A DNA stretch of 64,000 bases, from positions 1,312,001 through 1,376,000 of the forward strand of contig CP084167.1 in assembly GCA_021513715.1 (NCBI GenBank), read 5' to 3'. Numbering within the stretch: position 1 is the first letter of the stretch; the number at the start of each line of letters is the position of its first letter. A program made the translations under genes and the position numbers. Positions 1-64,000 of this stretch are shown in pieces. The notes beneath the pieces were generated by a model. That model worked only from the letters and a program-made list of their open reading frames with translations. It searched no databases and was not told where the DNA came from. Source of the DNA: Candidatus Heimdallarchaeum endolithica. Lineage in GTDB: Archaea; Asgardarchaeota; Heimdallarchaeia; Heimdallarchaeales; Heimdallarchaeaceae.

Positions 1-1031
1 GTTATTTTCTCAATATCATAAATGTTTGAAACTGAACTGAAACTTTCAAAATAGAATAATTTACTTAAAATTTCTACCTTCTTAAAATTAAGTTCTTCTT
101 GAATTTTTTCATATTTCATATCCTTTGAGAATTGTAAAGCATGATTTATCACTTCCAAAGCTTTTTCATTCCTATCAATTTCAACTAAAGTTTCAAGCAG
201 TTTACTACAAATATATAGAAACTGATCTGGCACAGTCCACCTAGAATTCATTATTAGGGAATCAGTAAAATCATCAATAATCAGAGGTTCAATTAAAGCT
301 ATTGGTTTTGAGAAAAGAAAAGAGATATAATACAAAATTTCATCATACAAATAATGCATTTTGCTTATATCCTTCAACATTCTAATAATTTCAGTCCTTA
401 TTTCTTTCTTCTGTGTTTCAGTAAATTTATTTGGTAAGGATTTAATGATGGTTAATAAATAAACAATTGCTATGAAGATAGAAGAAACATCATTACATTC
501 TTTACTAAGTTCCTTTAACCAGGCAAAGGTAGCAATGACTCCTTCTTTAAATTTGTCTAGTTCCCAGTATATTTTAGCCTTTAACTCCATTATTGTAATT
601 AGTTTTATATCAAAATTAGCAATGATTTTTTCTATTTTTTTCACTGATTTTAAAGACTTAGAGTACTTTCTTTGTCGATATTGTTCTAGAGCAATTTGAG
701 TTAATAGACCAAGTTCAAAATCCGTCATTTTATTATTTTTAGCTATTTTAGCTGCTTTTGAAAGATAACCTAGAGGATCTTTATTCTGATGTTGTAACAA
801 CTGACTAACAAACAAATAATATTTTAACAAAAATTGCTTGTTCTTCCAGATTTGAGTTAATTTAAATAAATATTCTGAAATTTTTTTGGCTTCTTCAATA
901 TCATTACTAGCTAAAAAGTCTTGACCTTTTAACGCCAATAGACTAAAGAAAATAGATTTAGAGCTTTTTTCATACTTGATTCTATATTTTTTAGCTAAGA
1001 AAAGTGGTAAATTATGTTCATCATCACTCAT
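1..1031 (-). CDS. Alpha-helical (TPR-like) hypothetical protein, partial, runs off the left edge
   Basis: Read manually, not in the ORF track. ATG at 1031 opens MSDDEHNLPLFLAKKYRIKY...; the first ~175 codons were checked and are stop-free and amphipathic-helical. Confidence 0.6.
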   Translation of the reverse strand, partial: MSDDEHNLPLFLAKKYRIKYEKSSKSIFFSLLALKGQDFLASNDIEEAKKISEYLFKLTQIWKNKQFLLKYYLFVSQLLQHQNKDPLGYLSKAAKIAKNNKMTDFELGLLTQIALEQYRQRKYSKSLKSVKKIEKIIANFDIKLITIMELKAKIYWELDKFKEGVIATFAWLKELSKECNDVSSIFIAIVYLLTIIKSLPNKFTETQKKEIRTEIIRMLKDISKMHYLYDEILYYISFLFSKPIALIEPLIIDDFTDSLIMNSRWTVPDQFLYICSKLLETLVEIDRNEKALEVINHALQFSKDMKYEKIQEELNFKKVEILSKLFYFESFSSVSNIYDIEKI

Positions 1032-1127
1032 AAAATCTCGTTTCCTTAGTATAATCTTTTTATGTTGTAATAAGTTTCTTTTTTTAAAGCATTTTGTTTT
1101 TACAATTTTATTGTTTTATCTATTGTT

Positions 1128-2708
1128 TTATCTATTGTTTAATTTTTCGAGTTCTCTTTTTGCTATTTTTCCTGGTCCGCTTAAAGGTAGTGAGTCTACA
1201 AATTCTATTTCTTTAGGAATTTTGTATGTAGCTATCTTATTTTTTAGGAACTCCGTAATCTGTTCCTTTGATATATTATAACCTTCTTTTTTTACTACAT
1301 AGAGTTTTCCTACTTCTCCATAATATTCATCTGGAATGCCAATCAAGGCAGTATAAGCTATTCCTGGTATTTTAAAGACTAGTTCTTCAACTTCTCTTGG
1401 GTAAATCTTTAATCCTCCAGAAATAATTACTTCTTTTAATCTGTCAACAATGAAAAAGAAACCCTCATCATCTATTGAGGCTAAATCACCAGTTCTCAGC
1501 CATCCATCTGAAGTAAAAGTTTTAATTGATTCTATTCCCTTTTTATAATAACCTAGCATAACCTGAGGACCTTTTATCACTAGTTCTCCTATCTCTCCTT
1601 CTATCATAATGTTTTGCTCTGTTTCTGGATCAATTATTTTCGCTTTTGTATCTGGTAATGGTAAACCGATTGAACCTAGTTTAGGAGAATCAGGTGGATT
1701 TAAGTGGGTTACAGGGCTACATTCTGTTAACCCATATCCTTCACAAATTTTAACACCAGTAAGTCTGTAAAATTTTTCACCTAACTCTTTTGCTAAAGGA
1801 GCTCCTCCAGAAACGCAAATCTCCAGTTTTAAATTCTTTACTGGTATTTTTTCTACAGTCAAAGCCACGTACATTGTTGGAACGGCATAAAGTTCTGTTA
1901 TATTTTCTTTAATTATTATTTCCCATACTTTTTTTGGATCAAATTTAGGTAATACGACAATTTTACTTCCTTTGAATAGTGGGGAAAAAACACAAACCAT
2001 TAGCCCAAAAGAATGATAAAAAGGAAGAACACCTAAAACTATTGTTTTTTCTGGATTTCTTTCTTTTCTATCTAAAGCTGTATTAAATTGAATAGAATTA
2101 GCTAATAAATTATAATGCGAAAGCACGACTGCTTTGGGTAATCCTGTTGTTCCTCCAGTGTATAATAATAGAGCTACTGAATTACTTTGACTTTGATCTT
2201 CAGTATAAAAGTCATTTTTTTCTAATATACTTTCTATCAGCACATAGTCATTTTCAGTTGGTTTAATATAGGCATATGAATCTGTGATTATTTTGATATT
2301 AAATGCATGATGTTTAATAGCTGTAGAAAATTTTTCTTTTAATTCTGATTCTGTGATTAATGCAATAGCATCAGAATCAATGAAATTATTAGATATATCT
2401 TTTTCTGATAATCTTGGGTTTAACAAAACAACTTTTGCTCCTACTTGAAAGCAAGCAAAAAGTGAAATTATAAAATAGTAAGAATTATTAAGTAATATTG
2501 CTACTGTATCTTCTTTTCCAATTCCAGAATAATCAAGAAAGAACGCTAGTTTATTAGAGTCTGTTATAAGTTCTTTATAAGAGTAATTTTTTTGACCTTC
2601 AACTACAGCTATTTTTTCAGGAATCTTATTTGCAACCATTAGAAGATTTTGATAGAGAGAATGATTTGGATAAGATAAAGTATAATTAGATTCATCAGAT
2701 AACTTCAA
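1128..2708 (-). CDS. fadD: Long-chain acyl-CoA synthetase (AMP-binding family)
   Basis: YTGGTTGLPK, EGYGLTE, GWLRTGD and the C-terminal GKI adenylation motifs. Confidence 0.9.
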   Translation of the reverse strand: MKLSDESNYTLSYPNHSLYQNLLMVANKIPEKIAVVEGQKNYSYKELITDSNKLAFFLDYSGIGKEDTVAILLNNSYYFIISLFACFQVGAKVVLLNPRLSEKDISNNFIDSDAIALITESELKEKFSTAIKHHAFNIKIITDSYAYIKPTENDYVLIESILEKNDFYTEDQSQSNSVALLLYTGGTTGLPKAVVLSHYNLLANSIQFNTALDRKERNPEKTIVLGVLPFYHSFGLMVCVFSPLFKGSKIVVLPKFDPKKVWEIIIKENITELYAVPTMYVALTVEKIPVKNLKLEICVSGGAPLAKELGEKFYRLTGVKICEGYGLTECSPVTHLNPPDSPKLGSIGLPLPDTKAKIIDPETEQNIMIEGEIGELVIKGPQVMLGYYKKGIESIKTFTSDGWLRTGDLASIDDEGFFFIVDRLKEVIISGGLKIYPREVEELVFKIPGIAYTALIGIPDEYYGEVGKLYVVKKEGYNISKEQITEFLKNKIATYKIPKEIEFVDSLPLSGPGKIAKRELEKLNNR

Positions 2709-2799
2709 GATTGTTCATGTTATTTTATTTAATAAGTATAAAAAATGTTACGATTAGAAAACCAAAAAAGATATTTGTATTTTTGCAATTATTATCATA

Positions 2800-3699
2800 A
2801 TGGATGATGATGACAATCAAAATTTAAATCTTGAACTAGCAAAAAAAATGATGGAGCAACAACTTTATGAGGAAGCCCTATCTATTTTGGAAAAAGGATT
2901 AACTGAAAACCCTTCCAACACTGATTTTCTCTGGTTAAAAGCAAAGATTCTCTTTATTACTGGAAAATTCAATCAAACAATTGATGTTCTATCTTCACTC
3001 ATTTTACAAGAAAAAAGTAATGCGAAAGCCTACGAATTAATGGGTGAAACATATAGATGTTTAAACAACCTTGATGTTGCTGAAGAATATTATCAAAAGG
3101 CATTAGAACTTGACTCTAAAAGTTTTCTTTCCTGGTTAGGAAAAGGAAAAATCGCTTATCACAAAGGAGATTTTCAGACAGCTATTCTCTGCTTTAAGAC
3201 ATTCGTACAAGAGCATAAGGAGCGAAGTGACATCTGGCATTTATTAGCTAAAGCTTATAAAGAAGCTAATAATGAACTTGAAGCTATTGATGCTTATAAT
3301 ATGGCTATTGACTTTGATCCACTAAATAAGGAATTGTATGAAGAATTAGGGGATATTTATTTCGAACTAGGACACAAGGATATAGCTAAAGAGAAGTACC
3401 TACAAGCACTACAAGTTGAAGAAAAAACAAGAGAGATGAACGTTTCACTTTATTTAAAAGTAATCAGAATTTTATTAGAAGAAAATCAAAATTTAAGAGC
3501 TTTTAATTTATGTAATGAGATCTTAGTTTTTCAAAAAAACAATGTTGATGCATTGTTTCTTTCAGGTGTTGCACTTATTCAGATGAGTAACATTCACGAA
3601 GGTAAAAAACGAGTAGAAGAGGCATATTCGATTGAAAAAAGAGATGATATCTGGGATTACTTAAATAATTTAGAAAAAGAAATTTATTTTAATAGATAG
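2800..3699 (+). CDS. TPR-repeat protein
   Basis: Repeated TPR signatures (AYELMGETY...AEEYYQKALELD; AIDAYNMAIDFDP). Confidence 0.9.
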   Translation: MDDDDNQNLNLELAKKMMEQQLYEEALSILEKGLTENPSNTDFLWLKAKILFITGKFNQTIDVLSSLILQEKSNAKAYELMGETYRCLNNLDVAEEYYQKALELDSKSFLSWLGKGKIAYHKGDFQTAILCFKTFVQEHKERSDIWHLLAKAYKEANNELEAIDAYNMAIDFDPLNKELYEELGDIYFELGHKDIAKEKYLQALQVEEKTREMNVSLYLKVIRILLEENQNLRAFNLCNEILVFQKNNVDALFLSGVALIQMSNIHEGKKRVEEAYSIEKRDDIWDYLNNLEKEIYFNR

Positions 3700-4473
3700 C
3701 TACTTTTTGGTTGGCTCTTTCTCACTAGAGATAATAACAATAGAAAGAAGAAGTAAAAGAATACTGAAAACTATAACTAATAGTACATTAATGATAATCT
3801 CTATGTTTGAGAAACTAAATGAAAATACATTCACAGGTATCTGAAGAAAGTTGTATCTTGCAGCTTCTTCTTGGTTCAGTAAACTTGAGACTAAAGTTAA
3901 ACTAAAGACTACTAAGACACTCACAGCACCAGAACTTAACTGAGATTTGGTAAAAGTTGAGATCAACAGTCCTATGCAAACATACAAAAGTAAGGATAAT
4001 ATAAAAAAACCACTTGCTAAAAGAAAAATTGGTATATCAGGTTTCCCAGCCATTAATATAATTAAGAAAAAAGCAAAAAGAGTACTGAATATATAAGGAA
4101 TAATTACAAGAAGAAAACGCACGATTGTTTTTATTATAATTAAAGAGGAATCTCTAACTGGAGCTGTTTTCAACAGTGTAAAAGTATTTTTTTCACGCTC
4201 TCCAGCAATAGCATCAACACATAAAATAACAGTGATAATACTTAGAATATTGTTAGCATTACTAAAAAATGTTTGACTCAAGACTGTAGGAGTCAACTCT
4301 GGAAATAGTTCAGAAGGGATGTCAGGAACAAGATAGGGTAAAGCGTACATCATTAAAATTGTAAATAAGCTAAAAATGATTATACCTGCAGTTATTGGAA
4401 GAAGTTTGCGTTTTGCATCTTTCCACTCTTTTATAAACAAAGAATAGTTAACACATCTTGAATTAATCTTCAT
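3700..4473 (-). CDS. ABC-2 type transporter permease
   Basis: About 6 TM segments, IAGEREKNT motif, adjacent to an ABC ATPase. Confidence 0.85.
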   Translation of the reverse strand: MKINSRCVNYSLFIKEWKDAKRKLLPITAGIIIFSLFTILMMYALPYLVPDIPSELFPELTPTVLSQTFFSNANNILSIITVILCVDAIAGEREKNTFTLLKTAPVRDSSLIIIKTIVRFLLVIIPYIFSTLFAFFLIILMAGKPDIPIFLLASGFFILSLLLYVCIGLLISTFTKSQLSSGAVSVLVVFSLTLVSSLLNQEEAARYNFLQIPVNVFSFSFSNIEIIINVLLVIVFSILLLLLSIVIISSEKEPTKK

Positions 4474-5419
4474 TTGAACTCACCATTTTGATAAACAATT
4501 GATCCAAATCAGGCTCATAATAACCAAAAGAAAGAATTGAATGCTTTTCCATTATTTTACTTAAAATTTCATTAAATTCATCAATAACATTTTCAGACTT
4601 TATTTGAAACAAAATCTTATTACCTTCAAATTCTATTTTTTTTATATTAGATACTTTTTTCAGAAAAGAAAAAATTTCTTCATTATCATTTGACTCAATA
4701 TAATAGACGTTTTTTGTTATTTTTTTTATTATATTCAGTGGAGTATCATGCTCCACTAATATTCCATTATTTAAGACGAATACTTCATCACTTAACTTCC
4801 AAATATCTGTTAAAATATGGCTTGAATAAAGAACTATTTTTTCTTTTGAAAGTTCTTTCATCAAATTGCTGACATGAGATCGAACTACAGGATCTAGTCC
4901 GCTCAAACTCTCATCTAAAATCAAGATATCTGGGTCGTGTAATAATATTCCAGCAATCAATAGTAACCTTTTTTGTCCTGTAGAGAGGTATCTTACAATT
5001 TTATTTGGAGAGTACTTTATTCCAACAAAATCTACAACTTCTTTAACTCTCTTTTTTCTTTGTGTTTTAACTAATCCATGTAGTCCTGCTAAAATGTGTA
5101 AAAAATCTCTTGCGCTTAAATTTTCATATAGACCAACATCTTCTGGAATAAATCCATAAATGTTTTTTTGAAATAATAACTTACGATTTACTGCAGTATT
5201 ATTTAGGATAACCTTTCCTTCTGTAGGAGTTAGTAAACCAGTAATACACTTAAACAAAGTTGTCTTTCCTGCTCCATTTGGTCCAATTAAACCATAAAGT
5301 CCAGGTTTATTAATACTCAAACTTATACCTTTTAGAGCAAAAAAAGAGTTAAACTTTTTCTTTAGGTTTTCAACTTTAACTCCAATCATTTGGTTTTCTT
5401 GTTTCTGTAATGGATTCAT
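4463..5419 (-). CDS. ABC transporter ATP-binding subunit
   Basis: Walker A GPNGAGKTT, signature LSTGQ, Walker B ILILDE, H-loop SSH. Confidence 0.95.
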   Translation of the reverse strand: MNPLQKQENQMIGVKVENLKKKFNSFFALKGISLSINKPGLYGLIGPNGAGKTTLFKCITGLLTPTEGKVILNNTAVNRKLLFQKNIYGFIPEDVGLYENLSARDFLHILAGLHGLVKTQRKKRVKEVVDFVGIKYSPNKIVRYLSTGQKRLLLIAGILLHDPDILILDESLSGLDPVVRSHVSNLMKELSKEKIVLYSSHILTDIWKLSDEVFVLNNGILVEHDTPLNIIKKITKNVYYIESNDNEEIFSFLKKVSNIKKIEFEGNKILFQIKSENVIDEFNEILSKIMEKHSILSFGYYEPDLDQLFIKMVSSNED

Positions 5420-5663
5420 GTTTAACTCGACCTATAATGAAATATAATATTGCTCCTATAGTACTAATCAACCATATAACTAGAATCCATAAAACAAATT
5501 CTGTTTGTTCTCGATAGGGGTGTGATTTTACTAAATCAATAGTGGCAAAAATCTGCAAACCCATTTGTAATAACACAAGAACAATTATAATGGATATCAT
5601 CAATAAGCTAAAGTTCATCATTGTAGATAGACAGTGGATTAACCAATTAATATATTTTTTCAA
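5376..5663 (-). CDS. PLDc_N-like small membrane protein (true start probably downstream)
   Basis: Two TM helices with WILVIWLISTIGAILYFIIGR, a type often found before ABC-2 operons. Confidence 0.7.
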   Translation of the reverse strand: MKKYINWLIHCLSTMMNFSLLMISIIIVLVLLQMGLQIFATIDLVKSHPYREQTEFVLWILVIWLISTIGAILYFIIGRVKHESITETRKPNDWS

Positions 5664-5687
5664 ATTTACTGTAATAATCCAAGAAAA

Positions 5688-7082
5688 TTAAGGTTTAGGA
5701 GAATTGTCCTTCTCTTTTTTTCTTTCTGGAAATTTATATGCAAAATAAATATCAATAGGGAGAAAAGTCAAAGTTATAAGAAAAGGTATAAGAAAAGAAG
5801 TTTTTTCTATTATCAAACCAGCAATTAAAGAGGTAGGTAACCATCCTAAACTCTGTAACCCTGAAACAGTTCCATAAGCTTCAGCTCTTCTTTGTTTATC
5901 AAAACCTGTCATTATTGATTGTATTCCAGGAACCCAAAAAGCTACTGAAGCTCCTAATCCTATCCAAGCTATCCAAATTGCATATTTTCTAAATTCAGGA
6001 GAAGTAAAGAAAGCAATGATATTCAATGTGATAAATAAACTCCCAGACACTTCACTCATAACTAGAATTTCGTTATTTTTGACTTTATCTGCAAATGAAA
6101 CGAAAATCATGAAAACGACAATTGTGCTAAAATTAAAGAAGAAAGTAAATTCTGCTATATCTCCTTCTGTAAAAGAATAAACGAGAATTGTACTTCCATT
6201 AAAAATAGATATACTTAGACCCCAAAGAAAAGAGTCAAAGATGAAGAAAGATAGAGCATATTTAAGTCTAGGTATTTTAAAAATGGAATTATACAATTCT
6301 ACTTCTTTTTCAACTTCTTTAAAGAATTCAGAATCAATGTTTCTTCTTTTAAGAATTTTCGTTCTAAAAAGATAGAATGGAATGGAAACCAATCTTACAA
6401 AACTTGTAAAAAAGGTTTTTATTATTATTGGAATTGATATGATAGATTGAATAAAGTCTTTTTTTAAACTCCATTTTACGTTTTCAATCAACAAAGATTC
6501 TCTTAAGAAAAATAATTGATAAATGTATAGAAAAACAAATCCTCCAAAAAGTAAATAAAAATAGATTCTTAGATCAACTTTTTGTGAAAAAATGCGAATT
6601 ATTAATGGTCCTACAAGACCTGTTGAGTAAAAAGCCAAATTAACAAAAGTAAATGAAGAAGTTTTTTTCTTTTCTTCTGAACTTTCAGCAGTTAATGCTT
6701 GTTTTGCTGGTTCTCTAATCCCAAATGCAAATGAAAATAACAATAGTGCACTTATAACAATGAATAAATTTCTTGATTGACTAAATAGAGCAAAAGCAAG
6801 TATGAACAAAAAAATACTTGATAAGTATGTCACTCTTCTTCCTCTTTTATCACTCACTTTGGCTGTCAGGATTAAAGAAGAAGATTGAATCATTGAACTT
6901 ATAGTTAGAATCAAACCTAATTTCTTCTCTGATTTAATAAATTGAACAATGTAAGGTTGTAATATTACGTTGTAAAAACCATTAATTAATCCCAATATCA
7001 GATTAGCTATGAATACAGTCTTAATATTTGAATATCTAAGTGGGTTAAGCGAAGTTTCAACTACACTATTCAATTTAATCAA
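5688..7082 (-). CDS. MFS transporter
   Basis: About 12 TM segments; motif A SDKRGRR. Confidence 0.85.
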   Translation of the reverse strand: MIKLNSVVETSLNPLRYSNIKTVFIANLILGLINGFYNVILQPYIVQFIKSEKKLGLILTISSMIQSSSLILTAKVSDKRGRRVTYLSSIFLFILAFALFSQSRNLFIVISALLLFSFAFGIREPAKQALTAESSEEKKKTSSFTFVNLAFYSTGLVGPLIIRIFSQKVDLRIYFYLLFGGFVFLYIYQLFFLRESLLIENVKWSLKKDFIQSIISIPIIIKTFFTSFVRLVSIPFYLFRTKILKRRNIDSEFFKEVEKEVELYNSIFKIPRLKYALSFFIFDSFLWGLSISIFNGSTILVYSFTEGDIAEFTFFFNFSTIVVFMIFVSFADKVKNNEILVMSEVSGSLFITLNIIAFFTSPEFRKYAIWIAWIGLGASVAFWVPGIQSIMTGFDKQRRAEAYGTVSGLQSLGWLPTSLIAGLIIEKTSFLIPFLITLTFLPIDIYFAYKFPERKKEKDNSPKP

Positions 7083-7196
7083 AACCTATTAATCTATTGT
7101 TATTATAAAGTTTCATTTATCAACGGAAAAGGAAGTTAAAAGTTTATTTTTTTTACAACTTTCCTCAATAATTATATTTTTTAATTTGATAGTCTA

Positions 7197-9071
7197 ATGT
7201 ATATTAAGATAAGTATGGATGATTTCGAATCTTTAGTAGCCAATTTGCCCATAGGAGTTGCTGTACTGCAAAATGACAAAATCGTTTATGCCAACACCTA
7301 TCTTTTAATGATGACTGGCTATTCTTATTCTGATGTTGAAAATAAATCAGTATTAAATTTTCTTCATCCAGACGACAAAGAGATTTTTATTAAGAGATTA
7401 GAAAAACGAAAAAAAGGAGAACCACTACGTAATGAAGTAATATATCGGATATTACAGAAAAATGGCTCAATCATCCTTACAAAAGTGGAAACCAAGGATT
7501 TCAAAATTCAGAAAGAGGACCTTATATTATTACTTGTAAAAAATATAGGTTCAAGTATGCTCATTTATCAACCTTTGGAGATCACAAGTTCTTTAATTGA
7601 TAGTTTAGCTTTTAATAATTCTTTTGGAATTTGGATTGATGACTTAAATGATAATACTATATTTGTAAATCAATTTCTTTGTGATGTTCTTGAAGTTACA
7701 CCAATAGAGGTTATAAATCATAAAATTACTGAATTTCTTCATCCTGATTCAAAGAATGTTTACAAAAAAATCCTAAATGAAAGAAAAGAAAATGTCCAAA
7801 CCTCTTCTTATGAACTTTCTTTAGTTAATAAAGAAGGAAAAATATTTCATTTTAGAGTCATTGGTTCTGTTTTATTTGATTTAGAAGGAAATAAAATAGC
7901 TTCAGTTGGACTTTTCTTCAATATTGATGAAATAAAGAAATCGAGCGAAGTTTTAAGTTTGCTCACTGAAATGGCTTTATCTCAAGAAATCCAATCAGAG
8001 AATTTTTGGAAAAATTCTATAACCAAACTACTTTCCATTTTTAATTTTGACTTTGGATTGATTTATTTTGAAGGAGAGATTCTCACTTCTATTCCTGAAA
8101 ATATCAATTTAGATTTTTTTTATGATAACTTTAATGAAATAATTAGAACAAAAGAAAATAGTCTAATATCCCATATTGCTACTGAAGTTTTTGGAAAGAA
8201 ATGCGAATCATCATATTATACACTTATTCCAACAAGAGAAATGTCATCAGGCTTTCTACTTCTAGGTTCAACCAAAACGCGTATGTTTGATGATACAACT
8301 AAAAGACTAGTAGACTTCTTTTCATCTCAAGTGGGATTGTTATATGAAAATAGAAAAAAAACTTTAGAAAAAGCTGAAGAACGTTCTTTCACTAGTCTTC
8401 TTTTAGATATTTTAAGTCATGATTTTGTTAATGCTAATACTTCTGTATTTGGTTATTTAGAATTAATGAGAGAATTTTTGATTAATAAACAATATGATAA
8501 ACTTGGAGACTATTTAGAACGTTCTACTGAGCTTCTTGAAAGGAGTGAAAGAATAGTAGAATCAATTCAACAGCTCACAAAGTTAAGAGCTTTTGATCAA
8601 CCAAAAGAGAGAATTGATTTAAAAAAGATTATAGATAGTGCTATAGAAACTCAAAAGGTTTTACTGCTTCCTAGAAAGTTACATGTGAAAGTTGAATGTC
8701 CTCTGGAAACAAAATTTTTCGGTAATCCCCTAATTAAAGAAGCTTTTGAAAAAATATTCAAACTAATTATTTATTTTAATTCTCAGGAAGAAGTAAAAAT
8801 AGAAATAAAATGTGATTATGTCAAACAAGATCAAAAAAACTATGTAAAATGTGAAATTACAGATAACAGTGAAGGAATCCCCGAAGAGATGCATTTTACT
8901 TTACTACAGAACTTAACAAGAGGAGACTCACGATTAAAGTCAGAAATAGGATTATGTCTTTATATTTCAAATGTAATTGTTAAATCACTTTCGGGAAAAT
9001 TAAATCTAAGACAGATAAAAAAGGATGGTAAGTCAATTGGTACAATCTACGAAATTTTCTTACCTTCTTAA
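7197..9071 (+). CDS. PAS-PAS-GAF sensor histidine kinase with a degenerate ATPase domain
   Basis: Two PAS domains (FLHPDD, FLHPDS), H-box LSHDFVN, HATPase-like C-terminus; next gene is a receiver protein. Confidence 0.85.
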   Translation: MYIKISMDDFESLVANLPIGVAVLQNDKIVYANTYLLMMTGYSYSDVENKSVLNFLHPDDKEIFIKRLEKRKKGEPLRNEVIYRILQKNGSIILTKVETKDFKIQKEDLILLLVKNIGSSMLIYQPLEITSSLIDSLAFNNSFGIWIDDLNDNTIFVNQFLCDVLEVTPIEVINHKITEFLHPDSKNVYKKILNERKENVQTSSYELSLVNKEGKIFHFRVIGSVLFDLEGNKIASVGLFFNIDEIKKSSEVLSLLTEMALSQEIQSENFWKNSITKLLSIFNFDFGLIYFEGEILTSIPENINLDFFYDNFNEIIRTKENSLISHIATEVFGKKCESSYYTLIPTREMSSGFLLLGSTKTRMFDDTTKRLVDFFSSQVGLLYENRKKTLEKAEERSFTSLLLDILSHDFVNANTSVFGYLELMREFLINKQYDKLGDYLERSTELLERSERIVESIQQLTKLRAFDQPKERIDLKKIIDSAIETQKVLLLPRKLHVKVECPLETKFFGNPLIKEAFEKIFKLIIYFNSQEEVKIEIKCDYVKQDQKNYVKCEITDNSEGIPEEMHFTLLQNLTRGDSRLKSEIGLCLYISNVIVKSLSGKLNLRQIKKDGKSIGTIYEIFLPS

Positions 9072-9082
9072 GAGGGATTAAA

Positions 9083-9442
9083 TTGGCTAAAATATTCATT
9101 GTAGACGATGATGTTGCAATTCAATACCTTTACAGTGAAGGACTGAAGATTAAAGGACATGAGATTTTAGGTGTAGTTAGCGATGGTGTTTCAGCTTTAG
9201 AGAAACTAGAGAATATGAAAGAGCAACCAGACATCATAATCCTTGATCATAAAATGCCATTAAAAAATGGTGTAGAGACATTAATTGAAATTAGAAAAAA
9301 TAACCTCTGTCCCAACGCAAAAATTCTTTTCATTACAGCTGATGGAACAATAAAAGAAACAGTAGAAAAATTCAAAGTTGAAAAATTCATTCAAAAACCA
9401 TTTAGTATTCTCAGTTTATTATCTGTTATTGATTCCATTTAA
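9083..9442 (+). CDS. Single-domain response regulator (CheY-like)
   Basis: IVDDD, ILDHKMP, FITA and KPF motifs. Confidence 0.92.
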   Translation: MAKIFIVDDDVAIQYLYSEGLKIKGHEILGVVSDGVSALEKLENMKEQPDIIILDHKMPLKNGVETLIEIRKNNLCPNAKILFITADGTIKETVEKFKVEKFIQKPFSILSLLSVIDSI

Positions 9443-9450
9443 TTACTTTT

Positions 9451-10320
9451 TTAATTTTCTGGAACATTTCTTCTTACTGAATCACGTATCTTTTGAATGG
9501 CTTTCATCACACTTTTTCTTACATACAAATTGTCATCTTTCATCATATCAAATAAAGGATTTAAAGCTAAAAGATTTTTCATTTCACCTAATGCATCTAC
9601 AGCACATTTTCTGATAAACCAATTTTCATCGATGGAAGCAACAAGCAATAGATCCAAAGCTTTTTCTCCTCCGATCAAAGCTATTGCTTGCGACAAAGAA
9701 ACTTGCAGATCTTTGTTATCTGCACTCATAAATAAATCAAAAAGTGGTTGAATTGCTTTTTCCACTTTCATTTTTCCTAAAGTCTCCGCAACACCTTTCA
9801 CAACTTCACAATCCGCATCATATAAAAATTGTAAAAGCAAGTCCTCATCTACTTTTTCTAGTTCAATTATCTCATCCCATTTAAATCTTGCAATATAAAA
9901 TAAGAGCTCTCCTTCAAGAGTTTCAGGTTTCCAGCCTAAAAAGTCTAATATTAAAGCTGCTTCATTTCTGACTTTTGAACTGTCATCTTTTAACGAAGGT
10001 TCAATAAAAGGTATTGCCTCATAAGCTTCAATTCTTCCTAAAGCTGTTATTGCATATAGTCTTACTTCTTCTGCACTATCATGTAAGGATATAACAAGTG
10101 AATCAATAGCTTTTCTACTACCTATTTTTCCTAACGTTTTTGCTGCTTGAGCTCTTACATCCTCATTTGGGTAAGAGAGGAAAGCTATAACTTCATCAAT
10201 TGCTTGATCTCTTTTTGAATTATCAGCAATAATCCCTAAGGTGTATATTTTCACAGCATCATCTTTTTCATGTAACGAAGCAATTAAAGCGTTAATATCA
10301 TCCTCTCTTATTTCAACCAT
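9451..10320 (-). CDS. HEAT/PBS-lyase repeat protein
   Basis: Repeated VR..AA..LG.I motifs. Confidence 0.9.
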   Translation of the reverse strand: MVEIREDDINALIASLHEKDDAVKIYTLGIIADNSKRDQAIDEVIAFLSYPNEDVRAQAAKTLGKIGSRKAIDSLVISLHDSAEEVRLYAITALGRIEAYEAIPFIEPSLKDDSSKVRNEAALILDFLGWKPETLEGELLFYIARFKWDEIIELEKVDEDLLLQFLYDADCEVVKGVAETLGKMKVEKAIQPLFDLFMSADNKDLQVSLSQAIALIGGEKALDLLLVASIDENWFIRKCAVDALGEMKNLLALNPLFDMMKDDNLYVRKSVMKAIQKIRDSVRRNVPEN

Positions 10321-10404
10321 TTATTTCATCTAAGCATTTCTTTATAATTATCATCAAAAGTTTTTCGAGAGTCCCAAAAATGAATGAAAAAAAGTGATGG
10401 AAGA

Positions 10405-11388
10405 TTAGCGAATAGCTTCATAAGCTGGTATCCAATCAGATACTTCATCTAATTTTTTTAATTCATCTTGATCAAACTTGATTTCAAGGGCAACCAAATT
10501 AGACTCTAACTGTTCAACACTATTTACTCCAATGATTGGAGCAGTGATAAAGTCTTTTGTTAATATCCAAGCGAGTGCAACTTGAGCAACGGTTACCTCC
10601 TTATTTTCTGCTATTTCTTCCACTGTATCTAATACTTTAAGTCTATGTTCAGTAAAATATCTTTTTTTAACACTTTCACTTCTTGGGCTCTCAGGTAGGG
10701 GAGCGTTGCGAGAATACTTTCCAGATAAAAACCCACCTGCTAAAGGTGAATAGCTTATCACTCCTAAATTATATTTTTTTATAACATTATACATTTGATG
10801 TTCAACTAGCATACGACGTACAATACTATAGGGTGGTTGAACTGTTTCAAAACGCACATAACCATTTTTTTCACTAACCCAAAAAGACTCTACTAGCATC
10901 CAAGGATGTATATTTGATGCCCCAATATAATTTACTAAACCCTTTTCTACAAGTAAATTTAGAGCATGTAGCGTTTCTTCTATTTTAGTATCATTGTCAA
11001 AAGAGTGAATTTGATAAAGATCTATCCATTCTGTTTGTAAACGTTTTAAACTTCCATTTATTGCTTGCCAAATATGCCTTCTACTTAACCCTTGATCGTT
11101 AATATCTTTTGACATTGCTCCTCTAACTTTGGAAGCTAAAATAAGGTCTTCACGAACTGCTCTATCCTTTAGCCATTCGCCTATTATCTTTTCTGTTTTT
11201 CCTGGATAACTATTATCTGCCCAATATGAATATATATCTGCAGTATCAAAACAATTTATCCCAAGTTCAAGTGCTTTATCCATTATTGCAAAACTTTCTT
11301 CCTTTTCTACTCTCCACCCAAATTGCATCGTTCCAAGAACTAAAGGAGAAATTTTTATTCCTGTACTGCCTAATCTTTTATATTCCAT
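10405..11388 (-). CDS. Aldo/keto reductase
   Basis: LGTMQFG, FDTADIY, SLKRLQTEWIDLYQIH, YIGASN, YSPLAGG. Confidence 0.95.
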   Translation of the reverse strand: MEYKRLGSTGIKISPLVLGTMQFGWRVEKEESFAIMDKALELGINCFDTADIYSYWADNSYPGKTEKIIGEWLKDRAVREDLILASKVRGAMSKDINDQGLSRRHIWQAINGSLKRLQTEWIDLYQIHSFDNDTKIEETLHALNLLVEKGLVNYIGASNIHPWMLVESFWVSEKNGYVRFETVQPPYSIVRRMLVEHQMYNVIKKYNLGVISYSPLAGGFLSGKYSRNAPLPESPRSESVKKRYFTEHRLKVLDTVEEIAENKEVTVAQVALAWILTKDFITAPIIGVNSVEQLESNLVALEIKFDQDELKKLDEVSDWIPAYEAIR

Positions 11389-12401
11389 ATGTTAATCTTC
11401 TTTTTTTGAATAAAAACCTTATTGAATTGCAAAATTTTTTTATTCTTACTTTTAAATTTATTTTTAGGGAGAGCGTATTCTGCGCAATTTTAGTTGTTGA
11501 AGTATTTGTCCTAAACTTGAAGGAAATGCCTTTTGCTCTTTCATAAATAAGAATAGGAAACTAGAAACAAATCTCCCTAAGAATGAGATTCCTAATCCAA
11601 TAGTTAAAGCTAGTTCTATCCCATAACTTATTTTCAAATAATCGACCAGATAACCAGAAACTAATGAACCAAAAAACAAGAATAATCCTGTTATCATATT
11701 ATATATTCCAAAATATATTCCTCCTTCTCTTTCTGGAGCAATATCTAACAAATAAGCTTGTACACTAGGCATTCCTAAAGTTACTAGAGAAGAGACAATA
11801 AAATGGATAATATATAGTTGCCATACTGAACTAGCAAATATATACAACAATGGAAAAGTTGCCATTATTATTCGGCTAAAGAAAATCATCTTTGTTCTTC
11901 CAACATTATCACTGATTTTTGCCCCAATATTGATAAATAACAAAGTAGTAACAGAAAATAATATGTTTAATATTGCAATCTCTAAAGCACTAGCTTTAAG
12001 TATTATTACTTGCTTTATAGGGAAAAGAGGCCAAGCAAAAGACCAAAAGAAAGAATAGATCATTGAAAAGAAAACAAAGTTGCGGAAAGGTTTATTTTTA
12101 TAGGAAAGACTAAAGCTTTCTTTCAATTTCCTTGAAACAGGTTGGTCTTCTTTTTTAATTTTCTTCAAAGGTTCTTCAATTGCAATAAAAGGTAGGACAC
12201 CTATTGCAGACAATGCTATTCCCAAAACTACTGGAATAAGAATATATTTCTGATAATCTATATCTCCGAAAACTAAAGTTAAAACTATCCCTGTAAAGAA
12301 TGTAGCAATCATGCTACCAAAAGCGTTATACCAAAAAACTCTACTACTTAACTTCGCTCTAACTCTTGGGGGAAACAACTCATTTTGCAACACTCCCCAT
12401 G

Positions 12402-12776
12402 AGATACTTTTTTACGTAATAAACTAAATTTTTAGTTTGTGGAGTTATCAGACCAATAACAACCTGAAACACATTTGCAAAAATAAAGAATACATACACG
12501 ATATTAGGGAGTGTCACAACTTTTCAGCTATCTTTATATATTTAATTCTAATTTATCTAGTGTCTTGAGCTAGATGCTTAAAGACGTAGGTTTCACTCCT
12601 ACGACACCCGGTCTTCCCTTTGGGAGTTATGAGTGCCCGGGATAAGGAGATGAACCCCTTAGAGAACTTAATTAAGACTGTGTCTTTCATGTTCTCTTAA
12701 GCCAGTCTTCACAACTTTCGCTAAGTTTGTTGATTGGTTGGGGAGAGTCCTGAAGAAATTACGTAAAATTTCAACT
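12402..12776. mobile_element. Non-autonomous 375-bp element (CATR-element), copy 1
   Basis: CATG at both 12398-12401 and 12777-12780. Imperfect 19-bp TIR AGATACTTTTTTACGTAAT / AGTTGAAATTTTACGTAAT (14/19, perfect inner 11 bp). Homologous to 41208-41576. No transposase. Confidence 0.93.
12551..12776 (+). ncRNA. Putative structured RNA inside CATR-element copy 1 (boundaries approximate)
   Basis: Successive stems ATCTAG/CTAGAT, CGTAGG/CCTACG, CCCGG..TCCC/GGGA..CCGGG, GAGAAC..AAGAC/GTCTT..GTTCTC, AGCCAGTC/GATTGGTT. G-U pairs in the last stem favour the + strand. Only 4 differences from copy 2. Confidence 0.55.
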
Positions 12777-13257
12777 CATGAAGAGACACCCAAGCTTCCA
12801 AACAAATTCACTAAAGCCACAATTATGATAATTGATATAGGAGACTTAACCCAATATAAGAAAATATATGGTATCCCCCAAGATACTGTGCTTATTACAA
12901 TAAAAGGTATTCTCCTACGGAGTATGTCACTCATTCTACCAAATATGGGATTTAGAAAAGTTAACAACAAATTTGCTATACTTTGCAACCACCCTAGATC
13001 ACTCCCACTTGCATTCATATTTCTTATAGCGATCATTGACACAAATGGTCCCACAAGCCCTTGCGAAACACTTATAGCTATAGAACGAGAGTAAAGAGCA
13101 AGTTTCTCCTTTTGTCCAATTGTCCCATTCTCATCTAAAATTTCATTTTCTTCTTCTGTGATATCTTCGTTGCCAGATAAAGTTCTCTCGTTCATAGTTT
13201 TCTAATAACGAAAAAAAAAACCAATCATAAATATTATTATTGGACTCTAATTATTTT

Positions 13258-14202
13258 TTAGATACTTGTTGAAGATATGAGAGATTTTAATTCTTTATCT
13301 TTTTCTACCTTAGAAAGCCGTTCTAAGGTAAATTTAGCATCCATATTATCTACTTTTTTTAATGCCAAGATTATTTTTTTTCTAAGTGTCTTATTATGTT
13401 CTTTGAATAGATGCTTACTCAGTCCATATAATACCTCTGAGTCATATACCTTCGTCAATAAAGCATCTATTACAAGCGATCTCATTTCATTGGACAAATT
13501 TGATTTAAGTAGTCTAAGAAAAGCATATTCTACATCTTCATTTTCTATGCAAGATGACAATGCATTAATTATCCACATTTTTATTTGTTTTGAGTTCTCT
13601 GCATATATTAAATGCCTTATAAGAGCTGCTTGAATAGTTTTGTCCTGAATATCGCCCTTTAGAGCCCAAACAACCCATTTTCTAACTTCTTTAGAGCTAT
13701 CTGTTAGTTTTTCTAGAATCAACTCTTTAACGTATCTACTTTGTATTTTATCTGCTAAAATAGATACAGCTTTTGCTCTACAAATATGATATGGGTCTTT
13801 TCTTGCTATTTCAACTAAAGTTTGAATAACTTCATCATGATCTATGTATTCTGAAAGTTTATCAATAGAGGAGAGACGATCGCTCTTTTTTCCATCTCTC
13901 GCTCTTTTAAGGATATTGATTAAGAAGAAGGAGTCATAAGCTTCTTTTTTCGTTTTTATTTTTTCTTCAATAATTTGTTTTTCTTGAGTTTCATTATCTA
14001 ATACTAGCTTATCTTGCTCAAAAACAGTTTCAGAGGGCAGGGTAGTACTTTCTTCTTCAGCTCTATTTTCCAAGTCAGCTACTTCTTGAACTGAAAACTG
14101 ATCATCATTAGATTCTTTTTCAGTTGAAAGAATTTTTTTTTCAATTTCACGTACTCTCTTAAAGTATTCTCTATCGAGTTCCTCCCTTGATTTCCAACTC
14201 AT
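13258..14202 (-). CDS. HEAT-repeat protein with acidic N-terminal region
   Basis: CRAKAVSIL and VRKWVVWAL-type HEAT motifs. Confidence 0.75.
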   Translation of the reverse strand: MSWKSREELDREYFKRVREIEKKILSTEKESNDDQFSVQEVADLENRAEEESTTLPSETVFEQDKLVLDNETQEKQIIEEKIKTKKEAYDSFFLINILKRARDGKKSDRLSSIDKLSEYIDHDEVIQTLVEIARKDPYHICRAKAVSILADKIQSRYVKELILEKLTDSSKEVRKWVVWALKGDIQDKTIQAALIRHLIYAENSKQIKMWIINALSSCIENEDVEYAFLRLLKSNLSNEMRSLVIDALLTKVYDSEVLYGLSKHLFKEHNKTLRKKIILALKKVDNMDAKFTLERLSKVEKDKELKSLISSTSI

Positions 14203-14287
14203 ACTTAGTATTTGGTTAAAGTCATTAAAAAATCTATCATTTCATTCTCATTTATTAAGAAATAAAAAAAGTTAATTTCCATATAAA

Positions 14288-14656
14288 TTAATGATTTGTA
14301 AAATTTTGCACATTACAAATTAAATTTATTTGTTCAACAAGTTTTGACATTTTAATAGGTTTTTCAATTATTCCTTTCAACCCTGCATTAAGAAACTCTT
14401 TAGCTTTTGTTGTTGCATAAGCTGTAAAACCAATGATACAAGTATCAGGCTCCATTTCTGAAATTCTTTTAGTTGCCTCAATTCCATCCATTTCTGGCAT
14501 TTTTAAATCCATCAAAACCACTTTAGGTCTATGTTGGATAAATTTAGTTACGCCTTCTAGTCCATCTTTTGCTGTAATAACTTTATATTTATCTTTTAAA
14601 ATCACAGAGAGAATCTCCCTTAAATCTTCATTGTCATCGCAAATTAGAATACTCAT
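14288..14656 (-). CDS. Single-domain response regulator
   Basis: ICDDN, LMDLKMPEMDG, FTA, KP. Confidence 0.93.
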   Translation of the reverse strand: MSILICDDNEDLREILSVILKDKYKVITAKDGLEGVTKFIQHRPKVVLMDLKMPEMDGIEATKRISEMEPDTCIIGFTAYATTKAKEFLNAGLKGIIEKPIKMSKLVEQINLICNVQNFTNH

Positions 14657-14886
14657 TAAATCCAGCTCTAAAATTTGTTTGTTATTTCAATTAAAAATAT
14701 TTTCTAACTCTAAAAATGAAATGATAAAAATGACATTTTCAAAAAAAGAAATTTTATTCATTATTAACAATACTCTCACTTTATTGAATAGGTTCAATAA
14801 CTTACTTTTATTTTTAAGTTCAATAGGAGAGGATATTAATTCATAAAGATGAGGAAATTGCAAAGATAGAAAATTGTCTTCCTGAG

Positions 14887-15984
14887 GTGAAATTAAAGGA
14901 TGGTCAACCTCTATTTTCTTTCAGAAAAACGATCTCAATTGAAAAGCAATTAAACCAACTAAATGTTCCTGGTCTTTCTTTTTCTATACTAAAAAACTTT
15001 GAAATAATATATACTAAATACTTTGGAGTAAAAGATCTAATATCAAAGAAGAAAGTCGATAATCATACTCTATTCGAAGCTGGATCAACATCAAAACTAG
15101 CCACTGCTGTTGTAACTCTCAAGTTAGTAGAAAAAGGCAAATTAAAATTGGACAAAAATGTTGACAACTACTTAAAAGATTGGAAAATACCTTTTTCAGA
15201 AAAAATAAATAAAAAGGAAATTACATTAAAACAATTACTAACTCACACTTCAGGAATAAATAGACCAGATTCAATGTTTAATGTAGAAGAAGGCAAAAAA
15301 CCTACAATTTTACAAGTCTTAAAAGGAGAACCTCCTGCAATAAATGATCCTGTGAAAGTAGAGTTTACTCCAGGTACCAACCACAAATATTCTAATTTTG
15401 CATATATTATAATTGAAAAAATAATCGAAGATGTATCAGAAACAACATTACCAGATTTAGCCAAGGAATTAATATTTACTCCATTAAAAATGGAAGACAG
15501 TTTCTTTGGTTATCCTACAAATGAAATAAAACAGAGGATTATTTTACCACATAATGAGAAAGGAGAACCAAAGAGAATAGGTCTGCATCCGACTGTTTTT
15601 GGACATGGAGGGTTAATAACAACAACTAATGATTTAGCAAAATTTATGCTAGAATTAATGAATAGCTATAGAGGTTCGTCAGACAAACTATTAAGCCAGT
15701 CAATGATTAAAGAAATGATGTCACCAACTATAAAACTTGATCCATCAAAATACTTCGGTTTCACAGGACAAGGATTAGGGGTATTTCTGATGGAAACAGA
15801 CAAAGAACTGTTTTTTGTCCACCCAGGAACAAATCACCCAGGAGCTGTTTGTATGTTTATTGGAAATCCCACATCAGGGGAAGGATTTATTGCTATGTCA
15901 AATGGAATTCAGGGAGAAATTCTTCACCTACAAATGCTTTTTGCAATAGCAAAAGAATTTAATTGGCCAATATTTAGAATTTAG
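14887..15984 (+). CDS. Serine hydrolase, beta-lactamase/AmpC-like family
   Basis: SxxK (STSK), LLTHTSG, YSN, HPG. Confidence 0.9.
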   Translation: MKLKDGQPLFSFRKTISIEKQLNQLNVPGLSFSILKNFEIIYTKYFGVKDLISKKKVDNHTLFEAGSTSKLATAVVTLKLVEKGKLKLDKNVDNYLKDWKIPFSEKINKKEITLKQLLTHTSGINRPDSMFNVEEGKKPTILQVLKGEPPAINDPVKVEFTPGTNHKYSNFAYIIIEKIIEDVSETTLPDLAKELIFTPLKMEDSFFGYPTNEIKQRIILPHNEKGEPKRIGLHPTVFGHGGLITTTNDLAKFMLELMNSYRGSSDKLLSQSMIKEMMSPTIKLDPSKYFGFTGQGLGVFLMETDKELFFVHPGTNHPGAVCMFIGNPTSGEGFIAMSNGIQGEILHLQMLFAIAKEFNWPIFRI

Positions 15985-16166
15985 ATCTCTTCTAAAATTA
16001 ATCTATTTCTATTTTTCTATTAATAGATTTAAGTTTCTCTTAAGATTTATAAATGTTCAAAATTCTGTTTTCACATTAGTTAATCCTATTTTACAGTGAA
16101 TAATAGATAAACAACAAAAAATTAAAAGTAATGAAATTGATTTATTCAAGCAAAAAGGGGAACTAA

Positions 16167-16706
16167 ATGTACAAAGGAGAAAAGGTTGTTTTAAGAGCAC
16201 TTGAAATTTCAGATTTGGACGAGATAATGAAATACTGGAATAATATTGATTTAAGAAGAGAATTGGGAGAAGTTATTCCCCATTCAAAAGATCAGCAAAA
16301 AGAGTGGATAGAAAAATGTTGGAAGGAAGCGGAGGAGGGAAAAACATATACTTTTGCGATAGTAGAAAAAGAATCTGGTAAATTTCTAGGAATATGTAGT
16401 TTAAATAATGTTCGACATATAAATCGTTCTGCCAAGGTTAGCATCGCAATTTATGACAAAAACCAACGAGGGAAAGGTTTTGGCACAGATGCAATGAAGA
16501 TTCTACTGAAAATAGGTTTTGATTTCTTAAACTTACATAGAATCGCCCTAAATGTTTTTGAAACAAACAAAGCTGCTATTAGAGTGTATGAAAAAGTCGG
16601 TTTTAAAAAAGTAGGTCTTCACAGAGAAACAGATTTTGTAGACGGGAGATATGTTAACGACGTTGCAATGGACATTTTGGAAAATGAATGGAGAGAGAAA
16701 AAATAA
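16167..16706 (+). CDS. GNAT acetyltransferase, RimJ/RimL family
   Basis: RGKGFGT, LNLHRI, AIRVYEKVGF. Confidence 0.92.
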   Translation: MYKGEKVVLRALEISDLDEIMKYWNNIDLRRELGEVIPHSKDQQKEWIEKCWKEAEEGKTYTFAIVEKESGKFLGICSLNNVRHINRSAKVSIAIYDKNQRGKGFGTDAMKILLKIGFDFLNLHRIALNVFETNKAAIRVYEKVGFKKVGLHRETDFVDGRYVNDVAMDILENEWREKK

Positions 16707-16966
16707 TTTTTTCCTATCTTTACCTGCAGATATTTTCATACAGCTTTTTGCTTTACATATTTAAAACAAAATGAATATTAATCAGTCTTTTTCCATTCGA
16801 AATGAAGGTGGTTTTTTATCATATGTTCCACCTTATTAGATGAGTGCAAGCTTTAGCTGAAAGGTTTAAAACTGAACGAGCAGTCTTTAAGGAGGAATTT
16901 TTGAAAGGGGAGTTCAATAAATATTTCAAAAGATTTATCATAGCTTAGAAAATATACAGTTTACCG

Positions 16967-17620
16967 ATGTCATATACTATTTTCTGTGATTTTGATGGTA
17001 CAATAACGCTTACAGATCTAGGAAAAGCTCTATTAACGAAGTTTAGTAAAGAAGATTGGCAAAAATATGACAAATTAGTACTAAATGGGAAAATAGGAAC
17101 CCGTGAAGCCCTTATCAAACAATGGGATACAGTTAAGGCAAGTAAGGAAGAAATATTAGCTGTTGTTGATCAAATAGAAATAGACCCCTCATTCCAATCT
17201 TTTTTTAATTGGGTTAACAATTGTGATATCCATTTTATTGTTGTTTCTGATGGTTTTCAAGAATTCATTGAAGAAATATTCAAGAAAGAAAAAATAGAAA
17301 GTAGTTTAATAGATATTAGAGCAAACAGTATGAAAATTATAGATAACAAGTTAACTCTCAGCTTCTTAACTGATGAGTGTGAGCATGGATGCGCCAATTG
17401 TAAATATTCACATGTTTTAGAATATAAGAAAAAAGGGAATAAAATTATCTATATCGGAGATGGATTATCAGACATTTTACCTGCTAGAGAACTTGCAGAC
17501 GTCATTTTTGCTAAGGAAAGAGAAGATTTAGCTGAAAAATTGAAAGGTGACCCTAGAGTCATAGAATTTTCAAATTTTTCTGAAATTCAAGCAATACTAA
17601 ATGAAAAATTTATTAATTAA
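16967..17620 (+). CDS. HAD-IB phosphatase, MtnX-like
   Basis: DFDGT, VSDG, C..GC..CK, GDGLSD, FAK. Confidence 0.88.
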   Translation: MSYTIFCDFDGTITLTDLGKALLTKFSKEDWQKYDKLVLNGKIGTREALIKQWDTVKASKEEILAVVDQIEIDPSFQSFFNWVNNCDIHFIVVSDGFQEFIEEIFKKEKIESSLIDIRANSMKIIDNKLTLSFLTDECEHGCANCKYSHVLEYKKKGNKIIYIGDGLSDILPARELADVIFAKEREDLAEKLKGDPRVIEFSNFSEIQAILNEKFIN

Positions 17621-18092
17621 AATATTTTTTATAGGTCGCTCTGTGGTAGTTAATATTATTTGCAAAGGATATGACTAGATCCTCTTGCTCTAGAGTTTCT
17701 ATTGAAGGGTTTCTTATATGTCTAACATAGTCAATTGCCTTTACTCCACTAAGATTTTTAAACCAAACTAAGTATAAAGCCAACATTGTTCCTGTTCTTC
17801 CAATACCAGCATAGCAATGTACTAAAACAGGATTTTCAGGCAAGTTTTCTTCTATAAAATTCAAAAAAGAATAAATATCTTTATCATGAGGAACACTAAA
17901 ATCAACAATTGGCAGATGAAGATGCTTAATTTTAAGTTGTTTAATTCTATCCATAAATTGTGGTTTCGAAGCTGTAAGCGTAACTATAGCCCTTATTCCT
18001 TGTTCATAATAGAAATCGATATCACTTTTTAAGTGAGGAAATGCCGAGCCAGCAATTTCATTTTCTATCAACCAACTGAAATTTACTACCAT
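17613..18092 (-). CDS. Dual-specificity/PTP-fold protein phosphatase
   Basis: HCYAGIGRT P-loop, DFSVP acid loop, IETLEQ. Confidence 0.92.
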   Translation of the reverse strand: MVVNFSWLIENEIAGSAFPHLKSDIDFYYEQGIRAIVTLTASKPQFMDRIKQLKIKHLHLPIVDFSVPHDKDIYSFLNFIEENLPENPVLVHCYAGIGRTGTMLALYLVWFKNLSGVKAIDYVRHIRNPSIETLEQEDLVISFANNINYHRATYKKYFN

Positions 18093-18103
18093 TTTCTTTC
18101 TCC

Positions 18104-18727
18104 TCAGATAATACCTCTTTTTTCTATTCTTCCTAAGGTGTCTTTTTCACCATGTCCTGGATAAACTAGGGTATTTTTTGGTAGAGAATATAGCTTCTTT
18201 ATAGATTGAACTAGCTTTTCATAATTTCCCCCGTACAAATCTGTTCTTCCTATTCCTTCTTTAAATATTACATCTCCAGAGAATAGGATTTGTGATTCTG
18301 GAAAATAAAAGCAAATACTGGCTTTTGTATGACCTGGAGACAATATCAGTTTAAACTCTTCATCTCCTAAATAATATGTTTCTTTATCCTTTAGACATAT
18401 ATCTGGTTCAAGGAAAGAATTTATATCGAAACCAAACATTCTTGCAAAAGGTCCAGAGTGATTTATTGTATCTAATTCTTCTTTGTGGATGCCAATTTTA
18501 GCTTTTGGGAATTCTTTTCTTATGTTCTCGATTCCCATCACATGGTCAAAATGGCCATGAGTAAAAAAGATATATTTAACTTTCAACTCTATTTTTTCAA
18601 TCACTTTTATTAATGAGGTTACATCATCAGCGACATCTAACAGCATTGCTTCCTTACTTTTACTATCATAGATTAAAAAACTGTTAGTATGCAAGGGCCC
18701 AGCTACTTCTCGAATTACTTTTACCAT
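18104..18727 (-). CDS. Metallo-beta-lactamase fold hydrolase (glyoxalase II-like)
   Basis: THGHFDH, PGHT, SGD, GRTD, YPGHG. Confidence 0.92.
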   Translation of the reverse strand: MVKVIREVAGPLHTNSFLIYDSKSKEAMLLDVADDVTSLIKVIEKIELKVKYIFFTHGHFDHVMGIENIRKEFPKAKIGIHKEELDTINHSGPFARMFGFDINSFLEPDICLKDKETYYLGDEEFKLILSPGHTKASICFYFPESQILFSGDVIFKEGIGRTDLYGGNYEKLVQSIKKLYSLPKNTLVYPGHGEKDTLGRIEKRGII

Positions 18728-18812
18728 AAGTATCGAATCTTCTTTTTTTTTTAAATGTTGTGAGTTTTTTTTGGAATCATTTAATAACTAGTATTTTACA
18801 AAGGAACTAAAG

Positions 18813-19970
18813 TTGGTAAAAATGAAAGCAGTTATAACTGGAAAATATGCTGATGGTAAGGATTTTGTAAAGAAAATAGGAAATAACAAACGAACAATTA
18901 ACTTATCAAATAAAAATATAAAAAGTATTGATCTTTCGAATCTTGCCTTATGCGGAAACATAGAGGTTATTGACCTTTCAGCTAATCAATTAGAAGAGAT
19001 AAACCTTACACCTATTGTAAACACTGAACTAGAAACAGTAATCCTTTCAGAAAACAATCTTAAGTCCATTGATTTATCTCCTCTAGCTCAATGTTCTAAT
19101 TTAGAAGAACTAATTTTAGCAGGAAATGAATTTGAAGAAATAGACCTTAGCCCTTTAAGTCATTGTACAAAATTAGAAGAATTAAGTTTATTTGTAAATA
19201 AAATTAGTAAGATAGATTTAACTCCTCTTTCTCAGTGTAAAGAACTTGAAGCATTAATTTTAGCAGGAAATGCAATAGAAGAAATAGATCTTGGTCCATT
19301 GAGTAAGTGTGAAGAACTAGAAGAATTGGACTTGGAATCAAATAAAATTAAGGAGATTGACTTATCACCTCTTGAAAAATGTCAAGAATTAAAAGTATTA
19401 AAATTAGGAATCAATGAATTAGAAAAAATAGATTTAAGCCCACTAAAAGAAAATAGAGAATTATTATTTTTAGACTTAGGTCAAAATAAACTAAAAAATA
19501 TTGATCTTGTTCCTCTTGAGACATGTATTAACTTAAAATGGCTTGATCTTGGACCTAACCTTATCGAAAATATAGATTTAACTCCTTTGAGTAAAACAGA
19601 AAACTTGCTAGAACTTGACTTAGGACCCAATAAATTAACAAAAATAGATTTAACTCCACTTTCAAATTTAAAAAAACTAGAATACATTGATCTTTCATCT
19701 AACCTCCTAAAAGAAATTGATTTAACTCCCTTATCTTCGTGTTCAAGTTTGCAAGAATTAAACTTGGGCGCTAATTTATTACAAAATGTTGACATTTATC
19801 CATTAACTTTCTGCAGATATATTGAAAGAGTAAGCTTAGACGATAAATACGAGTTACTATTTAACGGAGAAAAACTTGAAAATACAGATAATTTACCTAG
19901 AAAGCTGAAAAAAGCACTTATAAGATGGGAAATCAATGAACAACGAAAGGGAAAATTAAAAGCAGACTAA
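18813..19970 (+). CDS. Leucine-rich repeat protein (22-aa repeats)
   Basis: About 14 repeats of consensus LxxLxLxxNxLxxIDLxPLxxC. Confidence 0.95.
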   Translation: MVKMKAVITGKYADGKDFVKKIGNNKRTINLSNKNIKSIDLSNLALCGNIEVIDLSANQLEEINLTPIVNTELETVILSENNLKSIDLSPLAQCSNLEELILAGNEFEEIDLSPLSHCTKLEELSLFVNKISKIDLTPLSQCKELEALILAGNAIEEIDLGPLSKCEELEELDLESNKIKEIDLSPLEKCQELKVLKLGINELEKIDLSPLKENRELLFLDLGQNKLKNIDLVPLETCINLKWLDLGPNLIENIDLTPLSKTENLLELDLGPNKLTKIDLTPLSNLKKLEYIDLSSNLLKEIDLTPLSSCSSLQELNLGANLLQNVDIYPLTFCRYIERVSLDDKYELLFNGEKLENTDNLPRKLKKALIRWEINEQRKGKLKAD

Positions 19971-20038
19971 AAGAACAAAGATTAAAGTTGTCTACTAATT
20001 AGTTGTGACTTTAAAAACTCTCATCAATAACTAATAAT

Positions 20039-20428
20039 ATGGAAAATTGTCATTTTTCCCCCTTTTTCATTGATTATTGTTCAGAATTAAAGAAAATAAT
20101 TCAATTTTTACATGATGAAGGATTTACAAGCATAGAAACGGATAATTTTGCAATTAAAGTAAAAAAACAAATAATTGATAGAAAAAATGATGATTGGAGA
20201 ACAGTCATCAAAGAATTCTTATCAGAAAATAAAAGATATTCAAGCAAAATATATGTACTTATTAAAAGTATTAACAAAGAATTTTGTTTAGAGAACTTGC
20301 GAAATAAACATCTTATGAAGCTGTATATGGAAATAATGGAAACTCTGGATAATAATGAGAACTACAAAATAGAGATTGGGAAGAACAACAATGTTTTACT
20401 CTACTCAATTGAGAAAAAAAACAAATAA
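20039..20428 (+). CDS. Hypothetical protein
   Basis: 129-aa ORF filling the gap between genes; no motif recognised. Confidence 0.5.
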   Translation: MENCHFSPFFIDYCSELKKIIQFLHDEGFTSIETDNFAIKVKKQIIDRKNDDWRTVIKEFLSENKRYSSKIYVLIKSINKEFCLENLRNKHLMKLYMEIMETLDNNENYKIEIGKNNNVLLYSIEKKNK

Positions 20429-20504
20429 GGTTAGCTAAAAAAATAATTTTGACAAAGTGTAATTGATTAGATATATATAGTTATAATATCCAATAATGTA
20501 AAAG

Positions 20505-21878
20505 GTGAACCCTATTCTCGACATTAGCTCTTTCATGTCAAAAATTTCAAAACAAACTAAATATTTAGATCTACGTTACGGTAACATCGAGGAAAGGATC
20601 ATTAATTCCATTAATGGTTCTATAATTAAAGACATTAAATCATCTTATTCAGGATATGGAGTACGATTTTTATCAAAAGGAATTATTAGTTTCACGAGCG
20701 CACCTGAACTAAAAACAGCCTATGAAGATATTAATAAGTTGTTGAAGACATCTAACATAATAGCCACTTGGAAAAGAGGAGTTAGTCAATTATGTGATGC
20801 TCCTGTTGTACAAGCAACATCTACGAAAACACCAAAGAAGGATTGGGAAAATTTAGAAGAAAACGAGATAAAACAAATAATTTCCGTTATTGAGGAATAT
20901 ATAAGAGAGAAATTAAAAGTTAAAGTACGAATAGAAATTGACTTGCAATTCATCAAATGGTCTGAACTTTTTAAAAGCTCAGAAGGAACATCTATTTTTC
21001 AGAGTTACCCTTACACAGTCATGACATTAACAGGGAGATTAAGCGAAAATGGAAACCAAAAAATATATTACAAAAATTTTGGAGGATTAGGAGGGTTAGA
21101 ATTACTCCCCTATAATAATTTAGAAAAACTTGATGAATTCATTCAAATAATTAATAATCTTCCCAATGCTAAAAATATATCCACTGGGAATTATAATATC
21201 GTATTAAATGAAGACATAGCTTGGATACTTACCCATGAGGTTTTGGGACATTCTTTAGAAGCAGATAATGTTCTTTCAGGACATTCTTTTTATGCTGGAT
21301 TACAAGGAATGAAAATTGCTCCATCATATGTAAGCGTCATTGATGACCCATATATAGAAACCATAGGATATTATGAATTTGATTCTGAAGGAATGAAGGG
21401 TAGAGGAACCTTATTGGTAGATGATGGGATTCTAACTGATTTCTTACATAGCAGAGAAACTGCAGCTGCAATGGGAGTTGAATCATCAGCAAATTACAGA
21501 TCTTTCAGTTTCGAACACCTTCCTCAAGTAAGAATGAGTAACACTTTCATTGAACCAAAAGATTTTTCATTTGAAGAATTATTAGAACAAGTAAAAAATG
21601 GCATATATATTTGTGATGGATTTGGTGGCTCTTCTGAACCACAAACAGGGGATTTCAACATTAACTCCCAATTTGCTAGAGAAATAAAAAATGGAGAATT
21701 AGGAGACTATTTTCAAGGTGTCCAACTTACTGGAAAAACCTCACGATCTCTTTCCTTAATAAAAGGAATTGGAGATAGATTACTTGCTCAACCAGGGAGT
21801 TGTGTAAAAAATAATCAACGAATATTTACTGGTTCTGTATCTCCTAAAATAGCTATTTTCGATCAGAGGGTGAGCTAA
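20505..21878 (+). CDS. tldD: TldD family metalloprotease
   Basis: HExxGH (THEVLGHSLEAD), FDSEG, RMSNT, GSCVKNNQ. Confidence 0.9.
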   Translation: MNPILDISSFMSKISKQTKYLDLRYGNIEERIINSINGSIIKDIKSSYSGYGVRFLSKGIISFTSAPELKTAYEDINKLLKTSNIIATWKRGVSQLCDAPVVQATSTKTPKKDWENLEENEIKQIISVIEEYIREKLKVKVRIEIDLQFIKWSELFKSSEGTSIFQSYPYTVMTLTGRLSENGNQKIYYKNFGGLGGLELLPYNNLEKLDEFIQIINNLPNAKNISTGNYNIVLNEDIAWILTHEVLGHSLEADNVLSGHSFYAGLQGMKIAPSYVSVIDDPYIETIGYYEFDSEGMKGRGTLLVDDGILTDFLHSRETAAAMGVESSANYRSFSFEHLPQVRMSNTFIEPKDFSFEELLEQVKNGIYICDGFGGSSEPQTGDFNINSQFAREIKNGELGDYFQGVQLTGKTSRSLSLIKGIGDRLLAQPGSCVKNNQRIFTGSVSPKIAIFDQRVS

Positions 21879-21881
21879 AGT

Positions 21882-23243
21882 ATGTATTCTGATGAAGAAC
21901 TAAAAGAACAAGCGATCAGCATTTTGAGTTTCTTAGAAAAAAAATACAATTACGATCAAATTGAAGTTTTTCTCCAATCACTGAAGCAATTACAAGGAGG
22001 AACAGAATTCAAAACACCAAAGACAATACAATCATCAACCAAAGTAGGTTGTGCTATAAGGTTTTTCAAGGACAAAAATCTTTATTTTACTAGTTTCTCT
22101 TTACCAAGAAGCTTTGATGATTTAGAGTCAATTTTCAAGAAAAACATGTTTCCTATTAGATCTAAACATTTTCATTTTCCTGAAATAAGTGGATTACAAA
22201 AAGAAATAAAGAATATCTACGATAAACAGATTTCACAAAAAGAGTATAGTACAATCTTAGAACTCTCTAATCAGATTAGAGAGATAGGTGAAGAAAATAA
22301 GAATCTTATTCTTGATTCATCTATTTTACTTGCTGAAGAACGGAAAATAATAGCTAACACCACTCATACTTTAGCTTTTGAGAGAGGAACATGGTTGAAT
22401 TTAGATTTTCGAGCATTATATAGAACATATGACATGATAATAAGTGGAGAAAAACATTATAGTTCCAGAATTTTACCTAAATCAATTGATAGCATTGTTG
22501 ACTCACTAATTTCAGAAGTTATTCAAAGGTCAAAAAAAAGTCAAAAATTACACAACCTATTGTTACCAGTTATTTTCTCTCCTGAATCATTTTCAAACCT
22601 TCTATCTTTTATATTAATACCCAATATTATTTCTAACTCTAATTATGTCCATGCTGATTTAAGTGAAGGATTCTCCACGGACTTTAATTTAATTGATGAT
22701 GGAACTGTACCTGGTTTACCTAATTCCACAGCCTTTGATGATGAAGGCATTCCACAATCAAAGACTATTATTTTCCAAAATGGAGAATTAAAAAACAAGT
22801 TAAATAATATAGAAGAATCAGATGAAAATGGTGTTAAAACAGGAAATTCATTCAGAATCAAAAAATTTGAGATCTTTCCTCGAAACTATAGGACATATCC
22901 TCGTGTATATCCATCAAATCTAATAATAGAAGAAGGAAACAAAAAATTCGGCAATATAGTAAGCGAATTTGATGAAGCAATATACATCAACGCAATACAA
23001 GGATATATGACAGCAAACTATATTTCTGGTGATTTTGCTATCTCTGCAATAGACAGTTATCTTATTGAAAATGGTTCAATAAAAAGCACATTACCAAGTT
23101 TTAACATGAGAGGAAATTTGTTTGATATTCTTAGAGATGACTGTACCTTTACCAAAGATAGAAAAGTAATAAGACCGTATAACACTCCATACAGCTTTGT
23201 TTCTCCATATTTAATAACAAAAAGTCTAGAAATTTTACCCTGA
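21882..23243 (+). CDS. PmbA/TldE family protein
   Basis: FDDEG, TGN, SGDF; lacks HExxH; directly follows tldD. Confidence 0.85.
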   Translation: MYSDEELKEQAISILSFLEKKYNYDQIEVFLQSLKQLQGGTEFKTPKTIQSSTKVGCAIRFFKDKNLYFTSFSLPRSFDDLESIFKKNMFPIRSKHFHFPEISGLQKEIKNIYDKQISQKEYSTILELSNQIREIGEENKNLILDSSILLAEERKIIANTTHTLAFERGTWLNLDFRALYRTYDMIISGEKHYSSRILPKSIDSIVDSLISEVIQRSKKSQKLHNLLLPVIFSPESFSNLLSFILIPNIISNSNYVHADLSEGFSTDFNLIDDGTVPGLPNSTAFDDEGIPQSKTIIFQNGELKNKLNNIEESDENGVKTGNSFRIKKFEIFPRNYRTYPRVYPSNLIIEEGNKKFGNIVSEFDEAIYINAIQGYMTANYISGDFAISAIDSYLIENGSIKSTLPSFNMRGNLFDILRDDCTFTKDRKVIRPYNTPYSFVSPYLITKSLEILP

Positions 23244-23342
23244 CAGTCTAATTAAATATATTAGACGCAAATTAAGCAATGATTTATTTGTAAAAATAAA
23301 AAATAAAAGAATTTTTTTGTTATGTCAGTGTAATAACAAAAA

Positions 23343-24346
23343 AAGCATGTCCAAAAATTCTTTTTCACCTACTAAACGGTCCGAAGGAGTAAAAGGTAGT
23401 TGTAACAGAGAAGAGAACTGTACAAGGTAGAGAGGATGGTGGAGGGTAAACGATCAAGGATTGGGGGAAGAGAGAGTTTAAGGAGACCAAAGACGTGTTC
23501 AATACTACTACGATACTCGGGATGATGATTACGACGATACAGACCAGGGTAGAGACGATGAGCTTGAACTATTGGTCCGAGGGGAGGAGGAGAGGGATAA
23601 CGAGCATTACTTTTTGGGGGAATAACAGGAAAAAAGGAATGTTGGCTAAGAAGTCCAACGATATTTTCTGTCCAGTAGGCACAGTCTCCATAAAATCGCA
23701 AGAAAGGTCTCAAGAGTGCAGAAGGAAGTTTCTGCCAGAGTAAACCGAAGACTTTACTATCGTGAGTGTTACTAGCAGAATGAGCGAGAGAGACTATAGC
23801 TCGAGAGGGTAAACCAACTATAAGGTGTATCTTCCAGAAAAGTTTAGAGGTTTTCTTTAGTGTCCCTCTTGACCATTTGAGAAAACGCCAAACAGAAGCT
23901 TGACGGATTTTAAACCCTGAACTATCCACTGCCATAGCTTTCAAGCCTTTTTTCCTCACTATTTCCCTACCTAAATCTATTATCCACTGCTCTAAGATTT
24001 TACTTTCTGTCGCTCTCCACACTGCATGAAAAGTAGATTTAGAAGGAATCTTCTTCATCCACCCCTCTTCTATCAAAAAATCGCATAAAGACAACTTTTC
24101 CTCTAACTTCCTCCAAGCTATCCCTTCTATTCTAGCAATGATTGCTAAAGCCAGTATCACCCATCTTTCTGCTATTCTCTTTCTCCCTCTCTTGCTTTCT
24201 CTCGGTTCCTCTTTCACCAGTTTCTTAAGGAAAGGTTCATTAATGATTATGAATTCTCTTGCTTTGTGGGGGTCTATGATCTGAAAGAAATTCATACTTC
24301 CGACATAAACCCCCACATTAATAAAAATTAATTTTTGGACATGCTT
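23343..24346 (-). mobile_element. IS5-like insertion sequence, 1004 bp
   Basis: Perfect 17-bp TIR AAGCATGTCCAAAAATT at 23343-23359 and 24330-24346. ACAAAAA duplicated at 23336-23342 and 24347-24353. Encodes a DDE transposase. Confidence 0.9.
23372..24295 (-). CDS. DDE transposase, IS5/IS4-like
   Basis: VDSSG, KIHL, HD, GDCAY, IPPKSNA, YRSSIEHVFG. Start moved to the ATG inside the TIR (307 aa). Confidence 0.88.
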   Translation of the reverse strand: MNFFQIIDPHKAREFIIINEPFLKKLVKEEPRESKRGRKRIAERWVILALAIIARIEGIAWRKLEEKLSLCDFLIEEGWMKKIPSKSTFHAVWRATESKILEQWIIDLGREIVRKKGLKAMAVDSSGFKIRQASVWRFLKWSRGTLKKTSKLFWKIHLIVGLPSRAIVSLAHSASNTHDSKVFGLLWQKLPSALLRPFLRFYGDCAYWTENIVGLLSQHSFFPVIPPKSNARYPSPPPLGPIVQAHRLYPGLYRRNHHPEYRSSIEHVFGLLKLSLPPILDRLPSTILSTLYSSLLCYNYLLLLRTV

Positions 24347-24444
24347 ACAAAAAAGATTAAACAAATAAATTCTACTACTAAATGAATTTTTATAGTTTTG
24401 AATAAACATTACAATAATGTCGTCAAAAAAAGAATAAAATCCTC

Positions 24445-25416
24445 TTATCGTTTAATTTTTCTTTGAATAATAAATATAATCATTCCAACAGCACTTACAG
24501 CTCCTATTGATCCTACTATAATTATCCACAGTGGGGTTCCTTCTTCAATGTCAATGTCACCAGGCAATTGTAAAACCATTTCTTGCTTATATATTATCCT
24601 ATTATTAATGTTTTCAAGGATATCTGTATATTGAGAATTAACAGACATTGAATAGAGAACACCTGTTGAAGAATAACAAAGTTGAATTTCCTCTTTAGCT
24701 TTTGACTCAGAAACATCAGTTACCACATTTTCTTCTTCAATAATCAGAGTAAATTTATAGCCATTAATTAAACTTCCATTTAACAAAAAATTTGATCCCA
24801 TTTTCATTTTATATTCTTTTGAATAATAGCCTTTATCTGAAGAGATATGTTCATTATAAGCAGAATAATCAGTTAAAACTTTAAACTCTGGTGATTTTAC
24901 AGGTAAAAACCACCCATTTAACAATCTTGGTCCAAAAAACATTTTTGTAACTAGAACAACTACATCTAATGGTAAAGAGAAGTTTACATAAGTATTACCA
25001 ATATGATCAGCTATACATATCTCTTGTTTCTGTGTCAAATAACTAACAATTATTTCTGAAGTATTGGTCACATTATCAAAATCCCAAGCTTCTTTGAGAT
25101 AATTATCATATTCTTCTGAAGAATTGAATTTTTGTAATCCAAGAAAATATCTGTGGATGTAAGAAGAACGAAAGGTAATATTATTTTCTTGAATTTTAAC
25201 ATCCAATAGTTGCATGTCTCCATCTTCGTATATAGTTACTTCTTTATTAGTTAATACATCAGTAAATGTTTGTTCTGTTGTATAGGTATAATGATAGGTT
25301 GTTTCCCAGCAATTCCACACAGATTGTTGGCTATTTACTATAGAAGATAAGAGGATGCTTAATATAAGGAAATATTGGAAAAATTTTTTTCTCCTCATTT
25401 TTTTCACACTCCACAT
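24445..25416 (-). CDS. Secreted protein with C-terminal membrane anchor
   Basis: Signal-like N-terminus; C-terminal TM followed by a basic tail QRKIKR. Confidence 0.75.
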   Translation of the reverse strand: MWSVKKMRRKKFFQYFLILSILLSSIVNSQQSVWNCWETTYHYTYTTEQTFTDVLTNKEVTIYEDGDMQLLDVKIQENNITFRSSYIHRYFLGLQKFNSSEEYDNYLKEAWDFDNVTNTSEIIVSYLTQKQEICIADHIGNTYVNFSLPLDVVVLVTKMFFGPRLLNGWFLPVKSPEFKVLTDYSAYNEHISSDKGYYSKEYKMKMGSNFLLNGSLINGYKFTLIIEEENVVTDVSESKAKEEIQLCYSSTGVLYSMSVNSQYTDILENINNRIIYKQEMVLQLPGDIDIEEGTPLWIIIVGSIGAVSAVGMIIFIIQRKIKR

Positions 25417-25810
25417 TTTGCATCCAATTTATTAGTAAACGTTCATTATAGAAGTTTACTATGTAATTATTGAAATCGCCATATTAATATGTTTAGAAAT
25501 AAAGTTCATTGAAAAAACATTTTTGAAATTATTAAGACTATGTTGCAATCACTTTATTTAATCTTTTTATTATTTAACCTCTAATTAAATTTCCTCTTTC
25601 TCTTCGTAAGTATTTAGCAAATTTGAAAAAAGAATTTATCCATTTCAATTTGACGTACAATTCAGACGACAAAAAACCAAACTTCTCAATTTCTATTAAA
25701 TGATTAATGCTTTTTCTGTAAAAAAAATCAAAACATCATCGAAAAGATTTAAAAGTAGCAACGAACTCTCAAATTCTGAAAAGAAAAGCCCAATTTACTG
25801 GTGATATTTC

Positions 25811-27268
25811 GTGAAAAAGAAACAGTTTATTATTCCATTAGTTATTCTTGTATTATTATTTGGTCAAATTACTGCATCTAATGCCATAAGAATAAATACA
25901 ATTCAATCAGCACAATCAACAAATGCTGTAAGCTCCAAACCTGTTTTTGATACCTCCGATCCAATACCTACCTTTGACAGGGATGATGAGAACCATCAAG
26001 GAGCTTTAATTATAGCAGACCCTAGTAAGAATGTAACAAACGTTACAATCTGGTATAAGCTTGAAGGTGGAGACAATACAACTATTCCTTATCTATTTGG
26101 TGATGATGGTGGATTTAATCTTTCATGGACTGATCCTACACCAATGGTTTATGATGTGGAAAAATCTAATAACTCTGATATTGCATATTATAATTATACT
26201 TTTGATATAAAATCAGATTTCATTATGTTTCGTGCTTGGTATGGTGATTGGGAAGATGAAATGAACATTCCCAATGTCATTACAACAGGAGTAAGAATAG
26301 AAACGTATTTCTTACATTCATTTTATACACAATATGATCAAATTGATATGAATATCTCGTTATACAATTATAACATCACTAGTTATGGTGTAAAATATAG
26401 AGAATACACCCCACAACACGATGAGATTTTTCAAAATAAGACTTTTTCATTAACTGATGAAGGTACTTACACAAATGTTAGTGCAGCAATAACTCATTCA
26501 TTTAGTCCTGGAACTCAGGTCGAGATTCGATCATTTATTGTACAATTTGATAACCTAACAAAAACTGAAAGAATTTATACAGAAAACGTTGCCCACATAA
26601 TTACCCTTTCTGAGGGAACACCAGAAATCTCTCTTAACAGTGATAGATACACAAATAACCTCAATGTTTCAGTAGAATGGAATGCTACTCCTATTACTGG
26701 TGAAATTACAGCTGTTGAGTTTAATTGGGGAGATGGAAATGTTGAGACCTTAGCTAACTTATCCATTCATACAGTTTATCACCTTTATGATGAAGCTAAA
26801 GAATACAACATTACAATAAGAGTAGAAGTTGGAGCTTCATTTGGAAATAAAACAATAACAGTTTTAATTGACCAATTAGATCCTTCAGGAAGCATAACTG
26901 TAATAGACAATGACGATGATCCAACTGATTATAACATAACAATAAATGGACCTAAAAACGTAGAAATTATTTATAATTCCACTGATGAAGGAGGAAGTGG
27001 TGTTCAAAAAGTAAGAATTGAGACTGATGAAGGAAACGCTTATGAGGTCACTTCTGCAAATGGAACCTATATTGTTGAATTCTTGAACTTTGGCTATCAC
27101 ACTGTATATTTGAAAGTTTATGACAATGCTGGGAATGTTTTTACTACAAGCATAACTTTCTTTATTCATGGAGTCACACAACCAAAAGATATTGGTGTTC
27201 CATTCAGTACTTTTGCTGTTGTTGTTGGAATCATTTCTTTAACTATTTTAATTAAAAGAAGAAAGTAA
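25811..27268 (+). CDS. Cell-surface glycoprotein with PKD/Ig-like domains
   Basis: Signal peptide, many NxS/T sequons, PKD motif FNWGDG..H.Y, VYDNAGN, C-terminal VPF-TM-KRRK. Confidence 0.85.
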   Translation: MKKKQFIIPLVILVLLFGQITASNAIRINTIQSAQSTNAVSSKPVFDTSDPIPTFDRDDENHQGALIIADPSKNVTNVTIWYKLEGGDNTTIPYLFGDDGGFNLSWTDPTPMVYDVEKSNNSDIAYYNYTFDIKSDFIMFRAWYGDWEDEMNIPNVITTGVRIETYFLHSFYTQYDQIDMNISLYNYNITSYGVKYREYTPQHDEIFQNKTFSLTDEGTYTNVSAAITHSFSPGTQVEIRSFIVQFDNLTKTERIYTENVAHIITLSEGTPEISLNSDRYTNNLNVSVEWNATPITGEITAVEFNWGDGNVETLANLSIHTVYHLYDEAKEYNITIRVEVGASFGNKTITVLIDQLDPSGSITVIDNDDDPTDYNITINGPKNVEIIYNSTDEGGSGVQKVRIETDEGNAYEVTSANGTYIVEFLNFGYHTVYLKVYDNAGNVFTTSITFFIHGVTQPKDIGVPFSTFAVVVGIISLTILIKRRK

Positions 27269-27387
27269 AAACACTTCTTTTTCCTTTTTTAACATCTGTT
27301 TTAACTGTAAGTTTAACAGAACTAAAATTAAATTATATCAAAAATTATTTTAACATAGAATCTATTCTTTCTTAATTATTTCAAGAA

Positions 27388-27927
27388 ATGGTTTTGATGA
27401 AGAGTTTAGAAGAAGAATTATTAAACTTACTTAGCAACAATGACTATCAAGAAACACTTTTACAATTATTTGAAAAAACTAAAAATAAAATAAAGTTCTA
27501 CGAGACTCTTTTTCAAATAGTAGATAAAGAGCCATCCCTCAATGTTGTGGAAAAGATATTAAGATTCATGTCTACTATAAGACCAATCCCCTTTGCATAT
27601 GAAGTTTTAATAGAAAAACTTTTTCATAAAAATCAAAAAATACGGATAGCAGCTGCTGAAACTCTTGCTATCTATCGGCCTGATATTTCAGAGATTCTTA
27701 TCGACAAAATGAAGTCATCAACAGATTCAATTGAAAATACAGAAGTTATCTGGCTTCTAGGAAAAATAGGTAAAAAAGAAGATTTGCTATTTCTAAAAAA
27801 TTTACAAGAACAGATCAAAAATTCAAATAGAGAGAGAAAGGAGTTAGAAGCTTTAAATAATGCAATTCAAGATATCACTTTGAGATATGTTGATCTTTGG
27901 TTTGAAAAAAAGGAAAGAAAAAATTGA
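27388..27927 (+). CDS. HEAT-repeat protein
   Basis: IRIAAAETLA, WLLGKIG. Confidence 0.7.
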   Translation: MVLMKSLEEELLNLLSNNDYQETLLQLFEKTKNKIKFYETLFQIVDKEPSLNVVEKILRFMSTIRPIPFAYEVLIEKLFHKNQKIRIAAAETLAIYRPDISEILIDKMKSSTDSIENTEVIWLLGKIGKKEDLLFLKNLQEQIKNSNRERKELEALNNAIQDITLRYVDLWFEKKERKN

Positions 27928-27957
27928 AACTAATAAATTGATAACATTGATTTATTC

Positions 27958-28341
27958 CTATTCTTTGTAAGCAATTGCTTCTATTTCTACATCCACATCT
28001 TTTGGCAATTTAGCTACTTCTATCGCAGCTCGTGCTGGAGGTTTTTCAGTAAAATAGCTTGCATAAACCTCGTTCATTTCTCCAAATTTATTCATGTCTT
28101 TAAGAAAAACTGTACATTTAACTACATCATTTAGAGAAAAACCTGCTTCTTCTAAAATTGCCTTAATATTATTCAAGACCACCTTTGTTGCTGCTGCAAC
28201 ATCTCCTCGAACTATTTCTCCTGTCTCAACATCTGCTGGAATTTGCCCAGAGATAAACAAGAATTGACCAGCTTGTACAGCTTGAGAATAAGGGCCTACT
28301 GGAGCTGGTGCAGCTTCTGTTTTAACTATTTTTTTTGTCAT
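27958..28341 (-). CDS. ridA: RidA/YjgF enamine deaminase
   Basis: [34 protein letters not shown]. Confidence 0.95.
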
Positions 28342-28397
28342 AAATTTTAAATCAAAATGAAGTAAATAAATATTCTCCTTTGTATTTGTTGAATAAC

Positions 28398-29273
28398 TTA
28401 TTCTTTTTTATCCCAGAAGGAAATAATTTGAAATATTAAAGAACAAATAAGTCTAGCAGTACTATTTTCTGTTCTAGTTATTCGACCTTCAACAATGTCC
28501 ACATATTCTGATTTAGGAACAATCCTTGAAAGAAATTTGATTAACTGGTCAGGATAGAAACCGAAAGGTTCTGGACAACTTACTGTTGGTACAAAACTTT
28601 GTTCTATTACATCTATGTCTAAACTTAGATAGATTCTAGGATATTTAGATAAGAATTGTTCTAATTTTTCAATGCTTTTTTCCATATTTTTGAAAATATT
28701 CTCTGTTCTTATTAGATTAATATTTTTTGACTTCCAATAATCATATTCATCTTGAGAATGTGTAAAACCATGTCCTCCTATAATAAGAACTTGTTCTGGC
28801 AAAAATATTTTTTGTTCAATTAAATTATAAAGAACTGTTGCATGAGAAAAATATGTTTTTTTAGGATATTCTTTTGCCAAGTCCAAATGAGCATCAAACC
28901 ATATTAATCCTACATTTTTTTCTTTTGGAGCTTGGGATACAGTGTAATAAGTGATTAAGTGATCTCCTCCAATAAAAAGTAGTTTAGAGTTAGTTTCTTC
29001 TTGTATTCTCCACAAATTTTTAATGAATTTCTGATTTTTAATTGGGTGAATATCACCTAAATCCACACACCGTTTATTTGAAATATTAAAATTATAATTG
29101 ACTGATATTCCACTAAACAAATAAGAGATCTTTCTTAGTTGAGAAGGAAAACGTTTGGTTCCTCTTTTTGTTTCTTTTTTTCCTTCATAAGGCAATCCAA
29201 CAAGAACAATATTATCTTTTTCAATTTCATTTTCATTTTTAATTGGAAAAAATCCAACAAATGGTTTTTTCAT
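28398..29273 (-). CDS. Ureohydrolase (agmatinase/arginase family)
   Basis: GGDH, FDAHLD, SH, SLDIDV. Confidence 0.85.
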
Positions 29274-29313
29274 TTTCTTTCCTCAACATTATAAATTTAA
29301 ATATTGGTATCGT

Positions 29314-31800
29314 TTAATTATTATCTTCATTATTTAAGTAATAATCTGGTGATGCAACAAAAGATTCTTCTGATTCTTCTCTTTCTGGCTGTGTTTCTTC
29401 TAGTTTAATTAGATCCTTATCTGTAACATCTATCAGTACTTTGTTATCATCAATTGATATCACTCTCTCTAAAGAAAATTTTGCTGGTTCAAATTTCTCT
29501 ATTGTTTCTATTGTTTCATCATAAGTATTTATTTTTCCTATTAAATTCAGAAAAGCTATTACATTATCTGGCCTTAAAGCAACTTGTGGAGCTAAACTCA
29601 GATATTTCCCGATTGAAATTGCAAGATTATCCACGAAATCTTTTCGTTCTTTTAACAGTTTTACAGGATTATCACTTATAAAAGAAGCAATCAACAGAAG
29701 ATCGATTTTTGACCAAATTAAAAGTGAAGGCTCTTTTTCAATAATAACGGTATAGATTACCCCTATTTCTTTACCTTTCACATTTTCTACAACTTTCCCT
29801 TCTAAATCGAAGATTGAATCAATTGAAAAAGAAGGAACACAAAAGGCCACTTGAATGTTATTCCCTATTATCCTTAAAGTCCCTATTGAAAAAAGAACAT
29901 ATTGCTCATTTTCTACCTCGTGAGGGAGAATCCCAGTGTTTTTTTCAACAAGTATTTTTTTTAACAGAGATGGGTCCTCAATGTCTGCTTCGCTTTTCTC
30001 ATACTCACGTGATAAATTAAGAAGTAATTTCCATTTTTTGTCATCATCAGAAGAATCTGCAAAAGTATAGTCTTCTTCCAAGTTTGATAGAAGATCGTAT
30101 ATTCTAGCATAAAATTCAGTTGGAAGTTGATTTAATTTCACAATTAAAAAGTGTCCTTTTCTAGGATGTGAAATCAAAGAATAAGCTTGCCCTATTTCAT
30201 TGTTAAAAATATCTTGTACAATCACTTTGTCATTTTCTAAAAGAATCTTATTGATATTATTACTCTTTTTTAGATCAAAGTTTGGTAAAATTTCTCCTCC
30301 TTCTTGAACAGTCTCTGTTTTAATGTGAATTTTCCTATCTCCTCTTTCAAATGCATCAATTGGTACAAAAAGTATTTTTTCTGGTTGCTTTAGGTATTTC
30401 AATAAATCTTGTGAAAGATCGAATCCTTTTTTCATGCAATAATTTGTCAAAACATCAGGAACTAAATAATTAAAAGGAACAGTAGGCAAAACAACTGGTA
30501 TTTCATTTAGCAATTCTAACTTTTTTTCTTCATCAGTTTCAACCTTTTTTATAAGAAGATTAGGGGCTACAAAGTAATCATATACTCTTCTTGCTGTAGA
30601 AAGAGAAACTTCAGTTTGTTTATATACTAAAACCCCAAAATCTTCATTAAGTTTTCCTGGACCAATCACAAAACCTATTAGTTCATTATCCTGGCTTACA
30701 GCAGGTGTGTTTATATAGTTCCATAACGAATTTAATTTCTTTATTGCTGCATAATCAAGATTTCTTGTTACAACACTTGAACACACAGTAATTTTTTCTT
30801 CAAATTTCATAGCTCGTACAAAACGATTATATTTTTCCAAATTTTTTAGAACAGATGTATTTAAATCACTGAATAAGGGAGATACCATCTCTTGGTATTC
30901 AAGATGAGATCCATAAACCTCATCTAAAGCTTTTAAATCTATCTCAAAGTCATTTAGGTCTTCTTCTAAAAGAGCAATATATATGTCCAATTGCCTTATT
31001 TTTCTTTTTAATTCATCTTTCTCTTTGTCTGATAAAGCAGAGATATTTTCTTCTTTAAATTTAAGGAATAATTCTTTTTCTTCTTTCACTCGTTCTAGCC
31101 ATTTTTTTGTTTCTTCTATTGCTTTTTGAAGAATAGGCCTATGCCTTAAAACAGAATTATTTATTTCATAAATTATACCTTTAACTTCAAATTTGTCTAA
31201 CTCTTTTCCTCGAAGTCTATTTAGATTTTCAGATAACTCATTTGTAAATAAGAGGAAATTATTGTGTGCTCTTTTAAAAATATGTTTTCTACAAAGTTCT
31301 TCTAATGAATCAGACAATTTATAATAATTTTGAAAGATTTTATGTTGTTTTGTTTCTAGTAAATTTTTTATTTCTAGATACTCTTCATTAGAGATTTTAC
31401 CAGAAATATATTCTTTTTCTGCTTCTAATTCTTCTTGGAAAATTTTAGAAGAAGCATTTAATGCCAAATGCATTACATATCTTATTCTCAATTCTTCTTT
31501 AACAACATCAGGAAGTGATGATAATGTAATTGATGGAATTTTAACTTTAGATATAACAGGACTACTAATTTCATTACTTATTTCTTCTTGAATTTTCGTT
31601 ATCTGCTCAGATTTCTGCTGCTCATCTACTTCTTTTTCTTGAACAATTTGATGAGGAAGACTTTCTAACATTTTTTGATATTTCTGTTTGAGAATTTGGT
31701 AAGTTCTTCTATCAACAGAGCCTTTAATATAACGTATATTTAGATCTCTTATTAATCGCTGAATTTTTTGTCTCTGTGAATCAATAATTACTTCTGGCAT
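29314..31800 (-). CDS. 828-aa coiled-coil protein with putative PRC-barrel repeats
   Basis: N-terminal heptad region; three segments resembling PRC-barrel starts, best LEGKVVENVKGKEIGVI. Confidence 0.55.
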   Translation of the reverse strand: MPEVIIDSQRQKIQRLIRDLNIRYIKGSVDRRTYQILKQKYQKMLESLPHQIVQEKEVDEQQKSEQITKIQEEISNEISSPVISKVKIPSITLSSLPDVVKEELRIRYVMHLALNASSKIFQEELEAEKEYISGKISNEEYLEIKNLLETKQHKIFQNYYKLSDSLEELCRKHIFKRAHNNFLLFTNELSENLNRLRGKELDKFEVKGIIYEINNSVLRHRPILQKAIEETKKWLERVKEEKELFLKFKEENISALSDKEKDELKRKIRQLDIYIALLEEDLNDFEIDLKALDEVYGSHLEYQEMVSPLFSDLNTSVLKNLEKYNRFVRAMKFEEKITVCSSVVTRNLDYAAIKKLNSLWNYINTPAVSQDNELIGFVIGPGKLNEDFGVLVYKQTEVSLSTARRVYDYFVAPNLLIKKVETDEEKKLELLNEIPVVLPTVPFNYLVPDVLTNYCMKKGFDLSQDLLKYLKQPEKILFVPIDAFERGDRKIHIKTETVQEGGEILPNFDLKKSNNINKILLENDKVIVQDIFNNEIGQAYSLISHPRKGHFLIVKLNQLPTEFYARIYDLLSNLEEDYTFADSSDDDKKWKLLLNLSREYEKSEADIEDPSLLKKILVEKNTGILPHEVENEQYVLFSIGTLRIIGNNIQVAFCVPSFSIDSIFDLEGKVVENVKGKEIGVIYTVIIEKEPSLLIWSKIDLLLIASFISDNPVKLLKERKDFVDNLAISIGKYLSLAPQVALRPDNVIAFLNLIGKINTYDETIETIEKFEPAKFSLERVISIDDNKVLIDVTDKDLIKLEETQPEREESEESFVASPDYYLNNEDNN

Positions 31801-31965
31801 TAAATACTAATTGTAAGTTGAATTAATTAAGGTTAACTATTCTTAAAAACAATTACAAATTAATCTGCGCATAAGAATTGTTTATCTTTTGGGGTTATCA
31901 ACTTATTCTTTAAAAATCTCTTTAGTTTTTCAAACATCTTTATTTAAACAAGTTTTTACTAAAAT

Positions 31966-32075
31966 TAGTACTTCCGCAATAAGTTGACTGATTTCTATAG
32001 GTTAAAATTATAGGAGTTCATACTATCATTGGCGTGTTCTCAATTCATACTTTTTGAGATAATTCGGAAGTACTA
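31966..32075. repeat. 11-bp perfect inverted repeat in a divergent promoter region
   Basis: TAGTACTTCCG at 31966-31976 and CGGAAGTACTA at 32065-32075. Confidence 0.75.
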
Positions 32076-32168
32076 TAAAATTAAACAAGCTTTAAATAGA
32101 GCTATTCCACTTTGAAAAAGATTAAAAAGCTAAATGAGATAATAGCATTAAATATTCATGGTGATAAA

Positions 32169-32528
32169 ATGAGTTTTCAAGATGAAATTCAGAGAGTAGC
32201 AACAGAAGGAACTCTTGGAGTTGTATGGTTAATTGGTGATGATGGAAAAATCTATTATACTTATGGTGAATGGGCAGTAGACCCATTAGTTGCCTTTAAT
32301 GCCTGGAAAGCACAGAATCCCGCAGTTAATTTGGGTGGAATCAAATTCACTGTAATTGCGATATCCCCCGAACGTCTGATTTCAAAAAATATGGGCGGTC
32401 AAGGCTACGTTATTGTAGCTAAGTGCGCTAATTGGCCTGGTGCTATCGTTGCTTGGGCTCCTGCTACAGTTCAGATGGACTATGCATATGCAGCAGCAGC
32501 AAGACTCGCTGCCAAAGTACAAGGTTAG
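32169..32528 (+). CDS. Asgard profilin
   Basis: 119 aa from an ATG preceded by GGTGA. LIGDDGKI..W..LGGIKF..ERLISKN.GGQG.V parallels Loki-type profilins (IIGKDGKI..W..IQGIKY..ERKIGTN.TGKGHV, recalled). Confidence 0.85.
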   Translation: MSFQDEIQRVATEGTLGVVWLIGDDGKIYYTYGEWAVDPLVAFNAWKAQNPAVNLGGIKFTVIAISPERLISKNMGGQGYVIVAKCANWPGAIVAWAPATVQMDYAYAAAARLAAKVQG

Positions 32529-32577
32529 AAAATTGTTTTCCCACCCTTATTTTTCAATTAAAAAGCAATCTATTTTT

Positions 32578-32835
32578 TTGAAAATTTATGTAAAGACTCG
32601 TTCTCCAAAAGAGAAAATTGTAGTTGAAGAGGATAAAGTTGTTGTTTTTGTAAAAAAACCACCAGATAAAGGAAAAGCAAACAAAGAGATAATTTCTTTT
32701 CTTTCAAAAGAATTAAATTGCTCATCAAATGATATAGAAATCGTATCAGGAATGAAATCGCACTTTAAAACTCTAAAAATAGATAATAAAAGCGAGGAAG
32801 AAATTATTAAATTCTTAGAACGTTTTAAAGAATAA
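32578..32835 (+). CDS. DUF167/YggU family protein
   Basis: PPDKGKANKE, IVSGMKSHFK; probable TTG start at 32578. Confidence 0.88.
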   Translation: MKIYVKTRSPKEKIVVEEDKVVVFVKKPPDKGKANKEIISFLSKELNCSSNDIEIVSGMKSHFKTLKIDNKSEEEIIKFLERFKE

Positions 32836-32872
32836 AAAAAAACTATCTATTTTTTACTCAAACAAAGAAAGA

Positions 32873-33466
32873 CTATAATACCATTTTTTCAAATGCGCGA
32901 ATTAACTCGTTTCTATCAGACAATGTCTGTTCAAAACTATTAACAATAGAACTAAGTATTTTAACATCATCTTCTGCATTTTCTAACATCATTTCTTCTA
33001 AGTTAGTATTAGCTTTTGCTACTCTTTCTTTAAGATCCACTGCTATATCAAGAATTTCGATTTCTAGAAGGTATAGAATTGAAAGGTCTATTCCATTTGG
33101 TCCTTCAACATCATCGATATCAAAAAATGTGCTTTTATGATAATCTGTATTTGCAACTTCTCTTCTTAACTTTTCCAATTTCTTCTTTATTTCACCAACC
33201 AAACCCCATGTAGTAATTAGTTGTGAGTGAATTAATAATTCATGAACTTTACTCATCCCATCAGAAGCGTTTCTAAGAAGTTCTAGTAAATGTTCTCTAA
33301 AAGCGATATCTGAAGATTGTCTTACATCTTTATTTTTATAACCATAGTAGTTTGAAATGTTTGCTCTTAATAACCTTAAAGCTTCGCTATCTCCTTCATC
33401 TACTATATCTTGCTTTTTACTTTTTTCTTTATCTTTTTCTTTTCTTTTATTTTTTCTTCCAAACAT
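32873..33466 (-). CDS. Helical hypothetical protein
   Basis: 197-aa ORF following lig; YYGY...R.SD..FRE motif; function unknown. Confidence 0.7.
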   Translation of the reverse strand: MFGRKNKRKEKDKEKSKKQDIVDEGDSEALRLLRANISNYYGYKNKDVRQSSDIAFREHLLELLRNASDGMSKVHELLIHSQLITTWGLVGEIKKKLEKLRREVANTDYHKSTFFDIDDVEGPNGIDLSILYLLEIEILDIAVDLKERVAKANTNLEEMMLENAEDDVKILSSIVNSFEQTLSDRNELIRAFEKMVL

Positions 33467-33475
33467 ATTATCACC

Positions 33476-35251
33476 CTACGATTCTCCTTTCTGATTTAAA
33501 AAAATTGTTACAATTTCGTTTACAGTTGTAGCATCTTCAGGATTTTTATCTTCAACAATTCTTCCAGTAAAACGAGGAAAACGAAGCGCTAACCCATCAT
33601 TTAATCCTTTTAACCATCCTCTTGCACAAGTATGTAATTGACTTATAGTTATTTCAGCCCCAGTCACTTCTATCACTATTTTTGGTTCAAACCAAACTGA
33701 ACATTCAATTTCGCTCACTACTTCCTTTGGTTTGTTATTTAATTTGATATTACTAAGTTTCTGATAGAAAAAGTCTAAATCTTTATCTGAAAAACCAGTT
33801 GCGACTCTTGTAAAAGTTTTGAAATTTCCCTCTTCAGTATCGAAACATGCAAGCAAGAATGTACCATATTTTCCTGTTCTCTTTCCCTTCCCATAGTCTG
33901 CTCCTATTATTACTAAATCAAAAGAATCAGAAAGTTTGTCTACATAATCTGCTTTATACTTAACCCATAGCCAACCACGTGCCCCTGCTTGATAAATAGA
34001 ATCTTGATTAATTGACTTAACCATGATACCCTCACAATTATCTTCAAGAGCAGAATTAAAGAAAGTTTCAAGTTCATCTACTGATGAGACTATTGTTTGA
34101 TGGGAAAAACGAATTGTTTCTGTTTCATTTACTAATTCTTTCAAGAGTTTCCTACGTTCTAAATATAACTTATTAAGAGTAGAACAATTATTTGCAAACA
34201 AAACATCAAATAGAAAAACACGTACTGGTATCTCTTGTGCTTTTTCTTCAATATCATGCTTACGTTTCCGTCTAGAAATTGATTGAAAAGGAAGAATTTT
34301 GTTATTTTTCTCATCATAAGCAACAATTTCTCCCTCTACAATGAAATTCTGTTTTTTAGCAGCTTTAATTATCTCATTTTGAACATCAGGAAACTGATAA
34401 GTAATGTTTTCATTATTTCGAGAAAATATTTTGACTATATTATCCTTAACATGTATTTGCGCACGGATTCCATCATATTTATATTCAACAGCACACTTCT
34501 CCCCAAATTTTTCTAATATCTCTTCACTACTCGAAAGACGTTGAGCTAACATAACTTTAACAGGAGAAAAAACTCTGATGTCAATTTCTTTTACTTTTTC
34601 GATACCTCCCTTATATAGGGTTTCAGCAACGTATTCTATATCTGAACATCTATTGTATGCTTTTTCAAGAATATCCTTATTATCTCTATTTCCTGTTTTA
34701 GCAAGTGCAAGAGCTTCTAGAAGTAATTGTGTTGCTATACCTAAACGTAGTTTCGAACTAACTATTCTAACTATATATTTAGCTTCAATAGCAGAGACTC
34801 TAGAAAGCATACCAGCAAGTAAGTTAATTTTTTTATTAGAGGAACCTTCACCAGTTAACTTTGCCAGTTTATCAAAAAAAGACCACACTTCTAAAATTTC
34901 AGGCGCATATTCTGTTTCGCCAGTAAAACTGGAAAGCGTAGTTTGAGTTTTTTTAGATAATAACTTGTATGTGATGCTGCCAAGATCCCCTTTTTGTTCT
35001 AAAATTTGTTTAATATTGGAAGTACTTTTTCCCGTTGTAATTGAAAGTGCTTTGATTGTCATAGATTCAGCTAACATAAGCTCAATACCGACATAATTCG
35101 GATAGATTTTACCTAGAGTTAAAAGAGCAATCTTTCCTATTTCATCTGCATTTGCGTTACAAAGGGTTTCAGACAATATTTCGACCATCTCTATTTTACC
35201 AGAGATTTTTTCAACTTTGGAATATGTTCTACATAGCGTTTTGAACTTCAT
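33476..35251 (-). CDS. lig: ATP-dependent DNA ligase
   Basis: EYKYDGIRAQIH, EGIMVK, WVKYKADY, LRFPRF. Confidence 0.97.
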   Translation of the reverse strand: MKFKTLCRTYSKVEKISGKIEMVEILSETLCNANADEIGKIALLTLGKIYPNYVGIELMLAESMTIKALSITTGKSTSNIKQILEQKGDLGSITYKLLSKKTQTTLSSFTGETEYAPEILEVWSFFDKLAKLTGEGSSNKKINLLAGMLSRVSAIEAKYIVRIVSSKLRLGIATQLLLEALALAKTGNRDNKDILEKAYNRCSDIEYVAETLYKGGIEKVKEIDIRVFSPVKVMLAQRLSSSEEILEKFGEKCAVEYKYDGIRAQIHVKDNIVKIFSRNNENITYQFPDVQNEIIKAAKKQNFIVEGEIVAYDEKNNKILPFQSISRRKRKHDIEEKAQEIPVRVFLFDVLFANNCSTLNKLYLERRKLLKELVNETETIRFSHQTIVSSVDELETFFNSALEDNCEGIMVKSINQDSIYQAGARGWLWVKYKADYVDKLSDSFDLVIIGADYGKGKRTGKYGTFLLACFDTEEGNFKTFTRVATGFSDKDLDFFYQKLSNIKLNNKPKEVVSEIECSVWFEPKIVIEVTGAEITISQLHTCARGWLKGLNDGLALRFPRFTGRIVEDKNPEDATTVNEIVTIFLNQKGES

Positions 35252-35278
35252 TTATACACCCTTAGTCTAGTACTAAAG

Positions 35279-36637
35279 TCATTTCTTTTTTTCTTTTTCA
35301 AAGAGCTTAAGAATTGTTGAATTAAGCTGCTCAATACCTTTTCTAATTTCCTTTAGTTCAACTAGGATTTCATGTGCAACGTTATCAACACTTGTTTCTA
35401 CCTCACTAAACTCAACGTGTTTTTCAACTGGTTCTTGAACTGGAGAAGCCTTTTTGGGTGAGACTTTTTTAGTTTGCTCCAAAATAACACTTTCAGGTTC
35501 AATATATTGTGATTCTGATAATTGCTTTTGAATTTTATCAGTAACAATATATTCTTCTTTTGGTTGTTCTTGGGTAACTCTTTCTTTCTTTTTATCTTTT
35601 TCAGCTTCTTCTTTTTTCATTTGTAAGTATCTCTGAATCATAGCATAGTCTATTCCTCTTTTTCGAGCTAAATCAGTAATTATAATCTCCTTATAGGTTT
35701 GATCTACATTAAAAGTTTCAACTTCTGCTTCTATTTCTTTTATTTGAAGAAGAACTGAAGCTATATCAAGATCAGATATTTTCTCTGGTTTTGATAATAA
35801 TGTAGTAGAAACTGGCTCTTTTCTCTTTTTCTTTTCTACTTCAACTTCCTGCTTACTTATTCCTTCTTCCTTTTGTTTATCCTTTTTTGAAACTGAAACT
35901 TCTTCTTTTTTGGGTTCAATTTTTATTTCAATTTCCTTTTTCGAAGGTTTTTCTGTTATTTGTTTTTCAGCCCATTGGAACAAATTTCTAGCAAATTGCC
36001 TATTATCTCTATTTGTTATACCAGATTTTTTATTGGAAAAAACAGTATAAGAACCACAAACAAAAACCCAGCCATCCCCATATTGTGATAATGCCATAAT
36101 TGTTGCACTTGGAGGGTCACTTGTGTTTCTTGTTCTTGCAAGCTCTGTTACTTCATTATTAATATGAAGAGAACACCCAGAGCAATAAGTTATTTCTTTT
36201 ACCCCTTGTGTTATTGGATGAGGGTAAATTTTTGTTACCACAGGACATGATTCAAGTTGAAAATCGAAGCTTTGGAAGTCAAATATTTGATTTGGTATAA
36301 GTTCAATCCCAAAATGCTTCAACAAACTATTCATATTAGTGTTTAATCCCTTATCTCCGCCTGCGTTGCTAAAAATCATCAAGATATTACCTTCTTCAAC
36401 AAACCTAAGGATGTTTTTTACTTCATGTCCATAAAGTTTTGAGCCGTCAGGACACAAAAAAACTAGAATATCTGCAGAGTTAATAGAACTATACTTTATT
36501 GGAAAAGTATCTAAAACGGCAATTTTATGTCCAGCTTCAGTAAGATCAGCTTCTAAGATACTGAAATTGGAGAAAATTCGTCCTCTTTCTTTCTGTGTTT
36601 CATCAAACAATATTTTCATTATTTTCCCCAAGAACAA
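35279..36637 (-). CDS. GIFT-domain (GldG/IFT52-like) protein with charged linker and C-terminal coiled coil
   Basis: ILFDE, RFVEEG, GGDKGLNTNMNSLLKHFGI, HPITQGV, GSYTVFSN, DNRQFARNLFQW. Confidence 0.7.
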   Translation of the reverse strand: MFLGKIMKILFDETQKERGRIFSNFSILEADLTEAGHKIAVLDTFPIKYSSINSADILVFLCPDGSKLYGHEVKNILRFVEEGNILMIFSNAGGDKGLNTNMNSLLKHFGIELIPNQIFDFQSFDFQLESCPVVTKIYPHPITQGVKEITYCSGCSLHINNEVTELARTRNTSDPPSATIMALSQYGDGWVFVCGSYTVFSNKKSGITNRDNRQFARNLFQWAEKQITEKPSKKEIEIKIEPKKEEVSVSKKDKQKEEGISKQEVEVEKKKRKEPVSTTLLSKPEKISDLDIASVLLQIKEIEAEVETFNVDQTYKEIIITDLARKRGIDYAMIQRYLQMKKEEAEKDKKKERVTQEQPKEEYIVTDKIQKQLSESQYIEPESVILEQTKKVSPKKASPVQEPVEKHVEFSEVETSVDNVAHEILVELKEIRKGIEQLNSTILKLFEKEKKK

Positions 36638-36729
36638 TTATTTCTGTTATTAAAATAGAGACGTAGTCCTTTTAAAACTATTCCCAATTTTTGTAAAGAT
36701 TTATAATACACAATTGCATATTAACACTA

Positions 36730-37701
36730 ATGAGTGTTGTACAATTAAAGTGTAAGATATGTGGAGCACCAATAGACATAAATCCAGAAGACGCGATCTA
36801 TAACTGCAATTCTTGTGGACAAGCTTTTACTGCTGATGGAAAAACATTTGAAAACCATTATTTTTTCCCAAACAGCCTAAATAAAGATAAGGTACATGAA
36901 ATCGTTGGCAGATTTATAAAAAAAAATTCTTTTCTTAGAGGAATAAAAAACTACTCCATAAAATCTATTAAGCCAATGTTACTACCATTTTGGATAGTAA
37001 GAACAAGAAGTAATACCCATTTTCTTGGTTATTTAAAATATTCAGAAACAAGAACTCGTACCTCAGGAAAAAGCACAACTTCTGAATCTGTTACTGTTTA
37101 TAGACCAATTGAAGAAGATATTAATGAAGATAGAACAGACGTGATTCTAGCTAGAAGAGCTACAGTTATCTTTGGTTATAAAAAAGTAAAGAAATTAATA
37201 GAAAGAAATATAGAAAATATGGTTCATTTTGATATTAATCTTTTGAAAGACAAAGAGCATGAATTTCAATATTTATCCACAGAATTTAGTGATATTGACG
37301 CTAACCAACTAATTAAAACAAAGATTTTTGATGAACATAGGAGGAAAGCTGAAAAAAAGTGTACAAAAGTTTTCGACTGTTATACACAAATAACTTTTCT
37401 TGGTACGTTTTTCACTCATTTTCCAGTATGGTTAGTAGAATATGATTTTAAAGGAGAAACATATCGTGTTGTAATAAATGGTAATAATGGTGAAATAATC
37501 AAAGGAGAAATACCTGTTACAAAGTTGTTTAGAATAATTAATTTTTCATTATCAATTCTCATGATTGCATTTGGAATTTTAATTAACTTCTTCTATGGAA
37601 AAAACACAAAACTTATTCCTTGGCTTAGTGGAGGGCTTGTTGCAGTACTATTGTTTTTCACGATTAATAACACTTTCAAACCACTGAGTGTGATAGAATA
37701 G
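36730..37701 (+). CDS. Zinc-ribbon membrane protein (YdjG-like), paralog 1
   Basis: CKICGA..CNSCG, LLPFW, HFPVW, INGNNGEI, two C-terminal TMs. Confidence 0.75.
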   Translation: MSVVQLKCKICGAPIDINPEDAIYNCNSCGQAFTADGKTFENHYFFPNSLNKDKVHEIVGRFIKKNSFLRGIKNYSIKSIKPMLLPFWIVRTRSNTHFLGYLKYSETRTRTSGKSTTSESVTVYRPIEEDINEDRTDVILARRATVIFGYKKVKKLIERNIENMVHFDINLLKDKEHEFQYLSTEFSDIDANQLIKTKIFDEHRRKAEKKCTKVFDCYTQITFLGTFFTHFPVWLVEYDFKGETYRVVINGNNGEIIKGEIPVTKLFRIINFSLSILMIAFGILINFFYGKNTKLIPWLSGGLVAVLLFFTINNTFKPLSVIE

Positions 37702-37715
37702 GAGGAAGAAGGAAA

Positions 37716-38681
37716 ATGAATAAGAATATCAAAAAAATTACATGCCCTCAATGTTCTGCTCCTTTAGAAATTGAGGATACGCAAACAGTTTTTACATGTC
37801 CATATTGTCAGTTTACCTCAAAAATTGAAGAAAAAAAAGAAAAATTTGAACACTATATGCTCCCTGTAAAATACAATATACTAGATATTAGAAAAGAGTT
37901 AATTGGAGATTTAATGAAAAATCCAGGGGTTCCAGACAATTTACATAACAAACTCAAGATTGTTGAATATGAATTAAAATTTATCCCATATTGGATTATT
38001 TCAGTTCATAATCACACAGAATATACAGGAGAAGGAGAGTATGCTACATATTATGATAGATTCAAATCAGGTTGGAGAAAAATCAGATTTCACTTAAAAC
38101 CAGAACAAGGAGTTTTTGATGATGAAAGAGAGTTTACTATATATGCTGCAAAAGAGATAGACAAGGATCTCTTAAATTTCCAAATTTCAACAAGAGGAAA
38201 GAGATATTTCCAAAGACAAGAAATAGAAGAAGAGCAAGCAGTAATTGAGCCAAGCATTATTAATGTTGAACAAGCAAAACTTCAAGGAATTACACTGATT
38301 AGAGAGATACATAAGGGATTGATATTAAAGGAAATAGCACGCATTAATCAAGTAGTAGATAATCCAGAAGTTACAAGTGTTTTTCTTCTTCACATACCGT
38401 TCTATTTTATTAAATTTAAGGTCGGTCGAAGGTATTATCAAGCAAAAATGGAAGCAAACACTGGAAGAACTGTGGTTACACAGATACCAAAGAAGATAAC
38501 TTATACACTACAAGTTGTGTTTTTAGGTGTATTCTTTATTTTAGTCGCTTTATTATCAATTATTCTACTATTATCTAAAATTTCTCCAGTTGGACTCTTC
38601 TTATTAATGACATCTTCAATGTTCTCAATAAGGACATTTCAAGTAGGTTTAAGGCGAAGATATAAAGAAAAAGAAGACTAA
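37716..38681 (+). CDS. Zinc-ribbon membrane protein (YdjG-like), paralog 2
   Basis: CPQCSA..CPYC, FIPYW, HIPFY, EANTGR, two C-terminal TMs. Confidence 0.75.
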   Translation: MNKNIKKITCPQCSAPLEIEDTQTVFTCPYCQFTSKIEEKKEKFEHYMLPVKYNILDIRKELIGDLMKNPGVPDNLHNKLKIVEYELKFIPYWIISVHNHTEYTGEGEYATYYDRFKSGWRKIRFHLKPEQGVFDDEREFTIYAAKEIDKDLLNFQISTRGKRYFQRQEIEEEQAVIEPSIINVEQAKLQGITLIREIHKGLILKEIARINQVVDNPEVTSVFLLHIPFYFIKFKVGRRYYQAKMEANTGRTVVTQIPKKITYTLQVVFLGVFFILVALLSIILLLSKISPVGLFLLMTSSMFSIRTFQVGLRRRYKEKED

Positions 38682-38733
38682 ACACTCCTTTTATTTCTAT
38701 TTTAATTTCATTTTTGTTAAAAAAATTAATTAA

Positions 38734-39273
38734 CTACAAGAAATTTTGTTTAAAAACTTCAAAATCACCGTGGGAATAAAGAACCATATATACTTCTCTA
38801 AGATAAGAAGAATGATTATTGAAAAAATCTTCAAAAACACTACGGATAATTTTTGCACACTCAATAAGTGAAAAACCTGCAATTCCTGTTCCTATTGCAG
38901 GAAAAGCTATACTAGATAATCTATATTGTTCTGCGATTTTTAGAGAATTAATTATAGAATCACGAAGGCTTGAAGCAGTAGTTTTTCCACCTAGGTGCAT
39001 TGAAGCAGCATGAATTACATATTTAGCTTTTAGGTTTCCTCCATTAGTAATAGTAGCTCCACCCAAAGGAATTCGCCCATGTTTATTACACTCTTCTTGA
39101 ATTGATGGTCCTCCTTTTAATCGAATTGCTCCAGCTACTCCTCCTCCAAGAAATAAGTCTGTATTTGCAGCATTAACTATAGCATCAACATCAAAATCAG
39201 TTATATCTCCTCTTGCTAGGTAAATTTTAGTGTTGTTGATTTTCATCGAATACATACTAAGAATATTAAACAA
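38734..39273 (-). CDS. Macro domain protein (ADP-ribose binding/hydrolase)
   Basis: GDIT, IVNAAN, GGGVAGAI, FPAIGTGIAGF. Confidence 0.95.
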   Translation of the reverse strand: MFNILSMYSMKINNTKIYLARGDITDFDVDAIVNAANTDLFLGGGVAGAIRLKGGPSIQEECNKHGRIPLGGATITNGGNLKAKYVIHAASMHLGGKTTASSLRDSIINSLKIAEQYRLSSIAFPAIGTGIAGFSLIECAKIIRSVFEDFFNNHSSYLREVYMVLYSHGDFEVFKQNFL

Positions 39274-39295
39274 GATTAATATTTTAGTGTTCTCA

Positions 39296-40111
39296 CTAGA
39301 TTTGTTCTTTATTAAAGGAGCATATTACAGAATAGACCTCATCTTTTATTTCAAATCCTAATTTTGAGTATACTTTAATAGCAGGTATATTGTCTTTTTC
39401 TACCCACAGAAATATCCTTTTTACACCTTGTTTAATAGCTTTTAAGCACAAGTGATAGGTTATTAATTTTCCATATCCTTTTCCTCTGTATTTTTCATTA
39501 ACCCAGATATCTCTAAACACACAAAGAGAAAACCTATCATTTGTTACTAAGTGAGGAATAAAACCTACAGCAACTAATTCATTGTCTATTATAATTCCAG
39601 AACCACCTAAGCCTTTACTAATCTTCATTATTCGCCTAAGATCCAGAATCTTTCCATGTTTTATTTCATCTAGATCCACAACATCAAGTTTCGGTAAATC
39701 AAATTTGGAATTCTGAAACTTTTCAATATTGAGCTCCATACATAGAAAACGGTTATATTTTCGTGTTGTTACAGATTTTTCTATCAAATTACATTTTGTA
39801 AAATGATCAAAGACTAATGACAACCATTTTTTATTAAAAGACAAAGAAAAAGAAGGATAATTATCTTTAATTTGGTAAACTAAATTTACATTTGGTTCTC
39901 CATAAAGGACTACATAGTGTTCATATGAACAAAATACTGATTGTCCTATAATTTGGAATTTCAACAATTCTGAAGACTTATAGTAATTATCAACCATATA
40001 GCAAAATCTTGGTAGATGCTTTTCTGCTAGATCTAAGAATTGCGAAACCAGAGTCATGTTTTTGCATTTATAGCTCTTGATTAAAAGTCTACCCCACGTA
40101 CTTCTTTTCAT
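39296..40111 (-). CDS. GNAT acetyltransferase (C-terminal GNAT domain)
   Basis: YRGKGYG, NIPAIKVYSKLGF. Confidence 0.85.
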   Translation of the reverse strand: MKRSTWGRLLIKSYKCKNMTLVSQFLDLAEKHLPRFCYMVDNYYKSSELLKFQIIGQSVFCSYEHYVVLYGEPNVNLVYQIKDNYPSFSLSFNKKWLSLVFDHFTKCNLIEKSVTTRKYNRFLCMELNIEKFQNSKFDLPKLDVVDLDEIKHGKILDLRRIMKISKGLGGSGIIIDNELVAVGFIPHLVTNDRFSLCVFRDIWVNEKYRGKGYGKLITYHLCLKAIKQGVKRIFLWVEKDNIPAIKVYSKLGFEIKDEVYSVICSFNKEQI

Positions 40112-40187
40112 CTTTTTCTAAAAAAATTTTTGTCATTCAAAAAAATACAAAAGGAATAAGGTTTTTATTATACAAAACGACAAATAG

Positions 40188-41171
40188 GTGATTGCAATGA
40201 TGTTATTAACACCAGACAAAGAAGAAGAAGAATCTTTTGAAATTAAAGAATATGATGTAGGAATAATAGGACTAGGTCCCGCAGGATTAACCTCTGCTAT
40301 CTATACTTCTCGTGCAGGTTTATCTGTGGTAGTTATAGGTAAAGATTATGGAGGACAAATGGGATTAGCTTTAGAAATAGAAAATTATCCTGGTTTTGAA
40401 AATATTTCAGGAATGGAACTCACAGATAGAATGAAAAACCAAGCTGAGAAATTCGGAGCAAAAATTGTTTTTGCAGAAGCAGATGACATTTATAGGAAAG
40501 AAGATAGGCGATTCTTAATCAAAACGGATATGGGTGAATATTTAGTAAAAGCACTCATTTTAGCAACAGGTGGAAGACATAGAGAACTAAACGTTCCAGG
40601 AGAAAAAGAGTTTATTGGAAGAGGAGTATCATATTGTGCTACTTGTGATGCCTCATTCTTTAAAGAAAAAACTGTAGTTGTGGTAGGTTCTGGAGATGCA
40701 GCAGCAACAGGAACTTTAGCTTTAAGTGATGTCGGAGCCAAAAAGATTTACTGGGTAAGTAGATCTGACTACATGAAATGTGAAAAAATATATTTAGAAC
40801 GAGCTGCACAAAGAGATAATATCGAAATACTATATAACAAACAAGTTGCAGAAATAAAAGGAACAAATACTGTTGAAGAGATAGTATTTAATGATGGAAC
40901 AACACTAAAAGCTGATGGGATATTTGCAGAAATAGGAAATATACCTAACACAGAGTTAGCTGCAAAACTTGGTATAGAACTAGAAGACAACCTTATCAAG
41001 ATAGATGACGAATGTAGAACAAACATTGAAGGAGTTTTTGCTGCAGGAGATGTGACTTCAAAGATAAAAAATCCATTATCAAGACAAGTTACAACATCAG
41101 TAGGATTAGCTACAATAGCAGCAATATCTACAGCGGATTATCTTCAAGCCAGATACACAATTCAAGGATAA
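40188..41171 (+). CDS. trxB: Thioredoxin reductase
   Basis: GLGPAGL, GVSYCATCD, VGSGD, FAAGD. Confidence 0.93.
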   Translation: MIAMMLLTPDKEEEESFEIKEYDVGIIGLGPAGLTSAIYTSRAGLSVVVIGKDYGGQMGLALEIENYPGFENISGMELTDRMKNQAEKFGAKIVFAEADDIYRKEDRRFLIKTDMGEYLVKALILATGGRHRELNVPGEKEFIGRGVSYCATCDASFFKEKTVVVVGSGDAAATGTLALSDVGAKKIYWVSRSDYMKCEKIYLERAAQRDNIEILYNKQVAEIKGTNTVEEIVFNDGTTLKADGIFAEIGNIPNTELAAKLGIELEDNLIKIDDECRTNIEGVFAAGDVTSKIKNPLSRQVTTSVGLATIAAISTADYLQARYTIQG

Positions 41172-41207
41172 TCCTTCCTTTTTTTAATAAAAAAAAGAAA
41201 TTACATA

Positions 41208-41576
41208 AGATACTTTTTATGTAAAAAACTAAATTTTTAGTTTGTGGGGATATTAGGCCAATAACAACCAGAACACATTTGCATTAATAAAGAATTCACG
41301 ATATTGGGGAGTGTCACAACTTTTCCGCTGTCTTTATACATTCAATTCTCATTTATCTAGTGTCTTGAGCTAGATGCTTAAAGACGTAGGTTTCATTCCT
41401 ACGACACCCGGTCTTCCCTGTGGGAGTTATGAGTGCCCGGGATCAGGAGATGAACCCCTTAGAGAACTTAATTAAGACTGTGTCTTTCATGTTCTCTTAA
41501 GCCAGTCTTCACAACTTTCGCTAAGTTTGTTGATTGGTTGGGTAGAGTCCTGAAGAAATTACGTAAAATTTCAACT
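41208..41576. mobile_element. Non-autonomous 369-bp CATR-element, copy 2
   Basis: CATA at both 41204-41207 and 41577-41580. Same ends as copy 1. Inserted at the last sense codon of the gene at 41571-42227. Confidence 0.93.
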
Positions 41577-42227
41577 CATATCTTCAACATCTAATAGAAA
41601 GACAGCAATAATATTAACAATCAGAACTATTTTTTGTGTTAAAGGCACTGAATAGTCTGGAATAGAGACCCCTACACGATCAAGGATAAATGTTAGTATA
41701 TGTAGAATCACTACTGCAAAGACAATAAAAACGAAAACTACATCAAAGCTTATATGTATCTTTCCTCTGTGCTTATCTTCTTTTCTCATTCTAAAGAATC
41801 TAAGAGCTTGACAATCAAAATCTAATCCCCCAAAACTTATTACAAAAGTAAAAGCCCCGATATAATGAAGGAAGTACAGACTAGAATGATCATAAGGGAT
41901 AGCTATTCCTGCTGCACCAATTGAGAGAATTAGTGTCCATGTAGCTTTTCTAAATCGATAAGTAAGCTCTTCTGTGACCAAGTAATCGATAAATATCGAG
42001 AATGAAATAACAGAAATAAGACTAAAACCTATAGTCATTATCAAAGAAGAGATACTATTTGAAATACCTGTTTCACTATTGATTCCTCCAAGATTGCTTA
42101 TTGCCTCGTTAAAGAAATCATAAGGTTCAGGATAGAAAAACCATGCTAAACCAATAGTAACAATAATTACTATGGCTATAGCCCAAATCAACCAACGAAC
42201 TATTTTTTGCTTATTCATAGAATTCAT
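41571..42227 (-). CDS. Multi-pass membrane protein (DUF998-like); stop codon now supplied by the element
   Basis: ISNLG motif, several TMs, H..GA. Original end was ...EDM-TAA (TAA at 41201-41203); now ...EDMS-TGA. Confidence 0.75.
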   Translation of the reverse strand: MNSMNKQKIVRWLIWAIAIVIIVTIGLAWFFYPEPYDFFNEAISNLGGINSETGISNSISSLIMTIGFSLISVISFSIFIDYLVTEELTYRFRKATWTLILSIGAAGIAIPYDHSSLYFLHYIGAFTFVISFGGLDFDCQALRFFRMRKEDKHRGKIHISFDVVFVFIVFAVVILHILTFILDRVGVSIPDYSVPLTQKIVLIVNIIAVFLLDVEDMS

Positions 42228-42330
42228 AAGAAATTGTCACTTCAGAGTTTAAAATTTTATTGCATAAGTTTCAATCATTTCATTAATTCTGTGAATTAAA
42301 TTTATTAAGTACAAATTATTCTTTGAATTA

Positions 42331-43224
42331 ATGAAACAAACCTTTCAAAGGTATCCTGATTTAGAATCATATTTAGAAAGAACTGCACATGCAATCATTT
42401 CTCTTGTTGAAACTTATTCAGTGCTATCTTATGGTTGCTTAACTCTTGATGATTTTTCAAAAAAATATAGTACAATCGAGCTAATTACTATCCTTAAGAA
42501 AGGATTATGGGAGCAAGACTACGATAAAATTTCAGAAATTGTTGATTTTATACATTCAATAAATAAAGAATATGCAGAAAAAACTTTGATTTATTTTTTA
42601 CCTTTAGAAATGATAGAAAATCCGAGAGTGAAATTTGATAACTTGGAGGGTATGAAGATTCATGGAAATAAGGAAGAAATAATAACAACCTACCCTCTTT
42701 CTTCAGTAGAGGATTTCTTAGTTAGAGAAAAAGGAGAAACAATTGCAGGCGCAGAGATGAAAGAACTCTTCCCTTTACCGCCCACAGAATTTTTTTGGAA
42801 TGAATTTGTCGAAAATATTCCTTTGATAGAAAAATGGACAAAGGAGTATCCTTTTCAGCATGCTGCAAATCCAGATTATTTTAAAGCTGTAAACAGGTTG
42901 CTTTATTTTCCTAGGTTACTTTATTCAATAAAAGAAAAAGGAGTCATAGGGAAAACTAAAGTTGTATACTGGTTTTCTTCTGAATTTCATAACAATATAA
43001 GCGATTTTGTTGTTGAACTAGGTGTTAGCAGGAAAAAAGACTTACCTTTAGTAAATATTCTAGATGTTGAAGAAAAGAGTATGAAACTATTAGACTTTTG
43101 TATGAAAGAGATACTCACATCACATAAAGTCAAATATAACGGAATAAGCAATCTCATTATAAAAAAAGAAGATTCTTATGATTATTCTAGGTTTTTTATG
43201 GAAATCAGAAATTTGTTGATATAG
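42331..43224 (+). CDS. Degenerate nucleotidyltransferase-like protein
   Basis: YGCLTLDDF...STIEL resembles YGS..GDF...SDID of aminoglycoside nucleotidyltransferase-like proteins; RLLYS...K in the C-domain. Confidence 0.5.
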   Translation: MKQTFQRYPDLESYLERTAHAIISLVETYSVLSYGCLTLDDFSKKYSTIELITILKKGLWEQDYDKISEIVDFIHSINKEYAEKTLIYFLPLEMIENPRVKFDNLEGMKIHGNKEEIITTYPLSSVEDFLVREKGETIAGAEMKELFPLPPTEFFWNEFVENIPLIEKWTKEYPFQHAANPDYFKAVNRLLYFPRLLYSIKEKGVIGKTKVVYWFSSEFHNNISDFVVELGVSRKKDLPLVNILDVEEKSMKLLDFCMKEILTSHKVKYNGISNLIIKKEDSYDYSRFFMEIRNLLI

Positions 43225-43411
43225 AATAATCAAAAAATTTCCTAATTTGCATTATATCTAAAAATTAAGAAAACTATTCCTTAAAAAAAATAACCTCTTG
43301 AAATGAGAAAAAAACGGACTATTCTCCTTTAGAGAGGTTGTATACTCAAGATAATAGTAAAATTTATAAAAAAGATTCTTTTTTTTTAATTGATATAAGA
43401 AAGGAAATCCT

Positions 43412-44971
43412 ATGTTATCAAAAAATATTTTCTTGAAAAGAGAAATGTTTAACAAAAACTTGACCGATTTATTTAACTTTGCTGAAATTGGTTTATACAG
43501 AATAGCTATAAAGCCAAAAATCGAGATCTTATTTTGCAATGAAGTGATTAAGAATATTCTCGGAATTCATTATGAAAAAATTATAAATGACCCCTTAAAA
43601 ATCAAAGATTTTCTATCTAAATCTTCTATTCATAAAATTAAAAAAAGTTTAAAAACTAAAGCAGATTTTAATGAGATATTTTTAGAATGGGAGATAGACA
43701 AAGAAAAAATAATTTTGAGACATATCAATCATTTTGAATATACTGACTCAGGTGAAATTAAAGAAATTTTTGGCATGACACTAAATGAAACAGTTAATGT
43801 TCGATTATTAAATGAACTTGAAGATAATGAGAAAAGTTTGAAGATTCTAAACGAGCTTTCTTTAATCGAAAATAAAGCAAGAACAAAAGAGGAATATTTT
43901 CAATTTATGCTTGATTTATTAATAACTAAATTTAAATTTAATACAGGATGTGTGTATAAAAAATCTAATTATAACTCTGAATTTATTTTAGTTTATGAAT
44001 ATAATTCTACAAAATACTTTAACAACTTTTCATTTAGCAGTCATGATAAAAAGAGTAAAGGTTTAAACAAATTTTATTTTACAAATAAAATACAAAAAGA
44101 TAGTTTTAATGATACCAACAGAATTTTTAATATAACTAACTCTAAATTCAAGTTTTTTGTTTCTATCCCTATTATCTTTTCAAATTATCAATATGGTTTA
44201 GTTCTTTTAGTTGCAAATAGAAGAAATGTTTTATTCAAGCCAACATCAAAAGTAGAATTTTTGAAGAAAATTCAATACTGCATTTCTTCTGCAATTATGC
44301 GATATATCCTTTCAGAGAATTTAATTTTACTAAATAGAAAAACAGCTGATATTAACAAAGAATTAGTAGAATTTAATGAAACTGTTAGTCATGATATAAA
44401 AAATGGTCTATCATCTATAATTGGTTTTCTTGAGCTCTATGAATTGAAAAAGAATAGAGAGTTTTTAGACAAAGTTTATTCAAAAATTGAGTATTTAACT
44501 AAAATACTTGAGAAAAATCTTGAATTAGCAAAAGCTGGTTACTCTGCTAAATTAAGAAAAGTTAAAAATTTTGAAGAGGTTATCAAAGAAGTTGCTGAAA
44601 CCACCATTCCACATGGAATTGAGTATATTCAAGAAAATTTCACTATTGATCTCTTTTGTGATGAAGAAAAAATCAGACAAGTATTCACAAACATCTTTAA
44701 TAACGCAGTTAAACATGGGAATCCAACAAAAATAATAGTTGAATTTATTGAAAGAAAAACAGAAGTATTGTTTATTGTCTCAAATAACGGAAAATCCATC
44801 CCTGAAGAGAATATGAGATTAATTTTCGATCATGGTTTTTCTACAAATGGTGATAGCACAGGTCTTGGTTTATCCATAGTAAAGAAGATTTTAGAAACAC
44901 ATAGTGGGACAATTACTGTTGAGTCTTCTCCAGAGAGGACTTCTTTCATCATTTGTTTACCCAAACAATAG
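43412..44971 (+). CDS. Sensor histidine kinase (GAF-HisKA-HATPase)
   Basis: VSHDIKN, NIFNNAVKH, NNGKSI, TGLGLSIVKKI. Confidence 0.92.
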   Translation: MLSKNIFLKREMFNKNLTDLFNFAEIGLYRIAIKPKIEILFCNEVIKNILGIHYEKIINDPLKIKDFLSKSSIHKIKKSLKTKADFNEIFLEWEIDKEKIILRHINHFEYTDSGEIKEIFGMTLNETVNVRLLNELEDNEKSLKILNELSLIENKARTKEEYFQFMLDLLITKFKFNTGCVYKKSNYNSEFILVYEYNSTKYFNNFSFSSHDKKSKGLNKFYFTNKIQKDSFNDTNRIFNITNSKFKFFVSIPIIFSNYQYGLVLLVANRRNVLFKPTSKVEFLKKIQYCISSAIMRYILSENLILLNRKTADINKELVEFNETVSHDIKNGLSSIIGFLELYELKKNREFLDKVYSKIEYLTKILEKNLELAKAGYSAKLRKVKNFEEVIKEVAETTIPHGIEYIQENFTIDLFCDEEKIRQVFTNIFNNAVKHGNPTKIIVEFIERKTEVLFIVSNNGKSIPEENMRLIFDHGFSTNGDSTGLGLSIVKKILETHSGTITVESSPERTSFIICLPKQ

Positions 44972-45090
44972 ATTGGTTTTTCAAACTATGAGAGACTTTT
45001 ATTCATCCTTAGAATTTTATATCACCATTTATTAACATAAGTTTAAAAAGTACGAAGTAAAGAATGTAATAGAAAAAATATGAGGTAATA

Positions 45091-46083
45091 ATGATGCCAG
45101 AAGTTATAGATTGGTTAACTGGAAAGGGAGATGAAGTCATCTTTAGACACCCTCGGACAGAAATAAATTGGGGAGATACTGTTAATGTTCTTCCTAATCA
45201 ATTAGCGATTTTTATTAAAGATGCTAAAGTTTACGATGTTTTAGAACCAGGAAGACACTTGATGAAAACTCAAAATATTCCACTTTTAACAAGAGCCCTT
45301 TCTGCTATTGTAGGATACGATAAGAATCCATTCCATTGCAGCGTAATTTTTGTTAATATGAGCCAGTTCCAAGGAAAATTTGGAGGAAGAAGTCAAACTA
45401 AAGAGCTTGCTCCACTACAATTCTTTGGAGACTATTTCTGGAAAATTAAAGATCCAAATCTCTTTGCTTTTGAGATTGCAGGAAATAGAAATATTTTCAC
45501 TACTGCTTCTTTTAATGAATTTTTCAGAAATTTCTTTGTACAAGAGATTATGTCAGTATTGGCAGAAAAAAGTATAGTAGACATTCTTCAAGATCTTGAG
45601 TTAACAAGCAATGCAGTTGAAGATGCTGTTGCTCCTGAACTTGAAAAACTAGGAATAGAGTTGCTCAACTTAAAATTTGGTGGAATTGATACAACACCAG
45701 AATACAGAGACAGATTGTTCTGGATGAGAGCAGGTGTTGCACCAGAAAAAATACAACAATACTCTGGGATGGCTAAAGTTGCTGAAAAGTTACCAGAAGG
45801 TGGAGGAGGAGGACTTGCAGGAGCAGTTGTAATGAACAATCTTTTCAGCCAAAATCAAGTCCAAAAAGCGGAAGAAATTAAATCTAGTGGAAATGTGGAA
45901 GAAGCATTTTTAACTTGTAATCAATGTGGAGCAACGTTTTCACCTTCAGCGAAATTCTGTCCTCAATGTGGAGATCCTACAGATGATGAGAAAAAAGGCA
46001 AAGTAAAATTTTGTCCTAACTGCGGTGCTCAAGCTAGTCCAACTGCGAAATTCTGTGGTTCATGTGGTTTCAAACTCAAGTAA
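45091..46083 (+). CDS. SPFH/band-7 protein (YdjI-like) with C-terminal double zinc ribbons
   Basis: PGRH..TQNIPLL SPFH motif; CNQCG..KFCPQCG..KFCPNCG..KFCGSCG. Confidence 0.88.
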   Translation: MMPEVIDWLTGKGDEVIFRHPRTEINWGDTVNVLPNQLAIFIKDAKVYDVLEPGRHLMKTQNIPLLTRALSAIVGYDKNPFHCSVIFVNMSQFQGKFGGRSQTKELAPLQFFGDYFWKIKDPNLFAFEIAGNRNIFTTASFNEFFRNFFVQEIMSVLAEKSIVDILQDLELTSNAVEDAVAPELEKLGIELLNLKFGGIDTTPEYRDRLFWMRAGVAPEKIQQYSGMAKVAEKLPEGGGGGLAGAVVMNNLFSQNQVQKAEEIKSSGNVEEAFLTCNQCGATFSPSAKFCPQCGDPTDDEKKGKVKFCPNCGAQASPTAKFCGSCGFKLK

Positions 46084-46122
46084 CCAAATAATTATAATTT
46101 ACTTTTCTTATCTTTTTTAGAC

Positions 46123-47137
46123 TGTATACTCCACTCACATTGGTAACAAATAAATAGAAGTGGGTTACGTGGGTAAGTGATTAAATATGAATAAGACCGA
46201 ACGTAACCTGGAGAAACTAAGAAAAATTGTAGTTAAAAAAGCTTTGGATGGAGAGAAGATAAAAGAGATAGCTCACAAGTATATGGTGAGTAGGAAGTTT
46301 GTGTATAAGTGGTTGAAGAGGTTCAGAGAGAACCCTGAAGGAGAATGGTGGAAAGATAGATCCTCCAGACCAAAAACTATACACAGGAAAGTGGATGAGG
46401 AGTTAAAAGAGAGGATAAGGGAGTTAAGAATAAAACAAGGAATGAATGTGGAGAAGATAGCTTATTTGTTGAAGAGAGAAGGAAAAGCACTCTCTCAGAC
46501 GACAGTGACGAAAGTAATAAAAGAGTTAGGTCTTCCTTTATGGGTCAATAGAAAAAAGAGGAAGAGACCTCGATACAAGAGTTTTGAACGTCAAAAACCT
46601 AACGAACTCTGGCAAATAGATGTGAAAGGACCATTCTGGGTAGAAGAACAGGGACAACATCTCCATCTCATAACCTTGATAGACGACCACTCACGATTCT
46701 GTCTGGGAGCTAAATTCCACCCTTTTGCACCAAAAAAAGAGCAGATAATAAATCTACTAGAGGAAGCAATAAAAGAGTACGGTTACCCCGAGTCTATCCT
46801 CACGGACAATGGAGCACTCTTCTCTTCCGTTAGAGGAGGAACAAGTACCTTCTCCCGTTGGTGTCAAACAGAAGGAATAAAACACATCAGAGCTAGAGTT
46901 TTTCACCCCGAAACATGTGGAAAAGTAGAAAGACTACATGGGACCCAACAATCATCCGTGAGATGGAAAGATTAGGTCTAAAATACTGCAACGCAGATCT
47001 CTCCTACTACCGCTCTTACTACAATTTTAGTCGTCCTCACCAATCTCTTAACTTCCTCACCCCAGGAGAAAGATTTATGAATCACCCCTATGTTTCTCTA
47101 GTACCCAAAAGTGTAACCCAAGTCTATTGAGTAAACA
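46123..47137 (+). mobile_element. IS481-like insertion sequence, 1015 bp, 16-bp target duplication
   Basis: TGT...ACA ends; 26-bp imperfect TIR (18/26); CTTATCTTTTTTAGAC at 46107-46122 and 47138-47153. Confidence 0.92.
46187..47130 (+). pseudogene. IS481-family transposase, frameshifted near 46945
   Basis: HTH then WQIDVK, IDDHSRF, TDNG, GKVER. C-terminal YYNFSRPHQSLNFLTP lies in another frame. Confidence 0.85.
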
Positions 47138-47233
47138 CTTATCTTTTTTAGACAAAAAAATTTTTCTTCATTACAAGTAAATAGTTTGAAAATTTATTTC
47201 TAAAAAAAAAGATGACAAAAAAATGTGGGAAAA

Positions 47234-49045
47234 TTATAAAGTAAAAGTGAAGTCTTCCCAACCATCTAATTCTTCTATATAGAACGAAAAAGTGAACGTT
47301 TTTCCAACTACTTTATCATTCTCCTCAAACAGTATATTCAATTTAATTGATTGGCCGCTAGTTATAACTACACCTAAACCATCTCTAACAGGATGTTCTA
47401 CGTCTTCATCATATGGAGAGCTTGAACCATCCAACCATGTAACATCAGTACTATCAGTAATTTCATATACATCTGTTATTTGGGTGTCAGGGCTCCATGA
47501 AAACTTTATTTTTGTTACTGTTACATCTGTTAAGAGCATATTTTCCATGTAGAACCATACTTCTCCTCTTGAATAGAATAGGCCCAAAATTCTTTCACCA
47601 TCTTTACCTCCTTCTCCAGAGAATGTAAATACAACATTCTCTATTGAGATAAAGATTTCATCATAGTTGGAATTACCTGGGTTTCCAGTATCATCATATA
47701 CTATCACTGTCATTGAATAGTTACCATCAGCAAGTTGATAAGTATTAAATTCTAGTGTCCATTTCTTTGTGTTAGTGTTATAAGTAGCGTCAATATCTCC
47801 ATCAACTAGTTCAAATGAGAAAGTATAACCTGTAAAATTCATAAATACTATATCAAAGTAATTCTCGTTTATCCCTGATGGGTCTGATGCATATACTTCA
47901 ATTGTTATAGTAGCAGATAAATCCCAAGATTCATTTGCTGGAGTAATTATATTGACTGTTGGTCCATTATTGTCCTCTAGATTAAACGATCTTCCAGCAA
48001 TATTTACATTACCTGCTTCATCCACAACACGTAAGGTGAAAGTATATTGATCTTCTGGGAGATTAGATGTTTCTGTTCCTGACATAATATATTCTCTTGT
48101 GGTTTTTGTTATTCCTTCGATTGTTGTACCAGCAGAAGGATAGATATCTCCTTCTATAATTAGTTCTTGTAGATATAACCCTGCTCCATCAATGGTAAGA
48201 ACCCAAGACACGTTTACTGCTTGCCCCTGATTTACTGTGATAATACCTGATGTTGTATCATTCAGATATAGAGTTATCCCTATTGCATTATTATCTATTC
48301 CAAATAAATAGGTCTGCTCTATTGACTGATTGAGTGTATCATTTGTCTTAAACACTAATTTATAGTCATTGTCATCTGGATATAGACTAGTATTGATGTT
48401 TTGAGTTATATCTTGGTCTAGAGCAATTGCTGTATCATCAGGATAATAGAAGTCATAAGTTACTGCAGAAGCTTTAAATCCTCCCGTAGATACTGCTTGA
48501 GGATCAAGTATTCCACTTGTCCAACTATTATTTACTGGATTTATAACTGTTAAACTTAATGGTTCAATAGTATTAACATACTTCAAGTTATCTTCAGCAA
48601 GTACAAAAGAACCATCAATTAATGTTACTCTTATGCGGAAAGTATTGTCTCCCAATCTTATTAAAGGAACAGGGTTGAACGATACTGCTATATCAATTCG
48701 CTCTGAGACATCTACTTCTAAGGGATAAACTGCTCCAACAAGAGACGAACTATTTACATAAGCGTTACTATATTCAATATTTTGTATTGTAATATTTATT
48801 TTAGATATGACTGCCTGAGCAGTTCCTGTATTTTGCAATGTGATGTAAGTTATATCTACTGCGTCATCTGAGTTAGTATCAAACCATTGGGCAGTGATTA
48901 TAGAAATAGACGCGCTTCCTTGTATCATTGGGACAACTAAGAAATAGACCAGTGAACCAGCTACAACTACTAAACTAATAAGCAAAATTGTTGCAATGAC
49001 AGGAGAAACAGCTTTTCTTCTTTTTAATAATTTTATAAGCTTCAA
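47234..49045 (-). CDS. Type IV pilin/archaellin-signal protein with Ig-like domains
   Basis: Class III signal peptide RRKA|VSPVIATILLI; beta-rich repeats (VVDEAGN, ASDPSGI, DGNYSMTV). Confidence 0.85.
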   Translation of the reverse strand: MKLIKLLKRRKAVSPVIATILLISLVVVAGSLVYFLVVPMIQGSASISIITAQWFDTNSDDAVDITYITLQNTGTAQAVISKINITIQNIEYSNAYVNSSSLVGAVYPLEVDVSERIDIAVSFNPVPLIRLGDNTFRIRVTLIDGSFVLAEDNLKYVNTIEPLSLTVINPVNNSWTSGILDPQAVSTGGFKASAVTYDFYYPDDTAIALDQDITQNINTSLYPDDNDYKLVFKTNDTLNQSIEQTYLFGIDNNAIGITLYLNDTTSGIITVNQGQAVNVSWVLTIDGAGLYLQELIIEGDIYPSAGTTIEGITKTTREYIMSGTETSNLPEDQYTFTLRVVDEAGNVNIAGRSFNLEDNNGPTVNIITPANESWDLSATITIEVYASDPSGINENYFDIVFMNFTGYTFSFELVDGDIDATYNTNTKKWTLEFNTYQLADGNYSMTVIVYDDTGNPGNSNYDEIFISIENVVFTFSGEGGKDGERILGLFYSRGEVWFYMENMLLTDVTVTKIKFSWSPDTQITDVYEITDSTDVTWLDGSSSPYDEDVEHPVRDGLGVVITSGQSIKLNILFEENDKVVGKTFTFSFYIEELDGWEDFTFTL

Positions 49046-49186
49046 TTTTATTTACCTCTTTCAATACTATATTTTTCTCTACCTATATGATTTATTTTAC
49101 TCTATATATATTTTAGCCTAAATTAGAGATTCTAAATATTAGTTTATTATTAATCCTTATAAGTAGTATTTTCGTGCTAGTACATA

Positions 49187-49951
49187 ATGAAAAATGAAAA
49201 CTTTTTTCCCACAATTCAATCAGCAATCGATTATGATAATTTTATTAATTGGAATAAAAGGTTAGAAAGAGAAATTCCCTTCCTTTTGAGGTTTTTAGAA
49301 AATGGGACTATATTAGATATCGCTTGTGGTTCTGGAAGACACGCTATAGTTCTTTCAGAAAAAGGATTTAAAGTTGTAGGGATTGATTACTCTGAAAATA
49401 TTATCAAAATTGCCAATGATATTTCAAAAAATGTAAATAATGTTGAGTTTTTTGTTGTTGACGCCACAAGTTCAAAATTAAAGGATTTTTTCTTAAGTAA
49501 AGGAAATAAATCCTTTGATAATACCATAATTTTAGGAAATTCTATTGCAAATATGGGGAGTTTAGAAAAAGCAAAAAAAGTTATTGAAAACATTTATAGT
49601 ATTTTAAAAGAAGGAGGTAAATTTATCACACAAACGATAAATAGACCAATAGAACCTTACTTTTTACCTTTAAGGAAACTTAAAAGAGGTATAATGCAAA
49701 GAATAATGTTTCCAATTTCAAATTTTCAAGAAGAATATAATGTTGAGTTACATTTCAAGTTAATTGATACATACAATCTTTCTTATTTAGAAACAAAGAT
49801 AGATAGACTTTACATGTTTTCTGCTAAAGAATTCGAAAAATTAGTGGAAAGTGTAGGTTTCAAAGTTATCAAAAAATTCAGTGGATTTAACTATGAGCCT
49901 TTCTCTTCTGAGGAAACAAAAACTGTTGTTTGGATTTTTGAGAAGAACTAA
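49187..49951 (+). CDS. Class I SAM-dependent methyltransferase
   Basis: LDIACGSGRH, GIDYS, LGNS, LKEGG. Confidence 0.92.
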   Translation: MKNENFFPTIQSAIDYDNFINWNKRLEREIPFLLRFLENGTILDIACGSGRHAIVLSEKGFKVVGIDYSENIIKIANDISKNVNNVEFFVVDATSSKLKDFFLSKGNKSFDNTIILGNSIANMGSLEKAKKVIENIYSILKEGGKFITQTINRPIEPYFLPLRKLKRGIMQRIMFPISNFQEEYNVELHFKLIDTYNLSYLETKIDRLYMFSAKEFEKLVESVGFKVIKKFSGFNYEPFSSEETKTVVWIFEKN

Positions 49952-50008
49952 TTAATAGTCAAATCAATTAACTTAAAAGAGCATTGAAATTTATTCAATT
50001 GAAAAAAA

Positions 50009-50659
50009 ATGACTCAAGAAAAAAAAGTTTCTGTAAAGAAAAAAGCGTATGTTTTAAACGATGAACTTGCAGATAAAATTCGTCAAGAGATGAAAGCTAA
50101 AAATAAACGCTTTTTCAATGTAATGGGTTCTATTGGAGCAGGAAAAACTGCTATTCTTGAACAAATAGCTGAAAAGTTATCTAAAAAATATAAAGTATTT
50201 GTTATTAACGGAGATGTAGCAACCACAATTGATGCAGATAGAATCGCAGAGCATGGTGCAAAAACAGTTCAAATTAATACTGGAGGAGGTTGTCATCTCA
50301 ACGCTCAACTTATTCAAAATGAACTTTCTAAGATTAATATTGACGATTACGACATTTTCTTTGCAGAGAATGTAGGCAACTTAATCTGTCCAGCTAATTG
50401 GGATGTTGGTGCAGAACTAAACATAGTAGTAGTAAGCATTACAGAGGGACAATATGTTGTTAAAAAGCACCCTATTATGTTTAAAGGAGCTGATATTGCT
50501 CTTATAAATAAATGTGACCTTAACATACCTGGCTTTGATGCTGATACTCTTGTAAAAGACTGTTCTATGATTAAATCTGATATGAAGGTACTTAAAACAA
50601 GCGCTGTGACTGGAGAAGGAATAGAAGAGTTAATTGCCACTTTAGGTATAGAATTATAA
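50009..50659 (+). CDS. hypB: Hydrogenase nickel-incorporation GTPase HypB
   Basis: GAGKT, TGGGCHL, ENVGNLICP, NKCD, SAVTGEG. Confidence 0.95.
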   Translation: MTQEKKVSVKKKAYVLNDELADKIRQEMKAKNKRFFNVMGSIGAGKTAILEQIAEKLSKKYKVFVINGDVATTIDADRIAEHGAKTVQINTGGGCHLNAQLIQNELSKINIDDYDIFFAENVGNLICPANWDVGAELNIVVVSITEGQYVVKKHPIMFKGADIALINKCDLNIPGFDADTLVKDCSMIKSDMKVLKTSAVTGEGIEELIATLGIEL

Positions 50660-50672
50660 AGGGATAATATAA

Positions 50673-51089
50673 ATGCATGAATATAGCTTAGCATCTGCAA
50701 TAGTTGAACAAGTTGAAAAAATAGCTTTAGAACACAAAGCTGTAAAAGTCAAGAAAATAATAGTTTCTGCAAGTCCTTATGAACTTATTATTCCTGAGCT
50801 TTTGTATGGTGCATATGAAATCATTGTTTCAGAAAATGAAATGTTTAAAGGTTCAACTTTAGAATATATAGTACAAAAAGCTGAAATTACTTGTTTAGAC
50901 TGTGGTTATCAAGGAGAACCTGATGAAGAAGGAGATCCTGAATTTGCATATAATTTCAAGTGTCCTAAATGCGGAGGAAGAGATACACACATTAACATGA
51001 AGAGTATGGTCATTGAATCAATTGATCTTGAAATCCCTTCAGAAACAGAAGAACAAGAGAAGAAAAAAGAAGAGAATATTGTTAATTAA
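50673..51089 (+). CDS. hypA: Hydrogenase nickel chaperone HypA
   Basis: MHE N-terminus; CLDC..CPKC. Confidence 0.95.
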   Translation: MHEYSLASAIVEQVEKIALEHKAVKVKKIIVSASPYELIIPELLYGAYEIIVSENEMFKGSTLEYIVQKAEITCLDCGYQGEPDEEGDPEFAYNFKCPKCGGRDTHINMKSMVIESIDLEIPSETEEQEKKKEENIVN

Positions 51090-51852
51090 AATAGATAAAA
51101 CGTAGAACAGCTCTAGCTGAAGTTGTTATTTCCTCTTTAAGATCAATTTTTTCTTTTTTAATAAAATAGTCTAAAGAATTGATTGCTTTTTTGTGAACTT
51201 TATAAGGAACACTCCAAAATCTAGAAAGAACTTGATCTTTTATTATTGTGTAGATTTTCTCCAACCTTAATTTAGCACTAATTTCTTTGTTTTTTATTAG
51301 TTGTGCGCCCCATTTTTCTAGTTTTTCTTCTATTTTATCGATAGAATTGCATGATATAAAACAATTATTTTTTTCTAGTTCATTTATATAATAGGCAACA
51401 ATAACGTTATCATACAAACTTGTGTATAAATCTCCAATACAAACATGCTTTGAAACTGCTTTTAACTGTGTATAAAACTTCGTGATTGGCTTAACAAACT
51501 GTATAGTATGTATCATCGAGACCAAGTCAAAAGAATGGATGAAAGGTATTTCTAAAGCATTAGCCACACAAGTGTAAACAGTTCTATTTCTTTCTTTAGC
51601 AACTTTCAACATTTCTTTATTTATATCAATCCCGTACAATTCTACATTTTTTGACCAAAGAGAAAGTTCTGCTCTTCCTGTTCCTATTCCAATACTTAAT
51701 AGAGAATATCTTTTCTTTTCTCCACAATTAGTTTTCAAATAATTAGTGACTTCATTTCTAAAAAAAAGTAAAAGTTCTACTGGTACAGGACGAGTTTCGT
51801 CATATACAGACGCTATTTGATTAAATTTATGTGAATTCATTTCTTTTCCCAA
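51082..51852 (-). CDS. Class I SAM-dependent methyltransferase
   Basis: YDETR, IGIGTGR, GIDINKEML. Confidence 0.82.
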   Translation of the reverse strand: MGKEMNSHKFNQIASVYDETRPVPVELLLFFRNEVTNYLKTNCGEKKRYSLLSIGIGTGRAELSLWSKNVELYGIDINKEMLKVAKERNRTVYTCVANALEIPFIHSFDLVSMIHTIQFVKPITKFYTQLKAVSKHVCIGDLYTSLYDNVIVAYYINELEKNNCFISCNSIDKIEEKLEKWGAQLIKNKEISAKLRLEKIYTIIKDQVLSRFWSVPYKVHKKAINSLDYFIKKEKIDLKEEITTSARAVLRFIYFN

Positions 51853-52931
51853 AAGATACGATCAAATTCGTAGATTCTTTCACTTTTATCTTTTCTCACT
51901 ATCAAATCATCCTCGATTCTTATACCAAATTTTCCAGGCAAATAGATCCCTGGCTCATCAGTATGAACATTTCCATCCATTAGGGGCTGTTTATTTCCCT
52001 TAACAATATATGGATGTTCATGTACTTCTAATCCCAATCCATGTCCAAGTCTATGAGTGAAATATTTTCCATATCCTGCCTCATCTATAATCTTTCTTGC
52101 TTCAAAATCTACTTGCTCTGCAGGAACACCTTCTTTGGATGCCTCTAATGCTTTATCATTTGCTTTTTGAACTATATCGTATATTTCTAAAAACTTGCTA
52201 GAAGGCTTAGAAAATGTAGTTGTTATAGTAATATCGGAAAAATATCTATCACAACTTGTTCCAGAATCGATTAATATAACTGAATCTTCTCTCAGTTTCT
52301 TAGCTGATGCGCTACTATGAGGAATAGCGCTACTTTCATCAAATTGAATCAATGCCCAACTTGGTTCTCCAGAGATTTCACTCATTTTTTTTATAAGTTG
52401 GTTTTGAACTTCAATTTCAGTCATTCCTGGTTCTATTTCGTTTAAAAGAGTTTCAACAGATTTAACTGTAAATTCAGATGCTTTTCTAATTCTCTCGATC
52501 TCTGCATCAGTTTTACGTCCTCTCATATCATTGAATATAGCTGCAGCATTAAGAAAGTCTGAATTTGGGAATATTTCCTTAAATTTGAGGAAATTCTCAA
52601 AACGAGTAGTAGATTCAAGTGAAATCATCTTTGGCATGAAATCTAATGTTTCCTTTAATTTCAGATATGGATCCTCATCTTCTTTCCAACCCACTACATT
52701 CTTTATATTTGTAGAATTTTGCATGCGTTCCACTTCAAATTCTGGTGCAATAAGTAATGGTTCTTTATCTAGAACAATTGCAGCACAGATCAATCTCTCT
52801 CGCATATCTAAAAATCCTTTAAATAGATAACCGAAGTTCACAGAAGGCGTTAATAGAATCAAATCAACATTTTCTTTTTCCATTAATTTTTTAGTTTGTT
52901 CTAATCTTTTTCTATAATTTAGAGGTTGCAC
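51837..52931 (-). CDS. Xaa-Pro peptidase (M24B)
   Basis: PH, IDSG, SDIT, HRLGHGLGLEVHE, EPGIY, GIRIEDD. Confidence 0.95.
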   Translation of the reverse strand: MQPLNYRKRLEQTKKLMEKENVDLILLTPSVNFGYLFKGFLDMRERLICAAIVLDKEPLLIAPEFEVERMQNSTNIKNVVGWKEDEDPYLKLKETLDFMPKMISLESTTRFENFLKFKEIFPNSDFLNAAAIFNDMRGRKTDAEIERIRKASEFTVKSVETLLNEIEPGMTEIEVQNQLIKKMSEISGEPSWALIQFDESSAIPHSSASAKKLREDSVILIDSGTSCDRYFSDITITTTFSKPSSKFLEIYDIVQKANDKALEASKEGVPAEQVDFEARKIIDEAGYGKYFTHRLGHGLGLEVHEHPYIVKGNKQPLMDGNVHTDEPGIYLPGKFGIRIEDDLIVRKDKSERIYEFDRIFWEKK

Positions 52932-53014
52932 AATCAGAAATAAAAATTTGTTCTAAAAAATCTTTCCTTTAACAAACTAGTGTCTATTTTACCTAAATCA
53001 ATTACAATATAGAA

Positions 53015-53413
53015 TCAAAAAATTTCCCCTTTTTCTTTCAAAAAAGATTCCACCTCATTTAAGAATGACTCTAATTTATCACTAACACTCATTTCCTTGG
53101 CTTTTTCTTTAAGTTCTTCTCTATTTATAATCTCCATCCCTTCTTTGTAATAAATACTACAATGAGTCTGTTCATCAAATTCCTCAAAATCATTCAATGT
53201 TGCATCGAAATTATTGCTTTTTAAAAAATTGACGAAATCTTCTCTGTCTAGTTTTGTATGATCGACGATAATATCAATATCCATTGTTAATCGGGCTCTT
53301 CCAAGAATCAAAACAGAGACACCGCCGACTATTACATATGGAACATTACGTGAGTTGAAATATTCAACTAAGACTTTCAAACTTTCTGATATTGGATCAT
53401 TCAATCTAATCAT
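53015..53413 (-). pseudogene. Nucleotidyltransferase (DUF6036-like), apparently internally deleted
   Basis: VGGVSV..G..R.TMDID NTase motif, but only 132 aa; jumps from YYKEGM to the terminal helices INREEL. Confidence 0.55.
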
Positions 53414-53591
53414 CCTTTGAATTGTTTTCTATAATTTTGGTTTTCTTTAAAGATAAGGCAAATTTAATGAAATTCGATGCTTCTTTAGTAAGCTGTTCTA
53501 CTGTAAAATTTCTTGCACGATAAGCTGCTTCCATTACTTCTTTTCTTCGTTGCTTTACTCTTTTTTCATTTGGTTTTAGCGAAGTTTTCAT
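53406..53591 (-). CDS. Small protein overlapping the NTase gene (toxin-antitoxin-like pair)
   Basis: 61 aa; 8-nt overlap with the downstream NTase gene. Confidence 0.55.
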   Translation of the reverse strand: MKTSLKPNEKRVKQRRKEVMEAAYRARNFTVEQLTKEASNFIKFALSLKKTKIIENNSKDD

Positions 53592-53703
53592 TACTTACAA
53601 ATAGTTTTTTCACTAAATAAATGTTCTTTTGTTTATACCCACTAATTAAATTTTTATAGCTAACTAGCAAAAAATTTATTGAGTTCTAAACCAATTTTAA
53701 ATT

Positions 53704-56004
53704 ATGTATCTATCATTTTTTTATTCGCAACAAAAAACTAGGCCTTTCACAAAATTCGTAGAGATAGAACTAGAGAGAGATGAGCTGTATAAAGCATTCA
53801 CTGAACTGGATGAACCTGAAGAGATAAGTAAAAAGTGGATTGTTTTTGCTGAAGATTGTTCAAAACATTTGGCATCAATAAACAGTTTAGCTTCCATGGC
53901 TTTTGAAAGATTATCAGAAGCTTATTCAGTTGATGAAGAAGAAGACGAATCTGTTCTTCCTTTACATAGATTACTTTATGGTTCAATTGCTAATCAAATG
54001 CTTTCTTTAACCCAATTTCAGCTAAAACTTGGAGTTCTTATATATATTTATTCTCAAGTAAGAAATCGTGGAGTTTTCTCATATGCGCCTAAGGATTATC
54101 AATATTATTACTATATTCAAGCAAAGGAAACTTTAGACGATATATTGTATAGAATTATGGAGAAGAAACTTCCTGAGCCCGCGGAAGAAGGATTTATTCC
54201 CACTCCTACAGTAAATGATATGATGAATATAATTTTTCCTTTACTAAAACTTGAACAGAGAAAAAGGTTAATTCCAATTCTAAAACAAATCCCTGATCAT
54301 GACAAAAATCCTCTAATTATCAAAAAAATAGGAGACTATGACAGATTACAAGGTATAACTTTAATGTCAAACATTATAGAAATTATGGAAAATTCAGCTA
54401 TTGATTTCTGGTGGAAAGACCCTATTTCTACCCTTTCAATACTAGATCATGCTCTAGAACACTTTAATTTAGTAGTTGAACTTTGGAAAGAACAACCAGG
54501 AGAGCTTACTGCCCTCTCTTCTAGAATCGAGCAAGAGTATATTCCTATAGTGTATGGTTCTCGCTTTATTACACAATCACAGCATTTTACCTCATTAGCT
54601 GAAAGTGCTCTTGAGTCTTTTGACATTGACTATGCTTCCAAATATTATGACCAAGCAATGAAAAAACTTGAAGAAGCAAAAGAATATCTATTAAAATCTA
54701 ATAACCGTTTAGCAAACCAGCTTTATGAAACAATAAAAAATCAAGAACAGGAAGTTCAGATAATTTGTACTTTAACCAAACTGTCTAACTTATTTTCTTT
54801 AATTATGAATGATTTAGTAATAGAAAATGAAGAAAAAGCCATTGAATTATGCGAGAATATCAACCAATTAATTAAGCAGTTAGAAACTTTTATTCCAGTA
54901 CCTTATTTATATGGGATTTCAGTTAGCTATGCTGCAGCAGCATCAGCACTTGTTAAAGTGGTGGAGCAAGATGTTTCTTATTTAAATATTATAGATAGTT
55001 TTATGAGCCAATTTTCTTTTCCTCTCAACTCAATGAAAGAAGCTATCTCAAATATTAACTTAAATTTAATTCTCATTAATGATAATAACCCCAGATTAAG
55101 TTACTCTTTTCTTATAGAAATAGAAGAAAACCTCAAATACCTTAAGAAAGCTGTAGAAATGCTTCCTAAATTTCTCAACGAAAAAGTACTTCAACAAAAG
55201 AAAATCAGCGCTATATTGTACTATGTTAGGTCATATATTGCAGAGAACAAGGTTTACATTTATGCTGACAACAACATTGTACTAGATTTAATTTTAAGAG
55301 CTAGAGCCCACTACTTTGCAAAGAAAGCAGAACAGCAAATTGCAGATACTGATGAAAAAGACCTACTAAATTTAATAAAAAAACGAATTTTAGAAACAAA
55401 ATCTACAGGAATTGTAACAGAAACCAACTTATTATCTTTAGGGTTACAAACAGCTTATAGCAAAACAGTTCGAGATGTTATTGAGCAGATTCTTTTATTC
55501 TATGATCAAATTGAAAAACCACCTGAATTCATTCTAGAATCAGTAAAAAATCAATTTGAAAGCATGACTGAATTCCAAGAGTTACTCAATTTAATGGAAC
55601 TTGATAATAAAGAACTCCTTGCATTACGCCAAGAAATTACACTTAAAGGAAATGAAATTAACTGGGCTTTTGTTGAAAGAAGAGAAAGTTTTATACCAGC
55701 AACCAAAAAAATGTTCAAAACTATAGAATCTGTTCTTCTAGGAGAACTAGCAGCTGATATGAAAAAGAGAGATGCAGCTATTAATTACTATACAACAGCA
55801 AAAAAGAATCTTTACGAAATAAGTGATATATTAAGCAAAGTAGCAAGGTATATTGAAGATAATAAGGAATTACCTAGTTTAATTTATACTTTAGCTCTAT
55901 TTACACAAGAAAATTTGAATGCCATAAGAGACAGAAGAAAGAGAAATGAAGTTCCTTACAAAGAAATTGTAGGAATCTTAGATTATTTAATTCTTAACCT
56001 CTAG
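53704..56004 (+). CDS. 766-aa all-helical (solenoid-like) protein
   Basis: Continuous amphipathic helices, TPR-like ASKYYDQA and AINYYTTA; 22 bp upstream of the GTPase gene. Confidence 0.7.
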   Translation: MYLSFFYSQQKTRPFTKFVEIELERDELYKAFTELDEPEEISKKWIVFAEDCSKHLASINSLASMAFERLSEAYSVDEEEDESVLPLHRLLYGSIANQMLSLTQFQLKLGVLIYIYSQVRNRGVFSYAPKDYQYYYYIQAKETLDDILYRIMEKKLPEPAEEGFIPTPTVNDMMNIIFPLLKLEQRKRLIPILKQIPDHDKNPLIIKKIGDYDRLQGITLMSNIIEIMENSAIDFWWKDPISTLSILDHALEHFNLVVELWKEQPGELTALSSRIEQEYIPIVYGSRFITQSQHFTSLAESALESFDIDYASKYYDQAMKKLEEAKEYLLKSNNRLANQLYETIKNQEQEVQIICTLTKLSNLFSLIMNDLVIENEEKAIELCENINQLIKQLETFIPVPYLYGISVSYAAAASALVKVVEQDVSYLNIIDSFMSQFSFPLNSMKEAISNINLNLILINDNNPRLSYSFLIEIEENLKYLKKAVEMLPKFLNEKVLQQKKISAILYYVRSYIAENKVYIYADNNIVLDLILRARAHYFAKKAEQQIADTDEKDLLNLIKKRILETKSTGIVTETNLLSLGLQTAYSKTVRDVIEQILLFYDQIEKPPEFILESVKNQFESMTEFQELLNLMELDNKELLALRQEITLKGNEINWAFVERRESFIPATKKMFKTIESVLLGELAADMKKRDAAINYYTTAKKNLYEISDILSKVARYIEDNKELPSLIYTLALFTQENLNAIRDRRKRNEVPYKEIVGILDYLILNL

Positions 56005-56026
56005 ATATTTGAAATAATGTGATACT

Positions 56027-56938
56027 ATGAACCCTGAACTTTCCGTTAAAAGAAAAAATGTCCCTGTAAGTATTATTGGTCTAGAATATTCTGGTAAAAC
56101 AACATTCCTTAATTGGCTGATTAAACAAAGATTCACTAGACCTAAACCTACTGTAGGATACAACTTTGAAGTTCTTGAAGTTGCAAATATGCATATCAAC
56201 ATTTTTGATCTTTCTGGTCATGAGAAATTCAGAGAGAATATCTGGAAAAACTTTGTTCAATCAAGTGTGGGTATAGTTTTTTTTGTTGACTCTTCTGATA
56301 AAAATAAACTAAAAAAATCTGCAAAATGGTTCTGGAAAGTTGTTAATGAATGGTTACAAGAAATTTACTCTGAGTATGCATTACTATTTATAGCAAATAA
56401 AGCAGATCTAAAAAACTCTTTAGATTTAGAAACAATAATAAGAACTTTTGATTTGTATAAAATGTCTAAGTATTCTAACATTTCTTTTCAAATTTTTAAA
56501 ACTTCAATAAAGGAAGAACTCAACATTAAGACTGCTTTTCAATGGTTAGTCAACAAGCTAAATTCTATCACAAAGAACCAGCAAGTAGACATTCATGCGC
56601 TCATCATCTCTGATAAATTTTCAAACACCCTATATTCATATGACCCCCACAATATTTCCTCAGATCACGAACTATTATCTGGTTTCGTTAATGCAATCAG
56701 CAGTTTTAGTAATGAATTACTTGGATATGAAAACCTTAAACTAGTTAGACTTGGCAAGTACTATGTTCTTATCTCTCAGGAACAATCCTATTCAGTTGCT
56801 ATATTTTCTTTAAGCGAAACAAACTTACCTGAAGCAAGAAGAATAATTTATAATATTCACAGAAAAATAAAAGAGTCTCAGAAAAAAATACTAAGCACAG
56901 AAGATTATCAAGCAATAGTCGAACAATTTATTTTTTAA
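56027..56938 (+). CDS. Arf/Sar-like small GTPase with C-terminal longin-like domain
   Basis: G1 GLEYSGKTT, G2 PTVG, G3 DLSGH, G4 NKAD, G5 TSIK. C-terminal LLSGFVNAISSFSNEL helix between beta strands. Confidence 0.88.
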   Translation: MNPELSVKRKNVPVSIIGLEYSGKTTFLNWLIKQRFTRPKPTVGYNFEVLEVANMHINIFDLSGHEKFRENIWKNFVQSSVGIVFFVDSSDKNKLKKSAKWFWKVVNEWLQEIYSEYALLFIANKADLKNSLDLETIIRTFDLYKMSKYSNISFQIFKTSIKEELNIKTAFQWLVNKLNSITKNQQVDIHALIISDKFSNTLYSYDPHNISSDHELLSGFVNAISSFSNELLGYENLKLVRLGKYYVLISQEQSYSVAIFSLSETNLPEARRIIYNIHRKIKESQKKILSTEDYQAIVEQFIF

Positions 56939-57013
56939 AGAAGTTTCTTCCAAAAGAATTATAAAGACTTTTAGAAATGAAAGATTAAAGTATATTGTAT
57001 ATCAAATGAGAGT

Positions 57014-57601
57014 GTGACGATTATGGAATGTAGATTTTGTAAACTACGAGATATAGAAAACGTTGAAAAAAATGTTTATCACTGCAATCATTGTGGTTAC
57101 TCTTTTGAAGCGAGTAAGTGGGATATTTTCTACGATACACTTCTTCACATGCCTTTGTCTTCTTGGTTAGTTGCGAGTTTACTCTGGGGAAGTGCAATGT
57201 TAACTGGAATTGTTTTTGGTGTTGGATTCAATAGTAAATCATTATCAATTACCACATTATTTTTGTATTTATATGGTATCACAGCTGTTTTATATGGAGG
57301 ATCAAAGTCATCTGACTATTTCCAAGCAATTTGGTTATACTTCACACAATGGATAAGAAGAAAAAATCCCCAATGGAATGAGATCCTTGAAGTAATAAGA
57401 AAGAGAAGAAAGGAAAAAATGGCTAAAAAATCTACAGCATCTGTAGTAGCTACTTCTGGAACGCATATAGAAACAGATATTAGGCCATCAGAGATGAGAA
57501 TTCCTTACTTATCTGCTTCATTTAAAGCAGGTCTTATTACCACATTATTTGGTGTAATCTTTTCAATTGTTTATGGAGTTATTTTTGCTTCATCAATATA
57601 A
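57014..57601 (+). CDS. Zinc-ribbon membrane protein
   Basis: CRFC..CNHC followed by three TM segments. Confidence 0.7.
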   Translation: MTIMECRFCKLRDIENVEKNVYHCNHCGYSFEASKWDIFYDTLLHMPLSSWLVASLLWGSAMLTGIVFGVGFNSKSLSITTLFLYLYGITAVLYGGSKSSDYFQAIWLYFTQWIRRKNPQWNEILEVIRKRRKEKMAKKSTASVVATSGTHIETDIRPSEMRIPYLSASFKAGLITTLFGVIFSIVYGVIFASSI

Positions 57602-57658
57602 TTTCTTAACTTTCTTTTTTTTTAACTTCTTTTCTTTATAATTACAGACAAATATGTA

Positions 57659-57712
57659 GTCAAAACTTGTAACTCATAGCTAACTGTCAAAACTTGTAAC
57701 TCATAGCTAACT
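57659..57712. repeat. Perfect 27-bp tandem duplication spanning a stop codon
   Basis: GTCAAAACTTGTAACTCATAGCTAACT at 57659-57685 and 57686-57712. Confidence 0.95.
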
Positions 57713-58688
57713 TAAGATATTTCAAAGAGATATTTCTAAGTTCGTTCTGAGCTTCATCCTCATAATTGTCTAAAGAATGTAGATACATTGAATAATAGAC
57801 CTTAGATCTTACATAAGCTCTGTACGATTTATAGAAATTAACAAACTCTTTTACTTTTGAGAGATTTTCATGCATCAAAGCTAAGTATTTCTCTAACAAG
57901 TATTTTGCTTCTTTTCTTTTGTTGTGATAATCTAAATCCATCGCTAGAAAAGAGATCTCTTCCAAGATATCTTGAATTCTTAAACTTTCATTAAATTCTA
58001 TACAATCAAAAATCACAATTTTTCCATTATCTACAAAGATATTTCGGAGTTGTAAATCTCCATGTCCATCGACAATTTTTCCTTCATTTTGCCTTTTATC
58101 CCAAAATGCCCTATTTTTTTCCATAAAACTATAGACTTTATTAGCAAAACTATTGTCAAAGGGAAAATTTTCATACTTTTGTGTGGTTCGAAAATTTTCA
58201 TCCCATTTCTCGAATATATTTTCAAAAACCTTAATTTCTTTTCTGTAAATGTTTTCCTTATGAAATTCTGATACTATCTCAACAATTTTACTTATTAGTG
58301 TCTTGTCTAAGGGGCGCTTCTGTATTAAATTAATCAAAAGTTTTTCTTGCTGAATTTCTTTCATTTTCACTAAATATTCAATAACATCTCCTTCTCCATC
58401 AATCTTTTTATCAGAAGTAAAAGACACTAATCCCACATATAATTCAGGAGCTAGTCTTCTATTAAGTTCGATTTCTTGCATACTTGCATTGTATCTTTTT
58501 TGTAAAGTTGAAAAATCTAGTACATCCCCAAATTTAATCGTTTTCTTCATTTTATATGCAAATTTTCCTGTAAGAAAAACCCAACTTACATTTGTTTCAA
58601 TAACCCTAATGGGTTCTTGAACATCATGGTTATATGTTTCAGGATTTGTTAATTCATCAACTATAGCCTTTTCTGATAACATTTTCAA
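57687..58688 (-). CDS. Aminoglycoside phosphotransferase-fold kinase (COG2187-like)
   Basis: ETNVSWVFLTG, ELNRRLAP, HGDL..NIF, DCIEFN, FLAMDL, YRAYVR. Confidence 0.88.
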   Translation of the reverse strand: MKMLSEKAIVDELTNPETYNHDVQEPIRVIETNVSWVFLTGKFAYKMKKTIKFGDVLDFSTLQKRYNASMQEIELNRRLAPELYVGLVSFTSDKKIDGEGDVIEYLVKMKEIQQEKLLINLIQKRPLDKTLISKIVEIVSEFHKENIYRKEIKVFENIFEKWDENFRTTQKYENFPFDNSFANKVYSFMEKNRAFWDKRQNEGKIVDGHGDLQLRNIFVDNGKIVIFDCIEFNESLRIQDILEEISFLAMDLDYHNKRKEAKYLLEKYLALMHENLSKVKEFVNFYKSYRAYVRSKVYYSMYLHSLDNYEDEAQNELRNISLKYLKLAMSYKF

Positions 58689-59217
58689 TCTTTTCCATTA
58701 TGGAATTTTTGTCATGAACTATATTCACTTTTATATAAGGAAGTTTTGTTGGCTGAAACCTCTCTTTTAAATTTAAATAAATATCATAATTTGCATCACT
58801 TAAAGTTCTTCCAGATCGTTTTTCTCTTTGTTGAAATCTTTGTTTTATTAAAGATTCGGGGCACTCTACAAAGACTAGAATGAATTTAGCATCAAATTTT
58901 TCTGCAATTCTCTTTATTTTTATTCGAAATGACTCTTTGTAAAAAGTGCCATCTATTACACATCCAACATTCCATCTCAACAACGTATATAAAAGATAAT
59001 TGATTACATTATAGACTACAAGTCTATTTTCAAAACTGTAGGAACCAGCACCGAAAGTGTTTTTTCTAACTGAAGGAAAAACTCTTTTTCTTACTGAATC
59101 TGTACTTATACGTTCTAATCTATATTTTTTTGACAATCTTCTTGCTAATGTGCTTTTCCCTGTCCCTGGTAGCCCTGACAAAAGGATGACAAGAGGTTGT
59201 TTTTTTTTCATACCCAC
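58657..59217 (-). CDS. AAA_33 P-loop kinase (COG0645-like)
   Basis: GLPGTGKST, TDSVRK, IDGTF, SDA. Confidence 0.88.
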   Translation of the reverse strand: MGMKKKQPLVILLSGLPGTGKSTLARRLSKKYRLERISTDSVRKRVFPSVRKNTFGAGSYSFENRLVVYNVINYLLYTLLRWNVGCVIDGTFYKESFRIKIKRIAEKFDAKFILVFVECPESLIKQRFQQREKRSGRTLSDANYDIYLNLKERFQPTKLPYIKVNIVHDKNSIMEKIENVIRKGYS

Positions 59218-59223
59218 CCATAA

Positions 59224-62200
59224 TCACCTTTTTTTCTTGTGATCTGGGCAAACAAAAACCTCTTCTGTTTTAAATAATCCTTTTTTGGTCACTTTGATCG
59301 CGTGTTTGGAACAAAGAACTTTTTCACAGACATCGCAACGAACAATATCATTATCGCACACTACGTTGTTGCAGAAAGCACATTGTTCTACATGTTCTGT
59401 TGATACAACTTCCTTACATACAGAACAAACTACAGCATGTTTATTACAGATTACATCTCCACTAATTGAGCAATGTATAGTATGATTTGCACATAATGTT
59501 CTTCCACAAACTTCACAATCATTTGACACTGATACTAATTGCATTTTAGGAGTTTTCTTTTCATAGCAAGAATCACACAAGATGCTTATACTTGTTCCTA
59601 ATGTTGATTCAGCTATTCCTCTAATAAGCAATTCATGTCCTTTTTCATTTACAATATTAATTTCTGCGATGGAAACGGGAATATATAATATTGCAGCATA
59701 GACATCTTGGATTTCATCCTGGTTAGGAATACTAAATGATTTTTTCTTAACTAATTTATCGAGGTCATCGAGTACCTCAACTTTTGTTTGAGATTTTATT
59801 TTTCTATCTAGATCTTTAACAATTTCCACATCTTTTTCTACTTCTGCCGTATAATTCTTTATTACTTGAGGGCCATATTTTAGAGTCTCCACTGCTTTTT
59901 TGTAACGTTTTACATCTGCATCTCTTTTGTATTTGTATTTATTCATCACTATTGGTTTTAATGTTGCGTAAATACTCTTTGCCTCCTCTATTTGTGCTTG
60001 AAACTTTCTTACTTTATCTCTTTTTTCGATCATTTTTGTGAAATATTCATCTCTTTGCTTAGTTAACTGACTAATCCATGACTCAATTTTTTCTTTATAT
60101 TTTTCCTCTATTTTCACCAATGAATCTTCAATATCACGCTTCCATTCATCTTCGTACATGCTTTTATCCATCCACAGTATGTCTTGGAATGATTCTAGAA
60201 TAGTTCTTGGTTTTCTTTGAACTTCTATAGTTTTGATATTCGCTGATGGTGGTGCTATCAAGCTTCCAAGATTTTTGAGGGGGAGTATAGAAAGAAGTTC
60301 TTCGAAAACATCTTCTGCTTGAAAAGGTATACTCTCTAATCCCCAAATTTTATCTTTTGAATCAAATTCTAATTTGTCTACTAGTGGAAAAATTCTTTTT
60401 ATTGGGAAATCTAAAATAATTTCTTCTTTTACTACTTCTTCACCTACCTTAACTTCTATTTCTCTTTTAGCATTTATATTAAAGTCAAGTAGCAAAAATG
60501 GAACATAAGCTAATTGAAGATAATTTGTTCCTAAATAACTAAACTTTTTATCACCGAAAAATTTAGATAAAAGTTCTTTTAAATCGATTTTATCGTATTT
60601 AAGGTATTGTTTTTTGATTGTTTTGATAGATTTACTAAGATCTATTTTCTTAAGCTTATGTTTTTTTTCATAATCTATCTCTTGTTCAGTGAAGTCACCA
60701 GGGGTAATTTCTGTTCCTATATCAAGGGTTTCAGAAGAGACATCTGGAAAGTCATCAAGTTCCTGCAATTTTACTTCTGTATCTAAAAGACTTTCAACCT
60801 CTGAGAACTCTTGTAACTTAGACATCTCTTTTTCGATATCGTCTAGACTTAGTTCTTTTTCAATATCAGAAAAGTCCATACTGTCAATATCGTAGCTATA
60901 TCCGTCTACTTCTTTACAAAGAGAAGGAGGTGGATTTTTATAAAGTTTGGATACATCATCATCAGACAAAGCTTTGTGCACTGAGTACAACCACCTAGTT
61001 TTAAAACGAACAGGTTTTGGGTAATTGTCAGGAGAGAGTAAATAAAATTCTCCTGGTTCAAAATTTGGGAGGTCATCAAGGATAAATCTTGCAGTTGGGT
61101 GAGATTGAATCATTTTTTCTACTGTTCTTAAGTCCTGTGGAGCCATAAAACGTCCAAAAAAGAAAGTAGAAACTTGGCCAAAAGCTTTGTAGTCTACATC
61201 ACTTATATTTTGTGTTGCAACTAACATTGAAACTCCATATTTCCTACCTTGTTTAAATAAAAGTTGCAACCATTTTTTTGTAGGAGGATTACGGGGATAT
61301 GGTGGGATTAAACCTGCTAATTCGTCAATATAAAAGATCAGTTGTGGTTCATGTGAGGGGTTTGAGAGCATATAGGTATAAAGTCTTTGAGAGATGGTAG
61401 AAATATAAAGGTTCTTCAATTTTTGTGTGTTTAGAGTATTAAGATAGATAATTGATATCCTGCATTTTCCTTCTTGAGAAGCATTTTTCAATGTTTGAAT
61501 GTTTAATTTTGGTCCTAAATTAAAGACTAAAGACTGCGCACCTACTGTTAAAAATTTAATATTCTTGACTAAAGTTTCTTTTTCTTTCTTTTCAAGGAGA
61601 GAACGATAAGATTCTGATAAATATGCTTCATCAGTGTTAATAAGATCCATTAACATCTTAAAGTCTTGTACCAAAATATTTCTTCTCATAAATTCTTCAA
61701 AAAGAGCTGTAAGATAAGCCTTTACTGCTTTTCCCTTATTTGAACTTAACTTATAGCCCAACACATCAACTAGATTAGTTGCCATTCCGTCAATAGCTAG
61801 TATTTTTTCTTCTCTATCAAGTTGTGTTGGGGGAGGAATTAATGGATTTATTGAAAGAGGAATACCCTTTTCTGATGCAGGAGTAAAAATCACTACTTCA
61901 ATTTTTTCTTTATACTCCTCGTAGAAGTCTTTATTTACACCATATTTTTTAAGAGCTTCCCATTCAGCAACCATTGAAAGACTGCTAATATCACCTTGGG
62001 GGTCTATAATTATAGCAGGAATATTATTTCTAATAGCTTCTTCAATCACGACCTTACAGGCTACTGTTTTTCCACTCCCTGATTGACCAAAAATAGCAAC
62101 ATGTTTTTTCAAAGCTTTAGTTGGGAGAGTAACATCTTCACCTGTTTCTTTACTTTTTCCTAAAGATAATATCGGTGCACTTTTCGCTTCATTCATATTC

Positions 62201-62241
62201 TTCAATATCAATGAGTGATTGTTATCCTTAAACCTTTCCAA
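59224..62241 (-). CDS. HerA/FtsK-family ATPase with coiled coil and C-terminal Cys/His zinc-finger array
   Basis: GQSGSGKT, IDPQGD, YIDE, GRKYGV, ATQN; C-terminal CxxC..C..H repeats. Confidence 0.88.
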   Translation of the reverse strand: MERFKDNNHSLILKNMNEAKSAPILSLGKSKETGEDVTLPTKALKKHVAIFGQSGSGKTVACKVVIEEAIRNNIPAIIIDPQGDISSLSMVAEWEALKKYGVNKDFYEEYKEKIEVVIFTPASEKGIPLSINPLIPPPTQLDREEKILAIDGMATNLVDVLGYKLSSNKGKAVKAYLTALFEEFMRRNILVQDFKMLMDLINTDEAYLSESYRSLLEKKEKETLVKNIKFLTVGAQSLVFNLGPKLNIQTLKNASQEGKCRISIIYLNTLNTQKLKNLYISTISQRLYTYMLSNPSHEPQLIFYIDELAGLIPPYPRNPPTKKWLQLLFKQGRKYGVSMLVATQNISDVDYKAFGQVSTFFFGRFMAPQDLRTVEKMIQSHPTARFILDDLPNFEPGEFYLLSPDNYPKPVRFKTRWLYSVHKALSDDDVSKLYKNPPPSLCKEVDGYSYDIDSMDFSDIEKELSLDDIEKEMSKLQEFSEVESLLDTEVKLQELDDFPDVSSETLDIGTEITPGDFTEQEIDYEKKHKLKKIDLSKSIKTIKKQYLKYDKIDLKELLSKFFGDKKFSYLGTNYLQLAYVPFLLLDFNINAKREIEVKVGEEVVKEEIILDFPIKRIFPLVDKLEFDSKDKIWGLESIPFQAEDVFEELLSILPLKNLGSLIAPPSANIKTIEVQRKPRTILESFQDILWMDKSMYEDEWKRDIEDSLVKIEEKYKEKIESWISQLTKQRDEYFTKMIEKRDKVRKFQAQIEEAKSIYATLKPIVMNKYKYKRDADVKRYKKAVETLKYGPQVIKNYTAEVEKDVEIVKDLDRKIKSQTKVEVLDDLDKLVKKKSFSIPNQDEIQDVYAAILYIPVSIAEINIVNEKGHELLIRGIAESTLGTSISILCDSCYEKKTPKMQLVSVSNDCEVCGRTLCANHTIHCSISGDVICNKHAVVCSVCKEVVSTEHVEQCAFCNNVVCDNDIVRCDVCEKVLCSKHAIKVTKKGLFKTEEVFVCPDHKKKR

Positions 62242-62314
62242 AGAGTAAACATAGATATTCTAGTTCAAAACTAGCTGACAATTAAATAAAAAATTGGAAA
62301 TACAAGAAAAAAAA

Positions 62315-62971
62315 TTATTTTACAATTACCTTTGTTTGAATAATGTGAGGACTCACACTTTTATTAAAACGTACAATGACGTTTTTATCTCTTGACTTAC
62401 GTTTTCCATGTATGTGAGTGATTTTTCCAACCATTTTTAGATTATTTTCAGGATTAGTAACTATAGCTTTTCTACCAATATAACTTGCTAAAGGCATTTC
62501 AGTATTTAGTAATCTTACGATTATTGAATTATTAGATGATCTCCCGACTTTATCATGAACTAGAGACTGTACAACTCCATATGTCTGAGAAATAATTTTC
62601 TCTTTTTTTGGTTTTCCAGTTTTTGGTTTTTTAGTTTTGGTTTTTACTTTAAGAGTGACAGGTTGTGTCTTTTTAACTGGAGTAATCTTTTCTTTCTTAG
62701 CTTTAGGCTCTGCTTTCTTCTTAGGCTCTGCTTTAGGTTCTACTTTCTTCTTAGGTTCTTTTACAGGAGCAGTTTTTTCACTTGCTGATTCTAGAAGTTC
62801 TTTTGCAGCCCTTCGCATTTTATCAGCAGTTACCTTACCTACACCTGGGATATCTGTTAATTCTTCAAGAGAAGCATTAGCTATTTTTTCTACTGTATCA
62901 AATCCTCTCTTTTTTAGATCATCTGCTTTTTTAGCACCAATCCCCGGAATATCAGTAATTTTTGGTTCCAT
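62315..62971 (-). CDS. Helix-hairpin-helix domain fused to a ribosomal protein eL33 (L35Ae)-like domain
   Basis: IPGIG/IPGVG HhH pair, K/E/P-rich linker, then ASYIGRK..GKITHIHG..VRF, resembling L35Ae. Confidence 0.7.
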   Translation of the reverse strand: MEPKITDIPGIGAKKADDLKKRGFDTVEKIANASLEELTDIPGVGKVTADKMRRAAKELLESASEKTAPVKEPKKKVEPKAEPKKKAEPKAKKEKITPVKKTQPVTLKVKTKTKKPKTGKPKKEKIISQTYGVVQSLVHDKVGRSSNNSIIVRLLNTEMPLASYIGRKAIVTNPENNLKMVGKITHIHGKRKSRDKNVIVRFNKSVSPHIIQTKVIVK

Positions 62972-63119
62972 TCTCTACACCTTACTAACTCAGAACTCAA
63001 TCATTGTTTTAAAAATTTTTAGATTGATTTCAGAATAGAAACTAAAAAATTAATGATTTTTTAAAAAGAGATTTTTAATCTCAAAAACAGTTTTTAATAA
63101 TAAGTTTTTGCTTTATTTA

Positions 63120-63425
63120 ATGAGCGAAAAAAAAATTGTTTTAACAGGTTTTGAACCCTTTGGCGGATCTAAAGTAAACCCTACTGCTAAATTATGAGTT
63201 GAAATTTTACTTAATTTCTTCAGGACTCTCCCCAACCAATCAACAAACTTAGCGAAAGTTGTGAAGACTGGCTTAAGAGAACATGTCCCTTCTTTACCAG
63301 AACAAGTATTAGAAAAAAGGCTTCCTTCAATGTCATTCGAATTAATTGAAAAAGGAATTAAAGTAGCTATTAAAACTATTATTATGGAATTAAAAAATGT
63401 AGAGAATGAAAATTTAATAAAATAA
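63120..63425 (+). pseudogene. pcp: Pyroglutamyl-peptidase I remnant (insertion plus deletion)
   Basis: N-terminus MSEKKIVLTGFEPFGGSKVNPTAKL (63120-63194) and C-terminus HVPSLPEQV..PSM (63282-63425); the middle is replaced by an element fragment. Confidence 0.9.
63197..63285. mobile_element. Truncated CATR-element, copy 3 (inverted relative to copies 1 and 2)
   Basis: 89 bp matching the reverse complement of 12688-12776 with 1 mismatch; preceded by TATG (63193-63196); ends at the element's internal CATG. Confidence 0.92.
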
Positions 63426-63472
63426 TCTTTATTGCCATTATTATTATCATAGAGTATTCTTAAGATGTATAC

Positions 63473-64000
63473 CTATTCAAACAACGGGTAATGAATGTTG
63501 CTATCTTCATTTATTGCTTTCAAAATAAGAGACATTTCATTTTGTACCCAGATATTTTCCTGTGTAAGTAAATTATAATTTACTAAATCCCTAAATGAGA
63601 AATAGCGTAACCTCTCTATTCTATTAGTTGCATACTCATGAGCCTCATTTATTAGTGATTTACGAGCAGATTTTTTGATTCTATCAACTGTCCAAGTTTC
63701 AGGAAGTATTGTTTTTTCATCTATATTTTTTACTATTTCTAGTAATTTAGCTGAAATTTGAAAAACTAGGAACCAATGTTTTTGATTCAATAAAATAGAC
63801 ATTAAATTTAACAACTGTTGAATTTTAAATTTCAGTATTTTTACAGGATTCACCACATAATCTCTAATTCCTTGAAACAAAGCAACTAGTTTTATAACTT
63901 CATTCTCTGATCGTTCGTTTTTTCTTTGCACTATCTTGAACAAAATAGAATTTTGTTCAATCTTTGAAATATCTACGTTTTGAAATTCTGTTATTATATC
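63473..64000 (-). CDS. Hypothetical protein, C-terminal part
   Basis: The frame of ORF 63473-63943 stays open to the window edge. Confidence 0.65.
   Translation of the reverse strand, partial: DIITEFQNVDISKIEQNSILFKIVQRKNERSENEVIKLVALFQGIRDYVVNPVKILKFKIQQLLNLMSILLNQKHWFLVFQISAKLLEIVKNIDEKTILPETWTVDRIKKSARKSLINEAHEYATNRIERLRYFSFRDLVNYNLLTQENIWVQNEMSLILKAINEDSNIHYPLFE

Follow-up and report, generated by a model that had tools for sequence, protein, structure and literature searches.

What is an insertion element that carries no protein gene, recurs within a single 64,000-nucleotide stretch of DNA (the window, in what follows) and conserves its right part far better than its left? The original prediction took it for more than a passive MITE, namely a non-autonomous carrier of a structured RNA mobilised in trans, and offered both IS1111-type bridge or seekRNAs and the omegaRNA loci of TnpB and Fanzor as analogies. 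We find it likely that the element derives from a tnpB insertion element and has lost the gene, keeping the left end, a TATA promoter, an omegaRNA scaffold and the right end, and there is little doubt that the conserved right part is an omegaRNA scaffold that belongs with a clade of Asgard TnpBs.

The three window copies were re-found at the predicted places and their limits fixed from AT to AT. Copy 1 (12399–12779, + strand) is a full element of 381 bp that splits in two an MFS transporter gene (11464–13195, − strand); at this locus in the sister genome the MFS gene is intact and the element is absent. Copy 2 (41205–41579, + strand), also full, measures 375 bp, has its RNA part at 41361–41579 and is located just before the stop codon of an open reading frame at 41571–42227 (− strand). 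Copy 3 (63194–63284, − strand) is a 91-bp unit that runs from an internal CATG to the right end; its internal CATG is joined to a host CATG, and the pyroglutamyl peptidase gene at this site has lost ~425 bp. No copy contains a protein gene, and empty orthologous sites exist, so the element is mobile. BLAST searches, which had been proposed for the genome and its relatives, gave 25 matches (18 full length and 7 partial) in the Ca. Heimdallarchaeum endolithica genome, one closed contig of 3,326,783 bases, and at least 11 copies in the 3.08-Mb genome of the sister species Ca. H. aukensis, while a DNA-level search of 59 other relatives yielded no convincing copy. Many of the copies are 95–99% identical.

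Comparison of the two full window copies bears out the predicted asymmetry, with exactly four differences to the right of 12553 (at 12596, 12620, 12644 and 12743) and 25 differing alignment columns to its left. Mean identity in an alignment of 28 copies, taken from two species and from metagenomes, is 0.83 for the left end, 0.70 for the spacer, 0.84 for the promoter region, 0.90 for the RNA part and 0.97 for the right end. Because the same gradient runs through all 28 copies, the lopsided conservation belongs to the family and is not an accident of one pair. The poorly conserved spacer (12444–12523, + strand) is deleted in some copies.

The omegaRNA scaffold

The 219-nt scaffold (12561–12779, + strand) shares homology with Asgard tnpB elements at their 3′ end. 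The tnpB 3′ regions of other genera match the conserved part block by block, in the same order and down to the terminal AACTCAT, with nhmmer E-values reaching 3e-6 among tnpB elements from related genera. Trained solely on the 3′ ends of tnpB elements of other genera, a covariance model (R1) matched both full window copies over all 289 positions with 48.4 and 45 bits (E ~1e-14, a rough value from a short calibration), the next match scoring 10.3 bits. The same model found all 18 full copies genome-wide and did not detect the resident tnpB ends of the H. endolithica genome. In the opposite direction, the reverse model (R2) matched tnpB-linked and gene-less RNAs in 10 genomes of other genera and gave weaker matches to the resident tnpB ends (E 3e-6 and 9e-4). 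The RNAs of the resident TnpBs are only distant homologues of the element scaffold, with the architecture shared. Rfam returned only a chance match (E 7.6), and judged by sequence comparison the scaffold is a new omegaRNA family. With this homology and these models, the description as a non-autonomous carrier of a structured RNA holds, and of the analogies offered the omegaRNA locus was the right one.

How such an element can arise is visible in other genomes, where the RNA-only elements of G002, G016, G017 and G026 are plain internal deletions comprising the tnpB left end, a TATA box and the scaffold start. The window copy has a TATA box, TTTATATA, at 12533–12540 (+ strand), 28 nt upstream of the scaffold start, where it would serve as promoter. 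Nearly all gene-less copies carry this box 26–28 nt before the scaffold start, it is absent there from tnpB-linked copies, and the spacing is also kept in the separately derived RNA-only elements; among the sequence evidence, this recurrent spacing speaks most strongly for transcription of the RNA. The left end resembles a resident tnpB fragment over ~38 nt, whereas the scaffold is closer to those of other genera. No parent tnpB element with exactly this scaffold was found in the genome, in the relatives or by a right-end search of metagenomes, where the exact right-end pattern occurs at eight loci, all of them gene-less copies or rearrangements. Two candidates for a closer parent, P0032 and P0035, were rejected, their RNAs scoring below those of genus g2.

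The right part folds better than shuffled sequences on the + strand (z −3.08, 0/200) and more weakly on the − strand (z −1.75), and the left part folds no better than shuffles (z +0.47). Of the five stem-loops originally proposed, the structured nature of the right part stands, and the arrangement differs in part: the comparative structure includes a pseudoknot and a nested three-way junction. The 5′ strand of the pseudoknot, AUGAGU (12629–12634, + strand), is a bulge of stem P3, pairs with the terminal ACUCAU and is invariant in the 28 copies (168/168 cells unchanged). Relatives have AUAAGU/ACUUAU and AUGAUU/AAUCAU instead, and compensation is seen in L037 and in resident tnpB elements; a pseudoknot to the scaffold 3′ end is the conserved feature of TnpB guide RNAs (PMC10711439). 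The nested domain P4-P5-(P6,P7) occupies 12644–12752 (+ strand). Its stems P4 and P5 swap sequence between groups with pairing kept, and the conserved loop between them, GAUGA by (A/U)GAG, resembles a kink-turn, the internal loop at 12649–12654 facing 12743–12747.

Within the family, the number of extra alleles per column is 0.49 at paired positions, 0.94 at unpaired positions and 1.93 in the spacer. Two-sided compensation is rare here (3 cells), and among variant pair types those that preserve pairing are as frequent as those that disrupt it (27 to 27). Because two-sided changes within the family are so few, the covariation case is made by the cross-genus comparison, in which related sequences are not independent. 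The covariance analysis that had been suggested delivered homology and compensation between genera, and only rare two-sided changes within the family.

Resident TnpB nucleases and the predicted cycle

The TnpBs of this clade keep D241, E399 and D433, with a glutamate six residues before the zinc finger; E399 is invariant and RuvC-I reads DLG. At least seven resident copies are intact (one lies at genome positions 2982806–2984248) and keep the D-E-D set with the shifted glutamate, a position that has been tied to IS607 TnpBs and Fanzors (PMC10711439). In our tree the Heimdallarchaeaceae TnpBs group together (91/88) beside a Thorarchaeota branch, and this sister branch bears the GTTCACTCA motif, named for aCas1-associated TnpBs (PMC10691335). 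At L162:4586–9688 (−), at L163:4955–9751 (−) and at 23 of the 79 tnpB loci, the sister tnpB of Thorarchaeota stands head to head with the gene for a protein of 1600–1700 aa that has no Pfam or PDB match, the outer flanks varying. By our reading of this protein, the conserved E98, N118, H188 and D195/D198 resemble the Cas1 active site and residues 386–423 a PD-(D/E)XK nuclease, and the head-to-head pair is probably the aCas1-TnpB system of PMC10691335. The H. endolithica genome contained no homologue of the large protein and no aCas1 gene (best profile E 0.02, over a short match). A gene for a 907-aa HerA-like ATPase frequently precedes the tnpB element in genus g4 (L095, L101, L107, L142, L039), and several tnpB copies elsewhere carry part of the 3′ end of that gene, which suggests loosely chosen left ends.

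For the gene-less element, transcription would proceed from near 12561 through the right end into the flank, which would then serve as the guide. The predicted guide (12780–12797, + strand), placed by analogy to PMC10711439, would match the empty site; no second clear target for it was found in the genome. The left junction C-AT (12398–12400, + strand) combines the AT target core with the C of the left flank and is predicted to be the TAM that the partner TnpB recognises. Supplied from another locus of the genome, a TnpB would bind the RNA and, after excision, cut the empty site at CAT plus the guide match, whereupon repair from the sister chromosome would restore the element. Such a cut-and-restore cycle has been shown for IS605 and IS607 systems, and cutting of the empty site would account for selection on the RNA and on the C to the left of AT. 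On balance we lean towards an RNA that still works with a resident TnpB.

The strongest competitor, to which we give appreciable but clearly lesser weight, holds that the parent TnpB has been lost from the lineage and that the element, still moving by its ends, carries an orphan scaffold that guides nothing. It draws on the fact that the scaffold has its closest relatives in the tnpB elements of other genera, on the failure of R1 at the resident tnpB ends and on the pair-breaking changes in several copies. The pseudoknot is nevertheless unchanged in old and young copies of two species, including its internal strand, which plays no part in forming a DNA end; the TATA box has held its distance while the spacer sequence has decayed; and the resident RNAs have the same architecture. 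These points speak against an orphan scaffold.

Junctions, ends and the search for a mobiliser

Empty orthologous sites carry one single AT. The left flank is GAT at two independent sites (L009/L068 and L011), right flanks of CATT and CATC also occur, and a second gene-less family in the genome likewise ends in GAT, which leaves AT as the only shared junction sequence. Insertion is therefore not always at CATR, as had been thought, and the supposed true duplication of 4 bp does not survive either, given the single AT in the empty sites and a 4-bp match that fails in 7 of 26 copies. The further claim that the R varies together on both sides reflects a real bias. Among the 26 copies of this element family, to which alone the flank statistics refer (pooled values were set aside, rows from the T1850 and Tg2 loci being off by one), the base after AT is equal in the left tip and the right flank in 19, against 11.8 expected (p 0.002); the bias at this base is real, no 4-bp duplication underlies it, and a 2-nt exchange does not account for it. 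Tabulating the flanks of the 26 copies, as originally recommended, revealed sites that are not random, with a target bias C-AT-G that is stricter on the left (C in 24/26, right G in 14/26; p 0.004); genome-wide, only ~15% of AT sites are preceded by C. C-AT-G is all that the flanks of these copies have in common, and they show no longer programmed target.

The left end (12401–12443, + strand) consists of a variable 7-nt tip followed by the subterminal motif TTTTACGTAA (12410–12419), which is common to resident tnpB elements. The right end (12755–12779, + strand) contains the inverse subterminal motif (12758–12768) and the terminal ACTCAT, at once DNA junction and 3′ strand of the pseudoknot. 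The predicted 11-bp subterminal core is present as TTTTACGTAAT at 12410–12420, with its inverse at 12758–12768. Younger copies only have a second short palindrome after the left subterminal motif, formed by AAACTAAA and TTTAGTTT (12416–12438 in the window). Both ends obey one mirrored grammar of AT, 7–9 variable bases and TTTT plus a short motif; the subterminal motifs lie at equal distance from the two ends and are tandem in some tnpB copies. The same grammar bounds ~15 resident elements that carry only tnpB. It also bounds the second gene-less family (genome 699974–700327 and five more copies, L030; ~355 bp), the last 156 nt of which are 80% identical to the 3′ end of a resident 445-aa tnpB element, so that this family too is probably an omegaRNA carrier. 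The tnpB elements at genome positions 1464618–1466406 and 2688068–2689554 encode distantly related TnpBs and have the same subterminal TGTACAA motif, from which it follows that lineages have swapped ends and nuclease cargo. Internal AT sites are also where rearrangements break. Four 91-bp units arose independently, and the three besides copy 3 share its starting point, the internal CATG. In one copy from a metagenome the stretch from an internal AT to the right-end AT is inverted (L072), and another copy is fused at that AT to the end of a different family (L017).

We searched for the enzyme that moves these ends. No IS607 tnpA exceeded the cut-off in either Heimdallarchaeum genome, no serine recombinase was matched within 4 kb of the 79 related tnpB loci, and the IS607 loci of relatives carry distant TnpBs. 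A PATE of the IS200/IS605 kind was considered and rejected: AT stands at both junctions, and the only Y1 tnpA in the genome belongs to an IS200/IS605 element (L024:1390–3470 (−)) whose ends are unrelated, and a copy of the gene-less element interrupts this tnpA close to its start. The genome has one tyrosine recombinase and two stand-alone small serine recombinases with the catalytic domain first (L025:5229–5951 (−) and L062:1201–1950 (−); genome positions 316728–317450 and about 405350–406100). Of the 30 genomes of the family, 28 keep these two enzymes, at ~75% and ~45% identity, and they are absent from the other families searched; no element ends were found around them, and the additional paralogues that relatives have do not lie near tnpB. 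That these enzymes co-occur with the TnpB clade reflects kinship and was discarded as evidence, and a single-sequence structure model for one of the two reached a pLDDT of just 52 and was left unused. Other abundant IS families are represented at genome positions 488783–489831, 2651891–2652920, 780102–780871 and 2932226–2933481 (~30, 25, 9 and 3 full copies, respectively), several transposase frames of other IS families are broken, and a 125-bp MITE (1681107–1681231) has 16 copies.

Our best guess for the movement is IS607-like serine recombination, in which a serine recombinase would act in trans on the subterminal motifs and exchange strands over the AT dinucleotide, as in IS607; a mobiliser of this kind is somewhat favoured by our estimate. 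A bolder proposal, which we regard as speculative, is that the AT-core elements, RNA-only and tnpB-only alike, form a transposon class without a transposase of its own that is moved by a host enzyme, for example a stand-alone serine recombinase, and that the RNA-only copies would be ~20 dispersed guides loaded in trans and possibly stabilised by L7Ae via the kink-turn.

It is unlikely, to about the same degree, that a DDE transposase duplicates AT in CATG much as IS630 does TA in CTAG, a reading that would leave the omegaRNA assignment unchanged. Symmetric ends and a palindromic target bias would suit it, TnpBs linked to DDE enzymes with inverted ends have been reported (PMC10691335), and empty sites do not distinguish a 2-bp duplication from an exchange over a 2-bp core. 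The terminal 7 nt, however, vary among near-identical copies while the subterminal motifs are fixed, the ends of the resident DDE families examined are unrelated to those of the element, and the precise joins at internal AT sites would fit one-ended recombination better. An IS110/IS1111 element whose bridge or seekRNA guides a DEDD recombinase shares with our element the subterminal inverted repeats, the short core and the internal loops, but is highly improbable: the DEDD IS110 domain (PF01548) was found neither in the H. endolithica genome nor in five relatives with such elements, the homology of the RNA lies with the right ends of tnpB elements, and the flanks have only C-AT-G in common, so this half of the original analogy is abandoned. 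Equally improbable is a passive MITE with a right part conserved by recent gene conversion, which the 95–99% identity of many copies might suggest and which is contradicted both by a gradient that follows pairing across 28 copies from two species and metagenomes and by homology of the RNA region across genera, as the original prediction had anticipated in seeing more than a passive MITE. Serine recombination of a gene-less tnpB derivative remains our preferred account.

Relation to known TnpB systems

Gene-less omegaRNA elements have already been described (PMC10691335; PMC10055086); the kind of element is thus known, and the RNA itself is a modest result. What it adds is a new scaffold for which CAT is the predicted TAM, together with intact candidate partner nucleases that have the shifted glutamate and are of a type related to Fanzors; the lineage is one near eukaryotes. 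Some 40 elements of the closed genome have moved recently and follow this end grammar, and no transposase matches them; should a host recombinase be their mobiliser, TnpB systems would have a novel route of spread. Genome structure is affected as well, since the elements split genes and cause deletions and inversions at AT sites. No account of these CATG elements turned up in our literature searches.

Standalone omegaRNA loci and PATE-like elements likewise have no open reading frame and keep both tnpB ends with the omegaRNA; they too need TnpB and a transposase in trans and occur in multiple copies beside tnpB-bearing relatives. PATEs, however, have IS200/IS605 hairpin ends and are moved by Y1 enzymes, whereas the element described here has symmetric subterminal inverted repeats and an AT core. 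Fanzor2 elements with TIRs and IS630-linked TnpBs (PMC10711439, PMC10691335) resemble it in the RNA-guided nuclease, the inverted ends and the junction bases within the scaffold; they encode or are tied to DDE transposases, of which none was found here, and the Fanzor RuvC-I is DPG where that of this clade is DLG.

The likeness to IS607 (ISXfa1, IS1535, CboIStron; PMC10711439, PMC6188088, 10.1101/2023.11.20.567912) extends to insertion at a dinucleotide, subterminal motifs, tolerant tips, a shifted-glutamate TnpB and an omegaRNA pseudoknot that includes terminal bases. IS607 ends are described as asymmetric and GG-bounded, whereas the core here is AT and the ends are mirrored at equal distance; IS607 has tnpA, and no tnpA lies beside any tnpB of this clade. 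Because the tnpA test fails, we do not file the element under IS607, although it would work like an IS607 derivative. To the Cas1H-Asgard aCas1-TnpBs (PMC10691335) the connection runs through the Thorarchaeota sister clade, which shares both their motif and a large-protein partner; the Heimdallarchaeaceae branch has AT-core inverted ends in place of the 1600–1700-aa protein.

Follow-up and report, generated by a model that had tools for sequence, protein, structure and literature searches.

A gene-less repeat of Candidatus Heimdallarchaeum endolithica as a probable omegaRNA-bearing derivative of Asgard TnpB-only transposons

In the omegaRNAs of TnpB transposons, an upstream unpaired stretch pairs with the terminus of the right end, just before the guide derived from the flank (ISDra2, PDB 8H1J, PMC10097598; ISXfa1 and CboIStron, bioRxiv 2023.08.09.552727, 2023.11.20.567912). 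In ISDra2, nucleotides -5 to -3 pair upstream and form a pseudoknot directly before the guide (PMC10097598), and according to compensatory mutants the pseudoknot is needed for cleavage in IS607 systems (bioRxiv 2023.11.20.567912). The TAM of the known TnpB systems is read by the protein (PMC10097598; bioRxiv 2023.11.20.567912), and the motif that they target is not the one at the end of the element itself, which spares filled sites; for IS607 TnpBs such a self/non-self logic has been reported, the protein-read TAM filtering insertions. The Spu-1 Fanzor1 'ghost' loci (PMC10432273) have nuclease-only parents, inverted ends and no transposase found in the genome, and they include numerous copies without the gene in which the guide RNA is retained; the C(A) preceding the left end is conserved. 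All these traits recur in the element described below.

The window studied here (64,000 nucleotides of the genome of Candidatus Heimdallarchaeum endolithica) harbours copies of a gene-less repeat of 381 bp (Table 1). The 3.33-Mb genome, a single contig, contains 18 full-length copies with common ends (~365-383 bp; 381 bp refers to copy 1) and 7 partial copies. Both junctions read (C)AT(R). When copy 1 is excised over AT, a single 450-aa frame of an MFS transporter results, and the sister species carries empty sites for both copy 1 and copy 2 (Candidatus Heimdallarchaeum aukensis is a same-genus relative of the host). The empty site GATA is to be compared with the filled site GATG...CATA: AT alone is common to both junctions, and therefore the A or G in the right flank is target DNA, the G/A at the left being part of the element. 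This comparison rules out a 4-bp target duplication, and the CATR that an earlier note on this DNA had regarded as a target 4-mer is composite, with C from the element and R from the target. Nor are A and G, given there as the two variants observed, the only ones, as the right-flank base over 74 ends was G in 47, A in 20, T in 4 and C in 3. IS607 ends are asymmetric and possess direct repeats instead of inverted ones; the present element shares with IS607 a 2-nt core at both junctions, but this core is AT and not GG, and its 10-bp subterminal inverted repeats are in register. It also differs from IS200/IS605 elements, which have subterminal hairpins, a Y1 TnpA and nothing repeated at both junctions. 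The repeat is short, non-coding and multi-copy, has its ends in common with longer parents (see below) and has empty sites, as is characteristic of a MITE or 'ghost'. One copy has entered a complete IS605 element, where it separates tnpA from the left end (L045, G000 923860-925980), and its guide would match that transposon. A 55-bp element consisting of the ends only, without RNA, was found as well (L129, G026 C311).

Table 1. Features of the element and of its host gene, in window coordinates. In the text, G000 is the present genome, G001 the sister Heimdallarchaeum genome, and L numbers are locus labels.
Feature	Position	Strand	Basis or remark
MFS transporter gene of the host, interrupted by copy 1	11464-13195	-	single frame once element removed
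Copy 1 of the non-autonomous element	12399-12779	+	common ends of 18 copies; empty orthologous sites
AT cores of copy 1	12399-12400 (left), 12778-12779 (right)		
Left subterminal inverted repeat TTTTACGTAA	12410-12419	+	9 nt inside AT core; motif also on TnpB-carrying elements
TATA-box-like TTTATATA, predicted promoter	12533-12540	+	~25 nt before conservation begins; kept in divergent copies
Putative omegaRNA scaffold, ~219 nt	12561-12779	+	alignment, covariance model, consensus fold
5' hairpin with TTGAG in its stem	12562-12585	+	consensus fold
CCCGG/CCGGG stem with inner hairpin and 3' bulge	12607-12641	+	folds; strands CCCGG 12607-12611, CCGGG 12637-12641
Pseudoknot 5' strand AUGAGU	12629-12634	+	invariant alignment columns, pair tables; T12628 outside conserved pairing
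Closing stem AGGAGAUGAACC with GGUUGGG.AGAGUCCU	12645-12751	+	conserved in alignment and consensus fold
Internal CATG, start of four 5'-truncated copies	12688-12691	+	copy comparison
Right subterminal inverted repeat TTACGTAAAA	12759-12768	+	9 nt inside AT core
Pseudoknot 3' strand ACUCAU, last six nt before flank, includes AT core	12774-12779	+	
Predicted guide (flanking host DNA), first base G12780	12780-12797	+	length inferred by analogy
Copy 2	41205-41579	+	flank base A; sister species' empty site has single CATA
Copy 3, 92 nt, right end only	63194-63285	-	begins at internal CATG, without loop

Differently from the known TnpB omegaRNAs, the RNA of the element stands alone behind its own TATA box, whose spacing to the start is in keeping with archaeal promoters, and it has no Rfam similarity, as a search with it gave no real match to any family. 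Within the closing-stem region (window 12645-12751), the conserved internal loop GGAGAUGA / AGAGUCC resembles a kink-turn and is possibly an L7Ae site. Conservation stops at CAT in all copies, the flank beyond being target DNA. Transcription is predicted to run from the TATA box through the right end into this flank, so that a variable, flank-derived guide would start right after the conserved scaffold, with the target-derived A/G as its first base. The role of the flank as a guide is proposed on the basis of the TnpB architecture (PMC10097598).

The same end motif bounds elements of this genome whose sole gene is tnpB, i.e., families D (~12 full copies of 1.8-1.9 kb), G (2), K (3) and J (1). 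Families J (G000 598xxx-599492) and K (2688067-2689554) are unrelated to D, yet represent the same AT-core inverted-end type, and the target motif of each differs from its own right end. TnpB of the D type was found in 76 of the 400 Asgard genomes searched. In alignments with other Heimdallarchaeaceae, the region behind tnpB is homologous to the element RNA and lies on the same strand; in these relatives, the 5' hairpin of the RNA overlaps the last tnpB codons. A covariance model built from gene-less copies only matched tnpB right ends of other Heimdallarchaeaceae (E 4e-12 to 8e-5) and, in the present genome, those of families D and G (E 1e-8, 1e-3, 2e-3), and gave no match to K, J or Thorarchaeal loci. 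Gene-less copies of 352 bp are present in two other genomes too, where they arose separately. The homology to tnpB right ends together with the TATA-like box argues for a stand-alone omegaRNA in a MITE; all in all, the element is best explained, and quite probably, as an internally deleted, gene-less MITE or 'ghost' of a Heimdallarchaeaceae TnpB-only transposon family.

The TnpBs of families D and G keep D242, a shifted E402 and D436, and their own RNAs have diverged from the element RNA. The D-type protein has Gly (G347) at the usual RuvC-II position, and both G347 and E402 are invariant; such a Gly/Pro-for-Glu rearrangement of RuvC-II is also found in Fanzors and several unrelated TnpB clades (PMC10530073, PMC10691335). 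By sequence and fold, the D-type TnpB is nearest to Cas12f (Z ~20) and ISDra2 TnpB (17.8), with ApmFz2 (16.2) following among the fold matches; SpuFz1 (8GKH) is absent from the fold matches listed, which is no evidence of a difference. The note considered that the element, in an Asgard host, could bear on TnpB-Fanzor origins; no special relation to Fanzors was seen in sequence or fold. The likeness to the Spu-1 ghosts is an analogy and not descent: the SpuFz1 omegaRNA has no pseudoknot, the Spu-1 core is not AT, and by sequence and fold the Asgard protein resembles Cas12f/TnpB more than Fanzors. What the parallel does mean is that the architecture of omegaRNA-bearing MITEs exists in archaea too. 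In a quick tree calculated without Fanzors, the Heimdallarchaeaceae TnpBs formed one supported clade, in whose sister clade two of the four TnpBs checked (P0127, P0135) are located behind an IS607 MerR-resolvase TnpA. An identical TnpB element occurs with mixed left and right flanks across assemblies (L208-L213), representing either real rearrangement or repeat misassembly.

The bulged strand of the CCCGG/CCGGG stem contains TATGAGT (12628-12634), and the same loop is present in copy 2 (41428-41434), in agreement with the earlier note and confirmed by sequence and folds. In copy 1 it is the exact 7-nt complement of ACTCATG (12774-12780); in copy 2 the end reads ACTCATA. Loop and end are both unpaired in single-sequence and consensus folds. 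Among simulated RNAs of equal composition, 2.5% contain a 7-nt match and 6.7% a 6-nt match by chance, so that one copy, or two near-identical ones, is weak evidence. It is conservation and covariation that make the six-nt match real. Of 55 loci, 54 have hexamers (AUGAGU/ACUCAU in the window copies) that are able to pair, a count that overstates independence, as the loci are related and only two double changes are independent. In family D (23 loci), the equivalent bulge and end read AUGAUU/AAUCAU, a double change from G-C to U-A; L063 with AUAAGU/ACUUAU represents the second, independent double compensatory change. Single G-U changes were found in three loci (L066, L214, G000 2097655), and family G has one C-U mismatch within the hexamer. 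Families J and K possess loop/end matches of their own (GUGGUU/AACCAU and UCAAC/GUUGA, respectively). The six-pair match is the 3' pseudoknot usual in TnpB guide RNAs, its pairing being evident from covariation and its function putative; AUGAGU of the bulge would pair with the terminal ACUCAU and close the pseudoknot right before the guide. Six contiguous pairs are formed here in a 3' bulge, compared to three canonical and two non-canonical ones in ISDra2. The TnpB omegaRNA analogy drawn at the outset thus holds, both for the homology of the RNA to the region behind Asgard tnpB and for the covarying loop/end pairing. As the pairing is an expected feature of such RNAs, it implies no new targeting mechanism; it fixes the boundary between scaffold and guide, and predicts VCAT and not TCAT as the target motif.

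The complementarity to ACTCATR does not extend in the same way to its last position. The 7-nt match is present, but only six of the seven pairs are conserved and matter: opposite the flank base, the 55 loci have U (20), A (29), G (5) or C (1), and whole families keep an R flank without U in the loop. A further pairing that had been suggested, between TTGAG in the first hairpin loop and the subterminal TTCAA, fails, because TTGAG sits in a stem and does not covary; in relatives retaining TTGAG, TTCAA is replaced by AATAA.

If the RNA is functional, a TnpB encoded elsewhere would bind it in trans and cut empty alleles. No tnpB with exactly this RNA type was found in either Heimdallarchaeum genome (G000, G001), and as the D and G TnpBs of this genome come with diverged RNAs, a cognate protein for the gene-less copies is assumed. 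This raises the alternative that the RNA is a relic, i.e., that the pseudoknot was merely inherited, that there is no cognate TnpB, and that the element spreads only because its ends are good recombinase substrates. The existence of 92-nt copies without the loop and of the ends-only copy would fit a relic, and so would the near-identity of many copies, which reflects recent spread rather than selection. However, divergent copies (76-86% identity) have changed at the left but keep the TATA box, the stems and the hexamer with compensatory changes, their targets show the same avoidance of T as described below, and independent gene-less families likewise retain the whole RNA and the promoter. We therefore regard a relic as improbable, though it is the most serious competitor of a functional omegaRNA.

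The note had proposed that the loop pairs with the junction of element end and target and in this way specifies or reads the insertion site, U-A pairing and U-G wobble accounting for the R of CATR. The exact 7-nt complement in both window copies is in favour of this idea, as are the 18 of 20 U-bearing loci in which U faces R, also in family D, and one natural inversion between loop and end (L030; see below). Nevertheless, the flank is still R in 30 of the 35 loci in which A, G or C replaces U (p=1 for the comparison with 18 of 20), so the base facing R is neither conserved nor predictive of R, and U-bearing loops also occur with T or C flanks. Covariation of the loop with the target across homologous elements was looked for in 55 loci, and none was seen. 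The reconstructed targets correspond to V-C-AT-R. C was found at -1 in 49 of 53 targets (the search itself slightly favours C), and T at -2 in only 2 of 53 against a background of 35% (p=5e-8); in this genome alone, T was at -2 in 1 of 30 targets (p=4e-5). Every right end reads T-C-AT, and T at -2 is the very base the loop would favour, so that a loop reading the junction would prefer the TCAT targets which are strongly avoided. Family K shows the reverse, with TCAT targets (3/3), right ends TGAT and a loop matching the TGAT ends and not its targets. Furthermore, whether G or A is found in the right flank goes with the base at which the left end begins (odds ratio 10.5, p=0.002). Taken together, the specification of the insertion site by the loop appears highly unlikely.

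Under the preferred explanation of the element as an omegaRNA-bearing ghost, avoidance of T at -2 fits a motif read by the protein with self/non-self discrimination: judging from the target statistics, TnpB would recognize the 5' motif V-C-A-T, and the filled end T-C-A-T would be spared. The tracking of the left-end base points to a resemblance between target and joined ends at the DNA level, or to a mismatch-tolerant overlap. The CATR consensus would then mirror the junction of the joined ends, with C from the right end and G/A from the left, and not the RNA loop. These predictions make the ~490-aa Asgard TnpB clade with its rearranged active site directly testable.

A bridge or seek RNA of the IS110/IS1111 type, with the loop guiding recombination at the 2-nt core, can practically be dismissed: the element shares with these systems the 2-nt core, the subterminal inverted repeats and a structured non-coding RNA at one (the right) end, but the complete circular genome has no PF02371 match and thus no IS110 transposase or recombinase of this kind, the RNA has its homologues in the right ends of tnpB elements, and with a target specificity of ~4 nt there are neither two-strand guide loops (no second guide strand) nor covariation of loop and target.

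The closed genome, which lacks the presumed transposase, holds these inverted-end, AT-core elements in large number, and they have been active recently. The element is probably mobilized in trans by a DNA recombinase that uses AT as the crossover core, most likely a serine recombinase, which is favoured because of the IS607 ancestry. Counted against the best explanation are the typical lack of true inverted ends in IS607 and the lack of its TnpA here: no IS607-type TnpA is encoded in this genome, which has just two resolvase genes, without N-terminal MerR domain, and no TnpA was seen in cis at any Heimdallarchaeaceae locus. No longer element with these ends in the genome carries a transposase. 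The search of the genome for Y1 TnpA revealed one element, whose ends differ from those described here and into which the gene-less element has itself inserted. The single tyrosine recombinase of the genome is not a matching transposase, and its multi-copy DDE elements have different ends. Two paralogous stand-alone serine recombinases of ~250 aa (L043:1213-1932 and L044:1201-1950; G000 316731-317447 and 405351-406097) are candidates only. Within the family, 29 of 31 genomes encode serine recombinases of this type, compared to 0 of 16 other genomes of the order (at E 1e-15); they are ~75% conserved across the family, and never adjoin tnpB (45 loci). A speculative scenario, which we consider rather doubtful, would be that an Asgard TnpB family lost the IS607 TnpA, gained inverted ends and now relies for its movement on a short, host-inherited serine recombinase acting in trans, that promoter-bearing ghosts supply guides in trans, and that the pseudoknot strand doubles as a decoy recombination site.

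Read as DNA, the pseudoknot strand repeats the element end in inverted orientation. On one metagenome contig (L030:1778-1930, unconfirmed by reads), the segment lying between loop (TATGAGT) and end (ACTCATA) is precisely inverted; its counterpart L041 (G000 2922000-2922151) has the same flanks and is not inverted. A left-only copy breaks at the TATG of the loop, and in the sister genome a K-family element has entered the loop of a gene-less copy. There, an inversion of ~16 kb is bounded by two inverted K-family TnpB elements (L198/L207, G001 2585715-2604350), one of which is joined to the loop of the gene-less copy; this copy has lost its left part, together with ~230 bp of flank. L016 was considered as a copy using the loop as its end, but K insertion into the loop (TCAT, minus strand) followed by the 16-kb inversion explains it better. 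Since breaks are also found at the internal CATG (four short copies), breakpoints favour ATG sites generally, and the loop is not special on this evidence.

Among related TnpBs, those of Thorarchaeota-type loci (L150-L157, L215) are arranged head to head with an ORF of 1,600-1,900 aa in 8 of the 8 loci fetched. This ORF contains a PD-(D/E)xK-like motif near residues 400-430; the ~1,700-aa neighbour received no Pfam or Atlas assignment, and no homologue of the large partner ORF was found in the present genome. These Thorarchaeal relatives terminate in GTTCACTCA, a motif known from the Cas1H-Asgard-1/-2 TnpB groups (PMC10691335). In contrast to these groups, a search of the present genome revealed no stand-alone Cas1 above the cut-off, only three CRISPR-type loci and one sub-threshold hit. 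In the Thorarchaeal RNAs, the terminal GTTCACTCA is followed by ~13 variable nt and then by a conserved AGGTCA; a loop partner GRGUGA/UCACUC is inconsistent across loci and is not claimed. Elsewhere in the window, the ORF 18813-19970 contains coding repeats with a period of 72 bp (19053-19682), leucine-rich-repeat-like by period, and a perfect 27-nt tandem duplication is located at the end of ORF 57687-58688 (57659-57712).
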